Source: a virus (Duplodnaviria > Caudoviricetes). From it: a stretch of 32,434 bases of DNA. The stretch lies in IMG/VR virus record IMGVR_UViG_3300048574_000183, positions 1 to 32,434 of that record; one strand, written 5' to 3'. The notes beneath the pieces were generated by a model. That model saw nothing but the letters and a program-made list of their open reading frames with translations, was not told the DNA's origin and did no database searches. Positions 1 to 32,434 of the stretch are shown here, piece by piece. Position 1 is the first letter of the stretch. Every line of letters starts with the position of its first letter. A program made the translations under genes and the position numbers.

Positions 1-1796
1 CCGATTTCTGGAAGCATATTTCCGATGCCTTCTACCAGCATCAGCACCAGTTCGACCGCCGCGTCGCCCAGCATAGGCGCCAGGGTGACCAATGTGTCGA
101 ATAGCGTTTGAATAATTTGCGGTGCTGATTCAATCAGCACTGGCAAAGCTGCAATTAATCCCTGCGCGATCGCCATGATTAATTGCAGCGCCGCCTGCAC
201 CAGCAGCGGCAAATTTTGCAGCAATGTGGTGATCACTTGCGGAATAATCGCGATTACTGCCGGAATAAGTTCTGGAAGCGCTTCCGTCAAACCGTTCGCT
301 AAGGTGATGATCATTTCCAGCGCTGTTTCGATCAGCATCGGCAGCTGCGGCAGTAGGCCGTTGACCAGTGCCAGAACCATCTGCACCCCGGCCGAAATGA
401 TCATCGGCAAGTTATCGACCAGCGCATTGACAATCGTAATAATTGCGCTGACTGCCACGGGGATTAATTGCGGCAGAAGCGCCACAATTGTGTTCATCAT
501 CTGAGAAAATAAACCCGTTGCTGTCTGAAGCAGCATGGGCAGCAATTCACCTACCGCGCCCAAAATCGCGTCAATAGCATCCGGCATTGCAGTAATAATG
601 TTTTTAACAACCGGGACAATATTTTTTACAACCGCTTTGAACGCATCGATCAAATTCCCGGTAAGATTGGTCATATCCGCGTTCGAATTGCCCAGCCCGG
701 CAGCAAAAGATCCCAGCGCCGCCTGTAACATGCCGACTGACCCAGAAATTGTTTGTTCGCTTTCTTTGGCAAAATTACCCGCGTACTGAGAGGTATTTTC
801 AAAGAACATCTGCATTGCAACTTCAGCTTTTTCAGCGTTGGTCGCGGAAGCCCAGGTAAAATCAAGCCCCTTTGAAAGCGCGTAGGCTTCAACGGTGGTG
901 GCATTCATTGCCACCCCCAGATTGTCCATCATGGTGAAGTTGCCTTTGGCTGCCCCAGCGATGCTGTCCAGCGCCATCTGCGTATCAATACCCATTACCG
1001 ATGCCATATCGGCCGCACGCTGCATGGCCTGCTGAGTAAGCTCCAGGCTCTTTTGCTGGTCCAGGCCAGAACCTTGAAACAGCGCCCCCATTTTATTGGC
1101 GGTTGCTAGATAATCCGCCTGAGAAACGCCAAGGTTTCGGTAAGCATCTTCACCGGTCCTCTGAATGGTTTCCGCGTATTGCCCAAATACAGCTTCAGAA
1201 CCACCCAGAGCCTGTTCAAGTTCTCCGAACTGCTGCACAACTGCTTTACCTAAGCTGAATGCCAGGCCTGCCGCCGCCGCGGCGAGCGATCCGATTCCAA
1301 TGGCGGTTGCTTTCAGTATTCCGCCGATAGATTGCAGGGCTGTTCCGAAATTTCTTGTCTTTTCGCTGGCTTTGTCTTCTTTATCGCCTAAATCATTGAT
1401 ATTCTTTCCGGCATTTTTTGACTCATTAGTCATATCAGCCAGATCGGATTCTGTTTTAGTCAGCTCAACGTTCATCTTGTTAAGTGTTTCGGTTTCCCGA
1501 TTCAACTTAATTTGCAGTTCTTGGGCAGCCCGCGAAGTCGCGCCTTTTTCTTCCGCAACGCGCTCATATTCTTTTGTGACCGCGGCGACCTTATTTTTTT
1601 GGATATCGATGGATGAACTTAAAGCTTTGATTCGGCTTTCTAAACCACTTGCGTCTTTGGTCCAATCCCCCAGAGCCGCAGCAGACGCCTTGAAAGCCGA
1701 ATCAATCGTGCGCAGATCGCGATTCATCTGCGCAATACCTGCTTTAAAATCGGTTGTATCTAGGCCGACGTTTCCGGATAGCGGATTATCGCTCAT
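1..1796 (-). CDS. Tape measure protein (5' part; truncated by window edge)
   Basis: Not in the ORF track because it runs off the window. ATG at 1796 gives MSDNPLSGNVGLDTTDFKAGIAQMNRDLR..., a coiled coil, then AADMASVMGID...GNFTMMDNLG and amphipathic LPxLI repeats. Follows the tail chaperone. Confidence 0.93.
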   Translation of the reverse strand, partial: MSDNPLSGNVGLDTTDFKAGIAQMNRDLRTIDSAFKASAAALGDWTKDASGLESRIKALSSSIDIQKNKVAAVTKEYERVAEEKGATSRAAQELQIKLNRETETLNKMNVELTKTESDLADMTNESKNAGKNINDLGDKEDKASEKTRNFGTALQSIGGILKATAIGIGSLAAAAAGLAFSLGKAVVQQFGELEQALGGSEAVFGQYAETIQRTGEDAYRNLGVSQADYLATANKMGALFQGSGLDQQKSLELTQQAMQRAADMASVMGIDTQMALDSIAGAAKGNFTMMDNLGVAMNATTVEAYALSKGLDFTWASATNAEKAEVAMQMFFENTSQYAGNFAKESEQTISGSVGMLQAALGSFAAGLGNSNADMTNLTGNLIDAFKAVVKNIVPVVKNIITAMPDAIDAILGAVGELLPMLLQTATGLFSQMMNTIVALLPQLIPVAVSAIITIVNALVDNLPMIISAGVQMVLALVNGLLPQLPMLIETALEMIITLANGLTEALPELIPAVIAIIPQVITTLLQNLPLLVQAALQLIMAIAQGLIAALPVLIESAPQIIQTLFDTLVTLAPMLGDAAVELVLMLVEGIGNMLPEI

Positions 1797-2007
1797 AACC
1801 AGTCCACCTCATCGCAGTACGCTTTTTGTTCTTTTGGCGCAGAAATATAGTTGATAAAAGGAAATAACGATTCGATATTGGTCCGGTCAAGTTCTGCCAG
1901 TGACCAATGAAATGCTTTGATTAATTGAAGTTCAACTTCAAGCCATTGTCCGGGTTCGCCGTCATCGTCTAATGTCGTTTGCGCGGCTTCGCCGGAAGGG
2001 TAGGGTT
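1793..2007 (-). CDS. Tail assembly chaperone GT extension (-1 frameshift frame)
   Basis: The -1 frame after AAACCCT (2002-2008) reads ...PYPSGEAAQTTLDDDGEPGQWLEVELQLIKAFHWSLAELDRTNIESLFPFINYISAPKEQKAYCDEVDWL*. No ATG of its own; its stop overlaps the TMP ATG (ATGA). Confidence 0.8.
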
Positions 2008-2319
2008 TTCTGGCATCAACTTCCGCGCGCGGCCTAATATCGTCATGATCACGGTGATCATTTCTTCAACGTCGGTACCGTTCATTAGCTCGTCAACGGT
2101 AACTTTTCCGTTGAAAACTTCGCAGACAAAAGCCGCCATTTCATCGACCAGGATTTCATCCGGATTGTTAATGTCGATGCCTTCCAGCTTTTTTGAAAGC
2201 TGGATTGCCGCTTTTAACATCCCGTAAGGAATAAAAGAGCGGGTCAATTTGAATTTAAGCTCGTCATTTTCAGGATCATAGATATTCAGCTCAATGATCG
2301 GAGTTTTATTTGCTTCCAT
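1969..2319 (-). CDS. Tail assembly chaperone G
   Basis: Lies between major tail and TMP genes; acidic ~116 aa; ends ...ENPT at the slippery site. Confidence 0.85.
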   Translation of the reverse strand: MEANKTPIIELNIYDPENDELKFKLTRSFIPYGMLKAAIQLSKKLEGIDINNPDEILVDEMAAFVCEVFNGKVTVDELMNGTDVEEMITVIMTILGRARKLMPENPTLPAKPRKRH

Positions 2320-2375
2320 GTGTGATTCCTTTCTCCCCGGCTTGCACCGGGGAGATGATTTTTTCTGAGTTATTT

Positions 2376-3293
2376 TTATGCAGCCGTAGTGAAGGTGATT
2401 GCTCCGCTCAGCGTTTGGCCATATATATCCGTCACGCCATACGTGAGGATATATACGGTCGATGCGTCCAGGTTGGAGGTCGGGTTGATGGTGACCGTTT
2501 TCAGCGTTGTAGAATTGAGCGTCTTTGTCCCGGCAATAACCGATCCATCCGACGCCTTGATCAGTGATACCCCAACGGTTGCAGCGCTGGTCAAAGCATT
2601 ATTGAACGTCAGCGATACATCCGCGCTCGCGGAAACATTGGTAGCTTCGTCTGCCGGCGTGCTGGAAGACAGCGCCAGTGCTGAAGGCGCCGAAGATCCC
2701 GGAACCTGCACCTGACTAAACCAGCTTGTCGCGCTGAAGTTGGTCGTATCTTCATCGCCCCAAATGCGCTTGATCGACTGGTTTACGCTGTCAACATAAA
2801 ATTGATGAATGGTTTGCAGCGCCTTTGCGGTCATTTTGAGCGTTTTCGGGGTGATCTTATCCGCTTTGGTATCAGCTCCCTCTTCCGGCGCTACAAACTG
2901 CACTTTGTGGTACCAGTAGTAGCGATATTTTCCGTTGCTTTTTAAAGCACGGAAACCGATTGCTACATAAGGAGGGATGCCATTGACATCGATCACCCGC
3001 CCGGTAGTGGCGTCGAAATATTTCCCGGTTAGGGTTGCCAGAGTCTCAGGAGGGACGTTCGTGAAGGTGTACTCATGATCCGTTTCAGCTTCGCTGGCAA
3101 ATGCGTCATAGGCCTGATTGTCGGCATATTGCATTTCTTGCGATGTTACCGGTTTGGCCGTCATTGTTGCCACAGGCGCCAGACTGACGGGCGTTCCGGT
3201 GGTATAGGCGTCCGCACTGTCTTCAGTGACCAGCGCGAAATACACGTTATCAATGCCGACCACTGATTTTTTTTCAGCGGCATTAACTGCCAT
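2376..3293 (-). CDS. Major tail protein (phi13-like) with C-terminal Ig-like domain
   Basis: GIDNVYFA...YADN...PPYVAIGFRALKSNGKYRYYWYHKVQF motif; C-terminal SSSTPADEATNVS...LTFNNAL...TINPTSNL...Y Ig-like (SbsA/Big-type) pattern. Confidence 0.92.
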   Translation of the reverse strand: MAVNAAEKKSVVGIDNVYFALVTEDSADAYTTGTPVSLAPVATMTAKPVTSQEMQYADNQAYDAFASEAETDHEYTFTNVPPETLATLTGKYFDATTGRVIDVNGIPPYVAIGFRALKSNGKYRYYWYHKVQFVAPEEGADTKADKITPKTLKMTAKALQTIHQFYVDSVNQSIKRIWGDEDTTNFSATSWFSQVQVPGSSAPSALALSSSTPADEATNVSASADVSLTFNNALTSAATVGVSLIKASDGSVIAGTKTLNSTTLKTVTINPTSNLDASTVYILTYGVTDIYGQTLSGAITFTTAA

Positions 3294-3295
3294 AG

Positions 3296-3652
3296 TTAAA
3301 CTGTCCTTTCTTCGAGATAGGTAAATTCGAAAACCAGACCGAAATGCCGCGTATCTTCCGCATAGGGAAGTTCGCGCCTGGGTCCGGCGGTAAATCCGGC
3401 CGCTGTCATGGCATTATGAACCGCATCAATCAGCGTGTCGGTGAATCCGGTCCGGCTGTACAGACTGACCTGCATGGTCATCTCGCGCAGCGTTTCAGCA
3501 TTATCAGCATGCTGCTGCGCCGGGGCCGTAACCAGAAAATAAACCAGGTATTGGTCTGGCCTGGCCGCCGCTGTGGCGGAGAGATAAACACTCTGTGCGC
3601 AGTCCAGACCGGTTGTATCTAAAGCGGCCTTTGTTCGTTCCCAGATCGTCAT
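3296..3652 (-). CDS. Tail terminator / tail completion protein
   Basis: Position; QVSLYS...MTAAGF...Y..DTRHF pattern. Confidence 0.75.
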   Translation of the reverse strand: MTIWERTKAALDTTGLDCAQSVYLSATAAARPDQYLVYFLVTAPAQQHADNAETLREMTMQVSLYSRTGFTDTLIDAVHNAMTAAGFTAGPRRELPYAEDTRHFGLVFEFTYLEERTV

Positions 3653-4053
3653 AGTACCCCGTCGCTCTTCAGTGACTTGCGCATCGCCGCTTTGACCTTA
3701 GCGCCGTCCTCTTTGATGGTTGGGCGGATGTACGGCTGCGCTGGCATGGAGGAAGTTCCGTATTCTTGGGCGTTTCCATAGCGTGCGGTTTCAGCATCTG
3801 TCATGCCGCGGTTATGCAGTATGCCGACTTCGCAGAACGAATAATTACCATCGGTTTCAGGACCGTATACCCGAATATGCTCACGCAGATTCCCGGTCAA
3901 AACCGGAACCCGTGAAACCATACCGGATTGGGCTACGATAGCGCCTTCATGGGTTGCGTTAGCAGCAGCTTCGTCAATGTTCTCGCCAGCCTGCGCAATA
4001 GTTTCCAGATAGTTTTCTAAACCCTTCATGGAAAATTTTCCGGTAGTAGTCAT
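3649..4053 (-). CDS. HK97 gp10-family neck/tail protein
   Basis: PVLTGNLREHI and EYGTSSMPAQPYIRP motifs. Confidence 0.9.
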   Translation of the reverse strand: MTTTGKFSMKGLENYLETIAQAGENIDEAAANATHEGAIVAQSGMVSRVPVLTGNLREHIRVYGPETDGNYSFCEVGILHNRGMTDAETARYGNAQEYGTSSMPAQPYIRPTIKEDGAKVKAAMRKSLKSDGVL

Positions 4054-4397
4054 TAGCCCTCTTTGATCCGTTTAACCTTCAGTTCCATATATTCGTGCCG
4101 TTCCTGGATATCATCGATGGAGAGGATTTCATACAGCAGGCCGCCTTTATCGATCGCACAGGTCGTATCGATTCCGCTGGTATAACGAATCAGCACCGTG
4201 GCCGGCGCTTCAGCGTTGATTCCGTCCGCAGAAACCAGTTCGTTTCCATGCGCATTGGTCCATTTCGCCCAGACCGTTTTGATCGTCGTATACGTCGGCC
4301 GCCTGGCGCCGCCCGTTTCCACGGAAACAGTCCGCGATTTCAGGGCCACGCTGGTCCGCAGCTCGCCCGGGTTGATCACCTTTCCATTCAGGTTCAT
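4053..4397 (-). CDS. Head-tail adaptor / head closure protein (SPP1 gp16-like)
   Basis: NPGELRTSV...TVWAK...IRY...YEILSIDD...ERHEYMEL pattern. Confidence 0.88.
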   Translation of the reverse strand: MNLNGKVINPGELRTSVALKSRTVSVETGGARRPTYTTIKTVWAKWTNAHGNELVSADGINAEAPATVLIRYTSGIDTTCAIDKGGLLYEILSIDDIQERHEYMELKVKRIKEG

Positions 4398-4897
4398 AAA
4401 TCCTCTAGTGGTTTAAGCTTTACCCGGTACCAGTTTTCAGACAGATCGTCATTCGAAACCTGCTGAATTTGTCCAGAGATCGTGATCACCTCCTCAAAAG
4501 ACTCGCTCTGGTCACCGCTAGAGCCGATTAAACCGATAACAGATTCAACTGTGTCTCCAGAATGGGAACCATGCATATAAATTGGCCCAGCTCCAGCGCG
4601 TCCTCGAAAGTTCACGAATAAAAGTGCCAATGCCTTGAGCTGTACAATACAAGCTGTCAGGCCAGGTCCTAAAATAGCATTTTGTCCGGTCATTCCTGGG
4701 TTTTCATGCCATTGCACCAGCAGTATCCTGGCGGCATTCTTAGCTGCCTGGCTTACCGTTACATCGTTGGTCCAGTCATGTCCGGTTGCGGTTTTTAGGT
4801 ATGCATCCACCGCAGGTAATAACGCTAGCATATCCGGGTCATTTGTCTCACAACGCAAAACCGTAGCAGCTTCAGATGTCGTCAGGATACTGGTCAT
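4394..4897 (-). CDS. Head-tail connector (HK97 gp6-like) with C-terminal extension
   Basis: ATG 4897 after GAGGTG; LTTSEAATVLR...AYLKTATG...AARILLVQWHEN motif. Confidence 0.8.
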   Translation of the reverse strand: MTSILTTSEAATVLRCETNDPDMLALLPAVDAYLKTATGHDWTNDVTVSQAAKNAARILLVQWHENPGMTGQNAILGPGLTACIVQLKALALLFVNFRGRAGAGPIYMHGSHSGDTVESVIGLIGSSGDQSESFEEVITISGQIQQVSNDDLSENWYRVKLKPLEDL

Positions 4898-4909
4898 AAT
4901 GCACCTCAA

Positions 4910-6070
4910 TTAGCCTAAAAGAATGGCCATTGCCTCGGGCTTTACCGCCTTCACGCCCCAGGCCAGTCCGACTTCGAAGGTGACCTGCCGGTATTGCCGA
5001 TACATGGCCACCTGGAAAGAGAGCCCGGTCTGAGGATCGGTGATGATGGTCACATCGTCGGCCGAATCGCCGCCGTCCGGCATGGCCGGTACACGGGTCA
5101 TCAAAGCAATGGCCGACCGGGAGAAGGCCAGGTTAGCGGTATAGCTATTGCCAATCGACAGCGGGTCGTTGTTGACCCAGGCGACTTTGATTCCAGGATT
5201 GGCGATGGTCAGGTCTACGTCCACGCCGGTGGCGCCGGTGGCGGCCGCGGCAGAGACATATTTATTGGAATCGCGCCCGGTTTTAGTGTTGGTGATGATG
5301 TCGCCCACCAACACGGTACCGATGCCGGTATCGGCATGGATGGCGGTCTTGCCGGCCGCGTATCCGGCGGTCAGATCGACCAGCAAACCCGTTGCGGTTC
5401 CTTTGGTATGACTGGCTACCTGTGCGCTTTCGCGGATGGCGAAGCCGTGCACATCTAGCAGGGTTCCGCGCCGCAGAGGATCAACCGATCCAGCGTCGGC
5501 CGCATTGATCAATTCAGCCAGCGTGCGCAATGCAGCGCCGGAAGTGGTATCAATGACAAGTTGCAGATCGCTCAATGGGGCGCCGTTATCGGCTAAAATC
5601 TTGCGCAGCTGCGCGGTGAACGCCAGTTTATTGGTCGAATCAAACGGTGTGGTGCCCGCCGTGCCGTAGGCGCGCGAGGCGTATTTATACAATCCTGCCA
5701 GGTCAGTCTCGACCTCGTTGACCAACGTGCGCATCGCTTCCGCAAATTGATTCACCAGGATTTGGCTGTACATCCCGCCCAGGCTCATCTGCTCTTCGCC
5801 GTTCCAGCCAAAAGGAACGGACCGCGACTTGCTGATGCTCATCGTTCCTGGGCTGATGGTCTGGGCCACAGGTGTTGGGCCCGTGGTTGCCGGGGTCACG
5901 TTTCCAGCTGCTACAACTGGAGTAACTGGCCAGGAGATCGTTTGATCCTTGGCAGCTTGCTCTCCGGACGAATCCCACATGACCGCCGGGATAAACCCGG
6001 TCAGTTCGCGCAGGACAATGTCGAGAGCTTTATAGATGGTTGGGATTAACCCAGTCAGAGTATTTGCCAT
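4910..6070 (-). CDS. Major capsid protein, P22 coat-like family
   Basis: MANTLTGLIPTIY.ALD.V.REL.GFIPAV...; ends DPQTGLSFQVAMYRQYRQVTFEVGLAWGVKAVKPE; strong RBS GGAGG. Confidence 0.88.
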   Translation of the reverse strand: MANTLTGLIPTIYKALDIVLRELTGFIPAVMWDSSGEQAAKDQTISWPVTPVVAAGNVTPATTGPTPVAQTISPGTMSISKSRSVPFGWNGEEQMSLGGMYSQILVNQFAEAMRTLVNEVETDLAGLYKYASRAYGTAGTTPFDSTNKLAFTAQLRKILADNGAPLSDLQLVIDTTSGAALRTLAELINAADAGSVDPLRRGTLLDVHGFAIRESAQVASHTKGTATGLLVDLTAGYAAGKTAIHADTGIGTVLVGDIITNTKTGRDSNKYVSAAAATGATGVDVDLTIANPGIKVAWVNNDPLSIGNSYTANLAFSRSAIALMTRVPAMPDGGDSADDVTIITDPQTGLSFQVAMYRQYRQVTFEVGLAWGVKAVKPEAMAILLG

Positions 6071-6134
6071 TTCGAGAACCTCCTCGTCCTCTATTCAAAA
6101 AATAACTGATGTCTATTTCAAATTGAGAACTGGA

Positions 6135-6500
6135 TCAGTCCTCGATTTTTCCACCGGATTTGACAAACTTCGCCCGATTCACCAGGTCGAGCTTGTCGTA
6201 ATCTTGGCGCTTGATGACCGTAGTCTGGCTCCCAGGAGCCTCTTCGGTCGAAGTATTGGAAACGGGAACGAAGTTTTTTACAACATCGTTCGGGCGAGTC
6301 GTGTTTTTCATCGCCTCGTAAAAGTTCGTGGCTTCCGTCAGCTTGTTCTGTGCTTCGTCCAGCGCAGGGCGCAGTGCAAGCGCTTTTGCCTTGCCCTCTT
6401 CCGTTCCATCGCGGAAGTTCGTGTCAATTTCATTTGCCACGCGTTGAACATCCGCTTCAGCAGCTAAAACAGCATCGTAATAGGGTTTTAGGTCAAGCAT
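6135..6500 (-). CDS. Putative head scaffolding protein
   Basis: Coiled-coil N-terminus; C-terminal IKRQDYDKL...RAKFVKSGGKIED resembles scaffold tails found upstream of P22-like coats. Confidence 0.65.
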   Translation of the reverse strand: MLDLKPYYDAVLAAEADVQRVANEIDTNFRDGTEEGKAKALALRPALDEAQNKLTEATNFYEAMKNTTRPNDVVKNFVPVSNTSTEEAPGSQTTVIKRQDYDKLDLVNRAKFVKSGGKIED

Positions 6501-6503
6501 TGT

Positions 6504-7253
6504 TTATTCCTTTCGTAAAATTTTCTCGATTCGTTCGCGCAGATCTTGCGCCTCTTTTTGTTGAGTATCGGAAAGCACAGGAGCGCTGGACTCCTTAGCA
6601 TCCGGAACAACCTCTATTAGTTGCCCTTCAAACATAGATAGCTTGTACTCCGCTAGAGCGCCTACAATACCGGTTCCTTGAACCGCAGGCACATTAACCG
6701 CGGATGTTTCCTTTCCCCTTGGATTAACAAAAATGAGCAGACAGGTCTCCTCTTGGTTATCAACGCGGTATTTAAGGCCGGGCCAATGTGAGCAGTCTCG
6801 ACTGAAAAAAGAATTTCCACAGATAGAGCAAGTGGCGTCGTCATAAAACCAACCGATGCTGAAACGGTCAATTTTCCCTTCAACATAATCTGTCATTCCT
6901 CGACGAGTTGTCAGGCGAATATCCTGATATACCCAGCCGTCAACAAAGGAAGATGAAATAATCGTTCCATCGCGCGAATCAATCGAATAGGTATCATGAT
7001 CTCGTAAATAAGGTTGACCTTCGAAAGATTGGGCAAATTCGACCATATCCTCATCACGAAAACGATAGGGATTACGATTTTGCGCTGTCTGACCGAAAAC
7101 TTGCGCCTCAAAATCAAGATGGTCGATTTCACCACTTTCAATTTTTGATAGCAGTTCTTCTCTGGGTGGCAAATTGAGCCGATTTGAAATCGGCAGCGAA
7201 ACCAGGATAGGCAATAAAACATCTCTAGTTTGTTTGTCCATTTGTTTCTCCAA
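6504..7253 (-). CDS. Putative prohead maturation protease with CxxC/CxH insert
   Basis: LRDHD, RFSIGW, CSICG...CSHWPG and ETSAVNVPA motifs; lies between portal and capsid. Confidence 0.7.
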   Translation of the reverse strand: MEKQMDKQTRDVLLPILVSLPISNRLNLPPREELLSKIESGEIDHLDFEAQVFGQTAQNRNPYRFRDEDMVEFAQSFEGQPYLRDHDTYSIDSRDGTIISSSFVDGWVYQDIRLTTRRGMTDYVEGKIDRFSIGWFYDDATCSICGNSFFSRDCSHWPGLKYRVDNQEETCLLIFVNPRGKETSAVNVPAVQGTGIVGALAEYKLSMFEGQLIEVVPDAKESSAPVLSDTQQKEAQDLRERIEKILRKE

Positions 7254-8442
7254 TAGGGGCGATATTACTCGCCATATATTTTTTGTCTCCGCCAGGATAG
7301 GCGCTCATATCGTCTTTTTCTCGGGCCTCGTTCGGCGATCGCTGCCCGCTTCGAATTAAAACTTCATTGGTCTCTGCACGCGTCTTGCTATCCATACGTA
7401 AAAGGGATTCCCGAATGAACTTAAAAAATGTATTTATTTGTTCACGCTCAGTAAGCCAGCGAATTCTTGCTGCTTCTTCCCACGGAACCAAAAACGCATC
7501 TAAAGTACCCATTAAATATTCCAGATACTTTTGTTCGTTTGAGTTGTACGATTCTTTGCCACGGTTGAGCATATGTTCTGGAAGCCCAAAGAAATTACAT
7601 ATGTCTCGATCTGTAGCATCAATACTTTCCAAAAATTGAGCATCTTTCAATTGGATATTGACAGGCTCAAATTTTGTAACGGTATCGTCAAATATCGCTA
7701 ATCGATAAGCGTTTTCTGATCCGTTCATAGATGCTTCGAATTCAGAACGCACTTTATTACGCGCTTCAGGGCTTAATTCACCACAGAATTGAACATAAGC
7801 AGCTGGCATAAATCCTTGAGAAAACTGTTTTGACTGAGTTTTTTTTGCGGCCAATTGCCTTCCCATGGTTTCTCGCGCGTAAGTTATTACGCCTCGACCA
7901 ATAAAGCCAGTTTCATCCGGATTTATTAACAAATGAAGTATTTCAATTGAAGGTATATAAGCGGGTATCCCGGAACTAAATGTGTGTCGATACCATAAAT
8001 TCCCATCCATATCAAATACTGGATAAGTTCTGTGCGCAGGAAGAATTAATAATTGGCGCGGACCAACAGCCGGACTCCAGATATAAGAATTTCCATAAAA
8101 AAGTAACCATTCAATTACCGCTTTTTTGAATTGAAATGGCGTCCAACCCCATAAGTTAGGACTTATCTGAAGCAAATACGACATATTACGTGTAATTGGA
8201 TCAGGTTGTACTTGTGAGATTTGATCTCCCTCTCGCCGAATCATCTGAAAAGGCATTTTTGCTACGTCATCGCTGATAATGTTCTTGGCTCGGTAAGTAG
8301 TAGCAATAGCCTGTGATCTTTCGACGGTTACACGTTCACCAGACTCTGTACGATATCCATAGGAGGGAGCATAGTCAGGTTTAGGACTATCTTTCGTTTC
8401 TTTAATTTGTTCATTCGAGCTTAATAGATTAAACAACAGCAT
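7225..8442 (-). CDS. Portal protein (HK97 family)
   Basis: LLFYGNSY, EILHL, DAQFLES, ICNFFGLPEHML, SYNSNEQ, SPNEAREKDDM..YPGGD motifs. Confidence 0.96.
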   Translation of the reverse strand: MLLFNLLSSNEQIKETKDSPKPDYAPSYGYRTESGERVTVERSQAIATTYRAKNIISDDVAKMPFQMIRREGDQISQVQPDPITRNMSYLLQISPNLWGWTPFQFKKAVIEWLLFYGNSYIWSPAVGPRQLLILPAHRTYPVFDMDGNLWYRHTFSSGIPAYIPSIEILHLLINPDETGFIGRGVITYARETMGRQLAAKKTQSKQFSQGFMPAAYVQFCGELSPEARNKVRSEFEASMNGSENAYRLAIFDDTVTKFEPVNIQLKDAQFLESIDATDRDICNFFGLPEHMLNRGKESYNSNEQKYLEYLMGTLDAFLVPWEEAARIRWLTEREQINTFFKFIRESLLRMDSKTRAETNEVLIRSGQRSPNEAREKDDMSAYPGGDKKYMASNIAPIGETNGQTN

Positions 8443-8602
8443 TTTTTCCCTTTACCTTTCCGATCAGTACGGCTAAGGCAATCAACATAATGCCGCAAAC
8501 GATCCAGGTAACAACGATATTCCACATTGAAAGACCGCGCAGAATGCATACACATCCAGCTAACAAGAGAATATCGTCAGCATATCGTGAAATTTTTTTC
8601 AT
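8429..8602 (-). CDS. Small two-TM membrane protein (57 aa)
   Basis: Hand-translated MKKISRYADDILLLAGCVCILRGLSMWNIVVTWIVCGIMLIALAVLIGKVKGKNAVV*; RBS GAGG; a common position just before portal. Confidence 0.7.
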   Translation of the reverse strand: MKKISRYADDILLLAGCVCILRGLSMWNIVVTWIVCGIMLIALAVLIGKVKGKNAVV

Positions 8603-9144
8603 ATAACCTCATATGCGCCGAACACATTGACCAACGGACCAGACATTACCCTTACTCGCTCCCAGTTTGGAAGCATATTTTTTGCATCCTCCACCCAAGG
8701 CTGTAAATGATGGTCAAGTGGGTAATGGAAATGTGGTTTATCTTCGTAATCATGAAAATATTTCTGCTCGCCCTGGTAACAGTCCATTCCGCACAAAATT
8801 ACCGGATCACAGCCCATCCATAAAGCAAACCAGGTAGCCAGATTAGAGCTGTAGAAGCCGGTCCATACCGGAACGTCTAAAGAGATATCCGAGGAAGGTT
8901 CTGGGCTGACCTTTATTCCCTTGAAAGATTCCGCAGCAGCAGCCAATATTGGGTCTGATTCCAGGAAATCGTTGTAAACCATGAAGTCAGGTAAGCATAA
9001 ATAACCCGCGTGATAATTGACCGCGATCAGCAAGCAGCCTTTTGGAAGCCTTTTCATATCATCAGGAAGGCTCGGACCGCCACCTAGCACAGCCGCAGGT
9101 TTACCCTTATATCGATCACGGTAATTAGACATGAGTGCTTTCAC
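8599..9144 (-). CDS. DUF115/Maf (MptE-like) nucleotide-sugar transferase-like protein
   Basis: AAVLGGGPSL, IAVN, ALWMGCDPVILCGMDC motifs. Start is GTG 9144 (overlapping the terL stop) or ATG 9132. Confidence 0.65.
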   Translation of the reverse strand: MKALMSNYRDRYKGKPAAVLGGGPSLPDDMKRLPKGCLLIAVNYHAGYLCLPDFMVYNDFLESDPILAAAAESFKGIKVSPEPSSDISLDVPVWTGFYSSNLATWFALWMGCDPVILCGMDCYQGEQKYFHDYEDKPHFHYPLDHHLQPWVEDAKNMLPNWERVRVMSGPLVNVFGAYEVI

Positions 9145-10772
9145 ATTCCCCATCCTTCGTTCATTATCCGCGCTGAAAGATCGATTTTCCCTTTGTAAAA
9201 TCGTGCGCGGCACATTGCGGTAACCATTGCTGCAATTGGATCAATGCGTTTAGTCCGGATTACAGACTTTCCTTTAGTTTCCTTTACGTACTTAATCAGC
9301 CCAGAGCCATTTTTAGCGATTGATGTATTACCAAACGACCACCGCGCCAGTGGGCTGGAAATGTGCGACATATTCCCTTCTTTAAGCAGGACCTCAATTT
9401 GGTTCATTGGATCTGTCAAATTCACAAAGGTTTGCGGAACCGTAACCACCTTTAATCCTTCTTGTTCAAGCTCCTGCAGAAGCATTGTCGCGAATGCCGG
9501 ATCGGCTACTACCTCGATAATGTTGTAAATGCCCTTTAGTTCAATGATGCGGTCCCGAATCGCGGTATAGTCAATGACATTCCCAGCAGTAACTTTTAGG
9601 CAGTTCGCCTCAGCCCATTTGTCATACGGTACATGATCGCGCTCGATCCGTTCGCGCATAGATTCTTCTGGTATCCAGGCTTCCCATAAAACGCGCCAAT
9701 CAAGTTGCGTTCCTTGAGGCGGGAAAATCGGGGAAATTGCGGATAAATCCGTAGTCGTCGATAAATCCAGGCCCAAATAACAATCTCTTCCGCCCTGTTC
9801 AAGAGTTGACCACTTTCCTTCAGTTTTATCGAAGAGATCCAGCGGTAGCCACGTCGTTAATTTCGATGTAATCCATTGATTCAAACGCAGCCAGCGGAAT
9901 AGACGCTCTTCAGCCGGGTCATTTTTTGCGCGTTCTGCCGCTTCGCGCAGCGATTCGATTTTGATCGTATAGCCTAGACTTGGATTAGCTTTGTACCAAT
10001 TTTCTTCGTTATAAATATCGTCGCCGTCATAGCCATAGATCGCCACATACCAGGTCGGATCAATAATTTCACCAGCTGCGATTTTGGCTGCATATTCGTG
10101 AATTTCCCAGCCAATAGAAACGCGGTCAGGGTCATCGCCTGCCGTTGTGATAATCCACCAGATCGGTTGCTCGCGCGCATCGCCAGCGCCGAAGGTCATA
10201 ACATCCCACAGCGCGCGATTCGGCTGGGCATGCAGCTCATCAAAAACGCAGGCTGATAGGTTCAATCCGTGCTTTGTATAGGCTTCTGCGCTCAGCACCT
10301 GGTAAAAAGTTCCGCTATTTTTATCGACCAGCCGTTTTTTCGACTGCGTGACCTTGGTTCGTTTATCCAGCGCGGGAACCTGGTCGATCATATCGACAGC
10401 CACATCAAACACAATCGAGGCCTGAGACCGATCCGCAGCACAGCCGTAAACCTCGCCTTTACGCTCGCCGTCTGCGAATATGTGATATAAACTCGCGCCA
10501 GCTGCCAGTTCCGATTTACCGTTCTTTTTAGGAATCTCGACATAAACGAATTTATATTGTCGCGTACCATCATCTTTCAATGTGCCATACACATCCCAGA
10601 TGATCTTTCGTTCCCATTCAAGCAAAGTAAAAGGCTGGCCAGCAAATTTCCCTTTTGTATGCTTAAGATTCTCGAAGAACCGGATAGCCCGGTTTGCATG
10701 CGCCTCAGAAAACATGCCAGCACCCATCAGCATGACCAGGAACAAGAAAACGGAAATCAAGCGTCTTTTCAT
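9141..10772 (-). CDS. terL: Terminase large subunit
   Basis: Walker A IPKKNGKSEL, Walker B ACVFDELH, ITTAG, GLDLSTTTDL, RIDPIAA. Alternative start at 10715. Confidence 0.97.
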   Translation of the reverse strand: MKRRLISVFLFLVMLMGAGMFSEAHANRAIRFFENLKHTKGKFAGQPFTLLEWERKIIWDVYGTLKDDGTRQYKFVYVEIPKKNGKSELAAGASLYHIFADGERKGEVYGCAADRSQASIVFDVAVDMIDQVPALDKRTKVTQSKKRLVDKNSGTFYQVLSAEAYTKHGLNLSACVFDELHAQPNRALWDVMTFGAGDAREQPIWWIITTAGDDPDRVSIGWEIHEYAAKIAAGEIIDPTWYVAIYGYDGDDIYNEENWYKANPSLGYTIKIESLREAAERAKNDPAEERLFRWLRLNQWITSKLTTWLPLDLFDKTEGKWSTLEQGGRDCYLGLDLSTTTDLSAISPIFPPQGTQLDWRVLWEAWIPEESMRERIERDHVPYDKWAEANCLKVTAGNVIDYTAIRDRIIELKGIYNIIEVVADPAFATMLLQELEQEGLKVVTVPQTFVNLTDPMNQIEVLLKEGNMSHISSPLARWSFGNTSIAKNGSGLIKYVKETKGKSVIRTKRIDPIAAMVTAMCRARFYKGKIDLSARIMNEGWGM

Positions 10773-11365
10773 TCGTCTCGGTTCCCATTCTTATCATTCA
10801 CCCAGTCAACGACTTCACCCAACAAAGATTCCATCTCATCAGGTGGTGGTTCTTCTTTTTTGCTTTCCGGAACAGCACCGGCGCGCGCCCGTGGCGTCAT
10901 ATAGAGAGATTGTTGCAGCTGAAATATCGCTTTGCGTTTCTGGTCCACCCGTGCATCAATCTTGACAATGGTGTCAAACGCATTTTGAATTTTTTCAATT
11001 AAAGCAATGGCTGAGACGTGATCGCCTTCCAGTTTGTATTCTCGCCACATCTCGCGCAGCGTCTTCCAGACATCAAATGCCTCGCTGCGCATTTCGTCCA
11101 GTTGGGTAGCCTGTTCGTTTAGTACGCAATAGTTAATCAACATATCCAGATCAAGTCGGGTAGTGAAGTTGTCTTCAAGAGAAGCAAAATCACGCATCAG
11201 CCGGCGCCAGGTTGCCGCAGCCACAGGCATGCCAGCCAGGCGCGCGGGTTCTTCTCGGGGCAATCCGCGTTCAGGTGCTAATGCAGATTCCTTGTCACGT
11301 CTGGCTTGCTGTTCGGCTTTTGTTTCGTGCCGTTTGATCAGTCCCTTAGGCTTTTTAGCAGGCAT
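10769..11365 (-). CDS. terS: Terminase small subunit (P27-like)
   Basis: Start at MPAKKPKG (ATG 11365); A.ATWRRL...LDLDMLINYC...LYMTPRARA motif; directly upstream of terL. Confidence 0.85.
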   Translation of the reverse strand: MPAKKPKGLIKRHETKAEQQARRDKESALAPERGLPREEPARLAGMPVAAATWRRLMRDFASLEDNFTTRLDLDMLINYCVLNEQATQLDEMRSEAFDVWKTLREMWREYKLEGDHVSAIALIEKIQNAFDTIVKIDARVDQKRKAIFQLQQSLYMTPRARAGAVPESKKEEPPPDEMESLLGEVVDWVNDKNGNRDE

Positions 11366-11375
11366 ATAACCCCAA

Positions 11376-11813
11376 TTAACTGGATTTCCCACATTGGGAA
11401 TTTTTCTCGCGCGGAAGGCCCCGCGCGCTCGTCGCTCCCCAGTCTGAAACTTTTTTGGCCCCCCTCCCATTGACCTCGCGAGCTGTTTTCTCGTTATGGC
11501 AGTTATCACAAAGCGATTGGAAGGGACCACGATAAAATTTTTCTTGATCGCCGCGGTGAGGATCAACATGATCACAGACAGTTGCCATAATATATTCACC
11601 GCGCTTCAGATGTTCTGCGCACCAGGGATTAGCCGCGAGCTGGCGCGCTCTGATTTGTTTCCACCGCGCTGAGTTGTATAGCCGCTGCCAGGGACGATGA
11701 TACCCACGCCTGATTTCTTCATGATCACTGCCATGTTTCTCACAATAACCATGCTCGACCAGGTTAGGGCAGCCCGGATATTGACAGGGCTTCAGCGCAG
11801 AGCGTGGCATCAA
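11376..11813 (-). CDS. HNH endonuclease (packaging-associated, HK97 gp74-like)
   Basis: CQYPGC...YCEKH, W...R...L...PWC, DHVDPHRGD, QSLCDNCHNEKT. Confidence 0.93.
   Translation of the reverse strand: MMPRSALKPCQYPGCPNLVEHGYCEKHGSDHEEIRRGYHRPWQRLYNSARWKQIRARQLAANPWCAEHLKRGEYIMATVCDHVDPHRGDQEKFYRGPFQSLCDNCHNEKTAREVNGRGAKKVSDWGATSARGLPREKNSQCGKSS
11395..11470 (-). other. Putative cos / packaging initiation region
   Basis: The minus strand reads GGGAGGGGGGCCAAAAAAGTTT...GCGCGCGGGGCCTTCCGCGCGAGAAAAATT. This G-run/A-tract/GC-core pattern is typical between HNH and terS in cos phages. Confidence 0.5.
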
Positions 11814-12604
11814 TTATCCTCTGGCTTAGGGCCATCAAAGCCAAGACGACGCGCCCATGTATCAATAGCCTGCACCCAGCCAACTGGCTCGGGCACAGAC
11901 GCAGGCTGGCTGAATGCTTTTGCAAACTCATCCTCAGTCAACAGACAGCGATCGGTATCGACCTGATTGGAGACCGTACCAAAATAAGGACCATCGCCCT
12001 TATCGCCTGTCTGGATCATAGCCAATGGCAAATACTTCAGTGATGCAGGCACAGCAGGAGCCGCAGTCCATTCGCGGACTGGGGGGTACTTGCTCCCATC
12101 AACATACATGGCCATAATGCAGCGCCGGCTTTCCATCCACGGCTGATATTTCATGTAGGTGGCTACAAAGCTGTAACGGCTGTACCACCACACTTCTTTA
12201 CCAGTAGCATCTTCCAGGGCTTTATTGAAATATTCGACCGCGTTTGAGAGCTTTTCCGGTGAAACATCCCGCACCAATTCAACATCATTCACAATCGGAC
12301 CTTCGCCATAGTCCTTGTTAGGAAACATGCTCAGGTAATTGTCAAGCTGGCTTTTAATCGGCTGATCGGGGTAGATGACATGGTAAGTCGCCCGCGGAAT
12401 GCCAATCTCGCCCAGCGCCTCATGATATAGCCGGTGATACTTATCCTTGTATCCCCAGCTTATACCTGTCCGGCTAATTACAAAACGTGGACGCGGTTTC
12501 GCCGCGCCCATTTTGGCAAAGTCAATCAGCCCCTGATTCGATGAGATATCCAAACCAAAGATCCGTTCATCGGTCGCGCTGGGAATGTAAGTTCCTACAG
12601 TCAT
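11810..12604 (-). CDS. Endolysin, GH25 muramidase
   Basis: FGLDISSNQG.IDF, ATYH, NDVE (DxE), WYS, VDTD motifs. Confidence 0.88.
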   Translation of the reverse strand: MTVGTYIPSATDERIFGLDISSNQGLIDFAKMGAAKPRPRFVISRTGISWGYKDKYHRLYHEALGEIGIPRATYHVIYPDQPIKSQLDNYLSMFPNKDYGEGPIVNDVELVRDVSPEKLSNAVEYFNKALEDATGKEVWWYSRYSFVATYMKYQPWMESRRCIMAMYVDGSKYPPVREWTAAPAVPASLKYLPLAMIQTGDKGDGPYFGTVSNQVDTDRCLLTEDEFAKAFSQPASVPEPVGWVQAIDTWARRLGFDGPKPEDN

Positions 12605-12984
12605 TCATCCCTCCAGTCGCCTGGCTCCCAATTTGGTTCAATGTTCGCTTCATACAATTGGGCCAGCAGGGTTTTGATCCCTTGCATCAAGACTTCGATA
12701 CGCATCAGCGCCTTCTCCAGGCGCCGCTTAAAATTTCTATTGTCTGCCTCTAATTGATCCAATCGTTTCAGATCGTCGCACCGATCACTTTCCAGCTTTT
12801 CGATGAGCTTGAAAGCCCCTTCCAATGTTCTGTCGGCTGTCTCTGAGGCTTTATCCCGCGCTGAGGCTTCATTTACGGCAGCCTCTGATTCGATCTTGCG
12901 CCGGTTAGCCCGATACAGCAGGATAACCGGCACAAACGCAGTGATTCCGCCCAGGGCGCCTGTAATAAGCGCGCCCCAGTCCAT
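12601..12984 (-). CDS. Membrane-anchored coiled-coil protein (holin/lysis accessory)
   Basis: N-terminal TM followed by a coiled coil; adjacent to the endolysin. Confidence 0.55.
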   Translation of the reverse strand: MDWGALITGALGGITAFVPVILLYRANRRKIESEAAVNEASARDKASETADRTLEGAFKLIEKLESDRCDDLKRLDQLEADNRNFKRRLEKALMRIEVLMQGIKTLLAQLYEANIEPNWEPGDWRDE

Positions 12985-13491
12985 TTAATCCGCCGGCTTC
13001 GAGTATGATTTGCCAATGAGCGGGGTGCCCTTGACCGCCATATAAGTCAGTTTCGAAGAGGCGATCATCGTTATAAACTGCAAAATGGCACCCAGCATGA
13101 CGCTCAAAGCACCGGCCATTTGATCGACCTGGCCGACATCAAGGTCAGGCTTGATCAATTTCACAATAAACAAAAGGGCCATACCAAGCAGGTTCCCACC
13201 GGTGACCCATATCGGCGCTGTGCCGTCAGTCACAAATTTGAGAGTCTTCCCGATGTTCACGAAGACTGCAATCAAGGCGCCCCAACCAACCAGGGAACCG
13301 GCTGCTACCAGCAACGCGTTAATATCGACTGTTTCCGCCACAGGCGGAGACGATTGCGCAAATGCCGGCGTCGCGATGCACATCACCAAAACCAACGCAA
13401 GCGCTAATCGCATCGCCCAGCCATTAACCCGACGAATCAGATTGATTCCACGGCCAAACAAACGACCCATCCAACGAGCTAAATTTTCCAT
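12985..13491 (-). CDS. Multi-TM protein, putative holin
   Basis: RBS GGAGG; signal-like segment ending AFA and ~3 further TM helices; first gene of the late transcript. Confidence 0.55.
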   Translation of the reverse strand: MENLARWMGRLFGRGINLIRRVNGWAMRLALALVLVMCIATPAFAQSSPPVAETVDINALLVAAGSLVGWGALIAVFVNIGKTLKFVTDGTAPIWVTGGNLLGMALLFIVKLIKPDLDVGQVDQMAGALSVMLGAILQFITMIASSKLTYMAVKGTPLIGKSYSKPAD

Positions 13492-13519
13492 CCTTACCTC
13501 CGAAATCAGAACTTGAACG

Positions 13520-13572
13520 AAAAAACCCGAAGCTCAATGAACCTGCTGAACAGATTCACAGAGCCCCGGGTT
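13520..13572 (-). terminator. Intrinsic terminator/attenuator in the late leader
   Basis: AACCCGGGGCTC-TG-TGAAT-CTG...CAG-GTTCA-TT-GAGCTTCGGGTT followed by TTTT, upstream of the first late gene. Confidence 0.8.
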
Positions 13573-13606
13573 CTTCCCTCGTCAGGCGAAATATTTGATT
13601 GATTAC

Positions 13607-13635
13607 ATTATAGAGAATTTCAGCAAAGATTACAA
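13607..13635 (-). promoter_or_regulatory. Sigma70-type late promoter
   Basis: TTGTAA (13635-13630), 17-nt spacer, TATAAT (13612-13607). Confidence 0.75.
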
Positions 13636-13636
13636 A

Positions 13637-13816
13637 TTATTTATTCTCTTCAAGCGGCCGAATCGATGACTGCGCTGTGATTTCTTTAATTTCCTTCTTT
13701 TCAATCTTGATCACGACAGCGCCGTAACCGCTGCCCCGCTCACACACCAAACTGATCGCTTCCAGGATCGCTTGCAAATTTCCATCACTCACATTCACAC
13801 TATTATTAGAATCCAT
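13637..13816 (-). CDS. Small DUF2292/YezD-like protein (59 aa)
   Basis: ATG 13816 with AAGGTGG RBS; ILEAI...GYGAVVIKIEKKEIKEI pattern. Confidence 0.6.
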   Translation of the reverse strand: MDSNNSVNVSDGNLQAILEAISLVCERGSGYGAVVIKIEKKEIKEITAQSSIRPLEENK

Positions 13817-13827
13817 GTTCCACCTTT

Positions 13828-14025
13828 TTAGCTGATAAACATACCCACGGCAATAATTCCAAGGAAAAAACAAGATATTCCCATGCAAACAATGAGAAGG
13901 CAGCAAGCCATGCCAATCCAAAGATTTTCTCTGTCTGTGATTTTTTCTGTCTTTTCCATGCAGCGTTGACAGATTTCATCTTTCCCAACCTCAAAGCATT
14001 TTGGACAGCGCCGCAGTTCAATCAC
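13828..14025 (-). CDS. Small Zn-ribbon + TM protein
   Basis: GTG start after GGAGG; CPKC...CQRC followed by a hydrophobic C-terminus. Confidence 0.6.
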   Translation of the reverse strand: MIELRRCPKCFEVGKDEICQRCMEKTEKITDRENLWIGMACCLLIVCMGISCFFLGIIAVGMFIS

Positions 14026-14909
14026 TTCTCCCTCCAATTCCTCATCTTCCGCCAATAATATTCCACCGCTTTTTCTTTCATCTTCATCAGTGCCGCAATT
14101 TCCGCATAAGTCTTTCCATTCATTCGGCTCGCTTCTAAGAAGGCTTCCGCCGCTTCGCTCCATTTTTCTTCATGTTCGCTTCCTCGTAGAATCTCAAACC
14201 CTTCCAGCTGCTTTGCCGGCAGATACCAATACGCCCAATGCTGTTTTCGTTTTCTGCCCATGCCAATTGCGCGGTATCCATATAATCGGCCCAATTTGAT
14301 TTGCCGCAAAATGTCTTTTGGTCCGCATCCGCAGATTTCAGCCGCTTCTTTTGTCGTTAGCCACCGGTCGCCCCATTTCTGTTGAGCAAGCTGTACCAAT
14401 CTGCGTAAATGCGGGTTTTTGATTCGCTCGGCGCGGAAATATACCCACGAAGTTGGCCGGATCAGCCAGCGTTTGAAGGTGACAATTTTTACCCTGCGCA
14501 TACGGTTATTTGCATAAGGATAAAGCTCACCTTCCAGGAGACCGATATCAACCCATGTTGGCGTATTATGCGTATCCACACTCAAAATATCGGCGATTTC
14601 CCGTGTGGATAAATATCCAGGCGCTTTTCTGGCAGACACAAAACCTCGGCGCACTGCGTGGACATGAATCGCGTTAGCGCTTCGCCCAAGTTCGCGGCCA
14701 ATTTCGTCAATCGAATAATATGGGAGCATCTCGCGCAACTTGCGATCTTCTTCTGCCGTCCAGTTTGGTGCTTTTTTCTTCTCCTGGCTGGTAACTGGGC
14801 GCACTACCTTTCCGCCGGTAGCGATGATCCAATTCATCGATCGCCCAGAAATCAACTCGGCATCCGATACCGCCATATCGATTAGCTCATCATAGCTATT
14901 CTGGGTCAT
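14022..14909 (-). CDS. Multi-HTH DNA-binding protein
   Basis: WTAEED..L..IGRELGRS.NAI (Myb/SANT-like), LSTREIADIL, WLTTKEAAEICG, TYAEIAALM. Confidence 0.7.
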   Translation of the reverse strand: MTQNSYDELIDMAVSDAELISGRSMNWIIATGGKVVRPVTSQEKKKAPNWTAEEDRKLREMLPYYSIDEIGRELGRSANAIHVHAVRRGFVSARKAPGYLSTREIADILSVDTHNTPTWVDIGLLEGELYPYANNRMRRVKIVTFKRWLIRPTSWVYFRAERIKNPHLRRLVQLAQQKWGDRWLTTKEAAEICGCGPKDILRQIKLGRLYGYRAIGMGRKRKQHWAYWYLPAKQLEGFEILRGSEHEEKWSEAAEAFLEASRMNGKTYAEIAALMKMKEKAVEYYWRKMRNWREK

Positions 14910-15759
14910 CGTTAACCTTCTTGATTAATTTGGAGAGAAACTCAGGCAGCGGACAACCATTGCAGACTGTTTTACTCGCCTGTTCTGCTAAAGCACAATT
15001 AGCGCAAGTTTTTTCAGCGGACGAATGCACCAGCTTCCAGTCTGGTATTTTTCCGGCTTCCTGCAGCGCGTTCCATTTGGATTTTTCTGGTTTACCGGCC
15101 TTAGATTGCGCAAAGCGTATGGATGGTATTGGTTCGCTCGATTCGTTTTCCCTGGCAGTTGCGATCACGCGCGCGCAGGCTTCTGTGACCATGCGGACAG
15201 TAGCATTCCGTTCAGCTAATCGTTGTGCGAGTTTTACCCGCAGTTCACGGTCTTCAATACTCAGAAATGCCTGAATGGCTTGTTTATCCTTGGGAAGCTT
15301 ATGCATCGCGATCAGCATTTGGATCTCTGAATCGAGTTCCAGCAGTTTGATTCGAGCTGAAACGATCGGAGCTGAAATACCCAGCATTTGCGCGATTCGA
15401 TTAGGCGAAACATCCATCTCATCGATTAACTTCTTGAAAGCTTCAGCTTCCTCGATTGGGTTTAAATCGGACCGCTGAATATTGGCCACCAAAGCGCGCA
15501 TTAATCGGTCTTCTGGATTAAAGTCTTTGCTGGATACAATCTGCGCTTCAATTTTCGATTCTCCGGCCATCTTCGATGCGCGCAGACGACGCTCGCCGTC
15601 ATGCAGAAGATAGTACCCGTTGCCGGCATGCTCGACTACGATCGGGACGATGACTCCATTAGCACTGATAGAATCGGCCAGACTTTGAAGCTCGTCCTCA
15701 TCGAACAGTTTACGCGGCTGTTCAGGGTTTGGAAGAATTGAATCAATGTTAATTTTCAC
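14896..15759 (-). CDS. ParB/Spo0J-family protein
   Basis: PNPEQPRK.F, LADSI...GVIVPIVV, DGERRLRA, ANIQRSDLNPIEEA and HTH; C-terminal CxxC..CxxC. Confidence 0.92.
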   Translation of the reverse strand: MKINIDSILPNPEQPRKLFDEDELQSLADSISANGVIVPIVVEHAGNGYYLLHDGERRLRASKMAGESKIEAQIVSSKDFNPEDRLMRALVANIQRSDLNPIEEAEAFKKLIDEMDVSPNRIAQMLGISAPIVSARIKLLELDSEIQMLIAMHKLPKDKQAIQAFLSIEDRELRVKLAQRLAERNATVRMVTEACARVIATARENESSEPIPSIRFAQSKAGKPEKSKWNALQEAGKIPDWKLVHSSAEKTCANCALAEQASKTVCNGCPLPEFLSKLIKKVNDDPE

Positions 15760-16223
15760 ACTTCACCTCCCGGCAGCATCGCCGGCATGGACCCATATTG
15801 ATAGGCATCCGCAATCTGCGGCGCGAGCCATTCGCCGGCCGTCAGGCCGTTGGGCAGCACCACATAAGATTGCAGCGCTGTTTCCACGGAAACAATTCCG
15901 ATTTCCGCCGCAGCCAGAACACCCTTGATCAGCACCGCCATTGCCCGCCAGTACGCCCGCGTTTCCTGTTCCCATGCTGCTTGCGCGGCTTTTTTCGTCC
16001 GCAGCGTTTTTTTGGATGGGGTGCGCGTGAAGCGCGGATCGTTTTTATCCGGCATCTGCATGCTGATGCGATAACGCCGGCCGCTGATCTCAAATCCGAT
16101 CACTGCGCGCGCGCCTTCCCAGCCATACAGGAACGCGCTGGCGCCGAATCGCTCGAGCGTATGTTCAATTTCAACCCGGCTGCCGGCCGTGCTAACGGTG
16201 GTTTCTTTAGCATAGGTAGGCAT
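15756..16223 (-). CDS. Conserved phage hypothetical protein
   Basis: YAKETTVS...SRVEIE..L.RFGA pattern; translationally coupled to neighbours. Confidence 0.7.
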   Translation of the reverse strand: MPTYAKETTVSTAGSRVEIEHTLERFGASAFLYGWEGARAVIGFEISGRRYRISMQMPDKNDPRFTRTPSKKTLRTKKAAQAAWEQETRAYWRAMAVLIKGVLAAAEIGIVSVETALQSYVVLPNGLTAGEWLAPQIADAYQYGSMPAMLPGGEV

Positions 16224-16226
16224 GTC

Positions 16227-16565
16227 TCACCAATCCATTGCGCACAAAAAGCCGCGTCCATTGAAAAACGCCCAGACCCAGGCGGGAGCTGTAACCAGAT
16301 ATAACCCGTACTCTTTTTTCTCCATTTTAGCGAATGGCATCAGGTCATATTTTGGCTTATCGGTTTCTTCGATGACGATACTGTATTGGCTGGAATCTTT
16401 GACCTGGTAATACATTTCTCCATCGAGAATTTTCAGTTCTTCATCGAGTGTTCCACCGTGGAAGTGTCCCGCGACCCGCAGAACGTCCAGCTTGTCAAAA
16501 GCGACAAAGGTCTCTTCATCATCTGTGAAAAGATGCAGGCATTGGATATTTATCCGAATCATCAC
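16227..16565 (-). CDS. Hypothetical protein
   Basis: Tightly packed in the operon; plausible protein. Confidence 0.6.
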   Translation of the reverse strand: MMIRINIQCLHLFTDDEETFVAFDKLDVLRVAGHFHGGTLDEELKILDGEMYYQVKDSSQYSIVIEETDKPKYDLMPFAKMEKKEYGLYLVTAPAWVWAFFNGRGFLCAMDW

Positions 16566-17533
16566 TCACCACCTTTCGGGTATTCGTCCCAAATGCGACC
16601 ATCAAGCAGGCGACCGGCAGCACGCTTACCTACGCGGGACATGACGGCTGTGTCATCTCTCTTTTCCGCCCGGAAACATGCATTCCGATTATCGCCAAAG
16701 CGGTATACACCACTTGAATCGCCAATAGCACCGTCGCGTCTTGAAACCGACACTGTTTTCGAAGCTAACAAATCAGGAGATCTCTCAATCCACTCGCCCC
16801 ATTGCTTGAAGAAAAACGGAACCGCAGCCTCACGGCATTGATCGCGCAGCGACCGCGCCCAGTCCGGATGCATAGGCCTGGCGTCTGGGCCCGACTCACC
16901 GCCAGCGATGACCCAATCAATGTTTTTACTCTTTAACCATGAGAACTTTGGGGGTACTAGATAAAATTTTTCGCGTGGCGATTTATAAACTGATTCATAA
17001 ATATCAACTGGGCCTAGCAGCGGCTCGCAGCTCACAAACCGCACAGCGGCCGGCGTCTGCATCAGCAGCGGGATGCGCTCGTCGGCAGCGGCTTGATTTT
17101 CAACCGATACCCCAAGCCACACGTTTGGCAAAGGCGGGCTAAAAAATCCATATCCTTCCGCTTTGCATAATTCGATATACTCTTTCCAGTAATCAAAGAA
17201 TTCCACCATGCGTTTCGGACGCTTTGTTAACACGATATATGTATGCTGGTCGTAAGTCGCCATACGGTAAAAAATCGTGAGAATGTGAGTAAGATCCAGC
17301 TTTTCGTGAAAAAGGTCGCTCATGCTGTTAACAAAGATGCGCTGCGGCTGCTTCCATTTCCCTGGCATGTCCAACCGTTCCGGGTGGAGGCGCACATCAG
17401 TAAACGGACGCTCCCCCCAAAACCGCCCCGCCAGGCGTTCAGCATAGCAATATTTGCATCCAGCGGAAACCTTCGTACATCCGGTAACTGGGTTCCATAC
17501 CCGGTCAGTCCATTCGATTTTAGATTTTCCCAT
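16562..17533 (-). CDS. Phage Gp37/Gp68 (DUF5131) family, radical-SAM-like
   Basis: SKIEWTDRVWNPVTGCTKVSAGCKYCYA, FVNSMSDLFH, LTKRP, WVIAGGESG, FFFKQWG. Confidence 0.95.
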   Translation of the reverse strand: MGKSKIEWTDRVWNPVTGCTKVSAGCKYCYAERLAGRFWGERPFTDVRLHPERLDMPGKWKQPQRIFVNSMSDLFHEKLDLTHILTIFYRMATYDQHTYIVLTKRPKRMVEFFDYWKEYIELCKAEGYGFFSPPLPNVWLGVSVENQAAADERIPLLMQTPAAVRFVSCEPLLGPVDIYESVYKSPREKFYLVPPKFSWLKSKNIDWVIAGGESGPDARPMHPDWARSLRDQCREAAVPFFFKQWGEWIERSPDLLASKTVSVSRRDGAIGDSSGVYRFGDNRNACFRAEKRDDTAVMSRVGKRAAGRLLDGRIWDEYPKGGE

Positions 17534-17933
17534 CGCTGGCCTCTTTCCGTTCGAATTGCATGCGCAACTCGTTAAGTTGTTTTTTGTCGCTTTCTATGAT
17601 GCTTTCATATTTGGATAACCGTTTGCGCAAGTCGTCGTTTTCTTCGGCAAGCAAAATTATCTTCTTTCGCATCCACATCATGGCGACACGAAATAAACCA
17701 ATACCAGAAACAGGAATTACCGGAATAACGCGGTCATAAGAGAAATCGCCTGTGTCTCCATCCATCCAGTACCAATGACCTCTTTTATCTCTGGTCTTTC
17801 CTCCACAATCGCCGCAAGAATTAAATTCCTTGTCAAATTCAACGGCAAATCGAATATTTCTGTCTATGTGTTTGATAATTCCAGTGCCGAAATGATTTGA
17901 GACAACTTGCATACCTTTCACAAAATCACTCAT
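17520..17933 (-). CDS. Hypothetical protein (SH3-like N-terminus, coiled-coil C-terminus)
   Basis: Coupled ORF; relatively AT-rich. Confidence 0.6.
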   Translation of the reverse strand: MSDFVKGMQVVSNHFGTGIIKHIDRNIRFAVEFDKEFNSCGDCGGKTRDKRGHWYWMDGDTGDFSYDRVIPVIPVSGIGLFRVAMMWMRKKIILLAEENDDLRKRLSKYESIIESDKKQLNELRMQFERKEASDGKI

Positions 17934-18256
17934 TTCAAATCTCCAATTCCTGCACTAGCACTCTCTTTATCTGGTTCAAGCCCAGCATTAGAAATCAAAA
18001 ACCTATCCATACATTCAAGACAACACCATGATTGCCCCCATTCTCCATCAACTAGAGCGTGTTCATAAAAAGCAGATTCACCGGGTTCAATGCTGTGATG
18101 TAATGGCATACCAAATAAATCAAAAGCAGCACATTCATGAGTTTGCCTTACTTTCACAATACGCGTTTCTTGCTGACGAATATCAATGTCCATGTCGCCA
18201 TCGAACGGATTGTATAGAAGATAGGTTTCATCCTTGAACTTTGGAGAATAACTCAT
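17930..18256 (-). CDS. Hypothetical protein with Cys motifs
   Basis: ATG 18256 overlaps the ThiF stop; IVKVRQTHEC...DGEWGQSWCCLEC. Confidence 0.65.
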   Translation of the reverse strand: MSYSPKFKDETYLLYNPFDGDMDIDIRQQETRIVKVRQTHECAAFDLFGMPLHHSIEPGESAFYEHALVDGEWGQSWCCLECMDRFLISNAGLEPDKESASAGIGDLK

Positions 18257-19077
18257 TCCTGCGCCTCTTTCATCACGTTTTCTTCCGTGATATACCGGCT
18301 CTTGCTCGCTCCGCTCTCCAGGTCGATATACGTCGCCATCTTGCGCAGGTCCTGCGTGATCAGCATGCGCATCAGATAATCCGCCGCCTCGGCCGCCATT
18401 CGCTGATTGATCGCCAGGCCCTGCGCGTTCATCAGCGCCATTTCCGCGCAGGAAAGATTCTCGCCGGTTTCTGTTTCCTCGCCGGCGTCTTCCAGCAGAC
18501 TCGGCTCCTGTTTGACTGGGCTGGGCAGCCAGCTGCAAAAGCCCGGCAAAACGAAAGCGTTTTCTTGAACGCTTTCAGCTTTGCCCAGCAGCACCTGGCC
18601 GCTGTTTTTGGTATTGCCGCAGTCCAGCCACCAGGCACTGCTCAATCCATTCGCTATCCGGTCGATGTCTTCCCGCGCGCCGGCGTTATCCACACAGCCG
18701 ATAAAGATTTTCGCCGTGTAGTAATTCGCTCTGTTTAAAAATACAAGCAGCGAGTTATAGTTCAGCTTAATTGGAGAAGCCGAAATAGGCACGCCCCATG
18801 CCGTTCCATAACGCAGCGCCAGAGTGCTGGCCTTCCAGCGCCCAATCTCCGCCCGGGCGAAGTTCTGCCGGTAAACGTTCTTTTCCTCGACTTTATCCGG
18901 ATCAACCAGCAGGACCTGCACGGTTTTCCCAAGATCGATCATCAGGCGCGCCGCGCGTGCCACGGCCGGCGCCAGCCAGCTCCCGGTACCGCCGCACCCG
19001 ACCAATATCAGCCGGATATCGGTGTATTCCGGCAGCTTCAGCCGGCAGGCGTTCGCGAAAGATAGATCCAGCTCCAT
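18253..19077 (-). CDS. ThiF/E1-like adenylyltransferase (PRTRC ThiF type)
   Basis: LVGCGGTGSWL, DPDKVEEKNVYRQNF, GCVDN, WLDCGN...GQV; candidate catalytic Cys in NLSCAE; Q.L.INQ. Confidence 0.93.
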   Translation of the reverse strand: MELDLSFANACRLKLPEYTDIRLILVGCGGTGSWLAPAVARAARLMIDLGKTVQVLLVDPDKVEEKNVYRQNFARAEIGRWKASTLALRYGTAWGVPISASPIKLNYNSLLVFLNRANYYTAKIFIGCVDNAGAREDIDRIANGLSSAWWLDCGNTKNSGQVLLGKAESVQENAFVLPGFCSWLPSPVKQEPSLLEDAGEETETGENLSCAEMALMNAQGLAINQRMAAEAADYLMRMLITQDLRKMATYIDLESGASKSRYITEENVMKEAQE

Positions 19078-19658
19078 CAGGCCACCTCTTCCATGATCCA
19101 CGGCATTTCATAGACATTCATCGACGGCACCGCGCCGAAGTGACCGTAAATACCCACCCGCGTAATAATTTGCGGGTGCGGGCTGTTCAGCCGGCCAATC
19201 ACGGAGTACACCCGGAACCCGCTCTTTTCATCTTCCGTGTCCGTCGCGGAAAAGAACGCGTCCATAAAGTTATGGCTGTGCAGCTCAATCAGCGTATCCG
19301 CTCCAGCGTCATAACTCAGCGGGATTACGCCCGCGCTGCTGACCTTCTGCATGGGTACATTTACCGTCCACGGCCTGGCGCCAGTCAGATAGAATAAAAT
19401 CTCATTGTGACCCACCTGGTAGGCGCGCGTCAGCATCCAGCTGAATAACCGCATCGGCACGCGCCGCTCCACCATACAGTAAGGCTGCACATCCGCCAGG
19501 CCGCGCATGCCAATATTTCCAATGCGCACCATCGCTGCCAGCCCGGGCCGCTGCGCCCGCACAAACAGGCCGTTTCCGGCCGCCACATATTCATACAGCA
19601 CACCGTCCGCAATCGGCGGCAGCTGCGCGTTTTTCGCGAAAATATGATTGACAATCAT
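19077..19658 (-). CDS. JAB/MPN+ metalloprotease (PRTRC protein A type)
   Basis: YEYVAAGNGLFVRA N-domain; NEIL and HSHNFMDAFFSATD (E...HxH-x7-S-x2-D). Confidence 0.9.
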   Translation of the reverse strand: MIVNHIFAKNAQLPPIADGVLYEYVAAGNGLFVRAQRPGLAAMVRIGNIGMRGLADVQPYCMVERRVPMRLFSWMLTRAYQVGHNEILFYLTGARPWTVNVPMQKVSSAGVIPLSYDAGADTLIELHSHNFMDAFFSATDTEDEKSGFRVYSVIGRLNSPHPQIITRVGIYGHFGAVPSMNVYEMPWIMEEVA

Positions 19659-20332
19659 CGCTTCACCTCGATATGAGACTGAATACAATCGTCGATTTTC
19701 CGTCTGTCAGGAATCAATTCCTTTTCCGGAAAAACTTTTTTACCTTTTCCGGCCAGGCCATCCAGCAGCTGGCGCACGTCGCTTTTCCAGGTCGCGCTTT
19801 TCCCATCAACCAGGTGCGCGTTAAAAGGAGCCTCGAAAAATAAAGTGAATGCCTTGCGAACCTGATCCGGGTCCCCTTTGGGCTGCGGGTTGGCGCCCCA
19901 GCAGATTCCACCATCGATGTACACATTTGGCAGCGGCGCGCGCCAGGCCTGCGCATCCCGCTCGAAATCGCGCGTCTTGAGCGCCCAAAGGTAAGAACCG
20001 CCCCCGGTGGTCAGCATTACCAGCCGCGGCAGCGGTACGCTGATTAAGCGATCACCCAGCCACAGGTTTTGCATCCGCGCCGGAACAGAATAGACCGTCC
20101 ACGCGCCTTGTGCGTTGGCGCCAGTGCGCACCACGCCCGCCGGCAGCCAGCCCGAGTCGTAATCGCGCAGCGAGAAGGCCGCGTTGACATCCGCCGCACG
20201 CAGGAATTTATACGTTTCAATATCGTTGTGATCCATTTCGCGCAGCAGAAAATGCCCGTCCATGAAATACAGGGCTAAATCTGCTTTGATCGGATCATTG
20301 GGAATATCAAAGGTCGCTTCCATCGTCTTCAT
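19655..20332 (-). CDS. Prokaryotic E2 family D (PRTRC protein B type)
   Basis: VPLPRLV, LWALK, APLPNVYIDGGICWG (catalytic Cys), FFEAPFN. Start is 20332 or 20323. Confidence 0.88.
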   Translation of the reverse strand: MKTMEATFDIPNDPIKADLALYFMDGHFLLREMDHNDIETYKFLRAADVNAAFSLRDYDSGWLPAGVVRTGANAQGAWTVYSVPARMQNLWLGDRLISVPLPRLVMLTTGGGSYLWALKTRDFERDAQAWRAPLPNVYIDGGICWGANPQPKGDPDQVRKAFTLFFEAPFNAHLVDGKSATWKSDVRQLLDGLAGKGKKVFPEKELIPDRRKIDDCIQSHIEVKR

Positions 20333-21128
20333 CCTCGTCAGCCCATAACTCAGCCAGTGTCAAATTCTTTCCAGGCCCGCTGCTGCTGGCCAGCATGCAC
20401 TCCATCAGCGTTTTCGCCAGCTCTGGTTCGTGCGCGAACCGTTCCTCCGCGCGGTTTACCGCTTCCCGGATTGGTTGGGCTTCTTCAAACTGGAGGCGCA
20501 TATTTTCAACGCCTTCCGGGGTATAACTGGGCAAATTGTCATAACCAAACTCATTATCATCAATGTTGAAATCAAAGAAGATATTGCCCGTGTCGTACCA
20601 CGCTACTTCCAGCGCCTGGTAAAAATCTTCCAGTCCGCGTTCCTGCAGGAGGATTGCATAAGTTTCGCGTTCGATGAAGATATTGGCATATTTCACGCCC
20701 CAGCCCAATTGCTCCGCAAACTTATTGAAGTGATCTTCTTCATCAACGCGCAGCAGGGTGTAGTAGAGATATAGATAATAGTCTTTATCGACTTCCTTTG
20801 CGTCGCATTCTAGTAACGCTGCCAATTCATCCCAGTTCATCGGATAGCCCATTGATTCTGGATAGAGCGTCGGGTCATAGCCTTCTTCGCGCGTCATTTC
20901 TTCATCCGCGCCGCAGTGCTGGCAGATCAAGCCCAGCGTGTAATCGATAATGCCGTCCGGGTCCATGCCGTTCACAAGACTGACATTCCAGCCCATATGC
21001 TCCATGATTTCCAGGGATGTCTTCGCGATGCCGGCGTCCCGTAAATATCGCAGCGCCTGGCCCAGTCCAATCGGACGCAGGCTGTTCAGGAAATCGCGCG
21101 CCAGTATCATCGGCATCGTGGTGATCAT
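20307..21128 (-). CDS. Acidic helical protein (positional equivalent of PRTRC protein F)
   Basis: Lies between Ubl and E2; WYDTGNIFFD motif. The assignment is by synteny only. Confidence 0.55.
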   Translation of the reverse strand: MITTMPMILARDFLNSLRPIGLGQALRYLRDAGIAKTSLEIMEHMGWNVSLVNGMDPDGIIDYTLGLICQHCGADEEMTREEGYDPTLYPESMGYPMNWDELAALLECDAKEVDKDYYLYLYYTLLRVDEEDHFNKFAEQLGWGVKYANIFIERETYAILLQERGLEDFYQALEVAWYDTGNIFFDFNIDDNEFGYDNLPSYTPEGVENMRLQFEEAQPIREAVNRAEERFAHEPELAKTLMECMLASSSGPGKNLTLAELWADEDEDDGSDL

Positions 21129-21129
21129 C

Positions 21130-21576
21130 TTAAAACCCCATGGGAAGCAGCGGCGCCGGCTGCGCAATAGATTGGTTCAGCCGTTTTTCGATGCGATTCA
21201 TCAGCTCGCCGTCCGCTTCGCCGGCGCGGATCGCGTCATCAATATCTTGCTGGCGCAAGGCCAGCACAACCGGATTCAATCCGCCCGCATTGCTCAGTTT
21301 GGTCAGCTCTTCCGCCAGCGCGATCGCTGGATTGCGGCTCTCGGGCAGGTCGGCCAGGCTGAGGAATGAATCCACGGCCGCATCCGCGCCTTTTGTTCCG
21401 GCTTTTTTGACCACATCGATGGTCACGCGCTCGCCGTCCGTCTTGCGTGTGATGACGGCGTTATCCACACCCGGATAATAGGCCTGCAAGGCGCGCTTCA
21501 CGCCCTCGTCCGTTTTCGCTACCTCTTCCGGCAGCGTGATTTCCTGTCCTTCGATCTTCACAACATAGGTCGCCAT
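21130..21576 (-). CDS. Ubiquitin-like protein (PRTRC protein C type) with C-terminal extension
   Basis: GQEITLP...VKRALQAYYPGVDNA...VVKKAGTKG (G63), followed by 85 extra residues. Confidence 0.82.
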   Translation of the reverse strand: MATYVVKIEGQEITLPEEVAKTDEGVKRALQAYYPGVDNAVITRKTDGERVTIDVVKKAGTKGADAAVDSFLSLADLPESRNPAIALAEELTKLSNAGGLNPVVLALRQQDIDDAIRAGEADGELMNRIEKRLNQSIAQPAPLLPMGF

Positions 21577-21579
21577 GAT

Positions 21580-22923
21580 TTACTCCTTATCCCATTCCTG
21601 ATGCAGTTCGTTCAGCAGTTCAACCAGCCAGGGAGCTGCCACCGCGTTCATGCGCAGCAGCTTCATCTTCGGCGCTTCCTGATTGATCCGCGCCCCGACC
21701 ATCACCGGCCGCCCGTCCGGATGCATATCCTCCGCCCAAATCGTCAGGTTGATCGTTATGGTAGATTGTTCCCAGCTAAGTCTTTCAACGATTCGCGTAT
21801 CAGGTTGCACAGGTAATTCACCGGGTCGCACTGAATCAGCAGGTCGCGTGGGCTCGCCTGCGGATACAGGCTCCGCATCCTCAGCATCATCCCAAGATGC
21901 TGCCGGGTGTACATTTTCCGCTGCCACCGTTTCCGTGGAAACAGCGGCAGAATCTTGCCCGCTCCCCGTTTCGTGCGTTTCCGGCTGACTGTCCTCTGAT
22001 TCGCGGGTGTGAAGAATTGATACATCTTCAGAAAGGTCCGGGTTAGTTTTCCCCAATGATTCGTCCAGGGTTTCTTCCTGGAGCAGCTCCCCGCTGTATT
22101 GCGGTTCAGTTTCTTCATGATTTTGTTCCTCGAAAATGTCGATCTGTTTCGGCTGCGGAACCGTCAGCAGCGTTACCAATGTGTCCACCGCGGCCGCGAT
22201 CTGTGCCGGACCGACGCCCGACGCCGCCATTTCTAAAATCTGGCTGGGCGTGGCGGCGCTTTCCAGCGCTTCGCCCTGTTCCAGCAGGTCTTCCGGCAGG
22301 TTGTATAGCCCGACCAGCGCGCGCGCCTGGCCTTCCGTGATCTGGCGGCTGCGCAGCATATCCTGCACCGTTGCCGGCAAGGTCAGCAGACGCATCTTGT
22401 TGCGCACCGCTGAATCGCTCAGCCCAAACAGCGTCCCGATTTCCGCGCTGTTTTTCTCGAACTCATCCCGGTAACGTACCATCGCCCGGGCTTCTTCAAT
22501 CGGCGTCAAGTCGCGCCGCTGGAGGTTTTCTGAAATCGCGAAGCGGAACATTTCCTCGTCGGTCAGCTGGCGCAGCATCAGCGGCAGGCTGGTATAGTCG
22601 TTTAGAATATTCGAATAAGGTTTAACGTCCACCAGCCAGCGAAAGGCCGCCAGGCGGCTATGCCCAAAGGCCAGCTGAACCGACCAGTTTCCGGTGCGCA
22701 TGGTGCCCAGAAACGTCTCCAAATCAGCGCCGTGATACAGATTGAGCACTTCCTGGCGCAAGACTTCGCCATCCTGCAGCACGATTCGCCCGACCGGCTT
22801 CTGCATCAGCCCGTTTTCGACGATTGACAGCGCCAGCTTTTGGATATGTTCCGGGTCCTCGCTTTCGCGCGGCTGCCACGGATTGGCCTGGATCATCTCC
22901 AGGGGGATAGAGATTTCAAACAT
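21580..22923 (-). CDS. ParB-family protein (PRTRC ParB type) with acidic linker and C-terminal domain
   Basis: ATG 22923 with GGAG; NPWQPR, FGHSRLAA, ENLQRRDLTPIEEA, HTH (IGTLFGLSDSAVRNKMRLL). Confidence 0.9.
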   Translation of the reverse strand: MFEISIPLEMIQANPWQPRESEDPEHIQKLALSIVENGLMQKPVGRIVLQDGEVLRQEVLNLYHGADLETFLGTMRTGNWSVQLAFGHSRLAAFRWLVDVKPYSNILNDYTSLPLMLRQLTDEEMFRFAISENLQRRDLTPIEEARAMVRYRDEFEKNSAEIGTLFGLSDSAVRNKMRLLTLPATVQDMLRSRQITEGQARALVGLYNLPEDLLEQGEALESAATPSQILEMAASGVGPAQIAAAVDTLVTLLTVPQPKQIDIFEEQNHEETEPQYSGELLQEETLDESLGKTNPDLSEDVSILHTRESEDSQPETHETGSGQDSAAVSTETVAAENVHPAASWDDAEDAEPVSAGEPTRPADSVRPGELPVQPDTRIVERLSWEQSTITINLTIWAEDMHPDGRPVMVGARINQEAPKMKLLRMNAVAAPWLVELLNELHQEWDKE

Positions 22924-23134
22924 GATTGCTCCTGATCTCCAAATAGCGGCAGATCGTGCAGCCGTCCCGCCGGCCAATGCCGTTGCGGTGGATGAAATAG
23001 GCTGCCATTGTCTGGGTGGTATCCCAGTTCCCGTTTTTTATCGCGGTGAGCCACTCCTGCCGCAAATATTCGCCTTCGTCGCAGGTCAAGGCGATAATAA
23101 CTTTTCCATTCGCGTCCAACTGATGTTCTGGCAT
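22916..23134 (-). CDS. Hypothetical protein
   Basis: RBS AGGAG; H...CxxC near the C-terminus. Confidence 0.6.
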   Translation of the reverse strand: MPEHQLDANGKVIIALTCDEGEYLRQEWLTAIKNGNWDTTQTMAAYFIHRNGIGRRDGCTICRYLEIRSNHV

Positions 23135-23137
23135 AAC

Positions 23138-24034
23138 TTACTCCTGTTGTCTGATCTCAAAGCGGATGTGCTGCCCGGTCAGTTCCTCCAGCCGGCGTTT
23201 GACGTGGTTCTCCAGCCAGGCGCTTCCGGATCCGTTGCAGACGCCGACCACCAGCGCCCCATCCGCGCCCATTCCGGCCGCCCAGGCCGGACGCAGCCAG
23301 GTATCAAACTGCGAGCGTGGCACCTCTTCAGCCAGCAGGCGCATGGCGTTGGTCCAGGTATCCAGGATATGCCGCGGAATCGTTGTCAACAGTTCCGGCT
23401 CGATGATTTCCGCTGCCGGCGCATACCATGGTATTTCCGGCTTGATTTGTTCTGGACGCCAATCGCGCGGCACTTTCCAGCCGTGCAGACAGCGCCAGAC
23501 CACCGCGCCCGGGCCGGGTGCGTTTTGCAGGTGATATTGGATTTCGCGGGTGCTGATGCGTGCATCGCTCGCGATTTCGCTCAGCGCGGGTTCGCGGATG
23601 CCGGCCGCCGCCAGTATTTCGAGTCGGAATTTTTCCGGCTCGCTTTCTAGACTAGAATCTGATTCAGACTCTTGACTAGAACTAGTAGTTAAAGATCTAG
23701 ACTCTAGAGGGTCGAGTCGGAGATTCTCCGACTCGCTTTCATCTTCCGCCGGCGACGGTTCGGTCTCCGCGGCGTTTTCGCCCAGCAGTTCCAGCGGCAG
23801 CGGCAGGTTGATCGCTCCGCCTGCCAGGCGGTAATCGTTATCGCCGCGCTGACCGGTGCGCACGACCAGGCCGATCTCGACCAGATAGTCCAGCGACTTG
23901 CTGACGGTCTTGTCCGTGCAGCCGGTGAATCGCTCGACCCATGCCTGATTTCCGCCGCCTGGCTGGACCAGGAACAGCAGCAGAATTTGCGCGGTCGCTC
24001 CGCGCAGGCCCCGAATCATTGCCGCGGTCAGCAT
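23138..24034 (-). CDS. Phage replication initiator with N-terminal wHTH and C-terminal DnaA domain I
   Basis: FTGCTDKTVSKSLDYLVEIGLV (wHTH); WTNAMRLLAEEVPRSQFDTWLRP...LVVGV.N....WLEN (DnaA_N). ATG 24034 overlaps the upstream TGA. Confidence 0.82.
   Translation of the reverse strand: MLTAAMIRGLRGATAQILLLFLVQPGGGNQAWVERFTGCTDKTVSKSLDYLVEIGLVVRTGQRGDNDYRLAGGAINLPLPLELLGENAAETEPSPAEDESESENLRLDPLESRSLTTSSSQESESDSSLESEPEKFRLEILAAAGIREPALSEIASDARISTREIQYHLQNAPGPGAVVWRCLHGWKVPRDWRPEQIKPEIPWYAPAAEIIEPELLTTIPRHILDTWTNAMRLLAEEVPRSQFDTWLRPAWAAGMGADGALVVGVCNGSGSAWLENHVKRRLEELTGQHIRFEIRQQE
23619..23740. repeat. Putative replication origin: two 29-bp palindromic direct repeats flanking a CTAG-rich spacer
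   Basis: TCGAGTCGGAATTTTTCCGGCTCGCTTTC (23619-23647) and TCGAGTCGGAGATTCTCCGACTCGCTTTC (23712-23740) are 25/29 identical; six CTAG tetramers at 23647-23707. Confidence 0.7.
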
Positions 24035-24597
24035 CACTTGAGCCACTCAATGTAAACGTGAGAGGATACTTGATCGACATCATCGCGATGAGCGTATTGA
24101 AAGCCATCCGCGTGCATCGGCATGATCATCGCTTCGGCGTGCAAATAATCGTCGTCAAACACTGCCACAAAGTATTGGCCGAAGGTCATTGTTACCGTGT
24201 GGATAGGCAGACTCAATGCATCCCGCAGGAAATGCGGAGAGATAGAAAACAGCACTTTCCCGCTCAAATTGTTCGGGTTGTCGAACGAAAGCCCATTATC
24301 TTGAATTGACGCGTAATTGGGATAATTCGGCGGGTCGTCACACCGTTCATAAACCAGAATGTCTTGATGCAGTTCCATCCGGTATTGCCCGTCATCGAAT
24401 TTATAGAACGAAAATTCATCTTCTCGTTCGTGTTTATAACTCAAGGTATGCAGCCGGTAGCCGTCAGTCGTAGCCGCAGTATCGCCTTCAATCAATACAT
24501 GCTGCATGGCGACTCGTTCCTCAACCTTTGACACTGCTTTAAGCAGCCAGCGGACTTGTTTTACTTGATCAGACAATAATCTGATATACTGTTCCAT
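24034..24597 (-). CDS. Truncated beta sliding clamp-like protein
   Basis: KAVSK.EER...TTDGYRLH, YPNY, ISPHFLRDAL, MIMPM match DnaN middle and C-terminal motifs. Confidence 0.65.
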   Translation of the reverse strand: MEQYIRLLSDQVKQVRWLLKAVSKVEERVAMQHVLIEGDTAATTDGYRLHTLSYKHEREDEFSFYKFDDGQYRMELHQDILVYERCDDPPNYPNYASIQDNGLSFDNPNNLSGKVLFSISPHFLRDALSLPIHTVTMTFGQYFVAVFDDDYLHAEAMIMPMHADGFQYAHRDDVDQVSSHVYIEWLK

Positions 24598-24614
24598 AAC
24601 AACCTCTGATATTC

Positions 24615-24773
24615 TCAGCCATTCGCCCTGCCCGTATCGCGGGGCGTTTTGGTTAAATTAGCGGCCAGCCCCAGCCGGCAGCCCTCGATTACCGCCGCCA
24701 GCGCCAGGCTGAAAAGGATCATCACCGGCAGCCCGCAAAACAGACTCAGCGCAACGTACTCGACTATCTGCAT
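24615..24773 (-). CDS. Small membrane protein (52 aa)
   Basis: Hand-translated MQIVEYVALSLFCGLPVMILFSLALAAVIEGCRLG...; ATG overlaps the upstream TGA. Confidence 0.5.
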   Translation of the reverse strand: MQIVEYVALSLFCGLPVMILFSLALAAVIEGCRLGLAANLTKTPRDTGRANG

Positions 24774-25165
24774 CACAGCAGCCGCCCCTGAATCACGCCG
24801 CCCCAGGCCTCGTTCGCCGCGCGGTCCATCGCCTTCATGGTCTCGATCAGGTCGTCGCGTTTGGCGCTCAATTCAGCCAGTCGAAACGCTTCGTATTCCG
24901 CGCGATTTTTAGCCAGCCAATAACCGCCGCCGTCCTCTGCCTGCGAGCAAATCAGGAAGCCCTTGCGCCGCAATGCCTTGATCACCTCGCGGATATGGCG
25001 GTCTGAGGATTCGTATCCTTTGGCATGCAGCGCCACGCGCAGCATCATCCGCTTGATGCGGTTATCCTGGCCAATGTGATATGAAAGCACCAGCAAAATA
25101 CCGCGTTCCAGGCCCGGTTCGGTTTCCGTCAGCATCTTTCCGTAGTAGCTTCTCATGGGGTTCAC
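24773..25165 (-). CDS. Winged-HTH protein
   Basis: HIGQDNRI...SDRHIREVIKALRRKGFLICS...GGYWLA. Confidence 0.75.
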   Translation of the reverse strand: MNPMRSYYGKMLTETEPGLERGILLVLSYHIGQDNRIKRMMLRVALHAKGYESSDRHIREVIKALRRKGFLICSQAEDGGGYWLAKNRAEYEAFRLAELSAKRDDLIETMKAMDRAANEAWGGVIQGRLL

Positions 25166-25576
25166 CTAAAACGGGATATCACCCGATTCTTCTTCGGCGT
25201 ATCCGCCGGATTGCTCGCCAGATTCGCTTTGCCGGTCGCTTAGGAAGCGTACCGCTTCAGCCGTTACTTCGAAACTCGCCCGAACCCCGCCGTCGCGGTC
25301 CTGCCAGGTGCGCGGTCCGCCGCTGGATTGATCTATCATCAGACGGCCTTCAATCAGCACTTTGCTGCCTTTGCGCAGATAGTTATTGCATGCTTCCGCC
25401 TGCTTTCCCCATGCAGATACGCGGAACCAGGTGGTTTCTGTCTGCTGTTCGCCGTTCGCACCTGTCCACTTGCGACTGGTAGCAACGGAAAAGCTGGTCA
25501 CCGCCTGCCCGTTGGGCGTGTAGCGCATTTCTGGATCGCGCCCTAAATAGCCGATCAAAATTAATTTCTGGTACAT
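25166..25576 (-). CDS. ssb: Single-stranded DNA-binding protein
   Basis: LIGYLGRDPEMRYTPNG, WFRVSAWGKQAE, KGSKVLIEGRL, C-terminal DIPF. Confidence 0.97.
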   Translation of the reverse strand: MYQKLILIGYLGRDPEMRYTPNGQAVTSFSVATSRKWTGANGEQQTETTWFRVSAWGKQAEACNNYLRKGSKVLIEGRLMIDQSSGGPRTWQDRDGGVRASFEVTAEAVRFLSDRQSESGEQSGGYAEEESGDIPF

Positions 25577-25577
25577 G

Positions 25578-25850
25578 TCAGCTCCGCAGTCCGCCGACCA
25601 ACACCACGCCCAGCTGCCGCGCCGTGGTAACCGCGTCCCGCTCGCGCTGGATCCATTCCACCACCTGAGTCACCATCCAGGTTTCAGCCCGTCCATGCGG
25701 CACCGGCAGGGCATAGTAAAGCGTTTCCAGGAGCGCATCGTACTCTTTCAGCTCGGCTTCGGTAACCAGGCTGTCCCGGCGCATCAGCTGCCATGCCAAA
25801 ATCAAAATCCACAACGGCAAAGATAAGAGACCTAAACTGTTCAGTTTCAT
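25578..25850 (-). CDS. Hypothetical membrane-anchored protein
   Basis: RBS GAGGAG; N-terminal TM segment. Confidence 0.55.
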   Translation of the reverse strand: MKLNSLGLLSLPLWILILAWQLMRRDSLVTEAELKEYDALLETLYYALPVPHGRAETWMVTQVVEWIQRERDAVTTARQLGVVLVGGLRS

Positions 25851-26317
25851 GATTTGAACTCCTCAAAATAAAAATTGTCCATTGCGCCCGCTGGAATCAG
25901 CAGGGGAGTGATCAGGCTGCGGCTGCCGGCCGCCACCGCGGTCATGAACTGGCTCAGCAGTACCTGGCTGATTGCCACCGGCAGGCTGCGCGGATCGATG
26001 CGCTGATACCCATTGCTCTCCATCCAGCGCACCAGGTCGCTCATCCGCCAGACCGTGGTGCCATTGCCGTTAACCATCTTTGCCAAGTCGTCCACCAGGT
26101 CGCCGCTCTGATTGATCACCGCGAAGCCGTACTGGCCGCGCGCCGGCCACATCATCACGTACAGGCCGTTGCCCTCGTAAATGGCCGTGCCGATTCGCCC
26201 GGCCGCCGCGCCCTGCATGCCGCGGATCGTATCGTACAGGCTCAGCGGATGCACCGCCGCCGCGAACGATCCCAGCAGCACCAAAATGACAAACAGTATC
26301 CGCAAGAATTTCTTCAT
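25847..26317 (-). CDS. Secreted/membrane hypothetical protein
   Basis: AGGAGG RBS; MKKFLRILFVILVLLGSFAAA signal peptide. Confidence 0.7.
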   Translation of the reverse strand: MKKFLRILFVILVLLGSFAAAVHPLSLYDTIRGMQGAAAGRIGTAIYEGNGLYVMMWPARGQYGFAVINQSGDLVDDLAKMVNGNGTTVWRMSDLVRWMESNGYQRIDPRSLPVAISQVLLSQFMTAVAAGSRSLITPLLIPAGAMDNFYFEEFKS

Positions 26318-26435
26318 GATTTCCTCCTGGTCCGCCGCTTTCACGGCGGACCATATTGCCTTTGCCGCGCTGCCGCCCAGTACATCACTTTCGTACAACG
26401 GCGCCCGACCGTGGGTCGCGGTCAGCGCAGCCAGA

Positions 26436-26496
26436 TGGGGCCGGAGGACTCGAACCTCCTCGGGTGCGGGGGGTACACTCGCCGCCTGGCAGCCCC
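26436..26496 (-). ncRNA. Minimal tRNA-like element (acceptor + T arm)
   Basis: GGGGCT...GGAGG-TTCGAGT-CCTCC-GGCCCC-A; 61 nt with no canonical D or anticodon arms. Confidence 0.55.
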
Positions 26497-26502
26497 GTGA
26501 AA

Positions 26503-27102
26503 TTAACAAATATTGTTTCGTTTGATATAAGCCGCTATCGTCATCCGGTTCACATTCATGCGCCTGGCAATCTCGCTTTTTGAGATTCCCTCTGCCAGCA
26601 ATGTTTCAATCTGGCGGTCTTTTCCGGTAAGCTTCATCTTCGAGTTTTTTCTCCCTTTCGGATGACCAAGTACAACACCCTCAGATTTCTTTCTGGCCAA
26701 AGCTTCTTTTGTGCGTTGACTGATCAAATTGCGCTCGATTTCAGCCGATAAGCCAAAAGCAAAAGCTAAAACCTTACTTTGAATGTCATCTCCCAGCCGA
26801 TAATTATCCTTAATCGTCCATACTCGACATCCCTTCGTCATACAAATATTGAGAATTTCCATGATCATGAATAAGTTTCTTCCCAGCCTGGAAAGTTCTG
26901 CGCAGATGATCAAATCTCCGGAATCAACTTCGGAAAGCAAATGTCCTAGAGCGCGTTTGCTGTATGCTTTCGTACCGCTGATTGTTTCTTCAATCCAACG
27001 ATCAATATGGATATTGTTTTTTTCAGAGAAATTCGTAATTTCGAAACGCTGATTCTCCACGGTCTGTTTGTCGCTGCTGACTCGGATATAACCAAAATTC
27101 AT
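26503..27102 (-). CDS. Serine recombinase/invertase (Mpi-like)
   Basis: GYIRVSSDKQTVENQ, ELSRLGRNL, AEIERNLISQRTKEAL, C-terminal HTH. Confidence 0.93.
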   Translation of the reverse strand: MNFGYIRVSSDKQTVENQRFEITNFSEKNNIHIDRWIEETISGTKAYSKRALGHLLSEVDSGDLIICAELSRLGRNLFMIMEILNICMTKGCRVWTIKDNYRLGDDIQSKVLAFAFGLSAEIERNLISQRTKEALARKKSEGVVLGHPKGRKNSKMKLTGKDRQIETLLAEGISKSEIARRMNVNRMTIAAYIKRNNIC

Positions 27103-27380
27103 GATTCCTCGATGGTTTCTTCAAAATGAAGTCCAAAGGCAGTCACGCCTCCAGGAGCAAACGCAAGTCTTGCTATTGCCTCAGTTACTGCCACAAAAGC
27201 CTCTTTGCAGCCCTGCCCGCCATAAAGCAGCACATCACCGCGCTCACCAATAAGTTTGGTAATATCTGGCCGCGGTCCGAAGCGTAAAGGTACTTCTCCG
27301 GATTTGATGCGATTTATTTCTATCGGAACCGATAGTTGCAAGAAATCAATCAATAAATGCGGTTGAAATTCCTTTTGCAT
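27099..27380 (-). CDS. Hypothetical protein
   Basis: ATG 27380 after AAGGA; GDVLLYGG...LAFAPGGVTAFGLHFE. Confidence 0.65.
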   Translation of the reverse strand: MQKEFQPHLLIDFLQLSVPIEINRIKSGEVPLRFGPRPDITKLIGERGDVLLYGGQGCKEAFVAVTEAIARLAFAPGGVTAFGLHFEETIEES

Positions 27381-27500
27381 AGTATGTCCTTTTGCAGCTC
27401 GGCTGTCTTCCCACGACCGGCTTACGCTTTCGCGCCGATGATTCTGGTTATCCTTCCAACAAACGGTTGAGGTTACCCTGTGACACTGCATTTATTACGC

Positions 27501-27577
27501 ACGCGGCGCCGGCCTATCCAGCCTGCCGGCGCATGCTACTCTCGGCTGGGAGAGGGCCACTCAATGAGCGACCGCAT
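27501..27577 (-). ncRNA. Cloverleaf-like structured RNA (77 nt)
   Basis: Closing stem ATGCGGT/GCCGCGT encloses three hairpins: CGCTC/GAGTG, CTCTC/GAGAG and GCCGGC/GCCGGC. Confidence 0.45.
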
Positions 27578-27595
27578 CCATCGAATTTAGTTCAT

Positions 27596-27668
27596 GTCGG
27601 AGCGTCAGGTCACGATCCTGAGGATCCGCATAAGATGGTAAAGTGCATCTTGAGCGATCTGCGCTCCG
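27596..27668 (-). ncRNA. tRNA-like element with a single long internal hairpin
   Basis: Perfect 7-bp CGGAGCG/CGCTCCG stacked on TCAGG-ATCGTGA-CCTGA (5 bp + 7-nt loop); internal GATCGC..AAGATG/CATCTT..GCGGATC. Confidence 0.6.
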
Positions 27669-27815
27669 TAAGTGCCGGTTACCGTATCCGGCGTTTTTTA
27701 CTTTAACGGCGGTTCCCCATCTGGTTTTCCTCAGTCGCGGGGCTGTGATTTTATACAGTAATTACGGTCACCATATCCGCGCGTTTACTGCCCTAGACAC
27801 GAGCAGCTCCCCATG

Positions 27816-28038
27816 TTTGGCGGCCAGGATTTGAACCTGGTTGCTGTTTCTCGATCCGTTGCGTTTGCTTCTTCAGGGTCAACGCTGGCCCCAGGTCATA
27901 CAGATTGCGAAGTCTGCTGTTTCCGTTTCCGGCTGTCCTACTGACATGCTCGCGTATCGCGTTTGTCGCTGCATATCACAGCAATAAGACTCGCCTTCTA
28001 TCGGATTCGAGTGCGGTTCCCACCACGCCGCCGCCAAA
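27816..28038 (-). ncRNA. Large tRNA-like RNA (223 nt) with giant variable-arm domain
   Basis: TTTGGCGG/CCGCCAAA acceptor, GCG-TGGTGGGAAC-CGC D-like arm, ACTCG/CGAGT arm, TTGCTGT/ACAGCAA-closed 144-nt domain, canonical CCAGG-TTCAAAT-CCTGG T arm. Confidence 0.65.
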
Positions 28039-28329
28039 TTGATTCCTCAGTTTTTAAAGTACCCAACCTGAATGCACTCAATCTCATGACTTGCTTACAC
28101 TAAGGTCAAATGCACCACCTCCTCGGTTTAGATTTACCGGTAACGTCGTTATGAAAGGGGGAAAATAATTTTCAGGCATGGCGGGCGATCTCAATTTCAA
28201 ACCTTGGGGGTGCGCCGGCGAGTCCACGTGTCTCACGACAGATGCTGCCTGCATTTACGGCCCGCCATGCCTCCAGTTATCCGGATCATCCGGTAATCTG
28301 GCTGATTTGGACCAGGGCACAGAGGCGTT

Positions 28330-28725
28330 TCATCCTCCGTTGCGGTTAGGAGCGATCCCGCTGGTTTTTGCCACCCTGGTCCGGCCATTGGAGCAGGGAC
28401 AATGGCGCACGTTGGCCGGCTTTCCTTTTTCGGAATGCTCAGCCAAAATCCGTTGATGTCTCGCTCGACCTTGAAAGAAAGTTGGATGTTCAACTTCGAC
28501 TTCATTGGGCAGGTGATAAACCAATACCCATACAGATCGCGGCGAGGCGGCCATATCCCGTACCGTCTGTGATACGTTTGGATCATGCGGGTTGTAGGAA
28601 ACGATTACCCGCTCGACCAACTGACCGCCGATTTCCAAAATGGCCCGTCCTTGAATAAGACCGGTGCCGTGCTCGGATTTAATCAGTTGATGAAATTGGA
28701 GTTCCTCGCCGTTTTTGTCGAACAT
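28330..28725 (-). CDS. Hypothetical protein
   Basis: RBS AGAGG; plausible 131-aa ORF in the early operon. Confidence 0.6.
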   Translation of the reverse strand: MFDKNGEELQFHQLIKSEHGTGLIQGRAILEIGGQLVERVIVSYNPHDPNVSQTVRDMAASPRSVWVLVYHLPNEVEVEHPTFFQGRARHQRILAEHSEKGKPANVRHCPCSNGRTRVAKTSGIAPNRNGG

Positions 28726-28737
28726 GCTTCCTCTGCT

Positions 28738-28962
28738 CTATGCACTGATATGCTTTATTGGTGCGTAATGTTCGATTTCCGCCAGGGCTTCCATAGTCGC
28801 CGCCAGGCTATTGCTGGCTCTGGCTACCAATCTGGCCGCCTGCGTCGGCCCTGGGTTTCCGTCTAAGAGCTGCTGTAAGCTCTCCCGTGCAATTTGATTG
28901 TTAATCCTGGCCTTTTCGACCTCACTCCGAAACGCGTATCCGCCGATTTTCTTGGCTGTCAT
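28738..28962 (-). CDS. Hypothetical protein
   Basis: RBS GGAGG; helical 74 aa. Confidence 0.6.
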   Translation of the reverse strand: MTAKKIGGYAFRSEVEKARINNQIARESLQQLLDGNPGPTQAARLVARASNSLAATMEALAEIEHYAPIKHISA

Positions 28963-29235
28963 TTTTTTCGCCTCCGCATGATGATTGATCCCTGTTCGTC
29001 ATGCGCGGCATGCCGCTCTTTGTCGTCCAGGTCGAGGGTCTCAGACGGCCGCCTGGACAGTTCCTTTTTTCATCCCTTTTCCCTCCCGTTCATGGATTTC
29101 CAGTTTTTCTGCGGTATTCTGTGAGCATGATTTCTCACCCTCACATTCCCGCTGGCTCGCCCCCCGCCCAGATGGACGGGAGGCAGGCGCCCGCACGGTA
29201 TCGGCCACCGCCGCAGCAGTAACCGGAAGTAAGCT

Positions 29236-29457
29236 CTATCGCCGGCGTTCTACGTCTTCTTCAATGGATTCGACCAATAATGACTGTTTGACCGCTGCCC
29301 GGCGCTTATTCTCTTCCAGAATCAGCCATTCAAATTGATCAGAATATCCACGATGATCGGATTCGCATAAATCAACAAAAATTTGAGCGATTTCCGGCTC
29401 GGTGATTCTGACTGAGCTGGGTAAGGAATTATTGGCCATAAGTTTCTCCGGTTGCAT
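29236..29457 (-). CDS. Cro-equivalent, Arc-like ribbon-helix-helix regulator
   Basis: First gene divergent from the repressor; SVRITEPEIAQIFVDLCESDHRGYSDQFEWLI fits the RHH pattern. Confidence 0.65.
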   Translation of the reverse strand: MQPEKLMANNSLPSSVRITEPEIAQIFVDLCESDHRGYSDQFEWLILEENKRRAAVKQSLLVESIEEDVERRR

Positions 29458-29473
29458 TTAATAAATCACGAGT

Positions 29474-29522
29474 TGCTATTTGACAACATAGTACATCTTT
29501 TTACAATTGTTGTCAAGTAGCA
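29474..29522. promoter_or_regulatory. Genetic switch: interdigitated divergent promoters within a 15-bp inverted repeat
   Basis: + strand: TTGACA(29480)-16-TACAAT. - strand: TTGACA(29516)-17-TACTAT with TG just upstream. Inverted repeat TGCTATTTGACAACA / TGTTGTCAAGTAGCA (1 mismatch). Confidence 0.85.
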
Positions 29523-29570
29523 TCTTTAGGTTTCCCAATTGGAACTAAAAATAATTTATGATGTTGCTTA

Positions 29571-29981
29571 ATGACAACTTTGTTTGATTTTTCCGAATGG
29601 CTCAAAAACGAACTGAGCTTACGAAATATGAAACCAGCTGATCTTGCAAAAAAATCGAAAGTCAGCAAGGCAATCATCAGTCGCTTACTGAGCGCTGAAC
29701 GAATGCCGCGTCCTGAGACACTGGTTCAAATAGCGGAAGGTTTGGGAATAACAGCTGCAAAAATGTTCGAAGAGGCTGGTTATTTACCCAAAGCCGATAA
29801 AAAATCAAATGAAATTGAAGATTTGGTATTTAATTTCTCGAAGTTATCAGAAGAAGATAAGCAAGATATTTTAGAATTGATGCGATTCAAGCAGGAAAAA
29901 CGATCAAGATTGAAAACAAACGATCAAAACAAGAGAACGAGCCGGGGGAAAAACCCGGCTCGTTCTACAATAGAACAATAA
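29571..29981 (+). CDS. CI-like XRE-family repressor
   Basis: MKPADLAKKSKVSKAIISRLLSAERMPRPETLVQIAEGL HTH; no S24 peptidase domain visible. Confidence 0.9.
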   Translation: MTTLFDFSEWLKNELSLRNMKPADLAKKSKVSKAIISRLLSAERMPRPETLVQIAEGLGITAAKMFEEAGYLPKADKKSNEIEDLVFNFSKLSEEDKQDILELMRFKQEKRSRLKTNDQNKRTSRGKNPARSTIEQ

Positions 29982-30010
29982 TTCTAGCTGTTCTGCAAAA
30001 GGGGGGCAAA

Positions 30011-30673
30011 ATGCCCGAAATCATTTATACCAAAGTCGCTGGCGTGACATTCAGAAACCCCGATGGGCATTCTCGGCAGGAAATGATCCGGCGTTTTGTA
30101 TTGACGGGGGATGAGGTTTTTCTTGAGCGAGTTCCGACCGCGGACCATCCCAACGCGATCGCGCTTTTCGTCCTCACCGATGACGATTCAATCGGTGAGG
30201 ATGGTTTCGCTCAAATCGGCTTCCTGAACGAAAAACGCGCCGCGGAAATCAAACCGCTTTTAGACGCTGGTCAAATCGTCTCGGCTTCCGTGGCCAACAT
30301 TACCGGCGAAGAACAGGATACGCTTGGCGTTAATCTTGAGCTGCGCATTTATTCCCCAGAGGAATCGGCCGAATTGAATCGCAAAACGTCTGAAGCCATA
30401 TCTGCCGCGGAAGCCAAAATGAAAGCGCAGCGCTCAGCGCAGCAGCCGATGAAAAAAGTTAAAAGAAAAAGCAGCAAGAACATCATTGTCCTCTTGCTGC
30501 TTTGGTTTTTTCTGGGCTATTTGGGAGTTCATCGCTGGTATGCCGGCCGCGGGTCCTGGCTCTACACCCTTACGCTGGGCTATCTGTTGATCGGCTGGAT
30601 CGTCGATTTCTTTGTCATCGTCCTCGGCCAGTTCAAGGATTCCCGCGGCCTGCCAGTAACCTGGTCTTTCTAA
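30011..30673 (+). CDS. HIRAN domain - TM2 domain fusion protein
   Basis: TKVAGVTF...LERVP...HPNAIAL...IGFL (HIRAN); LLWFFLGYLGVHRWYAG...TLGYLLIGWIVD (TM2). Confidence 0.8.
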   Translation: MPEIIYTKVAGVTFRNPDGHSRQEMIRRFVLTGDEVFLERVPTADHPNAIALFVLTDDDSIGEDGFAQIGFLNEKRAAEIKPLLDAGQIVSASVANITGEEQDTLGVNLELRIYSPEESAELNRKTSEAISAAEAKMKAQRSAQQPMKKVKRKSSKNIIVLLLLWFFLGYLGVHRWYAGRGSWLYTLTLGYLLIGWIVDFFVIVLGQFKDSRGLPVTWSF

Positions 30674-31650
30674 AGCGATGCGTACAGGTCCCCAATTTCA
30701 TCGCTTTTTAGCCGGCCATACACCCCGTCAGTGATCCCTACGGATTCATGCATCATGTTCTGCGAGAGCGCTTTAAGTTGCTCCATGCTCTTGATTCGCT
30801 CCATGCTGTACACAATATGCCCGTGCCGCAGTTTATGCGCGCTTAAATAGGGCAGGCCGGCTTGCTCGCACAAACCCTTGATTCCCCGGTCCAGCAGCTT
30901 GGCGCGGCTCTCCCAGTTCATCCCGCCGCTTTCCGCCTCTACAAACCGGTGCCAGCGGTCGATGCGCGGATACCAGTGATCGATCCGCTCAGCCCGTACT
31001 TTCTCATCCCAGGAGTGCACAACTTCCAGCAGTGACGGTATGCGCAGCAGTGAGGTAATCGCCGCTTTCCCGTTTTTTGTCTTTACCCCCAACTCGGGAA
31101 ACTGTTTGATTTTGAAAGCCTTCAAATCAACCGCGCTGGTCGGCATGCTGACGAAAGCCTGCGCGCGCATCGCCGATAGAAACAGGAAACAGACCGCTGC
31201 CCGGTCACGCTCCTCGGTCAGGTTTTTAGGCGTCAGCGCCGCGATCGCTTCCACCGATTCCACTGGCCAATATAAATGCTCATGGTAGCGCGAATGCAGC
31301 CCTTTGGCCGTGCTCGGCCGGATCGTCTCGATCCAGCTTGCTGATATCTGCCGGTAGCGTGCCGGATGCTCCGACCGCGAATAGCCGAAGAACATCCGCG
31401 CGTATTCGCAGGCTTTCTTCATCGATGCCGGCGCCAGCTGAATATCCTTGCCGTCCGCTCGCGCGGTCAGCAGATAGGTCTGAAAACTTGGGTCGATATT
31501 GCGCGCCTGCGTAAAGGGCTTATCGTCCGCCCATTCCAGCAAATGCCGCATGAAGGACCGCACCCGCTTGACTGATGCTTCATTCTTCCCGATCCGTTCA
31601 TAAAACGCCATGAAATTTTTTACATCCAGCCAGTTCTGACGATTGATCAT
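30670..31650 (-). CDS. int: Tyrosine recombinase / integrase
   Basis: Catalytic set: R (SAMRAQ), K (TKNGK), HKLRH, H (MMHES), Y (GVYG). Confidence 0.93.
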   Translation of the reverse strand: MINRQNWLDVKNFMAFYERIGKNEASVKRVRSFMRHLLEWADDKPFTQARNIDPSFQTYLLTARADGKDIQLAPASMKKACEYARMFFGYSRSEHPARYRQISASWIETIRPSTAKGLHSRYHEHLYWPVESVEAIAALTPKNLTEERDRAAVCFLFLSAMRAQAFVSMPTSAVDLKAFKIKQFPELGVKTKNGKAAITSLLRIPSLLEVVHSWDEKVRAERIDHWYPRIDRWHRFVEAESGGMNWESRAKLLDRGIKGLCEQAGLPYLSAHKLRHGHIVYSMERIKSMEQLKALSQNMMHESVGITDGVYGRLKSDEIGDLYASL

Positions 31651-32069
31651 GCTTTCCCCTTTGGCCCCTGGCCGGCCGCATAGGCCCGGTTAATTTTCGC
31701 GCCGCAATTGGCGCATTTTCCCTGATAGATTTCAATGTATCGGTTCCCATAACGCCGCCGCGCCGATTCAAGTGGTACGGCCTTTCTGCAGCGCATGCAA
31801 TACGCTTCGTTGTCGCCAATCTCGCCGACTTTCCGCCCCTGATGGACCGACCGCGCCCAGTCCGCGAATTCCAGCCCATTGATCCAGATCGCGCTATTTT
31901 TGTCGCGCGTGAACGGGCATCCGCATGGCAGATAAGAGCGATAGACCGTTTCCGTGGAAACACCAATTTCCTCTGCAATTTCGGAAGGCTTGTACATCAT
32001 GTTCATCAATCTGGGCAGCCGGATTAGGTTGATCCGGGTGAAGCGCTGTCCAAAACGGATCTTGCTCAT
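31647..32069 (-). CDS. Excisionase-like HTH protein with C-terminal Zn ribbon (DUF5679-like)
   Basis: ATG 32069 after GGAGG; YKPSEIAEEIGVSTETVYR; AYCMRCRK...GKCANCGAKINR; stop overlaps the int start. Confidence 0.7.
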   Translation of the reverse strand: MSKIRFGQRFTRINLIRLPRLMNMMYKPSEIAEEIGVSTETVYRSYLPCGCPFTRDKNSAIWINGLEFADWARSVHQGRKVGEIGDNEAYCMRCRKAVPLESARRRYGNRYIEIYQGKCANCGAKINRAYAAGQGPKGKA

Positions 32070-32081
32070 ACCCCTCCAGGA

Positions 32082-32108
32082 AATAAAAAACGCCGGTGGC
32101 GACCGGCG
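32082..32108 (-). terminator. Intrinsic terminator just upstream of xis-int
   Basis: CGCCGGT-CGCC-ACCGGCG followed by TTTTTTATT. Confidence 0.7.
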
Positions 32109-32148
32109 GGAAAAAGCTGAAGATACCATCGTAATGGTATAATTAGCT

Positions 32149-32213
32149 GTGTCACAGACCCCGCACGGTCTCGACATCGCCGCACCTGGTTCCAGCCGGG
32201 TGCGGTTCTTTTT
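32149..32213 (+). ncRNA. Putative ~65-nt small RNA
   Basis: Extended -10 TGGTATAAT (32135-32143), hairpin GTGTC..AGACC/GGTCT.GACAT, terminator GCCGCACCTGG/CCGGGTGCGGT + TCTTTTT. Confidence 0.55.
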
Positions 32214-32307
32214 AACTGTTTTTATTATATCAGATTCGCGGTAAAATCATTCTCACAATCACCCGCGCCGTAAACAAAAACTGTGGTGCCATAGGTATTA
32301 CATCGCA

Positions 32308-32345
32308 GTCCGTGAGGTCGGCGGTTCAAATCCGCCCGCCCCGAC
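32308..32345 (+). other. att site: 3' half of tRNA-Pro
   Basis: GT-CCGTG-AGGTC-GGCGG-TTCAAAT-CCGCC-CGCCCCG-A; the acceptor 3' strand CGCCCCG-A is Pro-type; no 5' half upstream; next to the integrase. Confidence 0.85.
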
Positions 32346-32353
32346 ACAGTACG

Positions 32354-32384
32354 AGAGGGTGTACCCGACACCCTCTATTTTTTT
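32354..32384 (+). terminator. Host tRNA terminator
   Basis: AGAGGGTGT-ACCCG-ACACCCTCT followed by ATTTTTTT. Confidence 0.8.
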
Positions 32385-32434
32385 AATTATTTGGCAAAAG
32401 TTTATTACAAAAAATCTGTTTTCTAACAAGGTAA

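What the first reader, a model, noticed from the sequence alone, without database searches (positions are those of the whole stretch)
27390..28062. Tandem array of tRNA-mimic structured RNAs in the early operon
Seen: ~670 bp without a convincing ORF contains, on the transcribed (minus) strand, closely spaced units each closed by an acceptor-like stem, mostly stacked on a T-arm-like hairpin. They are 27816-28038, 27596-27668, 27501-27577 and a weaker one at 27393-27490. A further unit lies at 26436-26496. They share architecture but not sequence, and none has a canonical anticodon arm or encoded CCA. Known: RNase P, RNase Z and the CCA-adding enzyme recognise the acceptor/T-arm half. Inference: these are processed into stable small RNAs, possibly decoys for anticodon nucleases or tRNA-sensing defences, or they punctuate the long early mRNA. 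I cannot assign them to a named RNA family.
Basis: partly seen in the sequence, partly recalled or inferred. Interest (0 to 1): 0.82.

Follow-up and report, generated by a model that had tools for sequence, protein, structure and literature searches.

The report
Phage tRNA chassis with swappable middles
A temperate phage, likely of Anaerolineae bacteria, carries a packed row of folded RNA elements in its early operon; the main one belongs to a widespread phage family, absent from Rfam, that keeps only the outer frame of a tRNA around a freely exchanged middle, and is likely cut out by the host's tRNA-trimming enzymes.

Summary
The array is real but uneven. Unit A (27816-28037, minus strand) belongs to a phage RNA family of 39 collected members (63-222 nt). 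They keep a covarying 7-bp acceptor stem, a D-like arm and a T arm, with an unrelated middle of 13-172 nt. There is no anticodon, no encoded CCA (0 of 39) and no fixed synthetase identity. Close relatives of this phage carry the same frame with different middles. B and E also have tRNA geometry. C is unproven and D unsupported; D arrived with a 1-kb invertase cassette that a relative lacks. The design has precedent: T4 RnaC (same layout, role unknown), plant t-elements and the DS6A tRNA-like domain. This scan has noted similar anticodon-less mimics on other DNA. Best reading (inferred, no RNA data): host RNase P and 3' trimming cut the units out, splitting the early message and releasing stable RNAs. 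A decoy for anticodon nucleases is unlikely. New variant of a known kind.

The parts
29488..29516 (-). Sigma-70-like promoter facing the array, back to back with the promoter of the cI-like repressor (29571-29981, +); likely start of the early transcript
   Evidence: Consensus scan, 10 of 12 matches (5 sites found, 4.1 expected in shuffles, so position is the argument); HTH_3/repressor hits
28174..28272 (-). Further upstream folded element closed by a 13-bp stem; status unknown
   Evidence: Perfect 13-nt inverted repeat, z -2.7; no homologue tested
28051..28062 (-). boxA-like antitermination motif 13 nt before unit A
   Evidence: One mismatch to a recalled boxA consensus, one of 4 such sites on this strand; within 300 nt upstream of 5 of 39 family members against 0 of 39 in each of three control sets
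27816..28037 (-). Unit A: 7-bp acceptor stem (8 with 28038), C8-G9, D-like arm, 172-nt folded middle (27841-28012), 5-bp T stem with UUCAAAU loop, no CCA
27672..27814 (-).
   Evidence: Pattern in about 160 viral contigs; base before hairpin 1 pairs with a loop base of hairpin 2 in 72 of 82 copies, shuffle mean 41, max 55; this copy fits but has only a 3-bp first stem
27597..27668 (-). Unit B: 7-bp acceptor stem, one long hairpin in place of D and anticodon arms, 5-bp T stem with AUCGUGA loop
   Evidence: z -4.3; perfect 7/5 score; same T-arm type in L154b; low-depth variants fall in the loop or keep a wobble pair
27501..27577 (-). Unit C: three hairpins closed by a 4- to 7-bp stem; tRNA geometry unproven (13-nt loop where the T loop would be)
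   Evidence: z -1.2; not picked by the descriptor; kept in close relatives
27393..27490 (-). Unit D: weak fold at the head of the inserted cassette; follows unit A directly in other relatives
   Evidence: z -0.2; joints 27491-27817 in runs X2 and X5, one study; no viral hit
26503..27501 (-). 999-nt low-GC insert: unit D, 93-aa ORF of unknown family (27099-27380), Mpi-family serine invertase (26503-27102)
   Evidence: Replaced by 6 nt in a 33-kb relative and C abuts E in a second study; GC 0.44 against 0.55; NF009949 at 332 bits, cut-off 272
26436..26496 (-). Unit E: 61-nt mini-cloverleaf with stub D arm, C-rich loop in the anticodon position and a T arm identical to that of Anaerolineae tRNA-Gln(UUG)
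   Evidence: similar 62-70 nt units with C-rich loops in L003, L026, L177, L200, L225, L235
26328..26431 (-). Unit F (missed): 9-bp closing stem with two inner hairpins (26365-26431), then a 10-bp hairpin (26328-26353) just before the ribosome-binding site of the next gene
   Evidence: z -4.1; no T arm; no homologue outside close relatives tested
32308..32345 (+). 3' half of tRNA-Pro beside the integrase region: likely attachment site, points to an Anaerolineae host
   Evidence: Exact 38-nt match in 18 of 401 genomes of the class of G001; tRNA-Pro in 3 of 4 loci scanned

Best explanation
The stretch is a packed row of structured RNA modules in a phage early operon, in which units A, B and E keep the acceptor-stem and T-arm frame of a tRNA without a decoding arm, and host RNase P with 3' trimming enzymes would likely cut them out. 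Shown: the frame of family A is under selection (covariation, fixed 7-8 + 5 bp length), the middle is not conserved and is exchanged between close relatives, and the modules are shuffled. Inferred: the early transcript, protected from Rho by a boxA-type site, reads through the array; RNase P cuts at the foot of each tRNA-shaped unit and RNase Z or exonucleases cut behind it; this splits the long message in front of the next gene and releases stable, non-decoding RNAs like T4 RnaC. On this reading the middle is tolerated filler. The frame likely descends from a mobile tRNA-Tyr.
For: Covariation: 67 cells with changes on both sides, 0 of 500 shuffles as high, slid controls 9-16. Per position in 39 members: Watson-Crick pairs at positions 1-5 in 34-38 of 39 against 11-28 expected; the -1:73 pair in 24 against 11.8; chance level from -2 outwards. 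T stem in true register pairs in 35-37 of 37 at each position. Reciprocal test: 7 of 7 metagenome loci picked by the 3' end alone carry the 5' motif and a matching stem, three members with a compensatory D-stem change. 22 of 28 viral pattern hits pass an acceptor/T descriptor against 6 of 120 cellular hits. No CCA in 39, discriminator A18/U13/C5/G3. Middles unrelated, no antisense match in the phage. Spacers of 1-19 nt between A, A2, B, C, D, as in a tRNA operon. 14 of 39 members end within 60 nt of a gene start with a ribosome-binding site. Neighbours are mostly early, recombination and replication genes. Candidate hosts: RNase P RNA 4 of 5, RNase Z-like full-length hit 5 of 5 (1 over cut-off), CCA/poly(A) family 5 of 5, NusB 5 of 5. 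Precedents: T4 RnaC has the same layout; t-elements are cut this way (PMC1920247).
Against: No transcript, end or cleavage was observed. One cut site would be enough to split a message, so six or seven units in a row are not explained by punctuation alone. A 172-nt middle that folds well (z -2.8) is more than filler needs. C8 replaces the usual U8, and the -1:73 pair in most members could shift or slow RNase P cleavage (established knowledge). Members were collected with strict patterns, so invariance of the D-like arm is partly built in, and relatedness inflates shuffle tests. C, D, F and A2 do not fit the tRNA frame.
Confidence: 0.5

Rival explanations
1. The tRNA frame is a natural expression scaffold: it is cut out and stabilised in order to present the variable middle (or the C-rich loop of E-type units) as the working part, for example an antisense or protein-binding RNA, and phages swap these cargoes.
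For: Close relatives put middles of about 30-60 nt between the same ends and in front of the same A2/B neighbours (joints). Middles range 13-172 nt, mean z -0.8, 6 of 33 below -2. E-type loops read CCCCCC or CCUCCC, the latter complementary to ribosome-binding sites. STnc100, a prophage sRNA, has a similar terminal stem, variable middle and stacked 3' hairpin (Rfam alignment), and PasD/STnc100 act through seed regions (PMC13192938, passages).
Against: No target found: no antisense match in the phage or in 401 + 48 Anaerolineae genomes. Middles share no motif. Members with 13-15 nt middles have no room for cargo.
Confidence: 0.22
2. The released RNAs are decoys: after CCA addition they soak up host factors that attack or sense the tRNA acceptor end or elbow (3'-end-modifying toxins, uncharged-tRNA sensors).
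For: The conserved part is exactly the acceptor end and elbow; several copies per phage raise the dose: 16 further tRNA-shaped units on the sense strand near 11 of 38 members against 1 antisense. A TLD-only RNA is suggested to titrate SmpB (PMC4131195, passage). Acceptor-end toxins in phage defence are recalled, not looked up.
Against: No identity elements at 1:72, 2:71, 3:70 or 73, so no specific tRNA is copied. For anticodon nucleases the needed loop is missing. No link to a defence system was tested.
Confidence: 0.13
3. The units stay in the transcript and act as folded insulators: they keep untranslated RNA away from Rho and nucleases, together with the boxA site.
For: boxA-like site 13 nt upstream; -1:73 pairing suggests the precursor form is under selection; A2, C, D and F are folded but not tRNA-shaped.
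Against: An insulator needs no 7+5 bp geometry, T-loop or GG-bearing D loop; stem pairing stops sharply at tRNA length.
Confidence: 0.1
4. They are decaying tRNA genes or remains of integration into tRNA genes, without function.
For: The frame resembles mobile tRNA-Tyr genes in L293 and L156; E shares a T arm with host tRNA-Gln; a mobile invertase cassette sits in the array.
Against: Four pair types at acceptor positions 1-4 with almost no mismatches across phages whose cellular copies lie in several phyla; the D-like arm differs from every tRNA printed. Decay would not keep this.
Confidence: 0.05

Closest known systems
Phage T4 RnaC (species 1 RNA; GenBank NC_000866 misc_RNA 'small, stable RNA'; 'biological roles unknown', PMC3014915 passage)
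   Same: Terminal acceptor-like stem, long hairpins in place of the anticodon arm, canonical T arm; similar size; not in Rfam; phage-encoded in a row of small RNAs.
   Different: RnaC lies in a true tRNA cluster of a lytic phage and lacks the D-like arm; it scores 17.9 bits with the family model, about as T4 tRNA-Ser (15.1) and below the pattern-only background (up to 39.7), so it is not a member. Family A has hypervariable middles and lies in temperate-phage early operons. RNase P processing of RnaC is recalled, not read.
t-elements of plant mitochondria (PMC1920247, passages)
   Same: tRNA-like folds with a conserved T arm that direct RNase P/RNase Z cuts in mRNA precursors and can be released with added C and A residues.
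   Different: Organellar, single, not a sequence family, no arrays, no exchanged middle.
tmRNA tRNA-like domain, DS6A 'TLD only' RNA (PMC4131195, passages)
   Same: Phage-encoded acceptor plus T arm without an anticodon stem.
   Different: Family A has no conserved G3:U70 or A73 alanine identity, no tag frame, and has a paired D-like arm.
STnc100 / PasD sRNAs of lambdoid prophages (Rfam RF02076; PMC13192938, outline and passages)
   Same: Prophage RNA with terminal 7-bp stem, 5' hairpin, variable middle and stacked 3' hairpin in the Rfam consensus.
   Different: No T-loop; no match to the window; described as base-pairing sRNAs, not as tRNA mimics in the passages read.
Polycistrons of irregular tRNAs and allo-tRNAs (PMC5389517, passages; review PMC7609411, passages)
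   Same: Rows of irregular tRNA-like sequences in mobile contexts, some not used in translation.
   Different: Those keep anticodon arms and often 8/4 or 9/3 stems; family A is 7/5 (often 8/5) with no anticodon arm.
Unnamed candidate structured RNAs of viruses (PMC10690425, passages and tables)
   Same: Automatic catalogue of 8,495 DNA-virus candidates from IMG/VR, some tRNA-like.
   Different: Five tRNA-like ones are discussed; the one checked (DNAVirus_1850, 66 nt, all marine) does not fit. The alignment files could not be read, so family A or the A2 module may be listed there unnamed.

Membership tests
Canonical tRNA | 7-bp acceptor stem stacked on a 5-bp T stem with T loop | tested here: met
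   A and B 24 of 24, E 23 of 24; C and D not picked
Canonical tRNA | Anticodon arm with 7-nt loop, U33 and purine 37 | tested here: not met
   No ARAGORN or Rfam call; middles 13-172 nt unrelated; E loop is ACCCCCC
Canonical tRNA | Conserved synthetase identity at 73 and 1:72-3:70 | tested here: not met
   Discriminator A18/U13/C5/G3; four pair types at positions 1-3
T4 RnaC-type stable RNA | Acceptor-like stem and T arm around a non-canonical middle | tested here: met
T4 RnaC-type stable RNA | Sequence homology | tested here: not met
   17.9 bits with R1, background level
T4 RnaC-type stable RNA | Lies in a tRNA cluster | tested here: not met
   No tRNA in the window; some members lie beside tRNAs (L003, L011, L014, L029, L134, L156)
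T4 RnaC-type stable RNA | Accumulates as a discrete stable RNA | not testable with these tools
   Only contigs were available
t-element | mRNA ends coincide with the element's ends | not testable with these tools
   No raw RNA reads
tmRNA / TLD | G3:U70 and A73, tag reading frame | tested here: not met
   No tmRNA call; position 3 pairs vary; E has G:C there
Bacterial Y RNA (YrlA) | Ro60/TROVE gene nearby and acceptor stem closed by a loop | tested here: not met
   No TROVE hit among 48 ORFs; acceptor stems are open-ended; no Rfam hit. The permuted layout of YrlA is recalled.
Allo-tRNA / irregular tRNA polycistron | 8/4 or 9/3 branch with an anticodon arm | tested here: not met
   T stem 5 bp in 35-37 of 37 at each position; no anticodon arm
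STnc100 / PasD | Match to RF02076 | tested here: not met
   No match in the window at E up to 10 or in 16 family loci at E up to 1
GOLLD / ROOL and Rfam self-cleaving ribozymes | Match to the Rfam models | tested here: not met

The most novel reading that the evidence does not exclude
Temperate phages across several bacterial phyla use a tRNA-Tyr-derived frame as a natural expression vector: host tRNA-processing enzymes cut out and stabilise whatever RNA is dropped into the anticodon position, and phages exchange these cargoes by recombination in the conserved ends, building polycistronic, boxA-protected batteries of small effector RNAs. This would be the natural counterpart of the laboratory tRNA-scaffold method and would explain T4 RnaC.
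Probability: 0.2. Interest if true: 0.85.

Novelty: new variant of a known kind. Interest (0 to 1): 0.6.

Why it matters
Non-decoding, tRNA-shaped phage RNAs have been known in T4 for decades without a role (PMC3014915). Here is an alignable family in which evolution has separated frame from middle, so the question 'is the frame or the middle the working part' can be tested directly with short (63 nt) and long (222 nt) natural members. These RNAs are invisible to ARAGORN and Rfam, so phage early operons hold a layer of unannotated RNA genes; a second uncatalogued module (A2 end) occurs in about 160 viral contigs by exact pattern alone. If the middles are cargo, this is a natural RNA expression scaffold.

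Tried and rejected
Expression: no RNA holder listed. Runs labelled RNA-Seq were contigs flagged 'probably DNA'; a short form of A reached contig depth 574 in X2 and 26-35 in X23, but depth and ends of contigs cannot show expression, so this is not used. BLAST of the array against GenBank phages: one 37-nt match, E 0.7; of a short member: T-arm matches only. Neighbour-protein search found one weak locus. Exact patterns for B, E and D found nothing in viral contigs; no pattern scan was run for C or F. DNA search of 401 Anaerolineae and 48 family genomes found only the invertase, tRNA-Gln T arms, one more family-A member (L287) and chance hits. R1 on 151 genomes: 4 hits, three are real tRNAs (Ser, Ser, Tyr) and one is at background level. 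One search used a mis-written pattern and says nothing. The descriptor was off by one base and was redone. The D-loop/T-loop tally is wrong (loose regex); the listing was read by eye instead. ARAGORN at lowered thresholds called 257 genes and is noise. The 52-aa ORF over unit A is rejected: the start codon positions covary as a stem and lengths keep no frame. A twister-like reading of D (recalled motif) found no Rfam support. A 12-nt complement between C and the invertase mRNA (E 0.11) is taken as chance, since C also occurs without the invertase. ESM Atlas gave nothing usable for the 93-aa and 156-aa proteins. L006 was counted among the 39 with an uncertain 3' end; L023 and L149 were left out as background-level. 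Paper searches returned nothing.

Full report
Setting. The window is a whole 32,434-nt virus record: integrase, cI-like repressor, SSB, replication and ParB genes, endolysin, terminase, portal, capsid and tail genes. A 38-nt 3' half of tRNA-Pro at 32308-32345 matches exactly in 18 of 401 genomes of the class of G001, a Litorilinea bin, so the host is likely an Anaerolineae bacterium. The flagged stretch lies about 1.4 kb downstream of a promoter-like site facing away from the repressor, on the strand of the early genes.

Observation. ARAGORN and Rfam find nothing; at E up to 10 only unit E gives faint tRNA-Sec and mascRNA scores of about 17 bits. Folding z-scores are -3.0 for A, -4.3 for B, -1.2 for C, -0.2 for D and +0.9 for E. 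A descriptor for a 7-bp stem stacked on a 5-bp stem with a 7-8 nt loop gives full marks to A and B and 23 of 24 to E, but not C or D; it also gives 22 hits on this strand and 26 on the other, so geometry alone is no proof. Sliding windows show the array only slightly more stable than the rest. The case rests on comparison.

Family A. A pattern from the 3' end of A found 3 viral loci; one had the same 5' end with a 28-nt middle in place of 172 nt. A 5' pattern found 28 viral loci and 120 cellular ones; 22 of 28 and 6 of 120 carry a complementary acceptor strand and T arm. The reverse test agrees: all 7 metagenome loci chosen by the 3' end carry the 5' motif; 6 score 47-69 bits with the model R1 and one, with an insert in the D arm, 39.5, while pattern-only matches reach at most 39.7. 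On 28 aligned sequences 92% of cells pair, 67 cells change on both sides, no shuffle of 500 reaches this and slid controls give 9-16. In 39 distinct members, positions 1-5 pair in 34-38; the base before position 1 pairs with base 73 in 24 (11.8 expected); further out pairing falls to chance. None encodes CCA and the discriminator varies. Three members change the D stem on both sides. Read by eye, the 8 members with a GGAGGG D loop and a clear T arm all have non-standard T loops (7 with an 8-nt loop), and no GGUGGG member has that loop; this may be descent or an elbow contact. Cellular copies lie in Bacillota, Planctomycetota, a betaproteobacterium and an archaeal bin, and one in an Anaerolineae-class genome. 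Neighbours with a PHROG label are mostly regulators and recombination or replication genes, with some lysis and head genes (73 of 118 candidate ORFs were scanned). Of 24 tRNAs printed, only two mobile tRNA-Tyr genes share C8-G9, the GCG D stem and, in one case, the T arm, so the frame likely descends from such a gene.

The middle. Middles are 13-172 nt, unrelated except between close members, modestly folded (mean z -0.8; this copy -2.8) and without an antisense match in the phage or in the host-class genomes searched. Contigs from other runs join the same two ends across different middles of about 30-60 nt, in two cases in front of the same A2. The middle is therefore exchanged between close relatives.

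Other units. B has the T-arm type also seen in family member L154b. E has the T arm of host tRNA-Gln and a C-rich loop; similar small units occur in six other loci, found by a descriptor written for the purpose and not tested for covariation. The varying pair holds in 72 of 82 copies with a first stem of 4 bp or more (90 examined), against 41 in shuffles; it has no Rfam match and lies within 400 nt of 10 of 39 family-A members in this or a related form, never antisense. F folds well (z -4.1) but has no T arm. A 33-kb relative lacks 26503-27501, so that C abuts E (a second study); in other relatives D follows A. The ancestral row is thus A-A2-B-C-E-F, and D came with a 93-aa ORF and an Mpi-family invertase. 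Arrays are common: 16 further tRNA-shaped units, some real tRNAs, lie on the sense strand near 11 of 38 members against 1 antisense. A boxA-like site (recalled consensus) lies 13 nt before A and is mildly enriched upstream in the family.

Mechanism. What is kept is what tRNA-processing enzymes read (established knowledge): the elbow and a helix of 12-13 bp. What synthetases, ribosomes and anticodon nucleases read is not kept. Candidate hosts have RNase P RNA, an RNase Z-like protein, CCA/poly(A) enzymes and NusB. I infer excision by RNase P and 3' trimming, which splits the early message and releases stable RNAs (0.5). Solitary members often end just before a gene start (14 of 39 within 60 nt), which favours a cut-site role; the gene-free tandem row here and the well-folded long middle favour the RNAs as products, possibly with the middle as cargo (0.22) or as decoys for acceptor-end factors (0.13). 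No step after the sequence was observed.

Known relatives. T4 RnaC, fetched and folded here, has the same layout but is not homologous by the model; a review calls its role unknown (PMC3014915, passages). Plant t-elements show the proposed chemistry (PMC1920247, passages). DS6A TLD (PMC4131195, passages), irregular tRNA polycistrons (PMC5389517, PMC7609411, passages), STnc100/PasD (PMC13192938, outline and passages) and GOLLD/ROOL (PMC12286853, passages) differ as tabulated. Nine answered concept searches and one motif search showed no description of this family; the library lacks most subscription and older papers, and the alignment supplements of PMC10690425 were unreadable and those of PMC8040213 not opened, so an unnamed prior listing is possible. 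This scan's earlier notes report similar anticodon-less mimics in other phages; none shares sequence with unit A. They are unchecked and are not counted as support.

Verdict. Real, selected, uncatalogued; a new variant of a known kind. The exchangeable middle and the mixed, shuffled array are the new points. Interest 0.6.

Noticed in passing
window 27674-27709 (-); L160-L278: Small two-hairpin pseudoknot module, about 160 viral contigs by exact pattern, strong covariation of one loop pair, no Rfam match; unannotated in Pectobacterium phage ZF40 downstream of cI. Worth its own family description.
   Followed up: partly
window 26436-26496 (-); L003:2721-2790, L026:1020-1084, L154:1749-1975, L177/L200, L225:604-666, L235:572-636: Mini-tRNA-shaped units with a C-rich (CCCCCC or CCUCCC) loop in the anticodon position; the loop could pair with ribosome-binding sites.
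   Followed up: partly
window 26503-27501 (-): Low-GC 999-nt insert with an Mpi-family invertase and a 93-aa orphan ORF (10 homologues, no family); no clear terminal repeats.
   Followed up: partly
window 18253-20332 (-): Prokaryotic ubiquitin-like cluster in the phage: ThiF/E1, JAB and E2 family D genes in a row.
   Followed up: no
window 28174-28272 and 28270-28340 (-): Two more well-folded stretches upstream of the array (z -2.7 and -2.6); the RNA region may start near 28340.
   Followed up: no
L159, about 250-390 nt upstream of the family-A member: Three copies of a 28-nt CRISPR-repeat-like sequence with short spacers in front of a promoter and the tRNA-shaped unit.
   Followed up: no
L224:929-1054 (+): A tRNA with normal acceptor, D and T arms and a 72-nt stretch replacing the anticodon arm: the same idea on another frame.
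   Followed up: no
L227:970-1070 (+): A viral contig carries an RprA-like sRNA 3' half (61.9 bits, gathering 70).
   Followed up: no
L153:1069-1254 (-): Family-A member with a long insert inside the D-like arm as well as in the middle.
   Followed up: no
window 23647-23940: Repeats inside the replication-initiator-like gene, probably the origin (seen as descriptor hits).
   Followed up: no
window 1165-1854 (+), 175-504 (+) and 30011-30673 (+): Genes on the strand opposite to their neighbours; the last is a HIRAN plus TM2 membrane protein beside the repressor, possibly an immunity or exclusion gene.
   Followed up: no
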